From: a virus
Virus record (IMG/VR): IMGVR_UViG_3300027782_003601
Location: 96,001 to 160,000 of that record
Direction: 5' to 3' (one strand)
DNA length: 64,000 nt
Part shown: piece by piece, positions 1-64,000 of the stretch
Layout of the letters: each line of letters opens with the position of its first letter
Numbering within the stretch: the first letter of the stretch is position 1
The notes under the pieces: model-generated
Told to the model about the DNA's origin: nothing
The model's database searches: none
What the model saw: only the letters and a program-made list of their open reading frames with translations
Made by a program: the position numbers and the translations under genes

Positions 1-2
1 CA

Positions 3-641
3 ATTGGTGAATGGGTTACAGATGAAATGATAAATGATAACCAATGGTATGGAAGTGATACACGTTGGTACATTGCACACTCTTACATCAAAGGTAAAGG
101 ACAAGATATAATAGATGAGATGTGTAAGATAATGGATTTACCCGAATCCTTAATTGAAGAGAATGAGTTAAATTCTATTGGAGCACAATATTTAATGAAA
201 GGTATAGATTATAATTTTTGGAATAGAGTTGAAATTGATTCTGAATTATTATATAAAAATATTACAGATTTAAATACTGAAAAAATTATTGAAGATAGAA
301 GAACGATGCCACCTGGAGAAGAAAGAACACCATACCATCCTTTGCAAATATGGTGTGCAGATATGTGGGCAGTATTGTGGGGTGGATGGAGATTGGGATA
401 CAAAACAAATTGCCATCCAAATTTTGATTTTAGTTGGGGAACATCAAATGAAGATGATTACTTTAAGATGAATATATTTCACAATGCTGGAGTAACATCA
501 AGTGAATATGGTAAATTTTATAAAGCAAATTATATTGATTCATTACCATATAACGAACAATTAGAAATAACACCCAATACGGCAAGTTGGCATTATTGGA
601 ATTGGATACAAAAAACAAAACAAAAATCAGTTTTATTATGA
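3..641 (+). CDS. Putative glycosyltransferase, 5'-partial (frame open from window start)
   Basis: Frame has no stop from nt 3. Motifs GAQYLMK, QIWCADMWAVLW and IFHNAG; the WxxDMW resembles the WxxEMY motif of GT95/GT96 protein O-glycosyltransferases (by eye). Confidence 0.45.
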   Translation: MGEWVTDEMINDNQWYGSDTRWYIAHSYIKGKGQDIIDEMCKIMDLPESLIEENELNSIGAQYLMKGIDYNFWNRVEIDSELLYKNITDLNTEKIIEDRRTMPPGEERTPYHPLQIWCADMWAVLWGGWRLGYKTNCHPNFDFSWGTSNEDDYFKMNIFHNAGVTSSEYGKFYKANYIDSLPYNEQLEITPNTASWHYWNWIQKTKQKSVLL

Positions 642-1672
642 TAGAGCATATAAAAAATCAGTTTCAAGAATACAAAATAAATCAATTACAATTAGACCCC
701 TTTGGAGTTTGTAATGCAAAATGTTGGTTTTGTCCGGTTGTTTTAAAAGGAAATCCAAAAGAAGGAAGAGAAGTAATGAGTCCTCAATTATTAGAAAAAA
801 TAATAAAAAATCTAATAGATGAAAGGGAAACAGATAATGGTTTAGTGACTAAAAGTTTTGGTGGTTTTTATACTGCACATTATAACGAAATTTTATTATA
901 CCCACATTTTGAACAATTATTACAAATATGTCAAAAATATAGATTATGTTTTATGGTGTTATCAAATGGTGTAACTTTAACACCAGAAAAAGTTGATTTG
1001 ATAAATAAATATAGTGGAGTGGTAAATGGTATATGTTTGAATGTTCCTGCGTTTGAAAAAGATTTGTGGAGTAAAAGAGCTGGAGTAAATCCTAAATTAT
1101 TTGATAAATTAATATCAAATATTGAATATGCAATTGATAATTTACCAATTATGGTTCAACATAAAACAATGTCAATTCAAATAAATGGAGCAAACGAATA
1201 TTCTTTTGAAGATAAAGGTGGGTGGTTAACAAAAGGTCCTGATTTTCCATCGGATATGAATTTAGACCCAATAACAGGTGAATTGGCAACACAAGAAAAA
1301 ATAGCAAGAGAACTATTCCCAACTATGCAAATATTTTCAGTTCCATCGTTGATAGATAGAGCAGGTGAGTTAGATAGTATTATGAGCAATAAATCTTCTA
1401 TCATTCGCAATTTACAAGGTGGAGATGAAACTAAAAAAGTTATTGGTTGTGGAAATGGTAGAGAAGTTGGGGGAAGACCTGTTGGTTGGATTCATGTAAA
1501 TGCAGCAGGAAAAGCATTTTTATGTTGCAATGATTATGATATGGAAATAGTAGTTGGTGATTTTAAAACACAAGAATTATCAGATTTTTGGGGAAAAGAT
1601 GAACATATAGAATTAGTAAAAAAATCTTATGAAAGTATATGTAGAACATGTGCTTCTGCAATTTTTGAATGA
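638..1672 (+). CDS. Radical SAM protein with C-terminal SPASM/twitch-like Cys cluster
   Basis: CNAKCWFC (CxxxCxxC) near N-terminus; C-terminal C...CCNDY...CRTC. Likely start ATG 638 overlaps the upstream stop (ATGA). Confidence 0.85.
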   Translation: MIEHIKNQFQEYKINQLQLDPFGVCNAKCWFCPVVLKGNPKEGREVMSPQLLEKIIKNLIDERETDNGLVTKSFGGFYTAHYNEILLYPHFEQLLQICQKYRLCFMVLSNGVTLTPEKVDLINKYSGVVNGICLNVPAFEKDLWSKRAGVNPKLFDKLISNIEYAIDNLPIMVQHKTMSIQINGANEYSFEDKGGWLTKGPDFPSDMNLDPITGELATQEKIARELFPTMQIFSVPSLIDRAGELDSIMSNKSSIIRNLQGGDETKKVIGCGNGREVGGRPVGWIHVNAAGKAFLCCNDYDMEIVVGDFKTQELSDFWGKDEHIELVKKSYESICRTCASAIFE

Positions 1673-1673
1673 T

Positions 1674-2315
1674 ATGAAAATAGCAATTGGTTTATTTGGG
1701 ATACATTATCAAAAACAATTAATTCATTGGATGCCAGATTGGTTGTTGGATATTGATTATAAGAATGTTTTAGATAATAACAAAAAATATTTGTATAGAA
1801 ATAATGATATAACATTCTATTCATCCACATATTTTACAGAAAAATTACCAGAATTAATTAATGATTTTAAATTTAAAAAATTACAATTAAATCAAATGCA
1901 AAATGAAAAAAATGAAATTATACAAAATAGATGGATAAAACGAAATAAAAGATTTAAAGAAACTATAAAATTAATTTTAGATGATGGTGTAGAATATGAA
2001 TATGCTATAATTCAAAGATTTGATTTATTTTTTAAAAAAAGTGTTTTTGATTATTAATTAGATTATACTAAATTAAATTTAATATGTAAATCAAAAACGG
2101 CAGATGATGTTGAATATTGGGATGATAACTTTTATTTTTTACCATATAAATTATTAAAAAAATTTTATAATGATTTGTGTAAGATACCTGAGAATGTAAG
2201 TTCACATTGCCATAATCAATATATAAAAGATTATAATTATTTGATAAACGAAGCATATGGTAGTCATGAGATTCCAATTTATATAATAGATAGAAACCCA
2301 TCTATAAAATTATGA
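1674..2315 (+). pseudogene. Glycosyltransferase-like hypothetical gene with one in-frame TAA at 2055-2057
   Basis: MKIAIGLFG...IIQRFDL; the same frame continues open for 85 codons after the TAA (LDYTKLNLIC...WDDNFYF...) to TGA 2313-2315. Confidence 0.55.
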
Positions 2316-2408
2316 TAGTATTTATCACAACAGGTTACGAAAAAAATTAAAAGAACTTAAAAAAAAGAACCCTTTTATTTATAAAAGTTTCTAATCTTAA
2401 ATTTTAAG

Positions 2409-2417
2409 ATATTTATA
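2409..2417 (+). promoter_or_regulatory. ATATTTATA late-promoter-like motif (first of at least 13 intergenic copies)
   Basis: Also at 6989, 11121, 13076, 16092, 24217, 30954, 31312, 36949, 43601, 51974, 55923 and 58974, always upstream of + strand genes. Confidence 0.7.
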
Positions 2418-2420
2418 CAT

Positions 2421-5400
2421 ATGAAATTAGAAGTAGATAAACCAGAGGTAAAAAAATTAGTAGTAGTATACTCGGGTCGTTTCCAACCATTCCATGCTGG
2501 GCACTATGTATCCTATTTAAAACTTTGTCAAAAATTTGGCAAAGATAATGTATATATTGCAACATCAAACGTAACATCTGGTCCAAAATCTCCATTTAAT
2601 TTTAACGAAAAAAAGGAAATTGCAACTAAAATGTTCAATGTTCCATCTGATAAATTTATAGAAGTTAAAAACCCATATGCTCCTAAAGAAATATTACAAC
2701 ATTTTGATGGAAAAACTACTGCTTATATTGCAGCAGTTGGGGAAAAAGATGAAAGTAGATTAACTGGTAAATATTTTAAACCATATAAAGGTAAAACTGG
2801 ATATGGATATGATGAGATAGGATATACATACGCAGTTCCTGCCGAATCAAACCCAATTAGTGGAACGGATGTTCGTAATTGGTTAGGTAGTGGAGATGAT
2901 GAATCTAAAAAGAAAAGATTCTTAAAAGCATATCCAAAGTTTAATGCAGATATTTTTAAAATGATAACAAACAAATTAAATGAAGATGGATTTCCTGGAG
3001 GAATCGGTACTGGTTTAGATTTACCAGGAGGATATATTAATGGTGCACCAACGGGTTCAACAAACGAATCAAATAATACTCACCCATCTTCAGAATTTAG
3101 AAAAGAACCACATCCAACAAGATATGAAACAGAACATCCATCGGATGAACCTGATTGGTATAAAACTGAAAATTTATATGACCCAATTGGAAATGTAATT
3201 GATAGAGTTGTTGCTGAAGAAATATTTAAAGAATTTTCTAAACAATATTTTGGTGAAGCTCCTAATCCTATAATGGATAAGGAGTTTGATTATACTGCTG
3301 CAGATGGTAAAAAGAAAAAAATTACTGTTAAAGGTGCATTAAGATTACCAAAAGAACATCCTGCACACGTTCAAGCTTCCAAATTAGTTGGTAGTGATAA
3401 AACATCTGCAATAGCAAAAGGACCAGAGGATGCTCCTGCAAACGAACCAAAAAAATTACCACAACAAGGAAAAGCTGCAAAACAAGCAGCAAAACCTGCT
3501 CAACCTGGACAACCAGTTAAGCAAGGTCAGACTCAACAAGGTAAAGCAGATAAGGCAACGGGAAAATCCACAACATCCACACCACAAGGAGCAGAACAAA
3601 CTCCACCTCCACAAACATTAAGTGGTGATGAATTAAAATCATCAGCTGAAAAGAAAAAAGATACAAACAAAAGTGTATTTGGAAAATGGGGTGATAGATT
3701 TAAACAAGAAGTTAAAGAAATTGGAGATACTATTAAAACATTTTTGGATGAAGATGAAGCTCATATAGCACATGAAGGACATGACCCGAATTCTCCAATA
3801 AGAAAAAAAATCACAGAAAAACTTACTGATTTTGTAGCAAAAATGCCTGCAAATGTTGCAAAGCATGTATTAAAAGTTGCAAAACAAAAAGTACATCAAT
3901 TAAAAAATACAGGTAGAGGTATTCAATCATTGGCAGTATCTGCAATGAAAGGTGAAAAACCTAAATTTGGTATGTATAAAAATAGAGATGGTAAATGGCA
4001 ACATAGTGAAAATGAAGCTAAAAGACAAAAGAAGGCATTTATAGATACTGGAAAAGATATTGCATTAACTGCGGCAGCAGTAGTAACCGCAGGTGCAATT
4101 TCGGGAGCAGTAGCAGGTGCAGCTCATGGAATTGGTGGAATTGCACATGGCGCAGCTCATGGAGCAACACATACATTATCTCATGGGGTAAGTGGATTTT
4201 TACATCATATGGCAGTTGATTTTGGAAAACATTGTTTTAAAGAATCTGTATTTTTAGCAACTGGCGCAGGACATACTCAAGCAGCTAATTTAGCTATGGG
4301 AGCGGGTTTAATTGGTGAAAATATTTGGAAAAATACAATCAATGAAGAAGATGATATTAAACAAAATACATCAATGTATACCGAATTATTGAAACAAACT
4401 TTGGAAAAAATGGAAACGTTTGAACCAAATCCAACTCAATATTTGGAAATGCTAAAATCATATGCGGCAACTAAACAAAAAGCAGATTTGCAAAAATTAG
4501 TAGGTCCTATGAATGAAGTAATTTCTCCATTAAAAAGAGAAAACGTAAATCATTTTGTAGAATACGCAACTAAACGATTAAAATTAAAAGAACAACCAAA
4601 AGTAACATTAATAGAAGACCCTGAGTTTTCAAAACAAAATCATTCATTAGGAGGATACAATGTTGATTCTAAAGAAATATTTGTAGCAACTGAAGGTAGA
4701 TTAACTGCGGATATTTTAAGAACTATTGCACATGAAATGGTTCATAGAAAGCAAGATGAAATGGGATTGATTGGTGATTCAGTAAAAGATGGTGCAGATG
4801 GTTCTCCAATAGAAAATAAAGCAAATTCAATAGCAGCAATATTACTAAGAGAATATGGTAAATTAAATAAAACAATTTACAATGAAGATATTAATATAGA
4901 TGTTGATAAGGGTGATACTGTTTTAATGGGTAAATTTAAAAACAAAAAAGTAGTAGCAAAAGACTTTGGAACTGATGACCATGGAATGCCAACAATCAAT
5001 GGTAAAGTTGCAACCACATTTAGAATACCAAGAGGAGAAGAAAAACCAGATTCACAATCCGTATTTGATGAAGTAACTACAAACGATTGGCATTTTAAAG
5101 CAATTATGGCTTTATATGATAAATCAAATTCATTTGGTAAAAAGAAAATAGCAGCAGCAGTTTGTTCAGACCCAAATGCAAATAGAAAAGATATTGTAGT
5201 TCAATTGAGAGATTCGGATTATCAAGAAGTAACTGCTATTACTGATAAATTAAGATTATCAGAATATATTGAAAAAAAAAAATTAAATGAAATTGAAGCT
5301 AAAACTAAAGGATTAGGTGGAACTAATCCAAATGATTACGAAACAAAAGCTGAAAAAGATTTTAATAAACACCATAGTATAGATATGTACACAAATTCAT

Positions 5401-6962
5401 TAGGTACTTTAGATAAAGATACTGTTGATTTTGATGATGGTGGTGTTGATGTTGGATTTGTTCCATATAATTCAAAAAAAGATAAAATAAAAAGAGGTTA
5501 TGAGCCTGTTAAAACTGAAAAACTAACACAATCTAATTTAGATAGTGTTGAAAAATATGCAGATAGAGAATTAAAACCTGCTGATATAGAGTTTAGTAAT
5601 CATTTTTTTGATAGAGTTAATGATACTCGTAATGGTAAAGAAATATCTGAACCAGAACTAACTGGTTTTTTTAAGAGATTAATACGCCACAAAAAACAAT
5701 TTATAGATTTTTTAGATAAATACAATCAAATCGTAGTTAAAGACGATAGAAGTAATATCAATATTCCATTTGCAAAGATGGCAAATAAAGTTATTGCCAA
5801 AACTATAATGAGAAAAAATGATTTTCAAACCACTTCTCCTACAATCGTAAATGAAGTAGGTGAGGGTTCATCAAAGCCATATTCTTTTACTCAAAAAAGA
5901 AACGAAAAAAATAATAAAATTTACTCATTTACTACCACTTCAAATGAAGATTATAGAGTTGAGTTTGATTATAAAGATAAGTTTGATGCTTGGGAGGTAT
6001 CATTTGCTACATATTTTGATTCAGATGATGCAGTTATAAATAAAGGAGAACTATACTCTGTAATGGCAACTATAACAAATATATCATTAGATTTTATTAA
6101 AAAAGTAAATCCTAAAACAGTATATTTTTCATCTTCAAAAAATTTTGATAATGATAATAGACGTGAAAAACTTTATTTGGCTTATATAAAAAAACAACTC
6201 CCTAATTGGAAATTGGGTAAAAACTCTGGTTTTACTACATTGACTAACCCTAAATATAATAATCAACCAAAGTTTGATTGGTTAAAACAACCAATAAATG
6301 AAATTACACAAGGTTTGTATGCAGGTAAAATTAAAATTGGTGGACAATCAGTTGATATTGAAGTAGAATTATTAGGAGCTGACAATAAAACAAAAGAGTT
6401 TTTAACAAAGATAATTCACATAGATAAAGAATATCAGAACAAATTACCTATTGGTTCTCAATTCAAAATACCAGCAAGAGTATTTAGAATGCCAGGTGGT
6501 GGATGGCACAAAATTAAATCATCCGCATTTAAAGAATCATTAAATGAGGGCGGAGCATATGGACATATGTCTCATCCGTTTGATGATATGAATTTAACTT
6601 TTGGTGATTTAAAAAATATAATCACAAATGCATTAACTGGTAATTTAGAATTGACAAGAGAAAAATGTATAGCTGGTGATACTATAATACATACTGAAAA
6701 AAATGGTGATATGACTATTGCAAAGTTTGTAGATAATAAATTAGTTGATAAAGTATTGTCATTTAATGAAGAAACCAAACAAAATGAATATATGGATGTT
6801 ATGTTATCTTTTAATAATGATATTTCAGATGATTGGTTGGAAATTGAATTAGAGGATGGAAAAACTATACAAGTAACTCCGAATCATAGAATGTATGTAG
6901 AAGGAATTGGATATGTTGAAGCAAAACATTTGACAAAAGATATGGAGTTAAAAATAATCTAA
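2421..6962 (+). CDS. Giant multi-domain protein, N-part of fractured gene: HxGH nucleotidyltransferase, HExxH domain, further modules, N-half of a ligase-like domain, then IntN
   Basis: GRFQPFHAGH (HxGH cytidylyltransferase-like), IAHEMVH (zincin motif), GHMSHPFD...TREK followed by intein block A C-IAGDT. Confidence 0.85.
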   Translation: MKLEVDKPEVKKLVVVYSGRFQPFHAGHYVSYLKLCQKFGKDNVYIATSNVTSGPKSPFNFNEKKEIATKMFNVPSDKFIEVKNPYAPKEILQHFDGKTTAYIAAVGEKDESRLTGKYFKPYKGKTGYGYDEIGYTYAVPAESNPISGTDVRNWLGSGDDESKKKRFLKAYPKFNADIFKMITNKLNEDGFPGGIGTGLDLPGGYINGAPTGSTNESNNTHPSSEFRKEPHPTRYETEHPSDEPDWYKTENLYDPIGNVIDRVVAEEIFKEFSKQYFGEAPNPIMDKEFDYTAADGKKKKITVKGALRLPKEHPAHVQASKLVGSDKTSAIAKGPEDAPANEPKKLPQQGKAAKQAAKPAQPGQPVKQGQTQQGKADKATGKSTTSTPQGAEQTPPPQTLSGDELKSSAEKKKDTNKSVFGKWGDRFKQEVKEIGDTIKTFLDEDEAHIAHEGHDPNSPIRKKITEKLTDFVAKMPANVAKHVLKVAKQKVHQLKNTGRGIQSLAVSAMKGEKPKFGMYKNRDGKWQHSENEAKRQKKAFIDTGKDIALTAAAVVTAGAISGAVAGAAHGIGGIAHGAAHGATHTLSHGVSGFLHHMAVDFGKHCFKESVFLATGAGHTQAANLAMGAGLIGENIWKNTINEEDDIKQNTSMYTELLKQTLEKMETFEPNPTQYLEMLKSYAATKQKADLQKLVGPMNEVISPLKRENVNHFVEYATKRLKLKEQPKVTLIEDPEFSKQNHSLGGYNVDSKEIFVATEGRLTADILRTIAHEMVHRKQDEMGLIGDSVKDGADGSPIENKANSIAAILLREYGKLNKTIYNEDINIDVDKGDTVLMGKFKNKKVVAKDFGTDDHGMPTINGKVATTFRIPRGEEKPDSQSVFDEVTTNDWHFKAIMALYDKSNSFGKKKIAAAVCSDPNANRKDIVVQLRDSDYQEVTAITDKLRLSEYIEKKKLNEIEAKTKGLGGTNPNDYETKAEKDFNKHHSIDMYTNSLGTLDKDTVDFDDGGVDVGFVPYNSKKDKIKRGYEPVKTEKLTQSNLDSVEKYADRELKPADIEFSNHFFDRVNDTRNGKEISEPELTGFFKRLIRHKKQFIDFLDKYNQIVVKDDRSNINIPFAKMANKVIAKTIMRKNDFQTTSPTIVNEVGEGSSKPYSFTQKRNEKNNKIYSFTTTSNEDYRVEFDYKDKFDAWEVSFATYFDSDDAVINKGELYSVMATITNISLDFIKKVNPKTVYFSSSKNFDNDNRREKLYLAYIKKQLPNWKLGKNSGFTTLTNPKYNNQPKFDWLKQPINEITQGLYAGKIKIGGQSVDIEVELLGADNKTKEFLTKIIHIDKEYQNKLPIGSQFKIPARVFRMPGGGWHKIKSSAFKESLNEGGAYGHMSHPFDDMNLTFGDLKNIITNALTGNLELTREKCIAGDTIIHTEKNGDMTIAKFVDNKLVDKVLSFNEETKQNEYMDVMLSFNNDISDDWLEIELEDGKTIQVTPNHRMYVEGIGYVEAKHLTKDMELKII
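6666..6962 (+). mobile_element. Split intein N-fragment (98 aa), conventional split site
   Basis: Starts Cys1 (CIAGDTIIHT); block B IQVTPNHRMY (TxxH); ends YVEAKHLTKDMELKII*. Confidence 0.92.
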
Positions 6963-6964
6963 CA

Positions 6965-6979
6965 ACCATCAGTTTTTTC
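6965..6979 (-). promoter_or_regulatory. Copy of the intein-less insertion site (GAA AAA ACT GAT GGT = EKTDG); candidate endonuclease operator
   Basis: Reverse complement of accatcagttttttc matches the reconstructed empty site GAAAAA|ACGGATGGG at 13/15, with both mismatches at codon third positions. Confidence 0.65.
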
Positions 6980-7017
6980 ACAAAATTTATATTTATATGT
7001 AAATAAAAACTATAAAT

Positions 7018-7752
7018 ATGATTGAAAAGTGTAAATATTGTGAAATAAAAATTAAAATTATTGGAAAAAATAGTATGAATGGACATATAACAAATTGTAA
7101 AAAATATAAAGAATGGAGAGATACTACTTTTAATTATGATTTTTTATATGATGCGTACATAGTAAATGGAAAGTCCGCATTACAAATTGCAAATGAAAAT
7201 GGGTGGAAATCATCTACTATAGTAAATAAACAATTGAATAGATTGGGTATAGCTGTTAGAAATGTTAAACAATCCCACCATATGTATGAGTATAAGTCTA
7301 GAATTGAAAAAACTAATTTTAAAAAATATGGAGCAGTAAATCCATTAAGTAAAGGAACTGTATCATATGAAAAACGAAATAAAACAGTTAAAGAAAAATA
7401 CGGAGTTGATAATGTATTTCAACATATGGATGTTAAAGAAAAAATAAGAAATTCTGGAGCATTCAAATCATTATTTCCAAACTATAATATAAATTCTATA
7501 CGAATTATAGAAGAGTATGGTAAGAAATATGGATATAATTTTCAACATGCCGAAAATGGGGGAGAATATTTTGTAAATGGGCTTGGATATTATTTGGATG
7601 GGTATGATAAAGAAAAAAATGTAGTAATTGAAATAGATGAATCCCATCATTTTAATAAAGATGGTTCACTTAAACAAAAAGATATAATACGTCAACAAAA
7701 AATAGAAGAATTATTACTATGTAAATTTATTAGAATAAAATATGAGAATTAA
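7018..7752 (+). CDS. Free-standing homing endonuclease, Vsr-like PD-(D/E)xK / EDxHD-type C-terminal nuclease
   Basis: YLDGYD..KNVVIEIDESHH..KD..RQ. N-terminus has a CxxC..H..C Zn-finger-like segment, an HTH-like segment and KYGxxN repeats. Lies between IntN and IntC. Confidence 0.85.
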   Translation: MIEKCKYCEIKIKIIGKNSMNGHITNCKKYKEWRDTTFNYDFLYDAYIVNGKSALQIANENGWKSSTIVNKQLNRLGIAVRNVKQSHHMYEYKSRIEKTNFKKYGAVNPLSKGTVSYEKRNKTVKEKYGVDNVFQHMDVKEKIRNSGAFKSLFPNYNINSIRIIEEYGKKYGYNFQHAENGGEYFVNGLGYYLDGYDKEKNVVIEIDESHHFNKDGSLKQKDIIRQQKIEELLLCKFIRIKYEN

Positions 7753-7846
7753 ATCTATAAAAAAAATAAATAAAGAGCAAAACAGATATGATTTAAAAGT
7801 AGATGGGTTTTCATGCTACTATGCAAATGATATATTAGTTCATAAT
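7742..7846 (+). mobile_element. Split intein C-fragment (35 aa), +1 residue Thr
   Basis: MRIKSIKKI..RYDLKV..YYANDILVHN followed by Thr (ACG 7847). Confidence 0.92.
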
Positions 7847-8887
7847 ACGGATGGGCAAGCTCTTGCAATTAGTTGGAAAAATGGTAGATTAATTGCAGCA
7901 AGAAACAAATCACATTTACAAAATGCAGGAGTAGGTGCTATGGGTATTGAAGATGTTGCATCAAAGTTTGCAGGTAGAGGTGGATTAACTGATGCTTACA
8001 ACTTTGCAATGAAAGATTTATCAGCAGCAATTCAATCTCTTTCAGAACCACAGAGAAAAAAAATATTTAACGAAGGACAGTGTTTTATGAATTTAGAGGT
8101 TATATGGCCTACATCGGTAAATGTAATACCTTATGGACAACCACTATTAGTATTTCACAATACAACTTGTTATGATGAGAAAGGTGTAGCAATCGGAGCA
8201 AATCAAGGAGCAGCAACAATGTTGGCAGGAATGATTAAACAAGTAAATGGAGATGTTCAATCTAAATATACAATTCAAGGACCTCCTGTAACAAAATTAC
8301 CAAATAATGAAGAATTGAGTTCTAAGCAAAGTAAATATTTAACACAACTACAAAAATTACAATTTCAATTTCAATTAAGTAATAAAGATGGTGTAGCAGA
8401 TTATCATCGTGCTTGGTGGGCAAACTTCATAGATAAGAGTAAAGTTAAGTTACAAAAATTAGAAAGAGATGCTTTAATTAACAGATGGGCATTTGGTGAT
8501 AAATCATTGCGTTTAAATACTATTACTGATAAAGATGCTCAAAAATGGGCAATGGATAATGATAAAGTAAATGTGGCAAACCAACAAAAAGAAAATATCA
8601 GACCATTTGAGGAAATATTTTTAGGAGTTGGAGCAGATGTTTTATCATTTATGGATTCAGTATTAACTGTAAATCCAAATGCAGCAGTTGCTAATATGAA
8701 ACAAAGATTAAAAGATACTGCTGATAAGGTAAGAGGTAGTGGAGATGTATCTAAAATAGAAAAATTAAAGAAAGAATTAGCAAGATTACAATCAATTGGT
8801 GGATTGGATAAGATAGTTCCAAATGAGGGTATTGTATTTATTTATAAAGGAAACACTTATAAACTTACAGGAACTTTTGCACCTTAA
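7742..8887 (+). CDS. C-part of fractured gene: IntC (35 aa) plus C-extein completing an RNA/DNA-ligase-like nucleotidyltransferase domain
   Basis: YDLKV...ILVHN|TDGQ. Splicing restores EKTDG (motif I KxDG); later FMNLEVI, LLVFH, EGIVF and YKLT resemble ligase motifs III-V. Confidence 0.85.
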   Translation: MRIKSIKKINKEQNRYDLKVDGFSCYYANDILVHNTDGQALAISWKNGRLIAARNKSHLQNAGVGAMGIEDVASKFAGRGGLTDAYNFAMKDLSAAIQSLSEPQRKKIFNEGQCFMNLEVIWPTSVNVIPYGQPLLVFHNTTCYDEKGVAIGANQGAATMLAGMIKQVNGDVQSKYTIQGPPVTKLPNNEELSSKQSKYLTQLQKLQFQFQLSNKDGVADYHRAWWANFIDKSKVKLQKLERDALINRWAFGDKSLRLNTITDKDAQKWAMDNDKVNVANQQKENIRPFEEIFLGVGADVLSFMDSVLTVNPNAAVANMKQRLKDTADKVRGSGDVSKIEKLKKELARLQSIGGLDKIVPNEGIVFIYKGNTYKLTGTFAP

Positions 8888-8960
8888 ATCAGATTTTAGG
8901 TATTTTTTACGAATAGTTTGATATATATAATAAATAAATTAGTTATATTAATATAGAATT

Positions 8961-9629
8961 ATGGCAAAGAGAAAATCCTTTGAAGAAAAAAACAAACACA
9001 TTCACAAATCTCGTCAATTAATTATAGATACGGTTTTTGGTAGAACGGATGATAATCAAACAACATTTGGTTACGAAAAAGAAGCCGACAAAAAAAGAGA
9101 AATTGGTGAAAAATGGGTGGATAGTGATGGTGTACAATGGGAACAAAAAGATGGGTTTAGAACAAACCTAACTAAAATGGATGAAGTAAGAGAATTCTTA
9201 CAAAAAATCAGTAGATGTTCTTTACCTGAATGTAAAACTGTAAAATATAGTACTGCAGATAAAAAAGCAATTGTTAAAACTACTATGTGTTTAGATTGCT
9301 TATCTAAAGTTGAAACAAAATTAAGAGTAGATGGTACATGGCCATTTTATGAGGATTATAAGATTACATTAAATAAATTAGGTTATATAAGAGATATAAA
9401 ATCTCAAATGGAAGAAGCATTGTTAGGTATTAAACAACAAGTTGAAATGGTAAATGAAAATGGTACTATTTCTAAATGGCAATGGGATATTGATATTGAA
9501 AAAGTAAAAGAAGATATTAAAAAAGATATAGATGGAGCATATGATGCAATTGAAGCTTTATTAGAAAGAAAATTAGCATTAGAAGAAAAATTGATAGAAT
9601 TAAATCATTCAGAACTTATAAAACAATAG
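8961..9629 (+). CDS. Hypothetical protein with Zn-finger-like Cys pairs and coiled-coil C-terminus
   Basis: CSLPEC...CLDC; long ORF with normal codon usage. Confidence 0.75.
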   Translation: MAKRKSFEEKNKHIHKSRQLIIDTVFGRTDDNQTTFGYEKEADKKREIGEKWVDSDGVQWEQKDGFRTNLTKMDEVREFLQKISRCSLPECKTVKYSTADKKAIVKTTMCLDCLSKVETKLRVDGTWPFYEDYKITLNKLGYIRDIKSQMEEALLGIKQQVEMVNENGTISKWQWDIDIEKVKEDIKKDIDGAYDAIEALLERKLALEEKLIELNHSELIKQ

Positions 9630-9632
9630 ATT

Positions 9633-10259
9633 ATGACAAAGATATTTTCATTCGCAAACATTTTAATAGTTGGTTTAATTGCATTTATTGTATTTAAACA
9701 ATGTAGTAGTGAGGATAAAGAAATTAAAACTATTAATGTTGATGGTAAAAAATATGAATTACTAAAACATAAAATAGATACATTTGTCGTTGAACATACA
9801 CAAATAAAATACAGAAAAGGAAAAGATATTCCTTATGAAGTAATTGTAGAAAAAGAAAAAAAAGTAGAAGTACCTGTTTATATAAAAGCCGATACTGAAA
9901 GAATATTAAAAGATTACCATGCAAAAGTTTTGTATAAAGATAAATTAGTATTAGATAATGAGTTGGGGACAATTGAAATAACTGATACTATATCTATGAA
10001 TAAAATTATTGGTAGAAAGTGGAATGCTCAAATGAGAGAAAGAACTGTTACTGATACTAAAATTGTAAAAGAACTTCCAAAAAATCAAGTTTATATTGGG
10101 GCACAGGGTGTGATAGGTAATTCTATTGTAATGGTTGGACCTCAAATAACTTTAAAAACCAAAAAAGATAATCTATATGGTGTAAATTTGTTTTTAGATG
10201 CAAACGGAAACAAATACTACGGAGCATCTATTGGTTGGAAGATTAGATTGAAAAAATAA
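9633..10259 (+). CDS. Membrane-anchored / possible lipoprotein, possibly lysis-related
   Basis: N-terminal hydrophobic stretch ending FIVFKQC; C-terminal amphipathic beta strands ending YYGASIGWKIRLKK. Confidence 0.55.
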   Translation: MTKIFSFANILIVGLIAFIVFKQCSSEDKEIKTINVDGKKYELLKHKIDTFVVEHTQIKYRKGKDIPYEVIVEKEKKVEVPVYIKADTERILKDYHAKVLYKDKLVLDNELGTIEITDTISMNKIIGRKWNAQMRERTVTDTKIVKELPKNQVYIGAQGVIGNSIVMVGPQITLKTKKDNLYGVNLFLDANGNKYYGASIGWKIRLKK

Positions 10260-10260
10260 T

Positions 10261-11115
10261 ATGGCAGTTCAAGGGCAACCTAAAAAATCTCTTAAAGAGA
10301 TAATTGCAGAAGAATATCGTAAATGTGGATTAGACCCAATTTACTTTATGAAAAAATATTGTGTTATCCAACACCCAACAAGAGGTAAAATACCTTTCCA
10401 CCTATATCCGTTTCAGGAAAATTGTTTAACAGACTTTAAAGAAAATCGTTTCAACATTATTCTTAAATCCCGTCAATTGGGTTTATCAACCCTTTCTGCG
10501 GGTTTTATTTTGTGGAAAATGTTGTTTAACGAAGATTTCAATGCATTGGTTATTGCAACTAAAGTAACAGTAGCAAAAAACTTAGTAGAGAAAGTAAGAG
10601 TAATGCACGATTTACTACCCGTATGGTTAAGAGATGGTGGGAACTCTTCGGTTGAAGATAACAAACTATCACTTAAACTAAAGAACGGTTCTCAGGTTAA
10701 AGCAATTGCATCCTCACCCGATGCAGGACGTTCGGAAGCCCTATCCCTATTAGTAGTGGATGAGGCAGCATTCATTAGAGATATTGATGAAATTTGGTTA
10801 TCCGCACAATCAACTCTATCAACGGGTGGTAGTGCAATTGTATTATCAACTCCAAATGGTGTGGGTAACTGGTTTCACAAAATGTGGGTAGAAGGGGAAA
10901 GTGGTGCAAATGGATTTAATCCTATAAATCTCCATTGGACAGTTCATCCAGAAAGAAATCAAAATTGGAGAGATGAACAAACTCGTATTTTGGGAGCAAA
11001 AGGAGCAGCACAAGAATGTGATTGTTTGTGGGGTGAATCCAAAGTTCAAGTTAAAAACCTAGAAACGATGGAAATAGACCATTATACTTTGGAACAATTG
11101 TATGATATTTTATAA
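10261..11115 (+). CDS. terL: Terminase large subunit (T4 gp17-like) N-part (ATPase) plus short IntN
   Basis: YPFQ adenine motif, KSRQLGLST Walker A, LLVVDEAAF Walker B, STPNG motif III; ends QECD|CLWGES... Confidence 0.95.
   Translation: MAVQGQPKKSLKEIIAEEYRKCGLDPIYFMKKYCVIQHPTRGKIPFHLYPFQENCLTDFKENRFNIILKSRQLGLSTLSAGFILWKMLFNEDFNALVIATKVTVAKNLVEKVRVMHDLLPVWLRDGGNSSVEDNKLSLKLKNGSQVKAIASSPDAGRSEALSLLVVDEAAFIRDIDEIWLSAQSTLSTGGSAIVLSTPNGVGNWFHKMWVEGESGANGFNPINLHWTVHPERNQNWRDEQTRILGAKGAAQECDCLWGESKVQVKNLETMEIDHYTLEQLYDIL
11023..11115 (+). mobile_element. Atypically short split intein N-fragment (30 aa)
   Basis: CLWGESKVQVKNLETMEIDHYTLEQLYDIL*: block A only, no block B. Confidence 0.88.
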
Positions 11116-11131
11116 TTTATATATTTATACG

Positions 11132-11147
11132 CAAGAATGCGATTGTG
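11132..11147 (+). promoter_or_regulatory. Copy of the intein-less terL insertion site (CAA GAA TGC GAT TGT G = QECDC); candidate endonuclease operator
   Basis: CAAGAATGCGATTGTG vs reconstructed empty site CAAGAATGTGAT|TGTG: 15/16, mismatch at a wobble position; 2 nt downstream of ATATTTATA. Confidence 0.7.
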
Positions 11148-11888
11148 GAAAATATGAACTATGTAACAGAAGGCTGGCAAAAAATAAAAAAATCAATAGA
11201 AATTATTGATAAAATTTATTCATTTGATGAAACTAAAACTTTATTATTAAATGAGTATTATTATGAAAATTATTTTGGAAAAGCTAAAAATAGAACTTTA
11301 ATAAACGATAATCCAAAACTATATAAATCAATATATTATCATAGTAGTATTTTAGAAGATACTATGAAAAATCACAACAGATATAAGGGATGGTATAATT
11401 TTAAATTTAGATTAAAATTTATAGCTGAAATTGATGGTAATATAAATAAATTAAAATGCAATTGTGGAAAAACATATACATGGAATGTTTATTGTAGAAG
11501 TTGTCCTGAATATCACAAAACTTGGTTAGGTAAGAATCATACCGATGATACTAAAAAACTAATGAGAGTATCCACAATTAAGTATTTAGATAAAACTAAT
11601 GGACAACTAGCACCGAGATATAATATAAATTCAATACCAATAATAGAGGAATACGGAAAAATCAATGGATATAATTTTCAGCATGCAGAAAATGGTGGTG
11701 AATACCATATCAAAGAATTGGGTTATTTTTTAGATGGATATGATGTTGAAAAAAATGTAGTTATTGAAATAGATGAAAGGCATCATTTTGATTCAAATGG
11801 TAAATTGAAAAAAAAAGATATAAAAAGAGAGCAGGAAATAACCAAATTATTAAAATGTGATTTTATACGGATAAAATATGAAAACTGA
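11145..11888 (+). CDS. Free-standing homing endonuclease, Vsr-like / EDxHD-type (start GTG 11145 or ATG 11154)
   Basis: FLDGYD..KNVVIEIDERHH..KD..RE; CNC..CRSC and NUMOD3-like HTDDTKKLMR. C-terminal 91 aa about 75% identical to 7018-7752 (manual alignment). Confidence 0.85.
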   Translation: MENMNYVTEGWQKIKKSIEIIDKIYSFDETKTLLLNEYYYENYFGKAKNRTLINDNPKLYKSIYYHSSILEDTMKNHNRYKGWYNFKFRLKFIAEIDGNINKLKCNCGKTYTWNVYCRSCPEYHKTWLGKNHTDDTKKLMRVSTIKYLDKTNGQLAPRYNINSIPIIEEYGKINGYNFQHAENGGEYHIKELGYFLDGYDVEKNVVIEIDERHHFDSNGKLKKKDIKREQEITKLLKCDFIRIKYEN

Positions 11889-12222
11889 TTATATATTAAA
11901 ACTTAATACTAAATACGAAATAATGACTCCAAATGGTTATAAATCATTTGGTGGTATTCGTAAATTAATAAAAAGTGATTATTATGAAATACACTTATCA
12001 AACGGATATAAATTAAAATGTTCTATAAACCATAAATTTATAAAAGATGGCGTTGAAATAGTAATCAATGATATAAATGTTGGTGATTATATTGATGGTG
12101 ATGATAATAAAAAAGTTGTCATACAAATTAAGGAATATAAAACAAAAGATATTACATTATTTGATATTGTAGAAGTAGATGGTGGTAATATATTTAATGT
12201 TGATGGTGTAGTTTCTCATAAT
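11878..12222 (+). mobile_element. Long split intein C-fragment (115 aa), +1 residue Cys
   Basis: TPNGYKSFGGI, block B KCSINHKF, block F LFDIVEV, block G VVSHN. Confidence 0.9.
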
Positions 12223-13068
12223 TGTGATTTTGTTGGTTCTGGAGATACCGTAATAGACCCGGAATTATTAACTTGGTATAAGAACACATATGTAATGGAA
12301 CCTGTTGAAAAAGCAGGGTTTGATAGAAACCTATGGAAATGGGAATATCCAAATTACAACAAACAATATATGGTTATAGCTGACGTTGCAAGAGGAGATG
12401 CAGCCGATTATTCTACTGCACAAGTTTTAGATATTGAAGATTGTTCGCAAGTTGCCGAATATAGAGGAATGATTGATACCAAAGATTTTGGAAACTTTCT
12501 TACTGCATTAGCAACCGAATATAATAATGCACTTTTAGTAGTGGAAAATTCAAACGTAGGTTGGGCATGTATTCAACAAGTAATAGATAGAGGATATCAA
12601 AATTTATTTTATATGAGTAATGATTTAAAATATATTGATGTTGAAAGACAAATGAGTAATAGGTTTTACAGAGATGAAAGGCAAATGGTTGCAGGATTTT
12701 CAACAACAACAAAAACACGTCCTCTTATTATTTCAGCATTAGACACTTATATGAGTGAGAAAGATATTCTTATTCGTAGTGGTAGATTAATAGATGAAAT
12801 GTTTACATTTATTTGGCAAAATGGTAGAGCAGAAGCAATGAAGGGATATAATGATGACTTAATTATGGCATTAGCAATTGGATTATGGGTTCGTAATACT
12901 GCACTTCGTTTAAGACAAGAAGGAATAGATTTAACCAAAAATATGTTAAATTCTGCACACGTTGCTAAATATAGTGGAATGATTACAACAGGTCATTTAA
13001 ATAGTAATCCATATGAAATGGAAGTGGGTAACAAAGAAATAGAAAATTTAACTTGGTTACTTCGTTAA
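11878..13068 (+). CDS. terL: IntC (115 aa) plus terminase large subunit C-part (nuclease domain)
   Basis: ...GVVSHN|CDFVGSG; nuclease motifs IADVARG, VVENS, YNDDLIMALAI. Spliced product would be 254+281 = 535 aa. Confidence 0.93.
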   Translation: MKTDYILKLNTKYEIMTPNGYKSFGGIRKLIKSDYYEIHLSNGYKLKCSINHKFIKDGVEIVINDINVGDYIDGDDNKKVVIQIKEYKTKDITLFDIVEVDGGNIFNVDGVVSHNCDFVGSGDTVIDPELLTWYKNTYVMEPVEKAGFDRNLWKWEYPNYNKQYMVIADVARGDAADYSTAQVLDIEDCSQVAEYRGMIDTKDFGNFLTALATEYNNALLVVENSNVGWACIQQVIDRGYQNLFYMSNDLKYIDVERQMSNRFYRDERQMVAGFSTTTKTRPLIISALDTYMSEKDILIRSGRLIDEMFTFIWQNGRAEAMKGYNDDLIMALAIGLWVRNTALRLRQEGIDLTKNMLNSAHVAKYSGMITTGHLNSNPYEMEVGNKEIENLTWLLR

Positions 13069-13101
13069 TTTTTTTATATTTATATGTTGAAACTATTATA
13101 G

Positions 13102-14268
13102 ATGACAGAAGATTTAGATAAATGGTTTAAAGAAAAATGGGTAAACATCGGCAAAAAAGTTGATGGAAAACATCCACCATGCGGAACTTCTGGTGAAAAA
13201 AGTGGATACGCAAAATGTGTACCCGCTGCAAAAGCTGCCGGAATGAGTAAAAAAGAAAAAGAAAGTGCAACTCGTAGAAAAAGAGCAGCACAAAACGATG
13301 CAGGAAGAGGTGGTAAGGATAGTAAGGGACAAGGTAAAGCACCAATAAATGTTTCTACTAAACCAAAAAACGAAGAGTGGAGTGATAAATATAAAAAGAG
13401 TATAGATTGCAATAATCCAAAAGGTTTCTCTCAAAAAGCACATTGTGCAGGAAAGAAAAAAAATGAAACCATAAGTATAGAAGAAAAGTTAAATTTATTT
13501 TTAGAAAAAAATTGCCCAACAGACCCTGGTAAATGGTCTGCATCTAAATCGGCAGCAAAATCTAAATTTGATGTTTATCCATCAGCATATGCAAATGGAT
13601 GGGCAGCTAAAAACTACAAAGCAAAAGGTGGTGGCTGGAAAACTTGTAATGAGGGTGTAGAATTAAATGAAACATGTTGGGATGGATATAAACAAGTTGG
13701 AATGAAAGACAAAGATGGTAGACAAGTTCCTAATTGTGTTCCTATAAGTGAAGCAGAAAGTGCTGCACAACAAGCTGCTATTGCCATTAATATGAAGAAA
13801 AAAGGTATTAAACCTAAAAACGAAGAAGCACCAATGAATCCTGCTACAAATCAACCTGGTGGATATTGGGGAGATGAAGCAACTGAAGATATTAATTCAG
13901 ATGATGATGTAAACTATGGTTTAGTTGAACCGGAAGAATATGATGTAGAGGATGAAGATATGGCAGATTTCATTGCTTTTATGAGAGGATATGATAAAAA
14001 CCTAAATGAAGGATGTCAATGTTTAAGAGAAGCTGAATATCAGGGTAGAGAAGTTCAATTGGGTAAACCAATGCAAGGTGATGTTAAGAAATTTAAAGTA
14101 TATGTTAAAAATCCAGCAGGTAATGTTGTTAAAGTAAACTTTGGTCAAAAAGGAATGTCTATTAAAAAGAATAATCCAGATAGAAGAAGAAGTTTTAGAG
14201 CAAGAATGAATTGTGATAGTCCAGGACCTAGAGATAAAGCAAGATATTGGAGTTGTAGAGCTTGGTAA
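13102..14268 (+). CDS. Basic Cys/Trp-rich multi-module protein, candidate capsid-internal protein
   Basis: String of short modules (DKWFKEKWV..., KSIDCNNPKGFSQKAHC, YPSAYANGW, CWDGYKQVG..VPNCVP, VNFG..SFRARMNC..YWSC) separated by xxE linkers. Confidence 0.7.
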   Translation: MTEDLDKWFKEKWVNIGKKVDGKHPPCGTSGEKSGYAKCVPAAKAAGMSKKEKESATRRKRAAQNDAGRGGKDSKGQGKAPINVSTKPKNEEWSDKYKKSIDCNNPKGFSQKAHCAGKKKNETISIEEKLNLFLEKNCPTDPGKWSASKSAAKSKFDVYPSAYANGWAAKNYKAKGGGWKTCNEGVELNETCWDGYKQVGMKDKDGRQVPNCVPISEAESAAQQAAIAINMKKKGIKPKNEEAPMNPATNQPGGYWGDEATEDINSDDDVNYGLVEPEEYDVEDEDMADFIAFMRGYDKNLNEGCQCLREAEYQGREVQLGKPMQGDVKKFKVYVKNPAGNVVKVNFGQKGMSIKKNNPDRRRSFRARMNCDSPGPRDKARYWSCRAW

Positions 14269-14272
14269 AAAG

Positions 14273-14304
14273 CTTGGAAATTAAAAAAAAATTTATTATC
14301 TTTA
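14273..14304 (+). promoter_or_regulatory. Possible Bacteroidota-type promoter upstream of portal
   Basis: CTTG-N20-TATCTTTA, one mismatch in each element versus TTTG / TAnnTTTG. Confidence 0.35.
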
Positions 14305-14325
14305 TAGATACTTTACAAATTAAAA

Positions 14326-16077
14326 ATGGCAGATAAATCAGTATTAGGCAGGTTACAGAAATTATTTTCAACAAACACCATTGTTCGTAAAACGGAGAAA
14401 GGATTAAAGGTCATTGACACTGATGAGTGGCAAAATATGACCACAAATCTTGTTGACCGATTTATGAAGTTAAAAGTAACTAACTATGGAACAGGTCAGA
14501 TGGAATCATCTATGGCATACCAACAAGTTCGTATAGATTTATTTAGAGATTACGATTCAATGGATATGGACCCGATTTTATCATCGGCATTAGATATTTA
14601 CGCAGATGAATGTACTGCAAAAAATGAGCAAGGTAATGTCCTAAAGATACATCACGAAGATGATAATATCAAACAAATATTAGAAAATCTTTTTTATGAT
14701 ATTTTAAATATTGAATTTAATCTTTGGCCTTGGACTAGAAATTTAGTTAAATACGGAGATTTCTTTTTACAATTAGAAATAGCAGACGAAGAAGGTATTG
14801 GTATTGTAAATGTAATGCCATTATCTCCATACGAAGTAAGTAGAATTGAAGGGTTTGACCCGGCAAATCCACAAAGAGTAAAGTTTGCATATGCTCCATA
14901 TCAAAACCCATTGGGTGCATATGGTATGAGTCCAAAAAAAGAATTTGAAAATTACGAAATGGCACATTTACGTTTAAACTCAGATTCAAACTTTTTGCCA
15001 TATGGTAAATCTATAATTGAGGGAGGAAGGAGAGTGTGGAAACAATTAATGTTGATGGAAGATGCAATGTTAATTCACAGAGTAATGAGAGCACCTGAAA
15101 AAAGAATCTTTAAAATTGATGTAGGTAATATTCCACCAAACGAAGTGGATAATTATATGCAAAAGATTATAAATTCATCAAAGAAAGTTCCTTTTGTTGA
15201 TGAAAGAACAGGTGAATACAATTTAAAGTATAATGTTCAAAACCTTATTGAAGATTATTATATGCCAGTTCGTGGTAATGATAATGGTACATCTATTGAT
15301 ACTTTAAAAGGTTTAGAGTATAATATGATTGATGACATCAATTATTTAAAAAATAAAATGATGGCATCACTAAAAATTCCAAAAGCATATTTAGGATACG
15401 AAGAAGATACTAATGGTAAAGCAACATTAGCATCTATGGATATTCGTTTTGCTAAAACAATTGAAAGAGTTCAGAGAGTATTAATTTCAGAATTAACAAA
15501 AATTGCAATCGTTCATTTATATGCACAAGGTATTAATGATGACCGTTTGACTAATTTTACATTAGAATTAACTACTCCATCTAAAATATACGAACAAGAA
15601 CAAGTTGAATTATATACTTCAAAGGTAGCGTTAATTCAACAAATGCAACAAACAAAAATGTTCTCCAAAGAATGGATGTATGAATCTGTTATGAAGATGG
15701 CTAAAGATGAGCAAGATGAATTAACATTGGGTGTATTAGAAGATACAAAACAAGCATTCCGTTTAACATCAATTGAAACTCAGGGAACAGACCCTGCTAA
15801 ACCAACTGGTGTAGAAGGAGAACCCACAAACGTTGAAGAAGAATTAGATAGATTAAAATCAGAATTATCTGCAAATGGTGTTGGAAGACCAAAAGACCCG
15901 GTTAGATATGGACATGATGACCATCCGGAAGGTAGAGACCCATTAGGAATTAAAACTCTTAAAACAAAAGAAGGTTCTGTAAAATACAAACCAAGAAACT
16001 CATATCAAGAAATATTTAAAGATATGGATGGTAATAAAAAAACTATTTTAACAGAAGATTTGGATAAAAAATCATAA
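14326..16077 (+). CDS. gp20: Portal protein (T4 gp20-like)
   Basis: LMEDAMLIHRVMRAPEKRIFKIDVGNIP, EDYYMPVRG, IDTLKG, LKIPKAYL. Confidence 0.93.
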   Translation: MADKSVLGRLQKLFSTNTIVRKTEKGLKVIDTDEWQNMTTNLVDRFMKLKVTNYGTGQMESSMAYQQVRIDLFRDYDSMDMDPILSSALDIYADECTAKNEQGNVLKIHHEDDNIKQILENLFYDILNIEFNLWPWTRNLVKYGDFFLQLEIADEEGIGIVNVMPLSPYEVSRIEGFDPANPQRVKFAYAPYQNPLGAYGMSPKKEFENYEMAHLRLNSDSNFLPYGKSIIEGGRRVWKQLMLMEDAMLIHRVMRAPEKRIFKIDVGNIPPNEVDNYMQKIINSSKKVPFVDERTGEYNLKYNVQNLIEDYYMPVRGNDNGTSIDTLKGLEYNMIDDINYLKNKMMASLKIPKAYLGYEEDTNGKATLASMDIRFAKTIERVQRVLISELTKIAIVHLYAQGINDDRLTNFTLELTTPSKIYEQEQVELYTSKVALIQQMQQTKMFSKEWMYESVMKMAKDEQDELTLGVLEDTKQAFRLTSIETQGTDPAKPTGVEGEPTNVEEELDRLKSELSANGVGRPKDPVRYGHDDHPEGRDPLGIKTLKTKEGSVKYKPRNSYQEIFKDMDGNKKTILTEDLDKKS

Positions 16078-16121
16078 AGTAATATAAAACTATATTTATA
16101 TCTGACATATTACAAAAATTA

Positions 16122-16994
16122 ATGAAAAAAATTAAGCATTCAAAATTTAAAAATACTGGATTTATATTTGAACTATTAGTAAGACAAATTACTTCTGAAA
16201 TTATGTCCACTAATAATTCGGTAGCAGAGAAGATTTTAAAAGAAAATTTTAATTCAAAAAAAGAACTTTCAAAAGAATTAAAATTATATCAGTATCTTAT
16301 CAACGAAAAATATAATTCAGAATCTAAAGCAGAACAATTTATTAATACAATTTGCGAAGCAAGAAAAAGATTAGATGAAAAAAAACTTATAAAAGAAAAA
16401 TATAATCTAATTAAACAATTAAAAGAAACTTATAATATTGATGAGTTTATCAAATCATCGGTATCCAATTATAAAACTCTTGCTTCAATTTACAAAATAT
16501 TTGAAGTAGTTAGTACCGAAGAACAATACGACCCAACGGATATTGTTAGTTCCCGTTTTACTATTGCAGAAAACATTATCAATACATCTATTCAGAACAA
16601 AGATTCAAAAATCAAAAATGCAGTATTAGAAGAATACAGAAAGCAAGATGAAGATTTAAGAGCAATTTCATATAAATTTTTAGTAGAAAATTTTAACAAA
16701 AAATATAAAAATTTAACAAATGACCAAAAAAGTTTATTGAGAGAATATATTAATAATATCAATAATACTGGTAAATTAAATGCATATGTTTCTGATGAAG
16801 TTTCTAAATTGATTGGTGGATTAAAAGAAGTTGGTGCTAAAATTACAGATAAAGTAACTAAAATTAAATTAGCAGAAACTATTTCCAATATTAGAAAGAT
16901 TAAATCAGCAAAAAGAATTAAAGAAGAACATCTTTCAGCAATGATGATGATTTATGAATTATTAGGAGAATTAAAAAATAGTTTAAATAAATAA
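16122..16994 (+). CDS. Hypothetical head-cluster protein (helical)
   Basis: Long ORF directly after portal, preceded by ATATTTATA. Confidence 0.75.
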   Translation: MKKIKHSKFKNTGFIFELLVRQITSEIMSTNNSVAEKILKENFNSKKELSKELKLYQYLINEKYNSESKAEQFINTICEARKRLDEKKLIKEKYNLIKQLKETYNIDEFIKSSVSNYKTLASIYKIFEVVSTEEQYDPTDIVSSRFTIAENIINTSIQNKDSKIKNAVLEEYRKQDEDLRAISYKFLVENFNKKYKNLTNDQKSLLREYINNINNTGKLNAYVSDEVSKLIGGLKEVGAKITDKVTKIKLAETISNIRKIKSAKRIKEEHLSAMMMIYELLGELKNSLNK

Positions 16995-16996
16995 AA

Positions 16997-17266
16997 ATGG
17001 TAAATTATAGAATATTTAACGCAAAAGAATTTGTAGCAGCAGGTGCAGGAACATCTGGTTCTTTGGATAAAGCTTGGGGAGTAATGAGAGGTTCGGCAGT
17101 ATGTTCAGGTTCAATAACATTGGAGGGATTTGTAAATGCATCCGGTTCTAATCCAACTAGTAATCGTGCTACATTAAAATTAGAATCTTTAATTCAAGGA
17201 GAACCCATTCCATGTTATGTTAGAGATATTACAGTAACAGTAGGAACTGCTTATTTATTAGCATAA
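16997..17266 (+). CDS. Small beta-rich virion protein (possible decoration)
   Basis: 89 aa; three SGS motifs; C-terminal PIPCYVRDITV. Confidence 0.6.
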   Translation: MVNYRIFNAKEFVAAGAGTSGSLDKAWGVMRGSAVCSGSITLEGFVNASGSNPTSNRATLKLESLIQGEPIPCYVRDITVTVGTAYLLA

Positions 17267-17278
17267 AATTATAAAGAT

Positions 17279-18388
17279 ATGCCATCAGTCAGTAAAGCAC
17301 AGCAAAAATTTATGGGAATGGTTCATGCTGCCCAACAGGGTGATATGGAAAATCCATCACCCGAAGTTCAAAAAGCAGCAGATTCAATGTCTGATAAAGA
17401 TGCCAAAGATTTTGCATCAACAAAACATAAAGGTTTACCTGACCATGTTAAAGAATTTATTATTAGAGAAGTTAGGGGTATTAAAACAATTAGTAAAGAG
17501 TATGGTGATATTGTAGACCAAATTCAAAAACATTTGGAATTATATAAACAAACAAAAGGAACTCCTGCTGAAAAACAACATATTCAACAATTAAAACAAC
17601 TTAATGATAAAAAGAAATCATTGGCAGCTGAATTAGACCAAAAAGTTAGTGGGATGTATAAAGATGCGGAATTAAAAGTTGATGAAATAAATGTTACTGG
17701 CAATATAGATGGATATAATACTCCATATGCATTTAGTGGTAAAGATGATGAAACATCTAAAGGAAAGAAACAAGCAGATTTAACTGGATATTCAGTAGTT
17801 AAAGAATCTTTAATCAAAGAAGATATAGATACTATGTACCTTGCTATGATTGTAATGGCACAAGCAGCAATACTAGGTGGTAATATTGGTATGTTAGCCG
17901 GTAAATACGTTGATAGTAAAGGTGTATTTCCAAATATTGATGATATAAAAAGATGGTGGAAAGATAGAAAAGATGATAAAGCAGTTAAATCAATCATAGC
18001 TAAAATAAAGAGTGACCCGGAAATGATTGCATTTTTCAAAATGTCTCAAACTCAACAAAGAGGGAAATTTAGAAAATTGGTTGCTACCAAACTATCTCCG
18101 GATGAAATTCAATATTTGAATAGAATTAACAAAAGTGATTTACAAGAAAATCGTTGGGTAGCATTACGACAAGAAGAATCAACTCCAACTCAAAAAATAG
18201 GAAGAGGGATTTCAAATATAAATAAACAACTTAAAGAAATGGAACAATTTCTAAGTTGGTACGGTAAAATTAAAAATGAAAACGGAGTTTCTAATAAAAA
18301 TTTCTGGAAAAGAACAAATTCTCATATTTATAATATAAAAGAGAGGTTGTTAAAATTAGACCAACAAATTCGTAAAATATCTGAATAA
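17279..18388 (+). CDS. Multi-module head-cluster protein with DUF3008-like N-terminus
   Basis: MPSVSKAQQKFMG...DFASTKHKGLPDHV; modules separated by IIRE, VDE, LIKE, LQE. Confidence 0.65.
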   Translation: MPSVSKAQQKFMGMVHAAQQGDMENPSPEVQKAADSMSDKDAKDFASTKHKGLPDHVKEFIIREVRGIKTISKEYGDIVDQIQKHLELYKQTKGTPAEKQHIQQLKQLNDKKKSLAAELDQKVSGMYKDAELKVDEINVTGNIDGYNTPYAFSGKDDETSKGKKQADLTGYSVVKESLIKEDIDTMYLAMIVMAQAAILGGNIGMLAGKYVDSKGVFPNIDDIKRWWKDRKDDKAVKSIIAKIKSDPEMIAFFKMSQTQQRGKFRKLVATKLSPDEIQYLNRINKSDLQENRWVALRQEESTPTQKIGRGISNINKQLKEMEQFLSWYGKIKNENGVSNKNFWKRTNSHIYNIKERLLKLDQQIRKISE

Positions 18389-18948
18389 TGAAATTACACC
18401 AATTAAAAGAGCTTGTTAAGCAAGTTGTAAGAGAAGAGGAAGATTACCAACAACTGTTTAAACATATGTTGGATAAATCGGGTAAATCAATTCCATCTAT
18501 GTCCGATGATGAAAAAAAGAAATTCTTTAATGCAGTAGATACGGCATACAAAGCAAAATCGGAAGGTAGATTGCGAGGATATAACGAAGAACAACTTAAT
18601 GAAAAAAGTTTTAAAGCAAGTATTGGTAGACGTATTGTAGATGTGGGTGGTCAAAGTAAAGAACAATTTATTAAATATATGAAACATCGTGGATTAATTC
18701 AAGTTTTTAAAACAAAAGATTTGAAAAATTCAGATTATTTTTATGTATATGAATCTGCAAACGAAGGAACAAACGAAGAAGAAATTAAATGGAATGCAGT
18801 TGAAAACGCAATCATTAACTTTCTAAAAATGAATACAAAGATTTTAGATAAAAGAGTTAAAGATAGAGATACTGATGGTGTTAAAGGTGGTTTACAATCA
18901 ATAATTGATGGATTAACTAACGCACAACGTAGTTTAAAATTAAAGTAA
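18388..18948 (+). CDS. Head-cluster hypothetical protein
   Basis: N-terminal LKELVKQVVREE motif; coupled to neighbours by TAATG overlaps. Confidence 0.7.
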   Translation: MKLHQLKELVKQVVREEEDYQQLFKHMLDKSGKSIPSMSDDEKKKFFNAVDTAYKAKSEGRLRGYNEEQLNEKSFKASIGRRIVDVGGQSKEQFIKYMKHRGLIQVFKTKDLKNSDYFYVYESANEGTNEEEIKWNAVENAIINFLKMNTKILDKRVKDRDTDGVKGGLQSIIDGLTNAQRSLKLK

Positions 18949-19538
18949 TGAGCAAGGGATTATTGATAGAGACGCATTTGTTTGAAGCAAAAATACAAGA
19001 AGAATCTAACGGTACTTTACTTGTTAAAGGTGTTTTGCAAAGAGCAGGTGCTGAAAATCAAAATGGTAGAAGATACCCTAAAGAAATTCTTGAAAGAGAA
19101 TGTAAAAAATATCAACAACTTATTAACGAAAGAAGAGCATTGGGTGAATTAGACCATCCAGATTCTCCCGTTATTAACTTAAAGAATGTATCACATAACA
19201 TTAGAGAAATTTATTGGGAAGGTGATGATGTATGCGGAGTAGTAGAAATCCTTTCAACACCATCTGGTAACATTTTAAAAGAATTATTAAAAAACAACAT
19301 CCGTTTAGGTATTTCATCAAGAGGATTAGGTTCGGTAAAAGAATTAAAAGATGGAACTGTAATGGTAGCAGAAGATTTTGAATTAGTAGGTTGGGATTTT
19401 GTTTCAAACCCATCTACACATGGAGCATTTATGGCACCTGTAAACGAATCCAAACAATGGAAGAAGATTGCAGATGAGTGTGGTAAATGGTGTAAAGTAC
19501 AAGATTTAATGAGGGAAATTCTAATAGAATTAAATTAA
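18948..19538 (+). CDS. gp21: Prohead core protease (T4 gp21-like)
   Basis: NQNGRRYP, ALGELDHP, VSH, GISSRGLGS, DFVSNPS. Confidence 0.95.
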   Translation: MSKGLLIETHLFEAKIQEESNGTLLVKGVLQRAGAENQNGRRYPKEILERECKKYQQLINERRALGELDHPDSPVINLKNVSHNIREIYWEGDDVCGVVEILSTPSGNILKELLKNNIRLGISSRGLGSVKELKDGTVMVAEDFELVGWDFVSNPSTHGAFMAPVNESKQWKKIADECGKWCKVQDLMREILIELN

Positions 19539-19557
19539 TAAAAAAAACAATACAAAT

Positions 19558-19872
19558 ATGAAAGTAGTAGATTTGTCACCTGGAAAAAAAATAAATACTC
19601 AACAATTAAAAGAACTTATTAAACAAGTTATTAGAGAAGAAAATTATCATAAAAAATTAGCTAAAGAATCATTAGAAGATTTGGATACAACATTGCCAGT
19701 TGGTGTTGAAAGATATTTAGATAAGATGGTATCTCAAATTAAAGGAATGAATCTTAATCGTAAAAAAGAGATTCTTGTATTAGCAAAAGTAATTGATGCT
19801 ATGGGAATGGATAAGCAAGAATTAATGAGATACATCCAACAAATTAAGAAAAAAGATATTTTAGGAAAATAA
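19558..19872 (+). CDS. Head-cluster hypothetical protein
   Basis: LKELIKQVIREE motif shared with 18388-18948. Confidence 0.7.
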   Translation: MKVVDLSPGKKINTQQLKELIKQVIREENYHKKLAKESLEDLDTTLPVGVERYLDKMVSQIKGMNLNRKKEILVLAKVIDAMGMDKQELMRYIQQIKKKDILGK

Positions 19873-19876
19873 TACT

Positions 19877-20512
19877 ATGATACGTTTAAAAGATTTACTT
19901 AAAGAATCAGAAGAGCTACAACAACTCCCAACTGAATTAAAAAGACACTTCTTAGAAATCATTTCAACTTATGGTCAACATAGAGAAGGAATGACTAGAA
20001 AATCTGATATCAGACAAGTTGCAGAAACTTTAGGTGGTATTGCAGATGCAGCACAAGAATATACTTTGAGAGAAGGTGGTGATTGGTTTGATAGAGTTAC
20101 TATTAAACGTAATATGAGTGAGTTAAAAAAATTACAATCTGCATTTGAAAAAGAATCACTAGAAGCAAAAGCACAGGAACAAAGATTGGAAGCTCTATAT
20201 GAAGATATGGGGAATGTGTTAGGAAGATATTTTGAGATAGCTAATGTTTCAGAAAAAGTTATGAAAGAAAGATTGGGTAGAACTTCAATTCAAGAAGCTA
20301 AAAAATACGATATAGGTTCTGGATGGATGGGAAATGGTTTAACTATTTGGAATAGAGCTGAAGAACAATATGGTGATTATAAAATAATTGCTCATATTGG
20401 TAAAGATGGTACTTTAAGTATAAGAGATAAAAAATTACCAAATGATATCAAGCAAATGTTCCAAACTTGGGCAGATACTATGAAAAAGGGTGATAGACCA
20501 GCAACATACTAA
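19877..20512 (+). CDS. Head-cluster hypothetical protein
   Basis: N-terminal MIRLKDLLKE; second module after SIQE. Confidence 0.7.
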   Translation: MIRLKDLLKESEELQQLPTELKRHFLEIISTYGQHREGMTRKSDIRQVAETLGGIADAAQEYTLREGGDWFDRVTIKRNMSELKKLQSAFEKESLEAKAQEQRLEALYEDMGNVLGRYFEIANVSEKVMKERLGRTSIQEAKKYDIGSGWMGNGLTIWNRAEEQYGDYKIIAHIGKDGTLSIRDKKLPNDIKQMFQTWADTMKKGDRPATY

Positions 20513-20516
20513 TTAA

Positions 20517-20888
20517 ATGGAAGAGTTAGCATCATTATTATTACAAAGTAGAACTCAAGCTCATTCTTTCCATTGGGGAGTTAAAGGTATAGGTTCACAT
20601 TCTGCACATTTAGCATTGGGTAATTACTACGATTCAATCGGTGAGTTGGTAGATGGATTAGTTGAAGCATATCAAGGTAAAGAAGGTTTGATTCAAATTT
20701 CAGGAATTGGAACATTAGATAAAAATAATGATATTAAAAATATTATTAATTACTTTGAAACTCTTTGTAATTTAATTGCAAAATTAAGAAAAAATCCTAA
20801 ATTGCAAGATTCTTGGATACAAAATGATATTGATACAATTGTATCTTTACTATATTCTACTAAATATAAATTGGTTAATCACCAATAA
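20517..20888 (+). CDS. Ferritin/Dps-like four-helix protein
   Basis: QAHSFHW...HLALGNYYD...DGLVEAYQG...YKL, the Dps-type HW/H/D/E pattern. Confidence 0.7.
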   Translation: MEELASLLLQSRTQAHSFHWGVKGIGSHSAHLALGNYYDSIGELVDGLVEAYQGKEGLIQISGIGTLDKNNDIKNIINYFETLCNLIAKLRKNPKLQDSWIQNDIDTIVSLLYSTKYKLVNHQ

Positions 20889-20917
20889 AATTTAGTAATA
20901 TACAAAAAAATACTGAT

Positions 20918-20945
20918 AATTCCAAAGAAATTTGGAATTTTTCTT
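20918..20945 (+). terminator. Intrinsic terminator
   Basis: AATTCCAAA-GAAA-TTTGGAATT followed by a T-rich tract. Confidence 0.6.
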
Positions 20946-21112
20946 TAGTTTTCTAAAAAGTTATATACTTATTATTAAATATCCCATTCATTATGGGATT
21001 ACTTTTTATAGTTGATTAATGAATACCCTTCTTTATAAGGCGTGACCGAACAATCAACAGAATATCATTGGAGTTGTAATCAATAACTTCACAAGTAAAT
21101 CATAAAAAATAA

Positions 21113-22444
21113 ATGGCAAACTCAAAATTGTTAAAAGAAGCAATCGCCGATGCTAAAGCCGTAAAGGAAACCGCATTAGCAAACGCAAAATTAGCTCTTG
21201 AAGAAGCATTCACTCCAAGATTACAATCTATCTTATCTCAAAAGATGAGAGCAGAAGCAGAAGAAATGGAAAATGATGACCAAGAAGAAGCTATGTATGA
21301 AGAATTGGATTCGTCAAACATTGGTTCAAAAGTAGGAACTGATGCGGCGGCAAATCCTGGAGCTCAACCAACATTAGATGCAGATACTGATTTATCAGTA
21401 GGTGTAGCTAAAGATAGTGGAAAACCAGAGCAAGCAGGAACTGACTACAGTAAAGTAGCAGACATCAACGAAGAAGATGATATGGGATATGGAGATGATG
21501 AAAAAGACCAAGAAATTGCTGAATTGAAAGCTAGATTAGCTGAATTAGAAGATGGCGGCGATGATTGGGCAGATGGTTTTTCTCCAGAAAACGAAGAAGA
21601 AGACCCTTTTGCATCAATGAAAGGGGATGATAATTCTTATGGAATGGAAGATGAGGAAGATGACCATATGGAACCAGATATGGATAATATGGGTGGTGAA
21701 AGTGATAATGATGAAGATAATATGGATTTAGAATCTATTATCAGAGAATTAGAAGCACAATTAGGTGATGATGGAGAAGATGATGAAGAAATGCCAAAAG
21801 AAGACCCTAATGCAGATAAAATTGCTGAATTAAAAAGACAATTGGCTGAATTAGAAGATGGTGGAGAAGATTGGTCAGATTCCGATGAACCAAAAACAGA
21901 ATCTAAAAAATTAAGAGAATCACGTAGAAGATTAAGAGAAGATTATACCGATGGAGCTGAAGTTGGTACTGATGAAGACGGTGAAAAAGTAATTGACTTA
22001 GAAGAAATTCTTCGTGAAATGGAAGATGATATGAAAGGTGGTTCGGAAGAAGATGATTCAGAAGAATTAAAATCAGATTTAGAAGAAGCATACAAGACTA
22101 TCAAATCATTACAATCAACTATTAATGAAGTTAATTTGTTAAATGCAAAATTATTATTCGCTAACAAATTGTTCAGAGCTCATAATATGACTAACGAACA
22201 AAAAGTTAAAGTAATTGAAACTTTGGATAGAACAAAATCAGTAAGAGAAGTTAAATTGGTTTACTCTACATTGGCAGAGAATTTCAAATACACTTCATCA
22301 AACAAAATTGTTAAGAAATCAATCGCAGAAGGAATTGCAAGTAAAGTAACTAAATCTACTAAGCCAGCAGCTCAAAAACAAGTAATTTCGGAATCTGTTG
22401 CAATTTCTAACAGATTTAAAAAATTAGCAGGTATTATTAAATAA
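21113..22444 (+). CDS. Prohead scaffolding/core protein (gp22-like position)
   Basis: Very acidic coiled-coil protein immediately upstream of the capsid gene; internal repeat IAELKxxLAELEDGGxDW twice; C-terminal RFKKLAGI. Confidence 0.75.
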   Translation: MANSKLLKEAIADAKAVKETALANAKLALEEAFTPRLQSILSQKMRAEAEEMENDDQEEAMYEELDSSNIGSKVGTDAAANPGAQPTLDADTDLSVGVAKDSGKPEQAGTDYSKVADINEEDDMGYGDDEKDQEIAELKARLAELEDGGDDWADGFSPENEEEDPFASMKGDDNSYGMEDEEDDHMEPDMDNMGGESDNDEDNMDLESIIRELEAQLGDDGEDDEEMPKEDPNADKIAELKRQLAELEDGGEDWSDSDEPKTESKKLRESRRRLREDYTDGAEVGTDEDGEKVIDLEEILREMEDDMKGGSEEDDSEELKSDLEEAYKTIKSLQSTINEVNLLNAKLLFANKLFRAHNMTNEQKVKVIETLDRTKSVREVKLVYSTLAENFKYTSSNKIVKKSIAEGIASKVTKSTKPAAQKQVISESVAISNRFKKLAGIIK

Positions 22445-22467
22445 CGAAAAAACAATTTAATTTAAAA

Positions 22468-24129
22468 ATGAACTTAAAAAAATTAATGACAGGTGCTAAC
22501 CCACAAAGCATTATGCTTGAGCAAACTAGAGGTTTGAAAGGCAAGTGGGAAAAAACAGGATTACTTGAAGGAGTAGGTTCTGAAACAACTAAGCATGGTA
22601 TGGCAGTGATGTTAGAGAACCAAGCTAAGCAATTATTGGACGAGGCAACTCGTACAGGTACTTCAGCAGGTTCTGAAGAATGGGCAGGTGTTGCTCTTCC
22701 ATTAGTAAGACGTATTTTCGGTTCTATCGCAGCAAAAGAATTTGTTTCGGTTCAACCAATGAACTTACCTTCAGGTCTTATTTTCTATATGGATTTCAAA
22801 TATGGTTCAACTGCAGGAAAAGATTCTAATAGACCAGCTTCTGGTTCTTCTTTATTTGGTGATGGTGGTACTTATGGTAAAGATTCTTTATCTCCAGCAG
22901 GTAACAAATTAGGTTCAACTCAAGCTACTACTGGTGGTTTGTATGGAGCAGGACGTTTTGGATACACAATCAATGATACTAAAGTTGCCGTTGCCGGTAA
23001 AACTATTGCAACTGCTTCATTGGCTGATATTTCTTTTGATTTAACTGATTCTACTATTTCTGGTGCATACGCAACAGGTCGTATTAAAAAAGTAACTGTA
23101 CCTTTTACTGATTTATCAGGTTCTAGAGGTTCTGCTGACCAAAACGCAGTTAGAGCATTTGATTTTATCAACTCTGGTTCTGGATTTACATTCTTACCAC
23201 AATATACTAAAGTTAATGGTGCTAACGTTGAATTCTTAGCTTATACTACTCTTAATACATCTACTGCATTTGGTGGAACTGTTGCAACTGTAGCAGGTGA
23301 GGTTGTTTATGTAGCTCAACCGGGTGCTGATAACAGAGGTGATTTTGAAGATAAAGGTTCTGATTTAGCTATTACAGAAATTGAATTAGAATTAAAATCT
23401 GAGCCAATTGTGGCTAAGACTCGTAAATTGAAAGCAATCTGGACTCCAGAATTAGCTCAAGATTTAAATGCATATCACTCAGTAGATGCTGAAGCTGAAT
23501 TAACTCAAATGTTATCTGAGTATATCTCATTAGAGATTGACTTAGAAATTTTAGAGATGTTGCAGCAAAACGCATTCACAACTGATTATTGGTCTGCAAA
23601 AGTTGGATACGATTTTAACTCAGCAACAAATACTTTCGCAATTGATTCTAACGCAGCTGCTGCAAGTGCTTACCAAAAGAGTAGTTGGTTCCAGACTTTG
23701 GGTATCAAATTACAAAAGGTATCTAATAAGATTCACCAATTAACAATGAGAGGTGGAGCAAATTTTGTCGTTTGTTCTCCTAACGTTGCAACTATTTTAG
23801 AATCAATGAATGGTTTCTCAGCAAATCCTGGTAAAGATGCTTTACAATTTGCAGCTGGTGTAACTAACATTGGTCAAATTTCTAATAGATACGATGTTTA
23901 TAAGAATCCTTATATGACAGAAAACGTTATCTTATTAGGTTTCAAAGGTTCTAACTTCTTTGAGACAGGTGCGGTTTACGCTCCATATGTTCCGTTGATT
24001 ATGACTCCATTAGTGTACGACCCAACTAACTTTACTCCACGTAGAGGTGTTATGACTCGTTACGCTAAGAAAATCGTAAGACCAGAATTTTACGGTAAAA
24101 TCATCGTTGATGGATTAGAGACTCTTTAA
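22468..24129 (+). CDS. gp23: Major capsid protein (T4 gp23-like)
   Basis: LENQ, LPLVRR, VSVQPMNLPSGLIFY, AKTRKLKAIWTPELAQDLNAYH, YAPYVPL, FTPRRGVMTRY. Confidence 0.96.
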   Translation: MNLKKLMTGANPQSIMLEQTRGLKGKWEKTGLLEGVGSETTKHGMAVMLENQAKQLLDEATRTGTSAGSEEWAGVALPLVRRIFGSIAAKEFVSVQPMNLPSGLIFYMDFKYGSTAGKDSNRPASGSSLFGDGGTYGKDSLSPAGNKLGSTQATTGGLYGAGRFGYTINDTKVAVAGKTIATASLADISFDLTDSTISGAYATGRIKKVTVPFTDLSGSRGSADQNAVRAFDFINSGSGFTFLPQYTKVNGANVEFLAYTTLNTSTAFGGTVATVAGEVVYVAQPGADNRGDFEDKGSDLAITEIELELKSEPIVAKTRKLKAIWTPELAQDLNAYHSVDAEAELTQMLSEYISLEIDLEILEMLQQNAFTTDYWSAKVGYDFNSATNTFAIDSNAAAASAYQKSSWFQTLGIKLQKVSNKIHQLTMRGGANFVVCSPNVATILESMNGFSANPGKDALQFAAGVTNIGQISNRYDVYKNPYMTENVILLGFKGSNFFETGAVYAPYVPLIMTPLVYDPTNFTPRRGVMTRYAKKIVRPEFYGKIIVDGLETL

Positions 24130-24153
24130 TCTCAATCAATTAAAGTAACCATT

Positions 24154-24186
24154 AAGGGAGGACAGAAATGTTCTCCCTTTTGTTTT
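24154..24186 (+). terminator. Intrinsic terminator after major capsid gene
   Basis: AAGGGAGGACA-GAAA-TGTTCTCCCTT followed by TTGTTTT. Confidence 0.85.
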
Positions 24187-24249
24187 ATAGGATATATCAG
24201 TTCTTTTTTATTTCTTATATTTATAGGTGTAAAACTATAAATTTTCATT

Positions 24250-25446
24250 ATGTCTGTAAACACATACTGGTCAGGTTCAGTATCTGGCTCATTTATATCG
24301 GGTTCATCTACTCCTTTTGGAATTTACGATTCGGATACTGGATTTAGAAATGATGCACCTAAAACTGCAACATGGGTAGCAAAGCGTTTAGGATATCCAA
24401 TTGTTAATATTGAATTGAATAATGACCAAATATTTGCTTGCTTTGAAGAATCTGTTTCAGAATATTCAGCACAAGTAAATCAATTTAATCTTCGTAATAA
24501 CCTTGATATTTTAAGAGGTCAACCAAAGGGTAAAATTGCAAATTATTCTCAAACTCTTGTAGATGGTTCATATTTGCCAACATCAATTCGTATGGCACAA
24601 CAATATGGAACATTATCAGGTGTAGGAGGTTCAACTGCAATCAAAAAAGCATATATAACATTAACATCATCAGTTCAAGTATATGATTTGATGACTCAAG
24701 CAACAGATAATGAAAGTAGTCGTTCTTTTGGGTTAATATTTAGTGGTTCATCAACTGTTGATGTTACAAAGGTATTTCACGAAGCAATTCCCGCAATTAC
24801 TCGTTTCTTTGACCCATATTCGGTAGGTGCACAAGGTACGTTGAATTTAATGAGTGAGTTAGGTTTTGGTAATTATTCACCTGCTGCACAATTCTTAATG
24901 ATGCCTTTATATGAGGATGTATTGAGAATGCAACATATTGAATTTAATGACCATATTCGTAAATCAGCATTTACATTTAATATTGTAGATAATAAATTAG
25001 AAATATTTCCCGTTCCAACTATAAATTCACCATCAAGAATATACTTTGAGTATATGAGTAGAGATGAATTTGAACATGATTCTCAAACTATTCAATCAGA
25101 ATCACTTTCTGATTATTCAGATATTCCGTATGATTTTATTCAATATTCAAATATAAATGATGTTGGAGTACAATGGATTAGAAAGTATACATTAGCACTC
25201 TCTAAGGAGTTGTTAGGAGCAATAAGAGAGAAGTATTCATCTATTCCTATACCTGATGCAGAAATCTCTTTAGATGGGGCAGCATTGAGAGCAGAAGCAC
25301 AAGTTGAAAAAGATTATCTAATCACTCAATTAAGAGAAAATTTAGAAGAGATGAGTAGAAAAAATGTGATGGAAAATAAAACACATGAATCTAATCATCA
25401 TCAAGAAATGTTAAGAAAAGTTCCATTAAAATTATATGTAGGATAA
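24250..25446 (+). CDS. Neck/adaptor protein (gp13-like)
   Basis: RLGYPIVNIEL, WIRKYTLALSKELLG..REKY...LDG; position after capsid gene. Confidence 0.75.
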   Translation: MSVNTYWSGSVSGSFISGSSTPFGIYDSDTGFRNDAPKTATWVAKRLGYPIVNIELNNDQIFACFEESVSEYSAQVNQFNLRNNLDILRGQPKGKIANYSQTLVDGSYLPTSIRMAQQYGTLSGVGGSTAIKKAYITLTSSVQVYDLMTQATDNESSRSFGLIFSGSSTVDVTKVFHEAIPAITRFFDPYSVGAQGTLNLMSELGFGNYSPAAQFLMMPLYEDVLRMQHIEFNDHIRKSAFTFNIVDNKLEIFPVPTINSPSRIYFEYMSRDEFEHDSQTIQSESLSDYSDIPYDFIQYSNINDVGVQWIRKYTLALSKELLGAIREKYSSIPIPDAEISLDGAALRAEAQVEKDYLITQLRENLEEMSRKNVMENKTHESNHHQEMLRKVPLKLYVG

Positions 25447-25447
25447 T

Positions 25448-25903
25448 ATGCCAAAGTTTTCATTAGGTAGAGATTTAGATTTTTTTCATAGTATTGCCAG
25501 AGAATTGGTAGATACTGTGATAGAAAATACATTTATATTATTTAAAGTAGATTTAAATGCTACAAAAGTAAATATTTACGGAGAAGCATTAGATAAAACT
25601 TGGCATCCAGGTGTTGAATTATATGGTTTAGTTGATAAAGAACCTGAAGGAGTTTTATATGAAGGATTTGGTCCAGATTTAGTACAAGCTATGACTTTTA
25701 AAGTTGATAAAGGATTGTGTGAAGAAAGAAACATATATCCCGAAATTGGTGATATTATACATTACGATGATTCCTATTATGAAATTGATAATACAAATGA
25801 AATTCAGTTTATAGCAGGTTCACCTGATAATAATTGGAGTATTGTAATTACGGCATTCCAAGTAAGCAAATCAACTCTAAATATAGAACAAAGAATAGAT
25901 TAA
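25448..25903 (+). CDS. Head closure / neck protein (gp14-like)
   Basis: NIYGE, EGFG, PEIGDII..YYEI; synteny. Confidence 0.65.
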   Translation: MPKFSLGRDLDFFHSIARELVDTVIENTFILFKVDLNATKVNIYGEALDKTWHPGVELYGLVDKEPEGVLYEGFGPDLVQAMTFKVDKGLCEERNIYPEIGDIIHYDDSYYEIDNTNEIQFIAGSPDNNWSIVITAFQVSKSTLNIEQRID

Positions 25904-25904
25904 T

Positions 25905-27017
25905 ATGTCTACTAACCCATTAAGAAAATCCGATAGGATTCTACAATCAAAATCTACAAAAGAAGATATAAAACAAAGTATATCTCTTTTTGATATAGAT
26001 TATGCAATGATGTCTTATTTAGAAGATACGGCATTGCCTACATTAGATAATAATGGTGTTGGATTAAAAATACCTGTAATTTATGGTAATTCGGAAAGAT
26101 GGAATGGTGCAAGAAGACAGGGTGTATTTAGAGATGATAAAGGTAAAATTCAATTACCTTTAATGATGATTCGTAGAACATCAATTGCAAAGGATGACCA
26201 AATGCCAATGCTAAATAGACATGTTTCATATTCCGGTATTACAAAATATTCAAAAGATAATAAATACGATAGATTTACATTATTGGGTAAAAATGTACAA
26301 CCTAAATATGAAATTTATAAAATACAAATGCCAGAATATGTTGAATTAAACTATGATTGTATGGTTTGGACTTCATATACAGAACATTTAAATGCAGTAA
26401 TAGAGCAATTACAATATACAGGAACTTATTGGGGAGATAAAGATAAATTTAAATTTAGAACAACTATTAGTGATTTTAATGTTGTAAATGAAGTTGGTGA
26501 GGGAACGGAAAGAATTAATAGAGTTGAATTTAGTTTATCAGTAAAAGCGTATTTACTTCCAGAAAAATTTGATGGTCAAAATACAACTAAAAAATCATTT
26601 TCTACAAAAAGAATTGTTGTTGCAACTGAAACCGATGTAACTGCAAATGGTAGATTAGAAGGGATGTTAACTACCCCATCTCCATATTATGATAATAAAG
26701 ATTTAATTGATTTTTTATCTATAAATAATAGTAAAACACAAAACCCAATTTCAAATAATACTATTACATTCACATCAATAAAAGCAATAAAAACACCATC
26801 GCAATTGACATCGGTTGTAACTTCAGGAATGACATATGGTTCAGATGTATATGATATAAAATTATACATAAATGGTGTTAGAGTATTACAATCAACTAAA
26901 TTTACAGTTGTAATAAGTGCTACATCCATTGTGGTAACATTTTTGCCAGCAGGAATTGGATACAACGTAACATCTACAGATGAAATTGCAATAACAGGTA
27001 AATTTATAGATGTATAA
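25905..27017 (+). CDS. Tail terminator / completion protein (gp15-like) with C-terminal extension
   Basis: IPVIYG..ERW, IQLPLM, PEYVELNY; synteny. Confidence 0.6.
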   Translation: MSTNPLRKSDRILQSKSTKEDIKQSISLFDIDYAMMSYLEDTALPTLDNNGVGLKIPVIYGNSERWNGARRQGVFRDDKGKIQLPLMMIRRTSIAKDDQMPMLNRHVSYSGITKYSKDNKYDRFTLLGKNVQPKYEIYKIQMPEYVELNYDCMVWTSYTEHLNAVIEQLQYTGTYWGDKDKFKFRTTISDFNVVNEVGEGTERINRVEFSLSVKAYLLPEKFDGQNTTKKSFSTKRIVVATETDVTANGRLEGMLTTPSPYYDNKDLIDFLSINNSKTQNPISNNTITFTSIKAIKTPSQLTSVVTSGMTYGSDVYDIKLYINGVRVLQSTKFTVVISATSIVVTFLPAGIGYNVTSTDEIAITGKFIDV

Positions 27018-27364
27018 TGAAACGAAATATTTTAGATATAACACAAACTATAAGTAGAAAACCTGGAAATGCAATATTAACACCTTATAATTTAAAGGAT
27101 TCTACTTATTGGATTTTTGAAGCAAAGGGTTGGAGATTTAAATCTATTTTAAGAGAAATAGAATTTAGAGAAACTCAAAATAGATTAAATATTCACATAA
27201 ATACTCAAAATATAAGTCCAAAAGATTATATTGCAGAAGATGGACCTACTGGATTATTAATAAAATTTATAAAAAATAATTTTGAAATGTATATTATTGA
27301 TGGGAACTCATTGGATGGTGGAGATTTTATAGAAATAAAAGGAGATATAGAAAAATATGCTTAA
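27017..27364 (+). CDS. Hypothetical virion protein
   Basis: Overlap-coupled ORF in the structural operon. Confidence 0.65.
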   Translation: MKRNILDITQTISRKPGNAILTPYNLKDSTYWIFEAKGWRFKSILREIEFRETQNRLNIHINTQNISPKDYIAEDGPTGLLIKFIKNNFEMYIIDGNSLDGGDFIEIKGDIEKYA

Positions 27365-28028
27365 TAAATTTTCATCAAATGCTAGAAAATTAAATAGAAT
27401 CATTCCAAAAGTTAATTTTAACAATTTGAATGATTCTTTATATATTACTGCTAGTCTTTTAAATGTAGAATTACCATCATCATCTTCGTATCAATCTAAT
27501 ACACGACAAAACCCATTTGGTCCAACTGTTATTAATACAAATAATATTAATGATAGTTTGTATACAACTGCTAGTTTACAAAATATAGAATTGCCATCAT
27601 CATCTTCATACCAATCGCATACTCGTTCTAATTCAAATCCAATAAAAGTTATAAACAACAAACAAACTATAGAAGATTTTCATAATGAAATATTTGAACA
27701 TAGTGTTAGATATGTTGAAAGAAAAGTTGATGAATTTAATAATGATTTAAATACATTAACAATGTATAATGTATTTTTAGATTATGGTACGGAAGGTGCT
27801 AATTCGGATAATTTTGAAATATTTGTGTTTGGATTGCAAATACCGGGAGATTATACAATTGTGGAAATAAATAATAATGTTGTAATAAGTTTAAATGATG
27901 AGTATATAGATTTTGATAATGTTACACTTGATGATATTTATGTTATAGGTAAAATAGTAGAAATTGGTTTGAATTCTGAAGATTATTTTGGTTTAACAAC
28001 TGAAAATGATGAAAATATAATATTGTAA
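27357..28028 (+). CDS. Hypothetical virion protein with internal duplication
   Basis: NDSLYxTASLxNxELPSSSSYQSxTR occurs twice; C-terminal LTTENDENIIL. Confidence 0.65.
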   Translation: MLNKFSSNARKLNRIIPKVNFNNLNDSLYITASLLNVELPSSSSYQSNTRQNPFGPTVINTNNINDSLYTTASLQNIELPSSSSYQSHTRSNSNPIKVINNKQTIEDFHNEIFEHSVRYVERKVDEFNNDLNTLTMYNVFLDYGTEGANSDNFEIFVFGLQIPGDYTIVEINNNVVISLNDEYIDFDNVTLDDIYVIGKIVEIGLNSEDYFGLTTENDENIIL

Positions 28029-28030
28029 AA

Positions 28031-30112
28031 ATGACAAATAAAAGTAAAAAAATATCGGATTTACCTTCATTAAGCCCCGCATCATTGGATACGACTTATG
28101 TAGTTGGGATATCAGGTAGTACAACTTATAAGATTTCCATAAATCAATTAACATCTTCATTAGATAGTGTATTTGCAACCGATTTAGCAGCTGCTGCATT
28201 GAGTAGTTCAAATGCAATAATGTATCAGACAGCATCAGCGGCATCAACTTGGACATTTAATCACTTTTTGGCAACTAAATATCCTATTGTAAATGTTTAT
28301 GATAACAACGATAATATTATAATTCCACAATCAATAGTAGCAAACAATAGTAGTTCTTTAACAATAACATTTTCATCACCAAGAACAGGTACTGCGGTAG
28401 CATCTAAAGGAGGATATGTAGGTTCGGCGGTAGGAAATGCCACAACCGCAAATGCATTAGCAACTGGTAGATTAATAAATAATACCCTATTTGATGGTAC
28501 ACAAAACATAACAATACCTAATTTAGTTTCGGGTTCAACCCAAATTTCATTAGCAGGTACATCTGATTATAATAGTTTATTTGCAGGGGTTGCATCATCA
28601 ACGGCATCATTAAATGTATTTACTTCATCAATAAACAGATGGAGTAGTTCTTTAGCAACAACTGGTTCTAATACATTTATAGGAAATCAAATAATAACTG
28701 GTTCTTTATTTGTTTCTGGAACTATATTACAAAATGGTGGTGGATTAGCAGTTCAAGATGGTACAATTTTATACCATAGTTCTTCTAATTGGTTTATTCC
28801 AACATCAACTGTTAGTACATCGGGTACAATTGCAACTTCAGTTGGTACTCAGTTTACATCGGCAATGATTGGTGCTAAATTAACCATACTAAGAGAAAGT
28901 AAAATAATAACCGCATTTACATCAAATACACAAGTAACGGTTGATTCTGCCTACTCACAAAACTATAGTTCAATTCCATCTGGTAGTTGGGGAGTTTGTA
29001 GTAAAGCATTTGAAATACAATCTGATAGCAGTATTTATTATTACAATAAAACTGGTGCAGTTGTTTTTGGTAAACGTTCCGATTCAAATGTATATGCTGC
29101 TAATTTATTATCAACTTCCGGTGATTCATTTTATTTATTGGTAAATTCATTTGGAATAAATAAAAACTTTACTATAAATTGGTCTGATGATACATCTGGT
29201 GTTAATACCAAAAGTATAGGTTTAAGAAGAAACAATACTGGTTCTTTAGAAATATATGATGGAAATACTGTAGATGGGGCGGTTGCAAATAGAAGAGATT
29301 TAATTGCTAGAGATATTACGGGTTCAAATGCTACATTTAGTGGTTCGTTTAATATAACTGGTTCATTAACAATGTCTGGTGATATTATACCTTCAGCAGA
29401 CAATATTAGGTCATTGGGAAAAGCAAATTTTGATTATAATACTGTATGGGCAAGAAAAGTAAGAAGTTCGGGAGGATTAACATTCCAAACAGATAATTAT
29501 AATTTATATTCTGGCACATCATTTACAGAAATATTAAGAATTAATGCGGTATCTAGTAGTTTTATTTTTCAAAATGGAGGTACATTTAATGATAATGGAT
29601 ATCGTATACAAATAAACGCATCTGGCTCTGCATCGGGTTCATTATTCGTATCCGGTTCATCTGTATTTTCTGGTTCAATTAATATTAGTAGTGGTTCAAT
29701 TACAATGCCAAATAGACCTGCATTTAGAGTGTATGGAGCAGGTGGAGCAACTTCGGCAATAACTACATTATCTGGTAGTATGACAACAATTGATTATAAT
29801 CAAGGTGGTTGGGATAATACAACGGGCACATTTACTGCACCAATTGCAGGATTATATCAAGTAAATTTAGTTTGTAGAACAAATTCAAATTCAGGTTCGG
29901 CAGCACAAATTGTAGTATTTAAAAATAATACAGGTGGTGCTAGTGGAACTGCACAAGTAATGATAGAGTGGGCTTCAAATACAAGTATGAACCACACAGG
30001 TGGTTCTACTATTTCTAAATTAGCAGTAGGAGATACATTAAAAGCAGTAGTATCGGTTGGAACAATTACATTTGATGCAAACGATAATTTTTCAGTAGCA
30101 TATATTGGATAA
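28031..30112 (+). CDS. Fibre protein with C-terminal C1q/TNF-like head
   Basis: KISDLP N-terminus; PAFRVY...GTFTAPIAGLYQV...LAVGDTL...FSVAYIG. Confidence 0.75.
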   Translation: MTNKSKKISDLPSLSPASLDTTYVVGISGSTTYKISINQLTSSLDSVFATDLAAAALSSSNAIMYQTASAASTWTFNHFLATKYPIVNVYDNNDNIIIPQSIVANNSSSLTITFSSPRTGTAVASKGGYVGSAVGNATTANALATGRLINNTLFDGTQNITIPNLVSGSTQISLAGTSDYNSLFAGVASSTASLNVFTSSINRWSSSLATTGSNTFIGNQIITGSLFVSGTILQNGGGLAVQDGTILYHSSSNWFIPTSTVSTSGTIATSVGTQFTSAMIGAKLTILRESKIITAFTSNTQVTVDSAYSQNYSSIPSGSWGVCSKAFEIQSDSSIYYYNKTGAVVFGKRSDSNVYAANLLSTSGDSFYLLVNSFGINKNFTINWSDDTSGVNTKSIGLRRNNTGSLEIYDGNTVDGAVANRRDLIARDITGSNATFSGSFNITGSLTMSGDIIPSADNIRSLGKANFDYNTVWARKVRSSGGLTFQTDNYNLYSGTSFTEILRINAVSSSFIFQNGGTFNDNGYRIQINASGSASGSLFVSGSSVFSGSINISSGSITMPNRPAFRVYGAGGATSAITTLSGSMTTIDYNQGGWDNTTGTFTAPIAGLYQVNLVCRTNSNSGSAAQIVVFKNNTGGASGTAQVMIEWASNTSMNHTGGSTISKLAVGDTLKAVVSVGTITFDANDNFSVAYIG

Positions 30113-30121
30113 AATAAAATA

Positions 30122-30943
30122 ATGGCAATACAAATTACAAATGGATTTAGAGTACAAAGTACGAAAGATGGTATAACTGCTTTAACCGCCGGGATTTCGG
30201 CATTTCAAATTAAAACAGATTTTCCAACTGCAACCGATGGTTTATATTGGATACAAAACCCAAACATAAATAGTGGTAGTGCAGTTCAAGTATATTGTGA
30301 TATGACTACACTTGGTGGAGGTTGGACTTTAATTATGCAGAATAATTATTATGATTGGACTTTTTCAAATTGTTTGTTAAGAAATCAAACATCAGCTCCT
30401 TCTACTTTGGCAGCAAATAATACATTAGGTAGTGCTGGTAGTAATGGTAATTATAGTATTATTGGTTGGGCGGATTATATTAAAAAATCGGCAAGTGGAT
30501 TTGATTATATGTTAGATGCGCAATATAGAGGAAGAAATGGTGGTGCATGGACGGCTAATCAGCCATATAGTTTTGTAGGACAAGTTGATAATGCAGCTTA
30601 TAATGCTTCACCTTCAACTTATTTTGGTGGTGGTGGAAGTGTAATTTCAGGTAATGCTGGATTTCGTCAAGATATAACATTAATTTCTTCTTTTTATACT
30701 GGTGCAAGCGGTGTTGGGACTTGGAGTTATAGTGATGGTGGTATAGAAAAACGAATGCCGTGGTACGCAAATAATGGAAGTAACGCTTCATTTGTAGGTC
30801 AGGCTATCTTTACTACAACACATGATGATAATGGTTCGTGGTGGGGTACATTAATGATGACTGGTACTAATTTCTCCCCTGCACCTTGGCAAAATGATAC
30901 CGGTGTAGGTAACCCCAATATTATTTGGTATTGGGTTAGATAA
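30122..30943 (+). CDS. Fibrinogen C-terminal-like domain protein (putative adhesin)
   Basis: DGLYWI...VYCDMTTLGGGWTLIM...C-terminal WVR. Confidence 0.75.
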   Translation: MAIQITNGFRVQSTKDGITALTAGISAFQIKTDFPTATDGLYWIQNPNINSGSAVQVYCDMTTLGGGWTLIMQNNYYDWTFSNCLLRNQTSAPSTLAANNTLGSAGSNGNYSIIGWADYIKKSASGFDYMLDAQYRGRNGGAWTANQPYSFVGQVDNAAYNASPSTYFGGGGSVISGNAGFRQDITLISSFYTGASGVGTWSYSDGGIEKRMPWYANNGSNASFVGQAIFTTTHDDNGSWWGTLMMTGTNFSPAPWQNDTGVGNPNIIWYWVR

Positions 30944-30968
30944 TTGATTTTTTATATTTATACATAAT

Positions 30969-31274
30969 ATGGCAAACTTAATAAGATTAAAACAAATAGA
31001 GAGTGGTACAACGTTTACTGCATCCGTATTAAGTGTATTAAATGGTAATACTCTTAATAATATAACAATTGGAACAGCAAATTCTGATAGATATTCATTA
31101 ATAGTTAGTGGAGCAGTGGCAATTGTGGATGCAAATAATTTACCAGATGGTGGTCTAAATGATATAGATACAAATGTACCTGGGCAATTATGGTTAAATG
31201 GTCAATCATTACCATTAGACCCATCTATTAGTGGAAGTGGTGTATCAAACATTATAGACCAGGGTGAATGGTAA
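30969..31274 (+). CDS. Small fibre-associated protein
   Basis: MANLIRLKQI start; C-terminal IIDQGEW like the IDGGSF / LDAGTF ends of neighbours. Confidence 0.65.
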   Translation: MANLIRLKQIESGTTFTASVLSVLNGNTLNNITIGTANSDRYSLIVSGAVAIVDANNLPDGGLNDIDTNVPGQLWLNGQSLPLDPSISGSGVSNIIDQGEW

Positions 31275-31358
31275 AAAAAATTAATAAAATCATTCATTAG
31301 TTATAAAACTTATATTTATAGATTGAACACAATTATTGATAAAAAATAATTAAAAAAT

Positions 31359-34166
31359 ATGCCACAAATAATTAAACACAGAAGAGGTAGTTTAGAATCA
31401 CTACCATCAATTACATCATCACTTCAAAGAGGTGAACTTGTAATAGCATCTGGCTCAACCAATTTAACCGCATCTAACGGTAATTCTATCACTTTTGTTG
31501 TTCCTACCGATGGTACGATTCAAGCAACTAATAGAATTATAAGAGGAGCAGTAGCACCAAACGTATTTCCTGGTTCTACTTATGGTGGAATGTTGAATGG
31601 AGTTCCGTTTTATGCAAGTTCTTCAACTCAACTTCCTACTTTATTTTTATTAAATCAAGATGGAAATGAATCTATAAATTTAGTAGGTAACATCCAACCA
31701 TATAGTAGTTCGGTTGCAGCACAAATAGCAAATTTAAGTTCATCGGTTGGTACTGGTAATGTTGGAGCATCGGTTACAAGTTTAAACGCATATACTGCAT
31801 CCGCAGAACAAAAATTTGCAGCAATTGGATTAGTAACATCCTCATTAAATGCATATACTCAAAGTAATGATACTGTAAATACTAATCAAAATAATAGATT
31901 AAGTAGATTAGAAGAATCAACTGCTTCATTAAATGCTTTTAGTGCATCTCAAAATACTAAAGATACAACACTCGCAACATATACAGGTTCAATTGATACT
32001 AAGTTTACTGCAGTTGCGGCATCAACTGCATCATTGAATTTATTTACTTCATCAATAAATAATTTAGGATTTGCAACAACGGGTTCTAATACTTTTAGAG
32101 GAACTCAGATTGTATCTGGTTCAATGTATATAACAGGCGATGTGGTTGTTTTTGGTTCATCATCAATGCAAACACTTTCTCAAAGTGTATTAAACATTGG
32201 AACTAATTTAATTACTGTTAATACGGCAAATCCACAATCTAGATTTGGTGGAATGGCTGTAATTGATTCTGGTTCATCACCATTGGTTTCAGGTTCAATA
32301 TTATTTGATTCTCGTGATAATGAATGGGTATTTGTACATCAAGCTATATCTGGCTCACCTTTAACATCATCAATTTTCATTACAGGTCCTGAAACATTAA
32401 ATAATTTAGGAAACGAAATAAGTTTAACTACTAATAGATTAACAAAAGCAAGTAATAATTCACACCTTTATGATTCTCAAATAACGGATGATGGTTCAAC
32501 GGTTTCAATTAGTGGTAGTTTACAAGTAACAGGTTCAGTAACTGCATCGGCATTCTTAGGAACAATAAGAGCAACAAATGGTATAGTATCTGGTTCTTCT
32601 CAAGTAGATGTAACGGCTACTACAAACTTTACAACATATAGTGGTTCGGTATCCGCATCATTGGCAGCAATAAATGCAAACGTTGGAGCAGGTGTAGGTA
32701 TTTCTATAACCAACTTAAATGCATTTACTGCATCACAAATAGATAAAAACGCAACATTAGCAACTTATACGGGTAGTGTTAATAGTAGATTAAGTAATTT
32801 AGAAATTGCATCAGCATCGGCAATTAGTAGATTAGACCAATTATCAACTGATAGTGGTTCTCAAAATACAAGAATTACTACATTAGAAAATAAAGCAACA
32901 ACTTTAGGAACTTATACCGCTTCAGTTGATGCAAAATTTGTATCAATCGGTGCAAGTACTTCTTCTTTAAATACTTATACGGCATCTGCTGATAATAAAT
33001 TTAGTGCAATACAATCATCAACGGCATCATTAAATGTATACACTCAATCTAATGATACAACAAATACTGCACAAAATGCTAGATTAACTGCATTGGAAAC
33101 CGCAACAGGTTCAAATACGGTTGTATCTCAATCAATATATTTAATTAACAACTATACTGGTTCAGCATTTTTATCTCAATCAGTTGTAAATGCTAGATTA
33201 ACAGCATTAGAAATTGCTTCATCATCTTTAGAATTTTTTACCTCTTCACAAAATACTAAAAATAGTACATTAGCTCTTTATACAGGTTCTAATGATACAA
33301 AGTGGAGTAATTTAGCAGTTTATACGGGTTCTATTGATACAAAGTTTGCAGCAGTTCAATCTTCTACAAGTTCATTAAACTTATTTACATCATCTATATT
33401 GACAGCATTGACTGCAAGTGGTGTAAACTTAACTGCAAACGGAAACTTAACTGTAAATGGTAATTTAACGGTAGGTGGTACACAAACAATTGTAAACTCT
33501 ACAACTGTTCAATTAGGTGATAATATAATTGAATTAAATGGCTCAAGCGTTGCAAATGGAGGTATTTATGTAAAAGACCCAACTGCTCCTACAACAGGAA
33601 CTGGTTCATTCTTATGGAATTCAACTGGTGATTTCTGGATAGCAGGATTAAGTGGTTCTGAGCAAAGAATATTAGTAGTGGGTTCAATGGGAGTTGTATC
33701 CGGTTCTTCTCAAATTAGTTTAGCAGGAACTTCTGATTATACATCTTTATTTACAGGTATTGCATCAGCAACCGCATCCCTAAATACTTTTAGTGGTTCT
33801 CAGGTAACAAAGGATTTAACACTCGCAACGTATACGGGTTCAATTGATACCAAATTTACAACATTAGGAACTTATACGGGTTCAATTGATACAAAATTCA
33901 CAGCAGTAGCGGCATCAACTGCATCTTTAAATACATTTACTGCAAGTTTAAGTTCTACATCACAAGTAACATTTGGTGGAGTAACATCTTCATTCAATAT
34001 AGCAGCAGCTAGTGTGAGTGGTTCTACTACTACTAAACGAATTGCATTTAGAGATACAACTGGTAAATTAGAATTAGTCCCATCAGCATCAGTAAATGGT
34101 GATTTTGTTCAATGGGATGGTGGAAGTTTTATAATGAGTAACATAATTGACGGAGGCTCATTCTAA
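31359..34166 (+). CDS. Ser/Thr-rich fibre protein with Mtd-N-like N-terminus
   Basis: IIKHRRGS..LQRGEL; TASLN coiled-coil repeats; ends IIDGGSF. Confidence 0.75.
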   Translation: MPQIIKHRRGSLESLPSITSSLQRGELVIASGSTNLTASNGNSITFVVPTDGTIQATNRIIRGAVAPNVFPGSTYGGMLNGVPFYASSSTQLPTLFLLNQDGNESINLVGNIQPYSSSVAAQIANLSSSVGTGNVGASVTSLNAYTASAEQKFAAIGLVTSSLNAYTQSNDTVNTNQNNRLSRLEESTASLNAFSASQNTKDTTLATYTGSIDTKFTAVAASTASLNLFTSSINNLGFATTGSNTFRGTQIVSGSMYITGDVVVFGSSSMQTLSQSVLNIGTNLITVNTANPQSRFGGMAVIDSGSSPLVSGSILFDSRDNEWVFVHQAISGSPLTSSIFITGPETLNNLGNEISLTTNRLTKASNNSHLYDSQITDDGSTVSISGSLQVTGSVTASAFLGTIRATNGIVSGSSQVDVTATTNFTTYSGSVSASLAAINANVGAGVGISITNLNAFTASQIDKNATLATYTGSVNSRLSNLEIASASAISRLDQLSTDSGSQNTRITTLENKATTLGTYTASVDAKFVSIGASTSSLNTYTASADNKFSAIQSSTASLNVYTQSNDTTNTAQNARLTALETATGSNTVVSQSIYLINNYTGSAFLSQSVVNARLTALEIASSSLEFFTSSQNTKNSTLALYTGSNDTKWSNLAVYTGSIDTKFAAVQSSTSSLNLFTSSILTALTASGVNLTANGNLTVNGNLTVGGTQTIVNSTTVQLGDNIIELNGSSVANGGIYVKDPTAPTTGTGSFLWNSTGDFWIAGLSGSEQRILVVGSMGVVSGSSQISLAGTSDYTSLFTGIASATASLNTFSGSQVTKDLTLATYTGSIDTKFTTLGTYTGSIDTKFTAVAASTASLNTFTASLSSTSQVTFGGVTSSFNIAAASVSGSTTTKRIAFRDTTGKLELVPSASVNGDFVQWDGGSFIMSNIIDGGSF

Positions 34167-34225
34167 TAAAATAATTTAATCTCTTTTTAAAAAAATGGAG
34201 ATTTTTAATAGTAATAACTAAATGA

Positions 34226-36232
34226 ATGGCTCCAATATTAAAACATAAACGTGGTAGTTTAGAAGGATTAGCAGCAATAACATCATCTTTACAAAAAGGT
34301 GAATCGGTATTTGCATCTGGCTCATCTAATATATCTTCGTCAAACGGAAGTTCAATCACATTCATTGCAGCCGAACAAGGTAGATTGCAAGCCGTTAATA
34401 GAGTTATAAAAGGAACTACTGCACCAAATGTATTTTCAAGTTCTGTTTATGGAGGATTAGTAGATGGTGTTCCATATTATGCAAGTTCATCGGCAATAGT
34501 TCCTACATTATATTTGTTAGGAAATAATGGCAATCAAGCAATTGATTTAACTGGAAACATTAACGCATTTTCATCATCAGTTTCTCAACAATTTCAAACT
34601 TTAAATGCATCAAGTGCTGTAATAGAAAAAGTATTTTATGTAAGTGAAGATGGGTTGGATACCAATGATGGTAAAAGTTTAGGAACTTCTTTTAGAACAA
34701 TAAAACAAGCTACAATAGCAGCATCAGCTTCATTGGCATTAAATAATGTAATTCCGGTTTATAGACAAAGTATTCAAATCAAAAGTGGATATTATGTAGA
34801 GGAAGCTCCAATAACAGTTCCTTCAAATGTTTCTATATTAGGAGATGATTTGAGAAGTGTTGTAATTAGACCTACAACTGGAACAAAAACCGAAAATTTA
34901 TTCTTAATGAATAATGGTACATATTGTTGGGGATTAAGATTAGAAGGTTGTGAAATTGATGATTTAGATAACCCAAGAAAAGGATTCTTTTTTGCATATG
35001 CACCTGGTGCATATATTGTAACTTCTCCATATATTCAAAACTGTTCGGCAATATCAACACCTGCAGACAAATTCTATACACCATTGGATTATGAAAATAA
35101 TAACCCATTGATAGGAAACGGACCTGGTGGAATGATTATAGATGATTCGGTATTAGATGGATATTCACCACTTAAATCAATGATTGTAGATGCATACACT
35201 CAGGTAGCATTCAATGGTATTGGTATTTGTATTAGAGGTAGAGGATATGGGCAATTGGTATCATTCTTTACAAACTTTAGTAGTACTGGCGTATTTTGTA
35301 TTGATGGAGGACATGCTTCTTTATTAAACTCAAATACTACATTTGGTGATTATGGGTTAAGAGCACAAGGAAAGAGAATGTTAGTTAAACCGGATATTGC
35401 ATCAGTATCCTCTTCAATAGATGTGAGTGGCTCTCTATTGATAAAAGCAGAAAAGGCAAATATACAATCCTATATGATAAGCAAATTAGTTTTATCGGGT
35501 AGTTACAATTATACATATATAAGTGGAAGTGGTAGTAATTATGCTGGGACAATCAAAGATAGTGGTTTGCTAATAGATGCAATCTCAGATGATTTACTTG
35601 CTCCTAAAGCTAGTAGAACTTTTCAATTTACATCGGGCTTATTCAAAGGACAAGATATTTCAACCGGAAGTATTTATACATTATCTCCGGCAACTGGTTC
35701 TACATTTGATAAAGGTGCGGTAACTGTGTTTCCATTGATTTCAAATACAAGTGGTTCTTTGGTAGGAGACTATATAAAATCATATGGATATATGAAAGAA
35801 TATATAATTAATGACCCTCAAAATAGGTTTACTACATTAAGTGTAAATGCTAAAAATAAAATAGGTCAGATGTTTGATGTAGTTTCAGATACTCTTACAC
35901 AAGTTGTTGTTCAAAACTCAGGTTCAAATTTATTAGAAGAATTTGGTTCATTGGTAACTTCAACTTCACATGATTTTTCATACGCAGGAGCTGGAGTAAA
36001 CTTTTTAGCACTTCCTGTAAATCAAGGTGGTGTTGGTGAAACCAATTTTGATATTAGAATTTCCGAAATTAGTGGTGGTAGAGTATATCATACATCAGGA
36101 GATGAAACAGGTGATTTTTATGCAGGTAATGATTTTATTATTAGACAACAAACGGGTACAATTGATGGTAGAACTTTTACAAAAGCTTTAGCAGCAAGAT
36201 TTACTCCATTAAATTTAGCATTAGAAAGTTAA
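34226..36232 (+). CDS. Fibre/spike protein with beta-helix (pectin-lyase-fold-like) domain
   Basis: N-terminus paralogous to 31359 ORF; FYVSEDGLDTNDG..FRTIKQA, GYYVE, SILGDDLRSV, SPYIQNCS. Confidence 0.7.
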   Translation: MAPILKHKRGSLEGLAAITSSLQKGESVFASGSSNISSSNGSSITFIAAEQGRLQAVNRVIKGTTAPNVFSSSVYGGLVDGVPYYASSSAIVPTLYLLGNNGNQAIDLTGNINAFSSSVSQQFQTLNASSAVIEKVFYVSEDGLDTNDGKSLGTSFRTIKQATIAASASLALNNVIPVYRQSIQIKSGYYVEEAPITVPSNVSILGDDLRSVVIRPTTGTKTENLFLMNNGTYCWGLRLEGCEIDDLDNPRKGFFFAYAPGAYIVTSPYIQNCSAISTPADKFYTPLDYENNNPLIGNGPGGMIIDDSVLDGYSPLKSMIVDAYTQVAFNGIGICIRGRGYGQLVSFFTNFSSTGVFCIDGGHASLLNSNTTFGDYGLRAQGKRMLVKPDIASVSSSIDVSGSLLIKAEKANIQSYMISKLVLSGSYNYTYISGSGSNYAGTIKDSGLLIDAISDDLLAPKASRTFQFTSGLFKGQDISTGSIYTLSPATGSTFDKGAVTVFPLISNTSGSLVGDYIKSYGYMKEYIINDPQNRFTTLSVNAKNKIGQMFDVVSDTLTQVVVQNSGSNLLEEFGSLVTSTSHDFSYAGAGVNFLALPVNQGGVGETNFDIRISEISGGRVYHTSGDETGDFYAGNDFIIRQQTGTIDGRTFTKALAARFTPLNLALES

Positions 36233-36242
36233 AAAATAAATT

Positions 36243-36587
36243 ATGGCAACTACAATACCATTAAATAGGTTTAGATTACTTACAAAAGTTTTAGCTAGTG
36301 GAAGTAATACTCTATATCAACAAACGGATGATGTATCTACTATTATATTATCATGTCAAATAACAAATGTAACATCTAGCATTCAAAGTGCAAGTGTTCA
36401 AATACAAAAAAGTGGTTCGGCAGGAAGTATTACTCTTTTAAAAAACGGAGGAATACCACCAGCGGAATCATTAAATCCATTTGGAGGAAAAATTGTATTA
36501 GAAACTTCCGATAAATTACTTATGTTAACCGCAACATCGGGTTCTTTGGAAGTAGTATTATCAGTATTAGAAAATGCAAATAATTAA
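36243..36587 (+). CDS. Small beta-sandwich virion protein
   Basis: TIILSCQITNV...KIVLETSDKL...VLSVLE. Confidence 0.65.
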   Translation: MATTIPLNRFRLLTKVLASGSNTLYQQTDDVSTIILSCQITNVTSSIQSASVQIQKSGSAGSITLLKNGGIPPAESLNPFGGKIVLETSDKLLMLTATSGSLEVVLSVLENANN

Positions 36588-36595
36588 TAGTAAAA

Positions 36596-36928
36596 ATGTC
36601 TAAATTAATAGGTAGAAAACCCATAGAAGTAAACATAACCGCTCAATCGGGTGGGGTTCTTCCTATATACAATAGTCAATACGGTGGCTGGGATACTATT
36701 AGTAAAAATGATTTAATTTCAAGTAGTGTTCAATTAAGTGGTTCAAACACAATAATTGGAAATCAAATAATTAGTGGTAGTTTAAGAGTAACTCAAACGG
36801 TATCTGCATCCCTATTTTCAGGTTCATTTTATGGTATAGGTGATATATTGGCATTTAGTGGTTCAGTAGCAACTAGATTGTATAATTTAGAATTATCAGC
36901 ATCAGTTTTAGATGCGGGAACATTTTAA
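36596..36928 (+). CDS. Small fibre-associated protein
   Basis: SGSN..GNQIISGSL repeat unit; ends LDAGTF. Confidence 0.65.
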   Translation: MSKLIGRKPIEVNITAQSGGVLPIYNSQYGGWDTISKNDLISSSVQLSGSNTIIGNQIISGSLRVTQTVSASLFSGSFYGIGDILAFSGSVATRLYNLELSASVLDAGTF

Positions 36929-36956
36929 TATTTTTATTTATATTTAATATATTTAT

Positions 36957-36987
36957 AAGGGTAGTATATACTACCTTTTTTGTTTTT
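36957..36987 (+). terminator. Terminator-like hairpin abutting the late-promoter-like motif
   Basis: AAGGGTAGT-ATAT-ACTACCTTT followed by TTTGTTTTT; ATATTTATA at 36949-36957. Confidence 0.6.
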
Positions 36988-37016
36988 ATATAATCTATTA
37001 AATATAGACCATAAAT

Positions 37017-40000
37017 ATGGCTCAAAGCATTATACTAAAGCGTTCAGCGCTTCAGGGGAAAGTTCCTACCACATCCTCACTTAGTTTAGGTGAAATAGCA
37101 ATTAATACTTACGATGGTAAGCTATATTTAAATCGCTCTGGGTCAATACAATCTATACAAGAGATAATAACAACAAACGTAGTTAATACGGGTTCAATTA
37201 CCCTAACTCAAACGGGTTCATTTGGTGAATTAGTAGTTTCACAAGATGGAAATTTTCAAAGAGATTTATATGTAACAAGAGATGTAATTACAAATGGTAG
37301 TTTAGATATACTATACGATGTATCTGCATCCGTATTCTTAGGAGCAATTAGAGCAACCAATGGTGTAATATCGGGCTCATCACAAATAACTTCATTGGGA
37401 TTTATTAGTTCATCACAAACGATAAATACAGGTTCATTAGCAACTACGGGTTCAAATTCATTTAAAGCAGACCAACAAATAACAGGTTCTTTAGGAGTAA
37501 GTGGTGATATAACTGTATTGGGTTCAGTTAATGCAAGACAATTCAATATTGGTATAATTTCATCATCCGTTTTATACACATCAGGTTCTACCAAATTTGG
37601 AGATACCGGAGATGATATAATGAGTGTAACAGGTTCTTTACAAGTTAGTGGTTCATTAACTGTAACAGGTAGTGTTACTGCAGCAAACGGATTTACAGGT
37701 TCATTATTTGGTACTGCATCTAATCTTAGTAATAGTGCTACTATTAGGACCAGTACTGCTGGTGGTCATGGATTTGGTATATTAACTCCCGACACTACTA
37801 TATATTTAACAGTTGGTATAAATGGTGGTAATGCTATAGCAAGTTCAGGAAATGTATCCGGAATTAGAACAATACCAACTCAAACAGGTACAGGTGGTGT
37901 AGTTGGAATTTATTCAAATCCAATATTAAGTGGTACTCTTCCCAATTCATCATCACTTACTTCAATACAAGCGGGAGTTAGAGCAGCAAATGCAAGTGCT
38001 TCGTATGGTAGAGCTTTAGAAGTAATTAGTCCTACCATAAATGGCACTTCTTCAATTAACATAAATACGGGTTTATACATTAACGCTCAAAGTGCTTCGG
38101 GTGTAACAACGGGATACGGTATTTATCAATCATCATCATTAGATTTAAATTACTTTGCAGGAAATTTGGGATTAGGACCTAATAAGATGTTCCCTACTGC
38201 TCAATTAGATATTTCTGGTTCTGCAATAATAACCGGTTCATTAGTTGTAACAAATGGTATTACGGGTTCTTTATTTGGTACGGCATCTTATGCATTAAAC
38301 GGAAGTTCAAATGCAATAATGTATCAGACAGCATCAGCGGCATCAACTTGGGTATTTAACCATTTCTTAGCAACTCCATATCCTGTTGTAACTGTTTACG
38401 ATAATAATAATAGTGTAATCATACCTCAATCTATTGTTTCAAATGATAGTAGTTCTTTAACAATAACTTTTTCATCAGCAAGAACGGGAGTAGCAGTAGC
38501 ATCAAAAGGTGGTTATGTTGGTTCATCGGTAGGAACTGCAACTGTTGCAAACGCATTGACAACGGCAAGGTTAATAAATGGAACTTCATTTGATGGTACT
38601 CAAAATATAACAATACCAAATTTAGTTTCAGGTTCAACTCAAATTAGTTTAGCAGGAACTTCGGATTATGGTAATTTGTTTGGAGGTATTGCATCGGCAA
38701 CTGCATCATTAAACACATACACAGGCTCAGTTTCAGACCCTAAATTTGGAATTTTGTCAGTCGTATCAGGAGCATTAAATCAATTTACTGCATCAATAAA
38801 CGGATGGAGTGGTTCAATAGCAACAACTGGTTCTAATTCATTTAGAGGAACACAACAAATAACTGGTTCATTATCGGTAAGTGCAGCTATTACAGGTTCA
38901 AATGGTAAATTTACTACTGGTATTTCAGCAGGTCAATTATCAACACCAACTATATCCACAATATCTGCATCATCCGCAGGTGGAACTATACCTGCAGGAA
39001 CTTATTATTATAAAGTAGCGGCATTAGATTACAATGGTACTCAAACACCTGGAAGTAGTGAAGTTTCAACTACAGTAACAGGTTCAACGAGTAATATATT
39101 TTTATCTTGGAGTCTTATACAAGGAGCAAGTTCATATAGAGTATATAGAAGTACTACATCAAATACATATGGTTCATATGTTGCAGTAAATAATGGTGTT
39201 AATGGAACATTTACAGATACAAACCAAGCCGTAACATCTGGGAGTATAGCTACACTAAATGATACTGGGTATGGATTTTTTGATGCATCCAAACTTAGAA
39301 CAAACAATATTACATTAGTTAATAATGGCATTGGCCAATTGGCTACAATAACATTTGAAAAATCAACTGATGGTGCGGCAATCAACGTTGCAGAATACTC
39401 ATCTGATTCCACAATGTTTGAATTTAAAACAACCGATAATCCAGATGGTACTGGTGACTTTTTTCATTGGTTTACAGGAGATTATCAAAACCCAAGTTCA
39501 GGATGGAAACCACTTAAACTAACAAATTTTACAAATCAATTTGTTGCACAAAATACAAACTTTTGGAGTTCATTTAATTTACCATCAAATACAGGATATT
39601 ATACTACAAATGCTGATACTTTAGCAAATGCTACAATAAAAGCAGACCCATATACAAGTAACTCATATAGTTTATTAAAAGATAGTGGTACAGGTACTGG
39701 GATATTGAACGTAGAAATAAGTGGATTTACGGGAACCAGTATGAGAACTTACTGGATAAGTATTGCATCATCGACAACATTTGATTGGGGAATTAATTCT
39801 CAAACATATGGAACTACATTAGGAACGGGCGTTATAATAACGGGAGCATTCCAAACATTAGATAATGGTCTTCAAATTAAATTATCAGCAGGTGGACATG
39901 TTGCCGGAGATAGATGGGCATTTAGAGCATTCCCAACACCTAAATTTGTTATTGGTAAATCAACTACTGGTAATGCACCTTTTGATTTATTAGGTAATGG

Positions 40001-43000
40001 ATTGATTACGGGTTCATTAGGAATAACGGGTTCATTAGTAGTAACGGGTTCAATCATCGCAACAAATGGCATTACGGGTTCAATCGCAGCAACTAATGGT
40101 GTTGTAAGTGGTAGTTCACAAGTAATTGGAATATTAAGTTCATTAAACACATATACTGGTTCAAATGATACTAAGTTTTCTACATTAGCAACTCTTACAG
40201 GTTCAATTGAAACTAAATTTACATCAATAGGGGCAAGTACTTCTTCATTGAATACCTATACTGCATCTACTGATACTAGATTTAGTGCATTACAAGCATC
40301 AACTGCTTCATTAAATGTATATACTCAATCCAATGATACGGTAAATACTACGCAAAATAATAGATTAACTGCGTTAGAAACTGCAACGGGTTCAAACACA
40401 GTTGTATCTCAATCAATATTTTTTATAAACAATTACACTGGTTCCGCATTCTTATCTCAATCGGTTGTAAATGCTAGATTGACTGCATTAGAAATTGCAT
40501 CGGCATCTTTGGAGGTATTTACTTCTTCACAAAATACTAAAAATTTAACTTTAGCAACTTATACAGGTTCTAATGATACAAAGTGGAGTAACTTAGCAAT
40601 TTACACTGCTTCGGTTGATACAAAATTTGGAGCTATCCAATCAACTACGAATTCATTAAACTTATTTACATCATCTATATTGACAGCATTAACTGCAAGT
40701 GGTGTAAACTTGACTGCAAATGGTAATTTAACAGTTCAAGGTAACTTAACAATTGCAGGAACTCAAACAATTATAAACTCTACAACCGTTCAATTGGGTG
40801 ATAATATTATTGAATTAAACGGCTCAAGTGTTGCAAATGGTGGTATTTTTGTAAAAGACCCAACTGCACCAACTACTGGTACGGGTTCATTCTTATGGGA
40901 TTCAACAAACGACTTTTGGAGAGCAGGATTAAGTGGTTCTGAAAGTAGAATATTGGTAGTAGGTTCAATGGGTGTAGTTTCAGGTTCTTCTCAAATTTCA
41001 ATAGCAGGAACATCAGATTATAGTAGTTTGTTTGGTGGAATAGCATCGGCAACTGCATCACTAAATTTATTCACATCTTCGGCGGCATTAAGATTAACAA
41101 ACTTAGAAACTACTTCAGCAAGTGTAAATATTTCATTAAGTAACTTAAACTCATTTAGTGCATCCGAAAATACTAAAGCTAGTACATTATCAACCTATAC
41201 AGGTTCTATTGATACTAAATTTACAGCAGTAGCAGCGAGTACTGCATCACTAAATTTATTCACATCTTCGGTAGCATTAAGATTAACAAACTTAGAAAGT
41301 ACTTCAGCATCTGTTAATATTTCCGTAAGTAATATAAATACTTATACCGCAAGTGTTAGTAATTCAATACAACAATTAAGTTTAAAAACCGGTTCATATG
41401 CAACAACAGGTTCAAACGCATTTATAGGAAATCAAACTATATCGGGTAGTTTAACAATTGGTTCAGCATCAGTAGCAACGGAAAATACATTATTAGTAGG
41501 ACCAGCTCCAGCAGGAGGAAATGGAGAAGGTGGGCAAATTTTATTAGCAGCAAGTGGTGGATTATATACATCCGCTTCAATGTTTGATACTTACCAAAAT
41601 AGATTTAGAGTATTAAGAGGAACTAATGCTGCAAGTGATGCTGAATTTTTAAATATAAATTTATCTACAGGTCAATTAGGATTAAATAAATATACAGGTT
41701 CGGGAGCATTCCCTGGAGCTTCTACTGGATATTTGGCAGTAGATAATGCAGGAAATGTTATAACTGTAACACCAAGCTCAACCGATTTAACTCAATTAAA
41801 TTCATTTTCTGCTTCAGCAGCAATACGATTAACAAACTTAGAAACTACAACTGCGAGTTTAAATATTTCAGTAACAAACTTAAATTCTTATTCAGCAAGT
41901 GTAAGTAATTCAATATTAAATTTAAACGCATTTAGTGCAAGTAATGCAAATACTTCTTTAAACACTTATACGGGCTCTATTTCAGACCCTAAGTTTGTTC
42001 AGATTGGAGCAAGTACTTCATCATTAAATGGGTTTACATCTTCTGCGGCATTAAGATTAACAAACTTAGAAACTACTTCAGCAAGTGTAAATATTTCGGT
42101 AAGTAACTTAAACACATATTCCGCATCAGTAAGTAATTCAATACAACAATTAAATACATTTACTGCTTCAGCAGCAATACGATTAACGAACTTAGAAACA
42201 ACTTCGGCAAGTGTAAATATTTCAGTAAGTAATTTAAATACATATTCAGCTAGTGTAAGTAATTCAATTCAACAATTGAGTACATTCACTGCAAGTAATG
42301 CAAATACTTCTTTAAACACTTATACGGGTTCAGTATCAGACCCTAAGTTTATTCAAATAGGGGCAAGTACTTCATCATTAAATGCATTTACATCTTCTGC
42401 GGCATTAAGATTAACAAATTTAGAAAGTACTTCAGCATCTGTTAATATTTCGGTTTCAAACCTAAATACATATTCAGCTAGTGTTAGTAACTCAATACAA
42501 CAATTAAATACATTTACTGCATCAATTGCACCGAGATTAACAAATTTAGAAACTACTTCGGCAAGTGTAAATATTTCAGTAAGTAATATTAATTCTTATA
42601 CTGCAAGTGTAAGTAACTCAATACAACAATTAAGTTCAAAAACTGGTTCATACGCAACTACTGGTTCAAACTCATTTAACGGAAACCAAATAATAACAGG
42701 TTCGTTAACTGTAACATCATTGACAACAATTGCAACATCACTTACAACAAATAGTTCATCTTTTGTTTTAACAAGTGGTAGTAATTTAATTATACAAAAT
42801 GCAGGATTAGCGGAAATAACAGGCTCATTAAGAGTTTCGGGTTCTACTACAATAACAGGTTCGGTAAGTGTAAGTGGTTCAGTAACTGCAACATCATTTA
42901 CTGGCTCACTATTAGGTACTGCATCTTATGCATTAAATGGTTCATCTAATGCATTTTTATACCAAACTTCATCGGCAGCATCTGTATGGACATTTAATCA

Positions 43001-43583
43001 CTACTTACAAACAAGATATCCTATTATTCAAATTTATGATAATACTGATAGTGTAATTATACCGCAATCAATAACTGCAGTAGATACCAATACAACAACT
43101 ATTACATTCTCATCTGCAAGAACAGGAACGGCAGTAGCATCAAAAGGTGGATATGTGGGTTCGGTTGTAGCATCGGCAACAATCGCATCATCATCAGTAT
43201 CAGCATCGGTAGCAACTACTGCATCATACGCAATATCTGCATCGGCAGCAGCAACTACTTTTTCAATAGGAGCAAGTTCTACAACATATGGTTCTTATAT
43301 TAATACAATTCAAGGAGCAAATACAATTATATCAACCCCAACGGGTTCTTATAGTGGGGCATTCTATAAATATGTTGCAACAAGTGGTTCAAATGCGAGA
43401 GCAGGGGAAGTAATGGCAATTTGGAATAACACAACAACTCAATTTACTGATGTAACTACAAACGATATAGGTTCAACAACAATGGTAACATCATCGGTAG
43501 CATTATCAGCAGGAAGTGCAGTATTAAGTTTTACAACTAATACTAACGGATGGAATATAAAAACTTTTGTAACATACTTATAA
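37017..43583 (+). CDS. Giant (2188 aa) modular fibre protein
   Basis: Mtd-N-like IILKRS..KVP..LGEIAINTYDGKLY; FN3-like YYYKVAALD..LSW..SYRVYR; long TASLN / RLTNLE repeats. Confidence 0.8.
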   Translation: MAQSIILKRSALQGKVPTTSSLSLGEIAINTYDGKLYLNRSGSIQSIQEIITTNVVNTGSITLTQTGSFGELVVSQDGNFQRDLYVTRDVITNGSLDILYDVSASVFLGAIRATNGVISGSSQITSLGFISSSQTINTGSLATTGSNSFKADQQITGSLGVSGDITVLGSVNARQFNIGIISSSVLYTSGSTKFGDTGDDIMSVTGSLQVSGSLTVTGSVTAANGFTGSLFGTASNLSNSATIRTSTAGGHGFGILTPDTTIYLTVGINGGNAIASSGNVSGIRTIPTQTGTGGVVGIYSNPILSGTLPNSSSLTSIQAGVRAANASASYGRALEVISPTINGTSSININTGLYINAQSASGVTTGYGIYQSSSLDLNYFAGNLGLGPNKMFPTAQLDISGSAIITGSLVVTNGITGSLFGTASYALNGSSNAIMYQTASAASTWVFNHFLATPYPVVTVYDNNNSVIIPQSIVSNDSSSLTITFSSARTGVAVASKGGYVGSSVGTATVANALTTARLINGTSFDGTQNITIPNLVSGSTQISLAGTSDYGNLFGGIASATASLNTYTGSVSDPKFGILSVVSGALNQFTASINGWSGSIATTGSNSFRGTQQITGSLSVSAAITGSNGKFTTGISAGQLSTPTISTISASSAGGTIPAGTYYYKVAALDYNGTQTPGSSEVSTTVTGSTSNIFLSWSLIQGASSYRVYRSTTSNTYGSYVAVNNGVNGTFTDTNQAVTSGSIATLNDTGYGFFDASKLRTNNITLVNNGIGQLATITFEKSTDGAAINVAEYSSDSTMFEFKTTDNPDGTGDFFHWFTGDYQNPSSGWKPLKLTNFTNQFVAQNTNFWSSFNLPSNTGYYTTNADTLANATIKADPYTSNSYSLLKDSGTGTGILNVEISGFTGTSMRTYWISIASSTTFDWGINSQTYGTTLGTGVIITGAFQTLDNGLQIKLSAGGHVAGDRWAFRAFPTPKFVIGKSTTGNAPFDLLGNGLITGSLGITGSLVVTGSIIATNGITGSIAATNGVVSGSSQVIGILSSLNTYTGSNDTKFSTLATLTGSIETKFTSIGASTSSLNTYTASTDTRFSALQASTASLNVYTQSNDTVNTTQNNRLTALETATGSNTVVSQSIFFINNYTGSAFLSQSVVNARLTALEIASASLEVFTSSQNTKNLTLATYTGSNDTKWSNLAIYTASVDTKFGAIQSTTNSLNLFTSSILTALTASGVNLTANGNLTVQGNLTIAGTQTIINSTTVQLGDNIIELNGSSVANGGIFVKDPTAPTTGTGSFLWDSTNDFWRAGLSGSESRILVVGSMGVVSGSSQISIAGTSDYSSLFGGIASATASLNLFTSSAALRLTNLETTSASVNISLSNLNSFSASENTKASTLSTYTGSIDTKFTAVAASTASLNLFTSSVALRLTNLESTSASVNISVSNINTYTASVSNSIQQLSLKTGSYATTGSNAFIGNQTISGSLTIGSASVATENTLLVGPAPAGGNGEGGQILLAASGGLYTSASMFDTYQNRFRVLRGTNAASDAEFLNINLSTGQLGLNKYTGSGAFPGASTGYLAVDNAGNVITVTPSSTDLTQLNSFSASAAIRLTNLETTTASLNISVTNLNSYSASVSNSILNLNAFSASNANTSLNTYTGSISDPKFVQIGASTSSLNGFTSSAALRLTNLETTSASVNISVSNLNTYSASVSNSIQQLNTFTASAAIRLTNLETTSASVNISVSNLNTYSASVSNSIQQLSTFTASNANTSLNTYTGSVSDPKFIQIGASTSSLNAFTSSAALRLTNLESTSASVNISVSNLNTYSASVSNSIQQLNTFTASIAPRLTNLETTSASVNISVSNINSYTASVSNSIQQLSSKTGSYATTGSNSFNGNQIITGSLTVTSLTTIATSLTTNSSSFVLTSGSNLIIQNAGLAEITGSLRVSGSTTITGSVSVSGSVTATSFTGSLLGTASYALNGSSNAFLYQTSSAASVWTFNHYLQTRYPIIQIYDNTDSVIIPQSITAVDTNTTTITFSSARTGTAVASKGGYVGSVVASATIASSSVSASVATTASYAISASAAATTFSIGASSTTYGSYINTIQGANTIISTPTGSYSGAFYKYVATSGSNARAGEVMAIWNNTTTQFTDVTTNDIGSTTMVTSSVALSAGSAVLSFTTNTNGWNIKTFVTYL
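41050..42660 (+). repeat. Degenerate coding tandem repeats (RLTNLETTSASVNISVSNLNTYSAS...)
   Basis: About 7 copies of (a/c)gattaac(a/g)aa(c/t)ttagaaa here; same unit at about 47410-48050. Boundaries approximate. Confidence 0.8.
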
Positions 43584-43622
43584 TAATAAACTAAAATACT
43601 ATATTTATAATAAATAATTAAG

Positions 43623-43757
43623 ATGATAATAGATAGTCCAAATTTATCGGGTTCGGTAATAATAAGTGGTAGTATAAATATACAACTACCTGCAACTGGA
43701 AGTAATATTCCTACTACAAATACAATCCTTGCATTATCAATTGCATATGGTGGTTAA
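43623..43757 (+). CDS. 44-aa micro-protein missed by the ORF track
   Basis: MIIDSPNLSGSVIISGSINIQLPATGSNIPTTNTILALSIAYGG*; follows ATATTTATA (43601) and has the SGS/TGS signature of its neighbours. Confidence 0.7.
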   Translation: MIIDSPNLSGSVIISGSINIQLPATGSNIPTTNTILALSIAYGG

Positions 43758-43781
43758 AATAAAAATAAAATAAAAAAATAA

Positions 43782-46700
43782 ATGGCTAAGAAACTAATTA
43801 GAACGTACACATTCACTCCGGCATCAAAGCAGATATCGTTTGATGGGTTTGTTAATTTAACCAATTTAGTATTAATTACCAACACCACTAGAAATACAAT
43901 TATCTACAACTTTGCAGATGCTTCGTTGGGTGGTACATCTACATACAATGCAGCAACAAACAGAACAACTGTTACGTTGACATTTAACACATCAACCGCA
44001 GGACATCTTGCAGCCGATAGTTTAATGATTTATGTAGATGATTTATTTAATACGTTCAGACCAGATGAAGCATATGCCGATGCTACCGATAAGTTAAGAG
44101 TTACAACTCCTCAGGCTTTAATTGATACGGACTTTGAATATGGTACTCAAATTTCTAAGTGGGAAAACTTAGGTATGACAAACAATAGACCATTTGCATA
44201 CGCAGTTCCAACTCAAATTCCAGGTGTTACTGCGATGAGTTTTCCAACGGGTTCTAGAATTGTAACGGCATCGTTATCGGCAGGAAATTTAGCACCGGCA
44301 AATGGTACTCCAATTACAATTCAAGATTCATTTTTAACATTAGCTAATGGTGTATATTTAATTGAAAGTGGTGGATTAACTCCTAACTTTACATATACTG
44401 CAAGAGGTACAAATACAACTGCAATAAGTGGTGTGTTTGACCCAAATAAAACAAATTTATTTAGAGGAACTACATATACATCAGCATCAATTGGTTTAGC
44501 ACCAACAACATTTACTGCAACGGGTTCTTTAATAACTGTTCAAACTTCAGTTCCACATGGTTTACAAATTGGAAATGAAATTGCAATAACTGGTTCACAA
44601 GCATCTGCAAATCCACCAATGGTTCGTTTGTAGTAGCAAACTGTTAAAGACCCAACAACTTTTTGTTATTATGCACCAGTTGCACCAACATCTTTATCGG
44701 GAACTATATCAAACATATTAATTTATGCAAGACCGCAAGCGGCATTCTTACATAGACCTTTTGATGGTGGAGTATTTTTTACATCAAATGGTTCTTCAAA
44801 TTATGAACAAGCAATTAGACAAACAAGAAGATATTTCCGTTATCAATCAGGTAAAGGACTTCAAGTAAGTTCTGGTACAATTTTAAAACCAAACTTACAA
44901 ATTGATTCTTTAACTTCAATTGGTACAACTGTATACGTTCAAACAAAAGAACAACATAATATTCAACCTGGTACTCAAATAACTGTAACGGGTGCAAATG
45001 AATCAGCATATAATGGTACATTCAATGTAGCAAATATTACAGGATTTAATACATTTACTTATACTGCATTATCAACCCCATCATCAGCTACTGCATCTGG
45101 AATTTATTATATAAACCTTTCAAATTGGTACGGAGCAGTAAATAGATTGGGTATGTTTGATGAACAGAATGGAGCATTCTTTGAATTCAATGGTCAAGAA
45201 CTATTTGCAGTTAGAAGAAGTTCAACATTCCAATTGGCAGGTGAGGTAACGGTAACGCAAGGTTCTCAAACGGTAACACAAACTAGTGTATCTTTCCCAA
45301 CAACTTTTTCTAGACAATTAAATATTGGTGATTATATAGTATTAAGAGGGCAATCATATAGAGTACAAGATATTGCATCGGATACATCAATGACTATTAC
45401 ACCATCGTATAGAGGAATGACTTCACAATATGTACTTGCATCAAAAACAATAGATTACAAAGTTCCACAATCTCAATGGAATTTAGATAAAATGGATGGT
45501 ACAGGTCCTTCCGGATATAATATAGACCTTTCCAGAATGCAAATGTTCTTTATAGACTATACTTGGTATGGTGCAGGAACAATTCGTTGGGGATTAAGAG
45601 GAACTGAAGGTAGAATTACTTATGTTCACAGAGCTCCACAAAATAACGTAAACCAAGAATCTTGGATGAGAACCGGTAACTTACCTGCTAGATATGAATC
45701 TAATACAACTCCTCCTATTACGGCATTATCCGCTTCATTAGCAGTTGGTGGAACAACTTTATTTGTTAGTAGTAGTACAGGATTCCCGGTAAGTGGTACA
45801 TTATTAATTAGAAACTCAAATCAATATGAGTATGTAAACTATACTGGAACTGGTTCAACTTCATTTACCGGATTAACAAGAGGGCAATCTGGTTCTGCGG
45901 CATTGGCATTAACAATAGCAGTTGGAGCAAATACAGGTTCTGTAACAGGTTCGGCAAACTTACAAGTAGGACAAAGAATTATTAGTTCTTCTGCATTCCC
46001 TGACGGAACATTTATTACAAATATTAATGGTACTACATTAACTCTTTCTCAGGCATCAACTGCAACAAACCCAATAGTGGTAGCAGCACCAATGGGAGGA
46101 CAAAACTTACCATTTACATATTCGGCAACTGCACCAACTTCGGTAGAATTGGCATATCCAACTTTTGCACCTTCAATATCACATTGGGGTACATCGGTAA
46201 TTATGGATGGTAGATTTGATGATGATAAATCCTTACTATTTACCTACGGACAGATTGCATCATCATCACTTGCAGTTGGACAAACCAGAGCTCTATTCTC
46301 AATTAGAGTAGCACCTTCGGTAGATAATGGTATTCCTGCATCTTTTGGAGCTAGAGAATTAGTAAATAGAGTTCAGTTGGTATTAAGACAATTGGGTGTA
46401 GCGGTTAACTATACACCTGGTTCAGCCGTTCCAAACATTTTGATTAGAGCAAATTTGAACGGAACACCAAATTCAGCTAGTTTATGGACAAACGCAGTAG
46501 GTAATGATACGGGAAGTGTAAACTCATCATTGGCTCAAATTGCAGACCACGCTCGTAGTGTAGTGCAAGTAATTGGTGGTGAAACAACCGCAGGATTCTT
46601 TGTGGAAGGTACTTCAACTACGGATTTATCACTTGTAAGAGATTTGGGTAACTCAATCTTAGGTGGTGGACAATCAACGGCTGATAGAGGTATTTTTCCA

Positions 46701-46796
46701 GACGGTCCAGATGTCATAACATTTACCGCTACTAACGTAGGATTAACTGCGGCAAACATATTTTGTCGTGTATCTTGGACAGAAGCACAAGCATAA
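43782..46796 (+). CDS. Single ~1004-codon virion structural gene locally disrupted at 44618-44640
   Basis: ORFs 43782-44633 and 45147-46796 are in the same frame, which is open from 44637 (HRPFDGG, RQTRRYFRYQSGKG). Only TAG TAG at 44631-44636 intervenes. Confidence 0.75.
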
Positions 46797-46840
46797 CATA
46801 GTAAACTCCATTCGGGGATAGAGAACCGAATATATAACAT

Positions 46841-49800
46841 ATGGCGAATGAATTTAAAGTAAAAAACGGTCTCATTGTAGATGCTGGTGGTGCACAAATA
46901 ACAGGTGGCATCACCGGCTCTACAGACTTTAATACAATTGTAAATAAACCAACTCTAATTAGTAGTTCGGCGCAATTTAGTGGTGATAATATTACGGGTT
47001 CAAATCTTAGAGCAACATCTGCAATTGTTTCACCAAACATTACTTATACAAGCCAATTAGGTACAAATGGTGGTGAAATAAGACTTCAACAAGCTGCATA
47101 TAGAAATGGTAATCAAGTTATATTTCAATATAGTCATAATACAGATTCAAACGGGAGTAGAGATTTAGGATTTCGTAGAAATAATACTGGTTCTTTAGAA
47201 ATATATGATGGTAATACCGTAGATGGTGCAGTAGCAAACAGAAGAGATTTAATTCTAAGAAACATTACAGGTTCCAATGCATTCTTTAGTGGCTCTGTTA
47301 ACATAACTGGTTCATTAACGGCATCATTAGCAAATGGATATACTTGGGTTGGTGATGGTAATAACATTTCTGTTTTAGTAGCAACATCTTCATTTACGGG
47401 TGGTTCAACCGATTTATCCCAATTAAATACATTTACTGCTTCAGCAGCAATACGATTAACAAACTTAGAAACAACTTCGGCATCCGTAAATATTTCAGTT
47501 TCAAATCTGAATACATACTCAGCAAGTGTAAGTAACTCAATACAACAATTAAATACATTTACTGCAAGTAATGCAAATACTTCATTAAATACATATACGA
47601 GTTCAGTATCAGACCCTAAATTTGTTTCAATTGGTGCAAGTACTTCATCATTAAATTTATTTACATCATCTGCAGCATTAAGATTAACAAACTTAGAAAC
47701 AACTTCGGCATCCGTAAATATTTCAGTAACAAACTTAAATAGTTATTCAGCATCTGTAAGTAATTCTATTTTATATGTAAATACCGTTACTGCTTCGTTA
47801 AATACATTTACTGCTTCAGCAGCAATACGATTAACAAACTTAGAAACTACATCTGCATCTGTTAATATTTCAATAACAAATATTAATACATTTACTGCAA
47901 GTAATGCAAATGCATCACTAAATACATATACTGGTTCAATTTCCGACCCTAAGTTTGTACAAATTGGTGCAAGTACTTCTTCATTGAATGCATTTACATC
48001 TTCCGCGGGATTAAGATTAACAAACTTAGAAACTACTTCGGCATCTGTAAATGGACACATTGCAGATATTAATTCTAAAACGGGCTCATACGCAAGAACA
48101 AATTCGGCAAATACATTTAATGGAACACAAATAATTAGTGGTGCATTATATATAACACAAGATTTAGTTGTATTAGGTTCATCATCTATTCAAAACATTA
48201 GTTCTTCAAATTTAGTTATTGGAACTTCATATGTAACATTAAATACATTTTCACCATTATCAAGATATGCAGGATTTAACTTTATAGATAGTGGTTCTGC
48301 TGGTTTATCTGGTTCATTATATTATGATTCAGTAGATGATGAAATAGTATTTGTTCATAGAGGAAATGGAACAAATGTAACATCATCACACATTGTTATG
48401 GGTCCTGAAACTTATGATAACTTAGGTAATGAGACCTATATGGTAGTAAATAGAGTTCCAAAAGTTACTAATTTTGAACATATTGGTAATTCAAATATAT
48501 CCGATACAGGTACTGAAATTTCATTGAATTCTTTAACATCGGTAACGGGTTCATTCATAGTAACAAATGGTATTACAGGTTCAATTAGAGCAACAAACGG
48601 AGTAGTTTCAGGTTCAACTCAAATTAGTTTAGCAGGAACATCCGACTATACTTCTTTATTTGGTGGAATTGCAGCATCTACATCTTCATTAAATACATTG
48701 ACTGCTTCATTAGCAACAACATATGAAGGTAGAGCATCTGCAACTAAAACAATATTTTCAGGTTCATCTCAAATTTCAATAGCAGCAACTTCTGATTACA
48801 CTTCTTTATTTGGGGGTATTGCATCAGCAACTGCATCTTTAAACGTATTTAGTGCATCCGAAAATGCTAAAAATAATACATTAGCAACTCTTACAGGTTC
48901 TATTGAAACTAAATTTGCGGCATTTGGTGCAAGTACTTCATCTTTAAATGCATTTACCGCATCTATTGATAGTAGATTTAGTGCATTGCAAGCATCAACG
49001 GCATCACTAAATGTGTACACACAATCTAATGATACCCTAAATACTACACAAAATAATAGATTAACTGCATTAGAAAATTCAACGGGTTCTTCATATTTTG
49101 TATCTCAATCTGTATATTTAATTAACAACTATACTGGTTCTGATGCAATATCTCAATCAGTTACAAATGCTAGATTGGCATCATTAGAAATTGCTTCATC
49201 ATCTTTACAATCGTTTACTTCTTCGCAGAATACTAAAAATAGTACATTAGCTCTTTATACAGGTTCTGTTGATACTAAATGGTCTAACTTAGCGGTTTAC
49301 ACTGGTTCTATTGATACTAAGTTTTTAGCAGTTCAATCAACTACAAATTCATTAAACTTATATACGGCATCTGTATTAACCGCATTGACAGCAAGTGGTG
49401 TAAACTTGACTGCAAATGGTGCTTTATTGGTAACTTTGGATATTACAGGTTCTACTTTTAGAGGTGCAATTAGAGCAACAAATGGTGTAATTTCTGGTTC
49501 ATCTCAAGTAGTTGGTTCTTCAATCACTACAAATACTATTACAATCGGTTCAACTTCAATTACATTGGGTGGAACTGCAACAACAATAGCTGGATTAACA
49601 TCAGTAACTTCAACCGGATTTACGGGTGCTTTGACGGGTAATGCAGCAACTGCTACTACTGCAGTTTCTAGTCAATTTGTTGATTTATTGGCAGGAAGAA
49701 CAGATTCTACTGCATACCCTGTTTTATGGGGAGTGAGTCAAGGAACTAATGGAACAACAGGTAATCCTAAAACATATGCGTTTTCATGTTCTAGTGTAAC

Positions 49801-50140
49801 TATTACATCATCAACAGGTACTTTAACTGCTTCTGGATTAACAGAAACTTCTTCTAAGAGATACAAGGAAAATATTATACCTTTAGAAAACTCATTAAAT
49901 AAGATAATAAAGTTAAGAGGAGTAAAGTATAATAAAATAGGAAACGATTCCCAAGAAATAGGAGTTATAGCAGAGGAGGTAGAGGAAGTAACACCTGAGT
50001 TTGTAGTTTATAATGATGAAGGTCAAGCAGACTCTGTTAATTATGGTAGAATGACTGCATTATTAATAGAGGGAATGAAAGAACAGCAAAAACAAATAGA
50101 ACAATTAAAAGCAGAAATAGAACTGTTAAAACAAAAGTAA
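46841..50140 (+). CDS. Tail fibre with C-terminal intramolecular chaperone (peptidase S74-like)
   Basis: ETSSKRYKENI..LRGVKY..IGVIAEEV..VNYGRMTALLIEGMKEQQKQIEQLK. Confidence 0.85.
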   Translation: MANEFKVKNGLIVDAGGAQITGGITGSTDFNTIVNKPTLISSSAQFSGDNITGSNLRATSAIVSPNITYTSQLGTNGGEIRLQQAAYRNGNQVIFQYSHNTDSNGSRDLGFRRNNTGSLEIYDGNTVDGAVANRRDLILRNITGSNAFFSGSVNITGSLTASLANGYTWVGDGNNISVLVATSSFTGGSTDLSQLNTFTASAAIRLTNLETTSASVNISVSNLNTYSASVSNSIQQLNTFTASNANTSLNTYTSSVSDPKFVSIGASTSSLNLFTSSAALRLTNLETTSASVNISVTNLNSYSASVSNSILYVNTVTASLNTFTASAAIRLTNLETTSASVNISITNINTFTASNANASLNTYTGSISDPKFVQIGASTSSLNAFTSSAGLRLTNLETTSASVNGHIADINSKTGSYARTNSANTFNGTQIISGALYITQDLVVLGSSSIQNISSSNLVIGTSYVTLNTFSPLSRYAGFNFIDSGSAGLSGSLYYDSVDDEIVFVHRGNGTNVTSSHIVMGPETYDNLGNETYMVVNRVPKVTNFEHIGNSNISDTGTEISLNSLTSVTGSFIVTNGITGSIRATNGVVSGSTQISLAGTSDYTSLFGGIAASTSSLNTLTASLATTYEGRASATKTIFSGSSQISIAATSDYTSLFGGIASATASLNVFSASENAKNNTLATLTGSIETKFAAFGASTSSLNAFTASIDSRFSALQASTASLNVYTQSNDTLNTTQNNRLTALENSTGSSYFVSQSVYLINNYTGSDAISQSVTNARLASLEIASSSLQSFTSSQNTKNSTLALYTGSVDTKWSNLAVYTGSIDTKFLAVQSTTNSLNLYTASVLTALTASGVNLTANGALLVTLDITGSTFRGAIRATNGVISGSSQVVGSSITTNTITIGSTSITLGGTATTIAGLTSVTSTGFTGALTGNAATATTAVSSQFVDLLAGRTDSTAYPVLWGVSQGTNGTTGNPKTYAFSCSSVTITSSTGTLTASGLTETSSKRYKENIIPLENSLNKIIKLRGVKYNKIGNDSQEIGVIAEEVEEVTPEFVVYNDEGQADSVNYGRMTALLIEGMKEQQKQIEQLKAEIELLKQK

Positions 50141-50141
50141 T

Positions 50142-50498
50142 ATGGAAATTAATTATACTTATAAGTTAGTAGGAGTAAAAAAAGTAAAATCATTTGATGG
50201 ATTAGATGATATTATTATCAGTGCGGATTTTATAATAAGTGGTGAAATACCAGGACTACCAAAATTTGATTGGGCATTAGGTAGTGTTCCTGTTGATATT
50301 CCTGACCCGCTAACTTTTAAACCTTTTGCGGAAATAACAGAACAAGACATTATAAGTTGGGTACAAAATTCGCAGCCTATAGCTCATGTAAAGGATAGTT
50401 TAAGAAGAAGTATTAATGAACGATTTAGTGGGATTGAATATGTTGCATGGAATAATGAACCCACCTTTATGGAGACACAAGACCCAATCATTTCATAA
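50142..50498 (+). CDS. Putative fibre assembly/accessory protein
   Basis: FKPFAEITEQDIISWV motif; directly follows the S74 fibre. Confidence 0.55.
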   Translation: MEINYTYKLVGVKKVKSFDGLDDIIISADFIISGEIPGLPKFDWALGSVPVDIPDPLTFKPFAEITEQDIISWVQNSQPIAHVKDSLRRSINERFSGIEYVAWNNEPTFMETQDPIIS

Positions 50499-50501
50499 AT
50501 T

Positions 50502-50963
50502 ATGAGAATAAATAACCAATCATTACAGGGTTATACTGCTACTCAATCATCAACTATAGGATGGAAAGATTGTGCTTGCGGTAAATCTGGTACTGCTACA
50601 TATCAAAATCTTGGTTGTTTACAATTAGCTATAGCAAGTGGAAATCCTGAATTTTACTTTACAACATTTCAAGAAGAAATGGTTTCCAACAATAGTGGAG
50701 CTGATATACGGCATATAGGATGGACTACGGGTTGGAGAGTTAATACAAGTGGTACTATAGATAATCCAACTGGTAATGGAGCTTGTTATTTTATCCCTAT
50801 GCAATACGATACTGATTCTGGTAATACAGACTGGTCTTATTGGGATATAACTACAAGAGCAATAACATGGAGGGCTTCAAGTTCAGCGGCTATATCAACT
50901 ACTGTGCAACGTGTGATTGTGTATAGTGAACGAATAGATTTAATAACATTATCCTGCGTATAA
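50502..50963 (+). CDS. Small beta-rich protein (paralogue 1 of 3)
   Basis: IASGNP; C-terminal VYSERIDLITL. Confidence 0.65.
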   Translation: MRINNQSLQGYTATQSSTIGWKDCACGKSGTATYQNLGCLQLAIASGNPEFYFTTFQEEMVSNNSGADIRHIGWTTGWRVNTSGTIDNPTGNGACYFIPMQYDTDSGNTDWSYWDITTRAITWRASSSAAISTTVQRVIVYSERIDLITLSCV

Positions 50964-50964
50964 T

Positions 50965-51432
50965 ATGGCTGTTTTAAAATCAAGTGAAGGTATATTTCTT
51001 AACAATTATTATAGCCTTAATAATAATTATGGATGTAAAATACATACATCAACTAGAACTTGGGCAGCATATGAAACGGGTATTAACATGTTTCAGATAT
51101 ACCAAAATGGTGCAACAAGTACTAGACAAACAATATCTATAGCTATAAAATGGGCAGCTATAAGAACATCGGGTTCTAAAACAGAATTACCTGCTCTTCA
51201 TGCATCTGCTAGAGCTTCTTTAAATACTAATGGTACAATTAGTTTTGATTCTGGGTTTGATTGGCATGCTAATGGAGGTAACGGAATATTATGGCCAAGC
51301 ATTGGAATGGGTGGTTCTTCTTTATTTATAGGTGCAGATAATGGACAATCTACAGGAATAATTGCTTCAATATGGATGAGTATATGTGTTCTTGAATGGG
51401 ATAAATTAGTAGTAAATCCTTATAGCGATTAA
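50965..51432 (+). CDS. Small beta-rich protein (paralogue 2 of 3)
   Basis: SSEGIFLN; C-terminal ICVLEWDKLVV. Confidence 0.65.
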   Translation: MAVLKSSEGIFLNNYYSLNNNYGCKIHTSTRTWAAYETGINMFQIYQNGATSTRQTISIAIKWAAIRTSGSKTELPALHASARASLNTNGTISFDSGFDWHANGGNGILWPSIGMGGSSLFIGADNGQSTGIIASIWMSICVLEWDKLVVNPYSD

Positions 51433-51438
51433 ATTATT

Positions 51439-51870
51439 ATGGCAAGAATAATAGGAAGTGAGGGATTGATTATGAACCAAGCCAATGGTAATGCATATTG
51501 GATGTTATACTCACGTGGTAAAAATGATGTTGGTCCTTATATCCGATTTACTGTTTCTAGTGGGAATCCTGCCGTACATGTTTTTGTTAAAGGTTATGCT
51601 GCATTTACTCAAACAAATGGTTCTTTTGATTTTAATACATCATCTACATACTTTTTAGGTTTTTATTGTGATACTAGTGGAGGTATAACCGCTAATACTG
51701 GTACTTCATGGGTTAGTGGAGCAAATCTGAGTTTTGGTTGGAATACAGCAACTAGACAAGCTGATTTATGGCTTTCTTCTTCTAGTAATGGTGGATTTCC
51801 CGGTAAAGCAAGTATGGAGTGTGAAATATTTTGTGATAGATGGGATTATGTTTCCATATCCAATTTATAA
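51439..51870 (+). CDS. Small beta-rich protein (paralogue 3 of 3)
   Basis: GSEGLIMN, VSSGNP; C-terminal IFCDRWDYVSI. Confidence 0.65.
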   Translation: MARIIGSEGLIMNQANGNAYWMLYSRGKNDVGPYIRFTVSSGNPAVHVFVKGYAAFTQTNGSFDFNTSSTYFLGFYCDTSGGITANTGTSWVSGANLSFGWNTATRQADLWLSSSSNGGFPGKASMECEIFCDRWDYVSISNL

Positions 51871-52016
51871 AACAATTGTTTACTAATTATTTATTATTTA
51901 TATGTGTACAATTAACTACTACATAATATGATTGATATGTCAAAAAATATTTAATGTTTTGAAAATAATTTTTATATTTATATTGAGATAATAAAATTTT
52001 TAAATTAGAATACAAA

Positions 52017-54266
52017 ATGGCAGACAAAATAGTATCACCAGGTGTTTTTACAAAAGAAAACGACCTATCATTTTTACAACAAGGTGTAGCTGATATTGGT
52101 GCAGCATTTATCGGACCTTTTAAAGAAGGACCATTAGTTCCAACAATTGTTAATTCTCAAGCAGAATTTCAAACTTTGTTCGGAACAGTTGATGATACAT
52201 ACTACACACCTTTAGCAGTACAATCATATTTAAGAGAAGCAGGAACTGCTACAATTTGTAGAGTTGGGGGGATTGGTGGATATACTGAAACTGCTCCTTT
52301 ATTATTAACAGTAACATCGGGTTCTATATCGGCATCTCTTGGTATTATTTATGGTACTGCAAGTGGTTCAAATGCAGGATTTACAGGAACAACTGTATCT
52401 GCAAATGGTTTTGGTGATTTTTTAATCTCTGGTTCAAACACAGGATTATTATCAGCATCATTAGACCCACAAGATACAAACGATATTGAAGCAGTATTTG
52501 GAACATCTCCATTTGGTTCTAAGAAACCATATGTTTATGGATTTTTCCAAAATGCATATTCAAATCAAGGACAAGCAATTGGGTATACAATAGCAGCAAC
52601 TGCATCTGTAACTGTTTTAGGAAATCAATTATATACATTTGATGCACAGGAAGCTAAAACTCCATTTATTCAATCACAATTGATTTCTGGAGATAGAACA
52701 AATCTTTTCCGTTTTGAAACAATTGGCGCAGGAAATGCGGCAAATACTAAAGTTAAAATTGCTATTACAAATATTAAAGCAGCAGGTTCTGTAAATGGTA
52801 CTGATTATGGTATATTTACAGTTGTTGTTAGAGATGGCGCTGATACAAACAAAAAGAGAGTTGTATTAGAAACATTTGCTAATGTAAATTTAGACCCTAA
52901 CTCACCTAACTTTATTAATAGAGTTATTGGAGATAGAAAAAGAACTATTGGTTCAGATGGTAAAATAACTGAAACAGGTGATTGGGTTAATAACTCAAAA
53001 TATATCAGAGTTACTGATATAAACTTAAATTCACCAGTTCAAGCAGTACCTTTTGCACATAATGCATATCAATTACCTATTTCTACATCAGCAGCAATTG
53101 GAAGTTTAATCCCATCCGCATCATTTGTTAGTTCTTCAGCAACACAATATGGTGGTATTGATTTAGATAATAATATAGATAATTCATTCTATTTAAATCC
53201 AATTCCAACTGGAGCAGGTGTAGGTGGAAACGTTGTATTTGGTTTAGATTCCGTTAATGGTGGTGCATTATCAGTAGGTTCAACATCGGCACAATTTTTA
53301 GTAGCATTCCAAGAAGGATTTAATGGTTTAGCACCAACAACACCTATCTATAAAGGAACTGATATTACCGCAGGAAACTCACAAGGATTTAACCTTTCTA
53401 CATCATTATCATCTGGTTCAATTGCATACGGAAAACATATATCGGCATTATCTAATCAAGATGAATACGATGTTAATATGATTGTAACTCCTGGTGTTAT
53501 TAGAAGATTGCACACATCTGTAACAACTAATATTTTGGATATGGTTGAAGCAAGAAGTGATTGTTTCTACATTATGGATACAACTTCATATACGGACACT
53601 ATTTCACAAGCAATAACGCAAGCAGATGCAATTGATTCAAACTACGCAGCAACTTACTACCCTTGGATTAAAACTATTGATGTTAACACTAACAAATTAA
53701 TTGCAGTACCACCATCAGTATTATTACCTGGAGTATTTGCATCAAATGATAGAGTAGCAGCTGAATGGTTTGCACCAGCAGGTTTAAATAGAGGTGGATT
53801 GATTGGAGCAGTTTCTGTTCAAAATCGTTTAACTCAATCGGAAAAAGATACATTATATGATGGAAAAGTAAATCCTATCGTTCAGTTTCCAGGACAAGGC
53901 ATCGTAGTGTTTGGACAAAAAACATTACAAGATAAACCATCTGCATTAGATAGAATTAATGTAAGAAGATTATTATTAACCGTTAGAAAATACATCGCAT
54001 CTACTTCAAGATATTTAGTGTTTGAACAAAATACTGCTGAAACTAGAAATAGATTTTTAAACATTGTAAATCCTTATTTAGAATCAATTCAACAAAGACA
54101 AGGACTTTACGCATTTAAAGTTGCGATGGATGATTCAAACAACACACCAGATGTAATTGATAGAAACATTATGAAAGGAGCTATCTACTTACAACCAACT
54201 AAGACAGCTGAATTCATTCAAATTGATTTCAACATCTTACCAACTGGCGCAGCGTTTAACGGATAA
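52017..54266 (+). CDS. gp18: Tail sheath protein (gp18-like)
   Basis: VSPGVFTKENDLS, YYPW, VPPS, WFAPAGLNRG, FGQKTLQ, LDRINVRRLL, FEQN, PTKTAEFI. Confidence 0.96.
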   Translation: MADKIVSPGVFTKENDLSFLQQGVADIGAAFIGPFKEGPLVPTIVNSQAEFQTLFGTVDDTYYTPLAVQSYLREAGTATICRVGGIGGYTETAPLLLTVTSGSISASLGIIYGTASGSNAGFTGTTVSANGFGDFLISGSNTGLLSASLDPQDTNDIEAVFGTSPFGSKKPYVYGFFQNAYSNQGQAIGYTIAATASVTVLGNQLYTFDAQEAKTPFIQSQLISGDRTNLFRFETIGAGNAANTKVKIAITNIKAAGSVNGTDYGIFTVVVRDGADTNKKRVVLETFANVNLDPNSPNFINRVIGDRKRTIGSDGKITETGDWVNNSKYIRVTDINLNSPVQAVPFAHNAYQLPISTSAAIGSLIPSASFVSSSATQYGGIDLDNNIDNSFYLNPIPTGAGVGGNVVFGLDSVNGGALSVGSTSAQFLVAFQEGFNGLAPTTPIYKGTDITAGNSQGFNLSTSLSSGSIAYGKHISALSNQDEYDVNMIVTPGVIRRLHTSVTTNILDMVEARSDCFYIMDTTSYTDTISQAITQADAIDSNYAATYYPWIKTIDVNTNKLIAVPPSVLLPGVFASNDRVAAEWFAPAGLNRGGLIGAVSVQNRLTQSEKDTLYDGKVNPIVQFPGQGIVVFGQKTLQDKPSALDRINVRRLLLTVRKYIASTSRYLVFEQNTAETRNRFLNIVNPYLESIQQRQGLYAFKVAMDDSNNTPDVIDRNIMKGAIYLQPTKTAEFIQIDFNILPTGAAFNG

Positions 54267-54316
54267 TTTTAAAAAACCATATTTATTATAGAGAATAACA
54301 TTTAAATAAAAAGAAA

Positions 54317-54805
54317 ATGCCAGAAATATTAGAATTTGACAAGATATTTTATAAGAATTTTGAACCAAAACTTGGTAATAGATTCATTATGGAAATCAAT
54401 GGTATAGAATCATACATTATCAAAACTGCAAGTAGACCAACATTTACTTCGGAAATAGTTGAATTAGACCATATCAACGTAAAACGTAAGATAAAGGGAA
54501 AATCTAACTGGGATGATATGAACATCACACTTTATGACCCAATTGTTCCATCAGGAGCACAACAAGTTATGGAGTGGATTAGAACATCACATGAATCCCT
54601 AACAGGAAGAGATGGATACGCTGCATTCTATAAGAAAGACATTACTTTTTATTTGTTAGGACCAGTAGGTGATAAAATTGAACAATGGACAATCAAAGGA
54701 GCATTCATTACATCAGCAAACTTTGGTGATTTAGATTGGTCTTCAAATGACCCGGTTTCAATTGAATTAACTTTAACGTTTGATTACGCGGTATTAGAGT
54801 ATTAA
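54317..54805 (+). CDS. gp19: Tail tube protein (gp19-like)
   Basis: EPKLGNRF, WDDMNITLYD, YKKDI, W.IKGAF, LDWS, IELTLTFDY; follows sheath. Confidence 0.9.
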   Translation: MPEILEFDKIFYKNFEPKLGNRFIMEINGIESYIIKTASRPTFTSEIVELDHINVKRKIKGKSNWDDMNITLYDPIVPSGAQQVMEWIRTSHESLTGRDGYAAFYKKDITFYLLGPVGDKIEQWTIKGAFITSANFGDLDWSSNDPVSIELTLTFDYAVLEY

Positions 54806-54830
54806 AATTAAATAAAGTAATTGAAATAAG

Positions 54831-54862
54831 AGGGGAGCAGAAATGTTCCCCTTTATTTTTTT
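54831..54862 (+). terminator. Intrinsic terminator after tube gene
   Basis: AGGGGAGCA-GAAA-TGTTCCCCT followed by TTATTTTTTT. Confidence 0.85.
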
Positions 54863-54902
54863 AAAAATGTAATATATATTAATAAACACATTAAGTTATA
54901 TT

Positions 54903-55715
54903 ATGGAAGAACAATTAGAACAACAAGTTACGAGAGGTTTAGGTACACCCCAAACTACAACTCAAAGAAACTTCCCATTTGCAACGGAAGTTATTTCATT
55001 ACCATCAAAAGGATTACCATATCCAGAGCATTCGCCATTATCAAAAGGAGAAATAACTCTTAAACTAATGACTGCAAAAGAAGAAGATATTTTAACTTCT
55101 ACAAATTTAATTCGTAAAGGAATTCATTTGGATAAGTTATTAGAATCTATTGTAGTAGAGCCTGGTGTTAATATAAATGATATTTTAATTGGTGATAAAA
55201 ACGCAATTTTGATTATTACAAGAATGTTGGCATTTGGACCTGAATATGAGGTTACTGTAACAGATTCTGAATCAGATGAGGATGTAATTATAAAAGTGGA
55301 TTTATCTAAATTAAAAACAAAAGAAATTGATTATTCTTTATTAAATAGAAATAATGAATACGATTTTACATTGCCAAAATCAAAAAATGAAATTAAATTT
55401 AAATTACTTACTCATGGAGATGAACTTGCAATTCAAAAAGATGTTGAAGCAAGTGAAAAAATATTAAAACAAGGTAATGAAATTACTACAAGATTTAGAA
55501 GAATTATTACAGAAGTAGATGGTAATAGAGATTTAGGATATATTAGTAATTTTGTTTCAAATAGATTATTGGCAATGGATTCAAAAGCATTGAGAAAGCA
55601 TATTTTAGAACTTACTCCTGATTTGGATTTAAATATGGAATATGAAAATTCAATAGGTGAGACGGAGGCTCTCCGAATCCCGTTTGGGGTTGACTTTTTT
55701 TACCCTTCCGAGTAA
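54903..55715 (+). CDS. Tail assembly chaperone / gp26-like baseplate hub assembly protein
   Basis: LPSKG..Y, MTAKEEDIL, IGDKNAILI..R...G; ends FFYPSE; lies between tube and tape measure. Confidence 0.75.
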   Translation: MEEQLEQQVTRGLGTPQTTTQRNFPFATEVISLPSKGLPYPEHSPLSKGEITLKLMTAKEEDILTSTNLIRKGIHLDKLLESIVVEPGVNINDILIGDKNAILIITRMLAFGPEYEVTVTDSESDEDVIIKVDLSKLKTKEIDYSLLNRNNEYDFTLPKSKNEIKFKLLTHGDELAIQKDVEASEKILKQGNEITTRFRRIITEVDGNRDLGYISNFVSNRLLAMDSKALRKHILELTPDLDLNMEYENSIGETEALRIPFGVDFFYPSE

Positions 55716-55923
55716 TTATTCTGTAGTATTGCATCAAACCATTTTTCAAATGATTTATTATGCAAATGGTGGATTTAATTGGAACGATTTATATTTTATG
55801 CCAACTAAACTTAGAGAGTTTTATTGGAAAGAATTATTAAAAACAAAAGAAGAAGAAAGGGAGCAAATTGAAAAATCCAAACCATCAACTTCAAATAATT
55901 CATCTAAAACTAAAAGAAGATGA
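55696..55923 (+). CDS. gp51-like / chaperone 'T' segment, probably reached by frameshift (or ATG 55750)
   Basis: FNWNDLYFMPTKLREFY; overlaps the upstream gene across a T7 run. Confidence 0.6.
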   Translation, partial: FFTLPSNYSVVLHQTIFQMIYYANGGFNWNDLYFMPTKLREFYWKELLKTKEEEREQIEKSKPSTSNNSSKTKRR

Positions 55924-55958
55924 TATTTATAATAAAAATATAAATAAAATAAGGTATT

Positions 55959-56216
55959 ATGCACAAAAAATTAATAGTAGAAGTTGATATCTTTGCCAAA
56001 TTATTATCACTATTTTATGATAAAAAAGCAAAAGGTGAAGAAGATGATTTGGAAACGGTCATTGATTCATCCAATAATGTTGCATTTGATAAAGCATATA
56101 AAGCTTGGAAATCTGATAGTGAAAAACTATTAGTAAGTACTAAAAATTTATTAAAACAATCCGGAGAAAGTACTGCTAAGATAGATGCATTATTAAAAAA
56201 ATACCATAATTATTAA
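55959..56216 (+). CDS. Hypothetical protein
   Basis: ORF after ATATTTATA (55923). Confidence 0.65.
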   Translation: MHKKLIVEVDIFAKLLSLFYDKKAKGEEDDLETVIDSSNNVAFDKAYKAWKSDSEKLLVSTKNLLKQSGESTAKIDALLKKYHNY

Positions 56217-56227
56217 TAATATTATAG

Positions 56228-58957
56228 ATGGCTAAATCGGACAATCTTAATTCTAGATTACTTTCTTTGAAAGAAGAAACTGACCAACTGAAAGAAAATC
56301 AATTGCAGTTGAAAAAGTTATATGCGTTAGAAGATAAGATAACCAATACTCAATTCAAAAAAATAGAATCATTAGAAACTCAGAACAAAGAATTAGAAAA
56401 ATCTAAAAATAAATACGAAGTATTATTAAAATTACAAAAAGATAAGGCAAAAATATTAAAAGCTGAACTAAATGATTATGATGCTATTGATGCAAATTTA
56501 ATTAGTATTGGCAATACTATAGGGAAAAATACAAAAGCATATCAGTTTCAAAAAGAAAAATTAGATAAAACAAAAGGTGTATTAGAAAGTATTGGAATTG
56601 TTATAAGTAAGAATTCAAAAATTAGTAATAAGGATAAAGGCCAGATGGTAAAGGTCTTAAAAGCTTATAAACAAAACCAATCTTCAATTTTAGAAGCAAG
56701 TAAGTTAAAAATTAAAGGTAAAATAACTGAACAAGAGTATCTTAAAATTATTGAAGAATCTAGAAAAGCATATTCCGATGTAAGGTCTGAAATTGAATTA
56801 TCCGTTGATGCAAGTGAATTATTAGCACAAAACATTACTGATATGGATAATGAAATAAATTCATTTGCAAATTCGGCTAAAAAATCAGCATCGGTATTAA
56901 AAGGTTTTGAAAATTCAATAAATACAATAGCGGGTAGTGGTGTAGATGGTGTCAAAGAATTAGGAGATGTTTTAAAAATTGCCACTAATGGTGGAAAGGG
57001 GTTATCATTAGCATTGGGTGCATTAGCAGGTGTAGCCGCTGGTATGGCTTATAATTTTGGATTAATTGGTAATAAACTCGCTACAATAGCGGGATATGAT
57101 TCAAAAATTGCCGGATTAACAGGAGAAATTGATGCAATAAATCAAAAAGTAAATATGGGTGTAAATGGTTTCGGAGAACGAAACTTTGTAATGGAACAAG
57201 CAATGCTTGATTTTAATTCATCCGTACAACAAATGGGAGCTGCATTTAATGCAGCATCTAAAACGGCATTATTTGGTAATAAATTAGGTAGTGTTGGATA
57301 TGGTGCTGCTCAATTACAATTAGCAGGAGTTAGTGCTGAAGAAATTTCAACTTCATTATCCGCTGCAAGTAATGTAATGGGTAAACGGTTATCAAGTCAA
57401 TTGGCTGCCGATATGGCAGTTATGTCAAAAAGAACAGGACAATCTGCTGAAAATCTTGCATCGGTTACAGAATACTTTATGAGAACGGATAAAGTAGGAG
57501 CAAAATCTGCAATTAATATGCAGGAAGGATTAAGAGCAATGGCGGATAGTGCTAAAGTTGATTTGGGCGGAGTAATGGAAGAGGTTGCAGAAGCATCAAA
57601 AGAAGCATTAGGATACCAAATTAAATCAGGTCCTGCATTAGCAAAACAAGTAATTTATGCAAAATCATTAGGTGTTTCATTTAATGATATAGCAAAAGCT
57701 GGTAAAAGTATGGTTTTGAACTATAAAGATAGTATCAAAAACGAAATGCAATTATCGGCAATGTTGGGTAGAAATGTAAATCTTTCAGAAGCCCGTTCTT
57801 TATTTGCACAAGGTAAAAACGATGAAGCATTAAAATCCATTCAAGCACAAGGTTTAGACCCTGCTAAAATGAATATGTTCCAACAAGAAGCATTACAACA
57901 AGCGTTGGGTGGGTTGGACTTAAATTCAATACAGAAAGTTGCACAAAATCAAGCTAGAAGTGGAGGCAGTTTAACAGAAGGAAATGTAGGTACTGGTAAT
58001 AAAGAATTTTTATCTAGAGTAAAAGAAAGAGAGACTAGTTTAGCAGGAGCTAATGCTATGATTTCGGCAGCAACTGAATTACAAAGAATAGGATTAAATG
58101 CTGCATCAGAACAACAAAAACAACAAGCTATTATAGATGATGTTGGGGGTATTGCAAAATTAATAAATGAAAGAGACCAACAAGGTTTTTTAAAGAATGC
58201 CGAAACAATGCTAACAACTGCTTTAATAAGTACTGTTGCAACTGTTGTTACAACTTTTTTAATGAATAAAGGTGGTGGGTTATTAAGTAAATTTACAGGT
58301 AAAGGTATTGAAAAACCTCTTTCAAAAACGGCTGAAAAACCTCTTTTAAAAACGGCTGAAAAACCTCTTTCAAAAACGGCTGAAAAACAACTTACAAAAC
58401 AAGCTGAAAAACAACTTGCAAAACAAGGTGGAAGAACCGCAGCAAAAGCTTTGGGAAAATCTTTACTTAAAAAAATACCATTTTTAGGACTTGGTATGGG
58501 TTTATTATTTGCAGGACAAAAAGCGCTTGCAGGCGATTTTACGGGTGCAGGATTGGAAGTGGCAAGTGGTGGGGCATCTATGATTCCTGGATTTGGAACT
58601 GCTGCTTCTTTTGGAATAGATGCAGCAATTGCAGCTAGGGATATGGGAGCATTTGATAGTAAAAACCCAACTGCTACTGTTAAAAAACCAGGAACAGTTT
58701 CTGCAAAATCAGCTTCTGTGGTAGGAAAGTCATCATTAGTATTATCCGATGTTCAATATCAGACAAGATTACAAATGAAAATGGTTGAATTACTTGGTAC
58801 AAATGCTATATTATTACAATCAATTTTAGAAGAAACAGATAAAGATAAGAGTATTAAATTAAATGGAGTTAAATTAAATACCCAATTAATGTTTAATGCA
58901 CGAAAGCAAATGGCAGTTTCAAGAAAAGAAGCAATAGGTACAAACGCATCTATGTAA
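56228..58957 (+). CDS. Tape measure protein
   Basis: Long helical Ala/Gln/Lys-rich ORF after the chaperones; hydrophobic KKIPFLG..GDFTGAGLE..MIPGFG region. Confidence 0.8.
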   Translation: MAKSDNLNSRLLSLKEETDQLKENQLQLKKLYALEDKITNTQFKKIESLETQNKELEKSKNKYEVLLKLQKDKAKILKAELNDYDAIDANLISIGNTIGKNTKAYQFQKEKLDKTKGVLESIGIVISKNSKISNKDKGQMVKVLKAYKQNQSSILEASKLKIKGKITEQEYLKIIEESRKAYSDVRSEIELSVDASELLAQNITDMDNEINSFANSAKKSASVLKGFENSINTIAGSGVDGVKELGDVLKIATNGGKGLSLALGALAGVAAGMAYNFGLIGNKLATIAGYDSKIAGLTGEIDAINQKVNMGVNGFGERNFVMEQAMLDFNSSVQQMGAAFNAASKTALFGNKLGSVGYGAAQLQLAGVSAEEISTSLSAASNVMGKRLSSQLAADMAVMSKRTGQSAENLASVTEYFMRTDKVGAKSAINMQEGLRAMADSAKVDLGGVMEEVAEASKEALGYQIKSGPALAKQVIYAKSLGVSFNDIAKAGKSMVLNYKDSIKNEMQLSAMLGRNVNLSEARSLFAQGKNDEALKSIQAQGLDPAKMNMFQQEALQQALGGLDLNSIQKVAQNQARSGGSLTEGNVGTGNKEFLSRVKERETSLAGANAMISAATELQRIGLNAASEQQKQQAIIDDVGGIAKLINERDQQGFLKNAETMLTTALISTVATVVTTFLMNKGGGLLSKFTGKGIEKPLSKTAEKPLLKTAEKPLSKTAEKQLTKQAEKQLAKQGGRTAAKALGKSLLKKIPFLGLGMGLLFAGQKALAGDFTGAGLEVASGGASMIPGFGTAASFGIDAAIAARDMGAFDSKNPTATVKKPGTVSAKSASVVGKSSLVLSDVQYQTRLQMKMVELLGTNAILLQSILEETDKDKSIKLNGVKLNTQLMFNARKQMAVSRKEAIGTNASM
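58310..58429 (+). repeat. 5 x 24-bp in-frame tandem repeat (EKPLSKTA-like)
   Basis: gaaaaacctctttcaaaaacggct x3 (one mismatch) plus two diverged copies. Confidence 0.9.
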
Positions 58958-59001
58958 TAAATTTTAATAACTCATATTTATAGTAAATCAATAAACTATA
59001 A

Positions 59002-60321
59002 ATGCCTACAATATTAGAACTTTTTAATTCTGGAAAAAAAGAATTATACGATAAAGAAATTATTCGTATAGAAAGTAAAGGATTAATTAATCCACCAAGA
59101 GTAGCAGCATTAGCAGCATCTTCTCCAAATACCCTTGCAGATTTAGTAGGTGGTCAATTAGCGGGAACAATTGGTGGAACTGCAAATAGACCTTCGGATA
59201 CAATATTTAAAAAATATAATCCATTAGCTAAACCAATTACATTAACTGCCGCAACAACTGCTCAATTGCAAGATGTAGTTGAACCTGGTAAAGATTATGT
59301 GGTAAAACAAAACCCATCTCCGTCTTCAATTATAAATGATTTAGCAAAAGGAGGAGTATCGGCACAAAATGTTGTAACTAATTTGGCAATTCATGATTTA
59401 AATAAATATGGAAATAAAAATGGTTTAAAAAAATTAGGAGATTCTTTAAAAAATAAAACTAATAATACCGTTTATACAAACATAAAACCATTTTCAACAC
59501 ATTTAAATGGAAAGCAAAGAGATAAAACACAATTAAAAACATGGGATATGTCAAATGAAGATTTGAACACTATTTCATATTTTGAAGATGATAAGCAATT
59601 AAAAAATTGGATAAATGAAAATCGTTTTCAAAATCAAGTTACAATAACATTTCAAAAATATGGTAATAAAACAATAATTCCATTTGTAGGAGCAATAAGT
59701 GGAATAAGTGAAGATATACAACCTGAATGGAGTAATTTTAAATATGTAGGTTCACCATTTAAAACATATAGATATGGTGGAGTTGAACGTTCTGTAAAGT
59801 TTAATTTAAAATTATACTACATGGGAGTTGATGGAAAACAAACAATGGTTAAAAAAGTAAATTATCTTAAATCTTTAGCGTTTCCTGATAATGAAATTTC
59901 TGAAATAACATATGGTACTAATCAACAATCAAATCAATACGCATTTTCACCAAATTTAGTATTATTTTCAATTGGTGATTTATATAAAAATATGTTTGGA
60001 TATATGGAAAGTTTATCAATTAGTATAGATGATAATACGGTTTGGTCAAATTTTAATCCAACAAATGAATCTCGTGGTGATAATGAATTATATCCATCTG
60101 TAATTGATGCATCTATTGGAATAAAAATAATTGAAAATCACAAAACTGAAAAAGATGGAACTATTACTAAATACAAATATAATTTTGATGGTAGAGGTGA
60201 TACTTTTATAAAAGAAGAAAAAAAACCAGGAAATCCATTTAATTCAGATGGTTCAATTAAAAATAAAGAAATTAAACAAACATCTGTAAATATTACGCCA
60301 CCTGTAATAAAATACCCATAA
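59002..60321 (+). CDS. Baseplate / tube-initiator-like protein
   Basis: ISEDIQPEW..YVG..YRYGGVERSVKFNLK..L.IGDLY..G...SLSISID..W; position after TMP. Confidence 0.6.
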   Translation: MPTILELFNSGKKELYDKEIIRIESKGLINPPRVAALAASSPNTLADLVGGQLAGTIGGTANRPSDTIFKKYNPLAKPITLTAATTAQLQDVVEPGKDYVVKQNPSPSSIINDLAKGGVSAQNVVTNLAIHDLNKYGNKNGLKKLGDSLKNKTNNTVYTNIKPFSTHLNGKQRDKTQLKTWDMSNEDLNTISYFEDDKQLKNWINENRFQNQVTITFQKYGNKTIIPFVGAISGISEDIQPEWSNFKYVGSPFKTYRYGGVERSVKFNLKLYYMGVDGKQTMVKKVNYLKSLAFPDNEISEITYGTNQQSNQYAFSPNLVLFSIGDLYKNMFGYMESLSISIDDNTVWSNFNPTNESRGDNELYPSVIDASIGIKIIENHKTEKDGTITKYKYNFDGRGDTFIKEEKKPGNPFNSDGSIKNKEIKQTSVNITPPVIKYP

Positions 60322-60623
60322 TGGCAAGTAGATACCAATATACAACTCAATTAACAACATATAATACTAAAAGAAAGTATTTAAGTTCTGTTATATATCC
60401 TAAAATACAACCAACGGATAATGATATGTATATAATATCTGAATCAAGTGATAGATTGGATATATTAGCAAGTAAATATTATGGTGATAAATCTTATTGG
60501 TGGGTAATATCAATTGCAAATAATTTAAATGATGCATCATATCATATACAACCAGGTCTTCAATTAAGAATTCCATCCGATTTATCTACCATTTTAAGAA
60601 ATTTTGACAAATTAAATAAATAA
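60321..60623 (+). CDS. LysM-domain baseplate wedge protein (gp53-like)
   Basis: DRLDILASKYYGDKSYWWVISIANNL..PGLQLRIP. Confidence 0.85.
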   Translation: MASRYQYTTQLTTYNTKRKYLSSVIYPKIQPTDNDMYIISESSDRLDILASKYYGDKSYWWVISIANNLNDASYHIQPGLQLRIPSDLSTILRNFDKLNK

Positions 60624-60626
60624 GTT

Positions 60627-62894
60627 ATGTCAGTACCACATATAGAACCTCTTACAAAATGGGTTACAGATGAGTTAGATAGTAGAATTAAAAATCCAAC
60701 TAATTTAATTAAAAGAATGCCATTTGTTATGCTTACATCTGCGGCAGTTGTAACAAAGCAAAAACAAACTCAAGAACAATTAAGAGAATCATTTGTTAAT
60801 AAAAACTATAATGGTGAATATTATGGGTGTGTTTTAGCAAATACAACCGATGTAAGTAGATTATATCAAATAGGTGAAAGTATAATTGGATACGATTTAA
60901 AAGGTAAACCAATTAAAGTAATTGGTGAAACTAATAGAAAAACATCTGTACCATTAATTACTAGTTTAGAAATAGATACCGATGGTAATAATAATACATT
61001 AAAAACTGCAACATTACAAATAAAAGTTTTTACATTAAAACAATTAGAAATGTTTGAATTGTTTTTTTTAAGACCAAGTATGCGAGTTTTGTTAGAATAT
61101 GGTAGTAATTCTGATTTGGTTTCCGATAATACTCTTATTAAATCAAATATGTTTCCAAAAAATAATTATGATGATTTTATTCAACAATTTACAGAATGGT
61201 TTTCACCACTGCCTAATGGTTGGAAAAAATCTAAAAAAAATTATTTAGAAAAATTAAAAGAAACAAAAGGAAATTATGATTATTGGGCTGGTCAAATTAC
61301 TCAATTTTCATTTTCTATTGATGTAGATGGTACTTATAATGTTAGTTTAGAAGTTAGTGCAGGAAATGAATTAGTAACACAAATTCCTACCCAAGAAGCA
61401 AAGCCCGAAGGAAAGAAAAAAGCAAAAATTGAAAAAAATAATTATTTATCATATATTGCTAAAATAGAAGAAGATATTAACACTAAATTTGATACATTTA
61501 AAAATAAAACAAAATGGGAAAAAGAATTTTTTAATTGGGATGCAGTAAATTTAGAAACAAAAGATAATGCAATATCAAAAGATGCATATATTTCATTTCG
61601 TTTAGCATTAGAAATTATAAATTCATTAAATACCGATGTTCATATTAGATATGGGACATACGATGGGGGTAAAGATATTATACCAATAACATCTACCAAA
61701 TATATCATGTCATCTTGGAAAGATTTTATTTTGCCTGGTGTTTTACCCAAAATAGAGGTAAATAAATTAACTGGAAAAATTGTAGTACAAACTAAACCAA
61801 TTAAAAAAAATGGTAAAGATGTATATGAGATTGTACCAAACGATTTAACTATATCTTCTACGATAAATGGGTACTCATTTAATGTAAGTGATGAAAAAGA
61901 TGCTATTAAAGATTATCAAATACCAACCGATGGAACTAATATAACTTTACCATATGTTGGAAATTTACTTAATGCATTTATAAAATATGATACATTTGTA
62001 AAAATTCATAAAAATTCATTTACGGTTGCAGATGCAATAACTTCATTATTAGAAATGTTTAATTTACATATGTATGGATTATGTTATTTAGAATTAGCAT
62101 CCAGTGATGGAATTTTTTCAGATAGAAGTAAAGGGTTGACTATAATTGATAGAAAATTATTAAGAATAAAACCAAATACAAATGTTTATAGATTTAAAGT
62201 TGGGGCAATAGATTCAATTGTTCGTAATTTTTCATTTAGTTTAGAAATGAGTACCCTAATGCAAGGCCAAGCATTATATTCATCTCAATTGGCAATTGCA
62301 TCGGCAGGAAAAAAAATAGATGATTTAAAAGATAAAAATTTAAAATATCCAATGGAAGCATTTTCAAATGCAGATTTATCATATGCAAAAAATGCAGATG
62401 GATATTATTCTATAAATTCAATTGAAGTTGAATTACAACATATATTGGCAAAAGAAAGAGAAGACAGAAATAAAGAACCAAATCCAACTGTTTCAACCGG
62501 AATTACTACAGATGATACAAACAAAGAAGAAAAAAATATTGTAGAAGAAGGAAAAAAAAATGAAGATATAATGAATGATAAATTCATTAGATTTAAAATG
62601 TCAAAAAATGAAAAATCAAGTATTAATTTAATATATGAAGACCCACAATTATTACAATATCATTTACATAAACAAAGTGAACCAAATGCAGTTATGATTT
62701 CTCCCATAGAAATTACTCTATCAATTGATGGGTTAGCAGGAATAAGTTGTGGTCAATATTTTAATATAGATGGTGTTCCGGAAATATATAATCAAAATGG
62801 AGTATTTCAAATTATGAATACAAAACAGGGAATTAATGAAGAAGGATGGTTAACTACTATAGTTGCAAATTGGCTACCAAAATATGAAATGTAA
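60627..62894 (+). CDS. Putative baseplate hub protein
   Basis: Follows LysM gene; C-terminal LSIDGLAGI..GQYF..P...GVFQI....I...W.TTI. Confidence 0.55.
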   Translation: MSVPHIEPLTKWVTDELDSRIKNPTNLIKRMPFVMLTSAAVVTKQKQTQEQLRESFVNKNYNGEYYGCVLANTTDVSRLYQIGESIIGYDLKGKPIKVIGETNRKTSVPLITSLEIDTDGNNNTLKTATLQIKVFTLKQLEMFELFFLRPSMRVLLEYGSNSDLVSDNTLIKSNMFPKNNYDDFIQQFTEWFSPLPNGWKKSKKNYLEKLKETKGNYDYWAGQITQFSFSIDVDGTYNVSLEVSAGNELVTQIPTQEAKPEGKKKAKIEKNNYLSYIAKIEEDINTKFDTFKNKTKWEKEFFNWDAVNLETKDNAISKDAYISFRLALEIINSLNTDVHIRYGTYDGGKDIIPITSTKYIMSSWKDFILPGVLPKIEVNKLTGKIVVQTKPIKKNGKDVYEIVPNDLTISSTINGYSFNVSDEKDAIKDYQIPTDGTNITLPYVGNLLNAFIKYDTFVKIHKNSFTVADAITSLLEMFNLHMYGLCYLELASSDGIFSDRSKGLTIIDRKLLRIKPNTNVYRFKVGAIDSIVRNFSFSLEMSTLMQGQALYSSQLAIASAGKKIDDLKDKNLKYPMEAFSNADLSYAKNADGYYSINSIEVELQHILAKEREDRNKEPNPTVSTGITTDDTNKEEKNIVEEGKKNEDIMNDKFIRFKMSKNEKSSINLIYEDPQLLQYHLHKQSEPNAVMISPIEITLSIDGLAGISCGQYFNIDGVPEIYNQNGVFQIMNTKQGINEEGWLTTIVANWLPKYEM

Positions 62895-63268
62895 TGTACG
62901 CAGATTTAATTAAAAATAAAAAATTACCATCATTAAATATACCACAGACGATTGTACCATCGCCAACGGAAAATGATTATGCAAAAGGTTTTATAGAAAG
63001 ATTTTTTACTCAAAAAGCAAATGATATAAACGGGTTTGTTTATGAAATAGACCAAAAAACTTATATAAAATTATTAAAAAATCCATATTGGATATCTGAA
63101 AGTATTTATTGGAGAATAACTGGTCCTTTGGATATGGTATATAATGATAATGGTATGGTTATTGATAAAGGAGTATTTAATGGAAATACCGCATCTATAA
63201 GATTGGGTGCAGAAAAAATAAAGAATTTAGGGTTATATCTACTTAACATTTTACAATTTCATAAATAA
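62894..63268 (+). CDS. Hypothetical baseplate-cluster protein
   Basis: PSPTENDYAKGFIERFF...WRITGP. Confidence 0.65.
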   Translation: MYADLIKNKKLPSLNIPQTIVPSPTENDYAKGFIERFFTQKANDINGFVYEIDQKTYIKLLKNPYWISESIYWRITGPLDMVYNDNGMVIDKGVFNGNTASIRLGAEKIKNLGLYLLNILQFHK

Positions 63269-63270
63269 AT

Positions 63271-63301
63271 TTTGAAATGTAAATTATTTTTTGTATCTTT
63301 G
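63271..63301 (+). promoter_or_regulatory. Bacteroidota primary-sigma promoter (-33 TTTG, -7 TAnnTTTG)
   Basis: TTTG (63271-63274), 19-nt spacer, TATCTTTG (63294-63301); ATG follows 5 nt later. Confidence 0.8.
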
Positions 63302-63306
63302 TAGAT

Positions 63307-64000
63307 ATGAATATAATTGAGAAAGATAAAGATTTACACCTATTAAATCCAAAGGAGATTTTACTGATAGTTCCTGTATGGAGTTCTCAAAGGGGGCATC
63401 AATCAATGTTTCCAATTTCATTTGTATATATAAAAACCAAAGATACGGATTTTATTTTAAATTTCCAACACATAGATGCAGATTCCGTTACTCCATTTCC
63501 AATATCCAAACTCTGCAATCCAAATACATTAGTATTAGGAAACCGATATATCCAATCAATCGGACTTGATTATGAGTGGGTATACTTTGAATCAGTAGGT
63601 AAACCATTTGTATTTAATGATTTTGCAGAAACTCTTTTTAAAGGGTATAGAAACGATTATCTTTTTAACAACGATTGTATTCCTCTTATGAAGTGGTACG
63701 AACTCTTAAAATTAATACCTGAAGGTTTTGAGATAAAGAATTGGTATCGTAAGTATTCAGATTCAATCTCCTTATTAGGAAAAGTGGAAGGGGCGGGGGT
63801 TGCAGTTGAAGTGGAAAATTTTATTGATAGATTTAGCTTCAATTCCCACTACATCAATGAGGGTAAGGTACACACACAATACAATCCATATACCATTACG
63901 GGTAGACCATCTAATAGACATTTAAACGTAAACTACTCTGCTCTTCCTAAAGGTGATGGGAGTAGGGGAACTATCATTAGTAGGTGGAGTTTTGGGAGTT
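63307..64000 (+). CDS. Family A DNA polymerase-like protein, 3'-partial (not in ORF track)
   Basis: Open from ATG 63307 to window end; VEGAGVAV and YNPYTITGRPSN..VNYSALPK..SR match the PolA TxTGRxS region. Confidence 0.7.
   Translation, partial: MNIIEKDKDLHLLNPKEILLIVPVWSSQRGHQSMFPISFVYIKTKDTDFILNFQHIDADSVTPFPISKLCNPNTLVLGNRYIQSIGLDYEWVYFESVGKPFVFNDFAETLFKGYRNDYLFNNDCIPLMKWYELLKLIPEGFEIKNWYRKYSDSISLLGKVEGAGVAVEVENFIDRFSFNSHYINEGKVHTQYNPYTITGRPSNRHLNVNYSALPKGDGSRGTIISRWSFGS

Follow-up and report, generated by a model that had tools for sequence, protein, structure and literature searches.

Among the described systems closest to the loci analysed here is the operator of I-TevI in phage T4 (Edgell et al.), which shares 15 of 20 positions with the homing site and overlaps a late promoter. 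I-TevI binds this operator as well as its homing site, with about 100-fold less cutting, and deletion of the operator in T4 gave no obvious phenotype (PMC2988022). A second related case is mobE, located in the split nrdA gene of phage Aeh1 (Gibb and Edgell 2007), for which the passages citing that work in PMC2677866 and PMC2988022 describe a late promoter and a hairpin sequestering the start. Finally, I-Bth0305I is the prototype of the EDxHD (Vsr-like) homing endonucleases, and its catalytic domains recognise the 14 bp at the centre of the site, where cleavage occurs (PMC3239194).

We analysed a window of 64,000 nt (positions 96,001 to 160,000 of the IMG/VR virus record IMGVR_UViG_3300027782_003601), where two nuclease genes each lie beside a short copy of a target site. 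From sequence comparison, the best explanation is that each copy would be a functional, promoter-coupled mimic of the naive target of the adjoining nuclease gene.

Two fractured genes and their nucleases

Host gene 1 and the large terminase gene are both present as two adjacent same-strand ORFs, and each is a single gene in relatives. The first locus is organized as follows.

2421..6665, plus strand: N-extein of host gene 1 (ORF list; Pfam CTP_transf_like), a giant protein with a cytidylyltransferase-like N-terminus, ending ...LTREK
6666..6962, plus strand: IntN of split intein 1, 98 aa starting CIAGDT, plus stop (weak Pfam Hint/Intein_splicing)
6963-7017: spacer 1, from the IntN stop to HEG1
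7018..7752, plus strand: HEG1, free-standing homing endonuclease with a C-terminal PD-(D/E)xK nuclease
7742..7846, plus strand: IntC of split intein 1, 35 aa ending ...YYANDILVHN, its start overlapping the HEG1 stop
7847..8887, plus strand: C-extein of host gene 1, first bases ACGGATGGG, protein TDGQALAISW

The N-extein ends with the bases GAAAAA at 6665 and the Cys codon of the intein starts at 6666. IntN of split intein 1 matches the NrdJ-1 intein (E 7e-7), and 77 of 79 relatives of host gene 1 run without intein across the junction REK|TDG (...REK|TDGQ). The second locus comprises the following elements.

10261..11022, plus strand: N-extein of the large terminase (Pfam Terminase_6N), protein ending ...AAQECD, DNA ending CAAGAATGTGAT
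11023..11115, plus strand: IntN of the atypically split intein 2, 30 aa, CLWGES..., plus stop
11154..11888, plus strand: HEG2, with a nuclease domain as in HEG1 and 150 unrelated N-terminal aa
11878..12222, plus strand: IntC of split intein 2, 115 aa ending ...VVSHN
12223..13068, plus strand: C-extein of the large terminase, DNA starting TGTGAT, protein CDFVGSGD

This IntC matches CatC of the consensus TerL intein (6DSL_B, E 1.5e-17), and 77 intein-less relatives of the terminase are continuous across QECD|CDF, reading AAQECDCDFVGSG. At both loci IntN closes the N-terminal part of the gene and IntC opens the C-terminal part, with Cys1, HN+Thr and HN+Cys read directly, and a free-standing endonuclease gene, HEG1 or HEG2, lies between the intein halves. 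Both loci are fractured genes in the sense of Dassa et al. (2009), and intein 2 is an atypically split intein of the AceL-TerL/Cat kind, with a short IntN, a long IntC and a large terminase as host.

The model of HEG1 displays an N-terminal Zn-ribbon and helix-turn-helix (HTH), a long disordered linker and the PD-(D/E)xK domain; HEG1, of the two enzymes, is the one with a PHROG homing endonuclease match. Their nuclease domains are 74% identical over 93 aa and belong to a family of more than 540 members with swapped N-terminal domains. Since these catalytic domains are so similar while the N-terminal domains and targets of HEG1 and HEG2 are unrelated, target specificity probably lies in the N-terminal domains. 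A DNA-binding module of the HEG1 type can work separately from the catalytic one. Comparison of the nuclease-domain fold gave 3R3P (I-Bth0305I) with Z 6.8 and rmsd 4.8 over 77 aligned residues, and Vsr with Z 6.6, both standing among many PD-(D/E)xK folds of similar Z. Searches of the PDB with phmmer and a 24-sequence profile found no match to the nuclease, the I-Bth0305I group being represented in the comparison by its solved prototype.

Target-site copies beside the nuclease genes

The first-pass annotation had reported that each nuclease gene is preceded by a copy of its own empty target site beside a recurrent motif, and all the sequences that it gave were found at the places indicated.

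6966..6979, minus strand: copy 1, GAAAAAACTGATGG, mimicking the intein-less junction GAAAAA|ACNGATGG
6987..7021, plus strand: RNA hairpin over the HEG1 start codon, in which motif ATATTTATA pairs with TATAAATAT
6989..6997, plus strand: promoter-like motif ATATTTATA of HEG1
11121..11129, plus strand: promoter-like motif ATATTTATA of HEG2
11132..11146, plus strand: copy 2, CAAGAATGCGATTGT, mimicking the terminase target CAAGAATGTGAT|TGT
11455..11471, plus strand: stretch inside HEG2 coding KCNCGK, resembling copy 2 and the bases after it

Copy 1 was first called as GAAAAAACTGATGGT (minus strand, 6965-6979, 13/15 to its own empty site), and comparison with orthologues gives a true length of 14 nt (6966-6979). 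Copy 2 was first called as CAAGAATGCGATTGTG (11132-11147, 15/16), the 16th base of which varies in orthologues. The three mismatches of the two copies together all fall, as claimed, at third codon positions. Copy 1 starts 3 nt past the IntN stop and ends 9 nt short of ATATTTATA; copy 2 begins 2 nt past the motif and ends 7 nt ahead of the HEG2 ATG, so the proposed proximity of about 10 nt to the motifs at 6989 and 11121 was confirmed. The copies are on different strands and on opposite sides of the motif, copy 1 upstream and copy 2 downstream. Both had been said to span the junction. This is right for copy 1, which alone covers the empty junction unambiguously (6 + 8 nt); on the other hand, the first codons of intein 2 and of the terminase C-extein are both TGT, so copy 2 fits the filled allele (N-extein + Cys1) too. 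Copies and homing sites have different flanks, and what they have in common is a core of 14-15 nt. As a separate observation, 11455..11471 of HEG2 equals copy 2 and the next GGAAAA at 16 of 17 bases.

We compared the matches with 5000 shuffles of each spacer, and both spacers did better than their shuffles. For spacer 1, p was ~2e-4 for a junction-spanning match and 0.003-0.006 for any match to the 60-nt site; for spacer 2, the observed score was reached by none of the 5000. Cross-matches of spacer 1 with site 2 and of spacer 2 with site 1 were at noise level, in line with the claim that each copy is specific to its own locus. When the whole 176,192-nt genome was searched with at most one mismatch, the 14-mer of copy 1 occurred in the HEG1 spacer only, and the 15-mer of copy 2 had just two sites, the HEG2 spacer and the genuine junction of N-extein and intein.

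Naive targets were taken from the 77 + 77 intein-less relatives of host gene 1 and the terminase. For host gene 1 the modal target over the 14 nt is GAAAAAACCGATGG (46/77). Copy 1 equals natural naive alleles at 14/14, the ACT form of the window being exact in 8 alleles, and most orthologous copies are identical to the modal target. The modal terminase target is CAAGAATGTGATTGTG (55/77), to which copy 2 fits at 15/16.

Motif ATATTTATA is found 17 times in the window against 6.8 expected, with 14 matches on the plus strand, most of them just upstream of gene starts. It is a recurrent motif and a putative promoter, and its other occurrences in the window are without flanks of the copy type. The hairpin over the HEG1 start codon (-7.1 kcal/mol, z -3.1) is obvious just in the window and its closest relatives.

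Conservation of the copies and their possible role

The presence of the copies in homologous loci was borne out: copy 1 is kept in 12 distinct host-gene-1 loci and copy 2, as CAAGARTGYRAWTGT, in 6 terminase loci. Between loci, the copies agree at 12-14/14 positions (locus 1) and 12-14/15 (locus 2), when most pairs of the adjacent HEG genes have a four-fold-site identity of 0.41-0.58 and 0.17-0.46, respectively. With a neutral identity of ~0.5 per site, a match of at least 13/14 has p ~9e-4 per independent pair, and many lineages have such a match. Columns of the spacer alignment that show no change are concentrated in the copy and in the promoter motif. Judged from these alignments, the copies are under purifying selection. 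Most of their variation falls at wobble positions. In locus 1 it is confined to those of ACN and GAY, where natural targets vary too, as would be expected from a constraint set by the specificity of the nuclease itself. The exteins of the same loci differ at several wobble positions, and the copies do not follow them.

The position of the copies is conserved as well. Each of the 11 host-gene-1 loci with a HEG, among them the distant L102 (in whose copy the A-run is one base shorter) and L391, has a gap of 9 nt to ATATTTATA; in the terminase loci the gap is fixed at 2 nt. All six terminase loci having the spacer carry the copy, and no copy was found where HEG start and IntN stop overlap and there is neither spacer nor promoter, as is the case for five terminase groups and one PhoH-like locus. 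In L279, a deletion starting immediately past the copy has removed the promoter and all of the HEG but its last 15 codons, and the copy is retained. No copy was found at eight independent fractured loci, whose nucleases are GIY-YIG-like, HNH-like or of other types; the copies are thus not general to fractured genes, and the generality that had been implied fails. The novelty claimed for split-intein fractured genes needs tempering.

We propose, with slightly better than even confidence, that the cognate nuclease binds each copy as an operator and so represses its own gene, as I-TevI does in T4. The sequence-specific N-terminal module of the nuclease would bind the 14-15-bp mimic; because the mimic has only this part of the homing site, there would be little or no cutting. 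Once bound, the protein would block the ATATTTATA promoter, lying at about -38 to -25 in locus 1 and over the predicted start site and the 5' leader in locus 2. The enzyme, which is potentially toxic, would thus be under negative autoregulation. We infer here that the nuclease is the binder, that it leaves the mimic uncut and that binding represses. This proposal fits all the comparative evidence, namely selection, fixed spacing, co-occurrence with spacer and promoter, and wobble variation. Against it, the different strand and promoter side of the copies make a single steric mechanism not obvious, copy 2 fits the filled allele as well as the empty site, and the shorter A-run of L102 would change the contact spacing. 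Moreover, the mimic might be cleavable if, by analogy with I-Bth0305I, it were read by the catalytic domains, weak RNA pairings involve both copies, and the operator deletion in T4 (PMC2988022) was without obvious phenotype.

An unlikely second candidate is that the mimic is a genuine nuclease-binding site with a role other than simple repression. It could be a roadblock to read-through from the upstream half of the host gene, a cis tether for the nuclease, a poorly cut site stimulating recombination or loss and gain of the cassette, or a titration sensor derepressed by naive targets. The evidence from selection and target identity applies equally to these four variants; copy 1 sits at the left edge of the cassette, 3 nt past the IntN stop, L279 keeps its copy after loss of HEG and promoter, and the central 14 bp are the cleavage centre in I-Bth0305I. 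However, the fixed promoter spacing and the lack of copies where there is no promoter point to promoter control, and it would be costly for each genome copy to carry a site that can be cut.

It is quite unlikely that the nuclease gene uses the mimic as a sensor of prey. In a cell with intein-bearing genomes only, the nuclease would stay on its own operator and the gene would be off, and the downstream IntC-extein message from that promoter would also be kept low. The many uncut targets of a co-infecting naive genome would then titrate the nuclease off the operator, and derepression would coincide exactly with the opportunity for homing. If this were true across the GIY-YIG, HNH and PD-(D/E)xK folds, target-mimic operators would be a convergent rule, and the mimics a free sequence read-out of each enzyme's recognition core.

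The copies could also be functionless, their likeness to the target being renewed again and again by short-patch gene conversion or by recombination. Donors of target-like DNA would be the CxC-coding stretch in HEG2, the real junction located 120 nt upstream or naive phages that co-infect the cell. The stretch in HEG2 agrees with copy 2 and the bases after it at 16/17 in the window, at 17/17 in L019 and at 11/11 in L020, and it shares three of the four positions at which copy 2 departs from the target consensus; this suggests sequence exchange among short repeats. We find this very doubtful, as 14-15 nt are very short for recombination, the locus-1 target is non-contiguous in intein-bearing genomes and its copy inverted, the copies do not follow their own exteins, and the fixed promoter spacing would not be explained.

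Another hypothesis lies in hairpins: the conserved words would be arms of regulatory RNA or DNA structures of the fractured-gene type, their likeness to targets being incidental. The relevant passages of PMC2677866 (Dassa 2009) report that 15 of 16 endonuclease leaders have a hairpin with late-promoter elements; copy 1 can pair with the conserved 3' coding end of IntN, with the variable N bulged, and TGYRAWTGT in locus 2 can pair with the promoter motif through G-U pairs. Yet the consensus energies are just -1.7 and -4.1 kcal/mol (z-scores -1.7 and -0.35), locus 1 is without compensatory change, the 5' half of copy 2 (CAAGAR) is conserved though unpaired, and pairing explains neither the 14/14 and 15/16 identity to naive targets nor the uniqueness in the genome. 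Such arms are highly improbable. The short target-matching (guide) RNA imagined in the first-pass annotation is unsupported, the predicted RNA structures with the copies being weak, and the different strand and promoter side preclude a single RNA model for both.

A neutral fossil, that is a piece of target picked up as the intein acquired the nuclease cassette and simply decaying since, has next to no probability left: capture at a double-strand break is a plausible origin of the copies, and may be the true one given copy 1 at the very edge of the insert, but their near invariance beside four-fold sites close to saturation rules out the passive captured fragments once suggested.

Comparison with described systems

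Intein 2 resembles AceL-TerL / GOS-TerL and Cat (PDB 6DSL) in its large terminase host, its 30-aa IntN and its 115-aa IntC; this likeness concerns the intein only, not the nuclease gene or the leader. With Aeh1 mobE, the loci share a free-standing nuclease gene between the halves of a host gene and layered control by a late promoter (putative here) and a hairpin sequestering the start; mobE has no intein, and the passages on it in PMC2677866 and PMC2988022 mention no homing-site mimic.

With the fractured genes of Dassa et al. 2009 (PMC2677866), as far as its relevant passages describe them, the common points are the layout, the overlap of nuclease stop and IntC start, a late-promoter-like leader element and, for HEG1, a hairpin over the start codon. 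Those passages report hairpins and two leader motifs, with no target-site copy, and the fractured genes they describe do not include a giant cytidylyltransferase-domain protein or a terminase.

I-Bth0305I (PMC3239194) resembles the HEGs in its phage and metagenome origin, in the ~14 bp that form the core around its insertion site, and in joining an N-terminal DNA-binding region to a C-terminal nuclease of restriction-endonuclease-like fold. Unlike what we propose for HEG1 and HEG2, its specificity lies in the catalytic domains (PMC3239194), and to the HEG nuclease it has no sequence match and a middling fold match.

As for I-TevI, a homing-site-like sequence, part of the homing site, lies just upstream of the nuclease ORF and beside its driving promoter (putative here), and DNA binding and catalysis belong to separable modules of the enzyme. 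I-TevI is, however, an intron ORF, whereas HEG1 and HEG2 are free-standing genes inside split inteins, with a PD-(D/E)xK instead of a GIY-YIG or HNH catalytic domain and the reverse domain order. The mimics abut the motif (9 nt upstream, 2 nt downstream) without overlapping it, and in sequence they are closer to their targets (14/14 and 15/16) than the I-TevI operator is to its own (15/20).

Target copies in the leaders of two fractured genes

The source virus genome (IMG/VR, 176 kb, AT-rich) contains, in the window formed by its bases 96001-160000, two genes of the kind that Dassa et al. 2009 (PMC2677866) called 'fractured'. In each of them a free-standing gene for a homing endonuclease (HEG) lies between the halves (IntN and IntC) of a split intein that interrupts a host gene. 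The features are as follows, in window coordinates.

2421-6962: ORF of 1513 aa, N part of host gene 1 and IntN of intein 1 (98 aa, Cys codon at 6666)
6966-6979, minus strand: copy 1 of the target, 14 nt
6989, plus strand: promoter-like motif ATATTTATA
7018-7752: HEG1, free-standing nuclease gene
7742-8887: ORF with IntC of intein 1 (35 aa ending VHN), then the C-extein (TDGQ...)
10261-11115: N part of the large terminase and IntN of intein 2 (30 aa, Cys codon at 11023)
11121, plus strand: promoter-like motif ATATTTATA
11132-11146: copy 2 of the target, 15 nt
11154-11888: HEG2
11878-13068: ORF with IntC of intein 2 (115 aa ending SHN) and the C-extein, from 12223

The intein halves are backed by Pfam, by NrdJ-1 (E 7e-7) and by the consensus TerL intein CatC (6DSL, E 1.5e-17). 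The spliced product predicted for host gene 1 (2421-8887) has about 1760 aa, its N-terminus being cytidylyltransferase-like, and a search for a family match spanning its intein site found none. This site, K/TDG (the slash marks the junction), resembles in sequence motif I of nucleotidyltransferases; a 'ligase-like' label would have the position of the intein as its sole basis and we do not claim it.

The first-pass annotation had proposed that the spacer before each HEG holds a copy of the intein-less (empty) junction of its own locus. All the sequences that it quoted are present where it had placed them and both copies are confirmed, their extents being corrected to the 14 and 15 nt listed here. 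Their specificity for their own locus was likewise borne out, each spacer matching its own site only. With at most one mismatch allowed, the locus-1 14-mer has a single genome-wide occurrence, in the HEG1 spacer, and the locus-2 15-mer is confined genome-wide to the true junction and the HEG2 spacer. The junction-spanning match of spacer 1 was equalled by 1 of 5000 mononucleotide shuffles and by none of the dinucleotide-preserving ones, while any match to the 60-nt empty site gave a shuffle p of 0.003-0.006; the score observed for spacer 2 was reached by none of the shuffles.

Natural targets were provided by the intein-less relatives. Among host-gene-1 relatives, 77 of 79 loci are intein-less and read ...REK/TDGQ.... 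Their 14-nt junction is GAAAAAACCGATGG in 46 loci and GAAAAAACTGATGG in 8, the latter alleles being identical to the window's copy 1 (14/14); the exteins of the window itself have ACG, a rare form. The intein-less terminase genes (n=77) read AAQECD/CDF, which confirms the splice junction of locus 2, and their target is CAAGAATGTGATTGTG in 55/77, with A-to-G at position 3 in 18 and T-to-C at position 15 in 4. An origin from the empty site is proved by copy 1 alone; copy 2 equally matches the filled N-extein/intein junction, because the first codons of the intein and of the C-extein are both TGT.

Copy 2 also resembles a stretch inside HEG2. Together with the following GGAAAA (11135-11151), it matches 16 of 17 positions of 11455-11471, which code for KCNCGK, and the corresponding comparison gives 17/17 and 11/11 at loci L019 and L020, respectively. 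Copy 2 departs from the consensus of the targets at four positions, and at three of them it agrees with this internal stretch. This likeness suggests some exchange between short repeats, and the internal stretch may reflect gene conversion between such repeats or constitute a second binding site. The conserved CAAGA at the 5' part of copy 2 matches the target only and is unexplained by the internal stretch.

Conservation of the copies and of the promoter-like motif

We compared 12 distinct split-intein host-gene-1 loci, whose HEGs range from 99% identity to the window's down to a distant 284-aa form. Copy 1 lies on the minus strand, directly 3' of the IntN stop, in 12/12 of them. It is GAAAAAACNGATGG in eight loci (N being C in five, T in one and A in two); variants end in GATGA (L016), show a GAC wobble form found among naive alleles too (L391) or have an A-run shorter by one base (L102). 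In the exteins of these loci, wobble positions vary freely. Copy 2 is CAAGARTGYRAWTGT in all six terminase loci with a spacer. As a neutral yardstick we used identity at the four-fold degenerate sites of the adjacent HEGs, which is 0.41-0.58 in most host-gene-1 pairs, against 12-14/14 for copy 1, and 0.17-0.46 in terminase pairs, against 12-14/15 for copy 2. In the spacer alignment, the invariant columns lie in the copy and in the promoter-like motif. The copies being far more conserved than four-fold sites, a decaying relic is excluded, and with it, in that form, the earlier suggestion that they are captured fragments of the target.

One host-gene-1 split-intein locus (L279:2330-2400, IMGVR_UViG_3300010885_006092) has had its nuclease gene and promoter deleted. 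Only the last ~15 codons of the nuclease gene remain (EKLLNCKFIRINYEN), and GAAAAAACAGATGG, the target copy, has stayed in place next to the IntN stop. Judged by its sequence, this locus represents in nature the stage at which a fractured gene has its 'endonuclease lost'.

The motif ATATTTATA occurs 17 times in the window against 6.8 expected. Its sites are mostly intergenic, on the plus strand, 10-30 nt upstream of start codons, a placement by which we identify it as a general promoter-like element of this phage. Copy 1 as part of a generic promoter was rejected, the other 12 plus-strand sites outside the HEG spacers having no flanking CCATCNG...C. The gap between copy 1 and the motif is 9 nt in 11/11 HEG-bearing host-gene-1 loci; at the terminase loci, 2 nt separate the motif from copy 2. 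Five terminase groups, in which the start of the HEG and the IntN stop overlap, lack the spacer, the motif and a second copy; P0070 is another terminase locus without a spacer. Some terminase loci (L027, L028, L030-L032) have their intein two codons upstream (AAQE/CDTEF) of the window's site (AAQECD/CDF), and their nuclease has an extra N-terminal zinc-finger segment.

The nucleases and their distribution

HEG1 and HEG2 have in common a C-terminal domain of 93 aa (74% identity), while their first 150 residues are unrelated. This domain belongs to a large family (549 hits), the members of which have a wide variety of N-terminal modules. A structure model of HEG1 (mean pLDDT 71) predicts a head made of a zinc ribbon and a helix-turn-helix, a linker that is disordered (83-155) and a nuclease domain of the PD-(D/E)xK type. 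Among the many similar folds that this modelled nuclease domain matches are those of I-Bth0305I (Z 6.8) and of Vsr (Z 6.6). Foldseek returned nothing at E <= 0.001 for the whole model, and single-sequence and profile searches of HEG1 against the PDB gave no useful match to solved structures. The sequences point to the N-terminal heads as the target readers: since the catalytic domains are near-identical and the targets unrelated, the heads likely read the targets, unlike in I-Bth0305I.

Several relatives carry altered nuclease genes. A HEG1-orthologue pseudogene with an in-frame stop within the nuclease domain (L014/L015:3001-3735) and a HEG2-orthologue pseudogene without the N-terminal ~100 residues (L033:2998-3426) have both kept the target copy. 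In two HEG2-orthologue leaders (L023 and L444), translation from an upstream in-frame ATG would turn copy 2 into MYSQECDC at the N-terminus of the nuclease; the window's copy 2 does not share the reading frame of HEG2.

Searching the INPHARED phage collection for near-identical copies of the region gave no match. In the related record IMGVR_UViG_3300032246_000793 (loci L294 / L003), the host-gene-1 intein/HEG1 element is 99% identical to that of the window and the terminase is intein-less (AAQECDCNFVGSG). Compared with window 10261-13068, mismatches cluster beside the terminase junction (3' side, 20 within the nearest 460 nt; 5' side, 4 within the nearest 60 nt) and fall below 1% beyond. The cluster has the look of a co-conversion tract left by recent homing of the HEG2 element.

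The first-pass annotation had called for the copies to be sought at other loci with an endonuclease between IntN and IntC. Searching for a conserved IntC motif yielded eight further independent fractured loci, with gp41-like helicase and RNR-like hosts and other nuclease families. None has a junction-spanning copy in the leader (p 0.17-0.99) or a copy anywhere within +/-60 nt of the junction (p 0.08-1.0). The target copy is therefore not a general property of fractured genes. We also sought a third fractured host whose HEG1/HEG2-family nuclease has its own promoter, and found only a spacer-less locus (L445:1490-3192, IMGVR_UViG_3300033121_000954), a PhoH-like ATPase fractured in the Walker A / P-loop (GEAGTAK/TFLA); the intein responsible is atypically split and its IntN has 25 aa. 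The nuclease of this locus (378 aa, same family) starts within an overlap with the IntN stop, and no leader, motif or target copy is present. Leaders of 15 free-standing nucleases of the family, compared with flanking genes, showed no match (p 0.34-0.89), which, with the flanking genes as putative targets, says little. In L056, L094, L079 and L081, a member of the family breaks a family-B DNA polymerase gene at the YGDTDS motif or immediately before it. The part downstream begins with ...TDS and has no canonical IntC; the interruption is perhaps a group I intron or else a simple split.

Proposed autorepression and known systems

The adjacent nuclease is the only known factor with specificity for the words of the copies, and we propose it as their binder. 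The non-coding copies are constrained at the positions where coding constrains the target and, at locus 1, free where natural targets vary, as predicted by selection for nuclease recognition. Bound to such a target-mimic operator, the nuclease would repress its own gene. An established precedent exists in I-TevI of T4, whose operator (Edgell et al.) has 15/20 nt in common with the homing site and overlaps a late promoter. I-TevI binds operator and homing site equally tightly but cuts the operator about 100-fold less, and the operator represses transcription. From this analogy and the pattern of constraint, autorepression appears to be the best explanation, and we consider it moderately probable. 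A nuclease-binding site used for something else ranks next and seems rather unlikely; it would account equally for a copy that follows the constraints of the target. The case of I-Bth0305I, in which the catalytic domains read the central 14 bp (PMC3239194), speaks against autorepression; here, however, the readers are more likely the N-terminal heads.

Readings at the RNA level fare worse. The suggestion that the copies act in a short guide RNA fails, since copy 1 is on the minus strand and upstream of the promoter-like motif, copy 2 on the plus strand and downstream of it. Pairings that involve them show no covariation and are weak, with consensus energies of -1.7 and -4.1 kcal/mol and z-scores for single sequences of -1.7 and -0.35. 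No intrinsic terminator was predicted by scan at copy 1, the T-run lying inside a weak stem and not after one. A hairpin is found at 6987-7021, where ATATTTATA pairs perfectly with TATAAATAT over the HEG1 start codon (z -3.1); it excludes copy 1 and is obvious in the window and L004 only. It corresponds to the start-sequestering design that Dassa et al. and Gibb and Edgell described for mobE and other fractured-gene endonucleases.

The paper of Dassa et al. 2009 (PMC2677866) describes hairpins and late-promoter elements in the leaders of fractured genes and no target copy, and full-text literature searches found no later description of one in such leaders. The principle itself is not new; its setting is, with fractured genes built on split inteins, a nuclease family of the PD-(D/E)xK type and two lineages that are independent. 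The mimics, with 77 + 77 natural targets, would delimit the recognition core (14-15 bp), and the positions in it that tolerate change, of two modular nucleases so far uncharacterised, whose common catalytic domain with different DNA-binding heads makes them attractive for specificity studies and engineering. If autorepression holds, a transcriptional layer would be added to the regulation of fractured genes, for which only leader hairpins have been described so far. Should the nucleases bind the copies, the I-TevI principle would also cover a third catalytic fold and nuclease genes that stand free within split inteins, which would argue for repeated evolution of nucleases that repress themselves through a mimic of the homing site.
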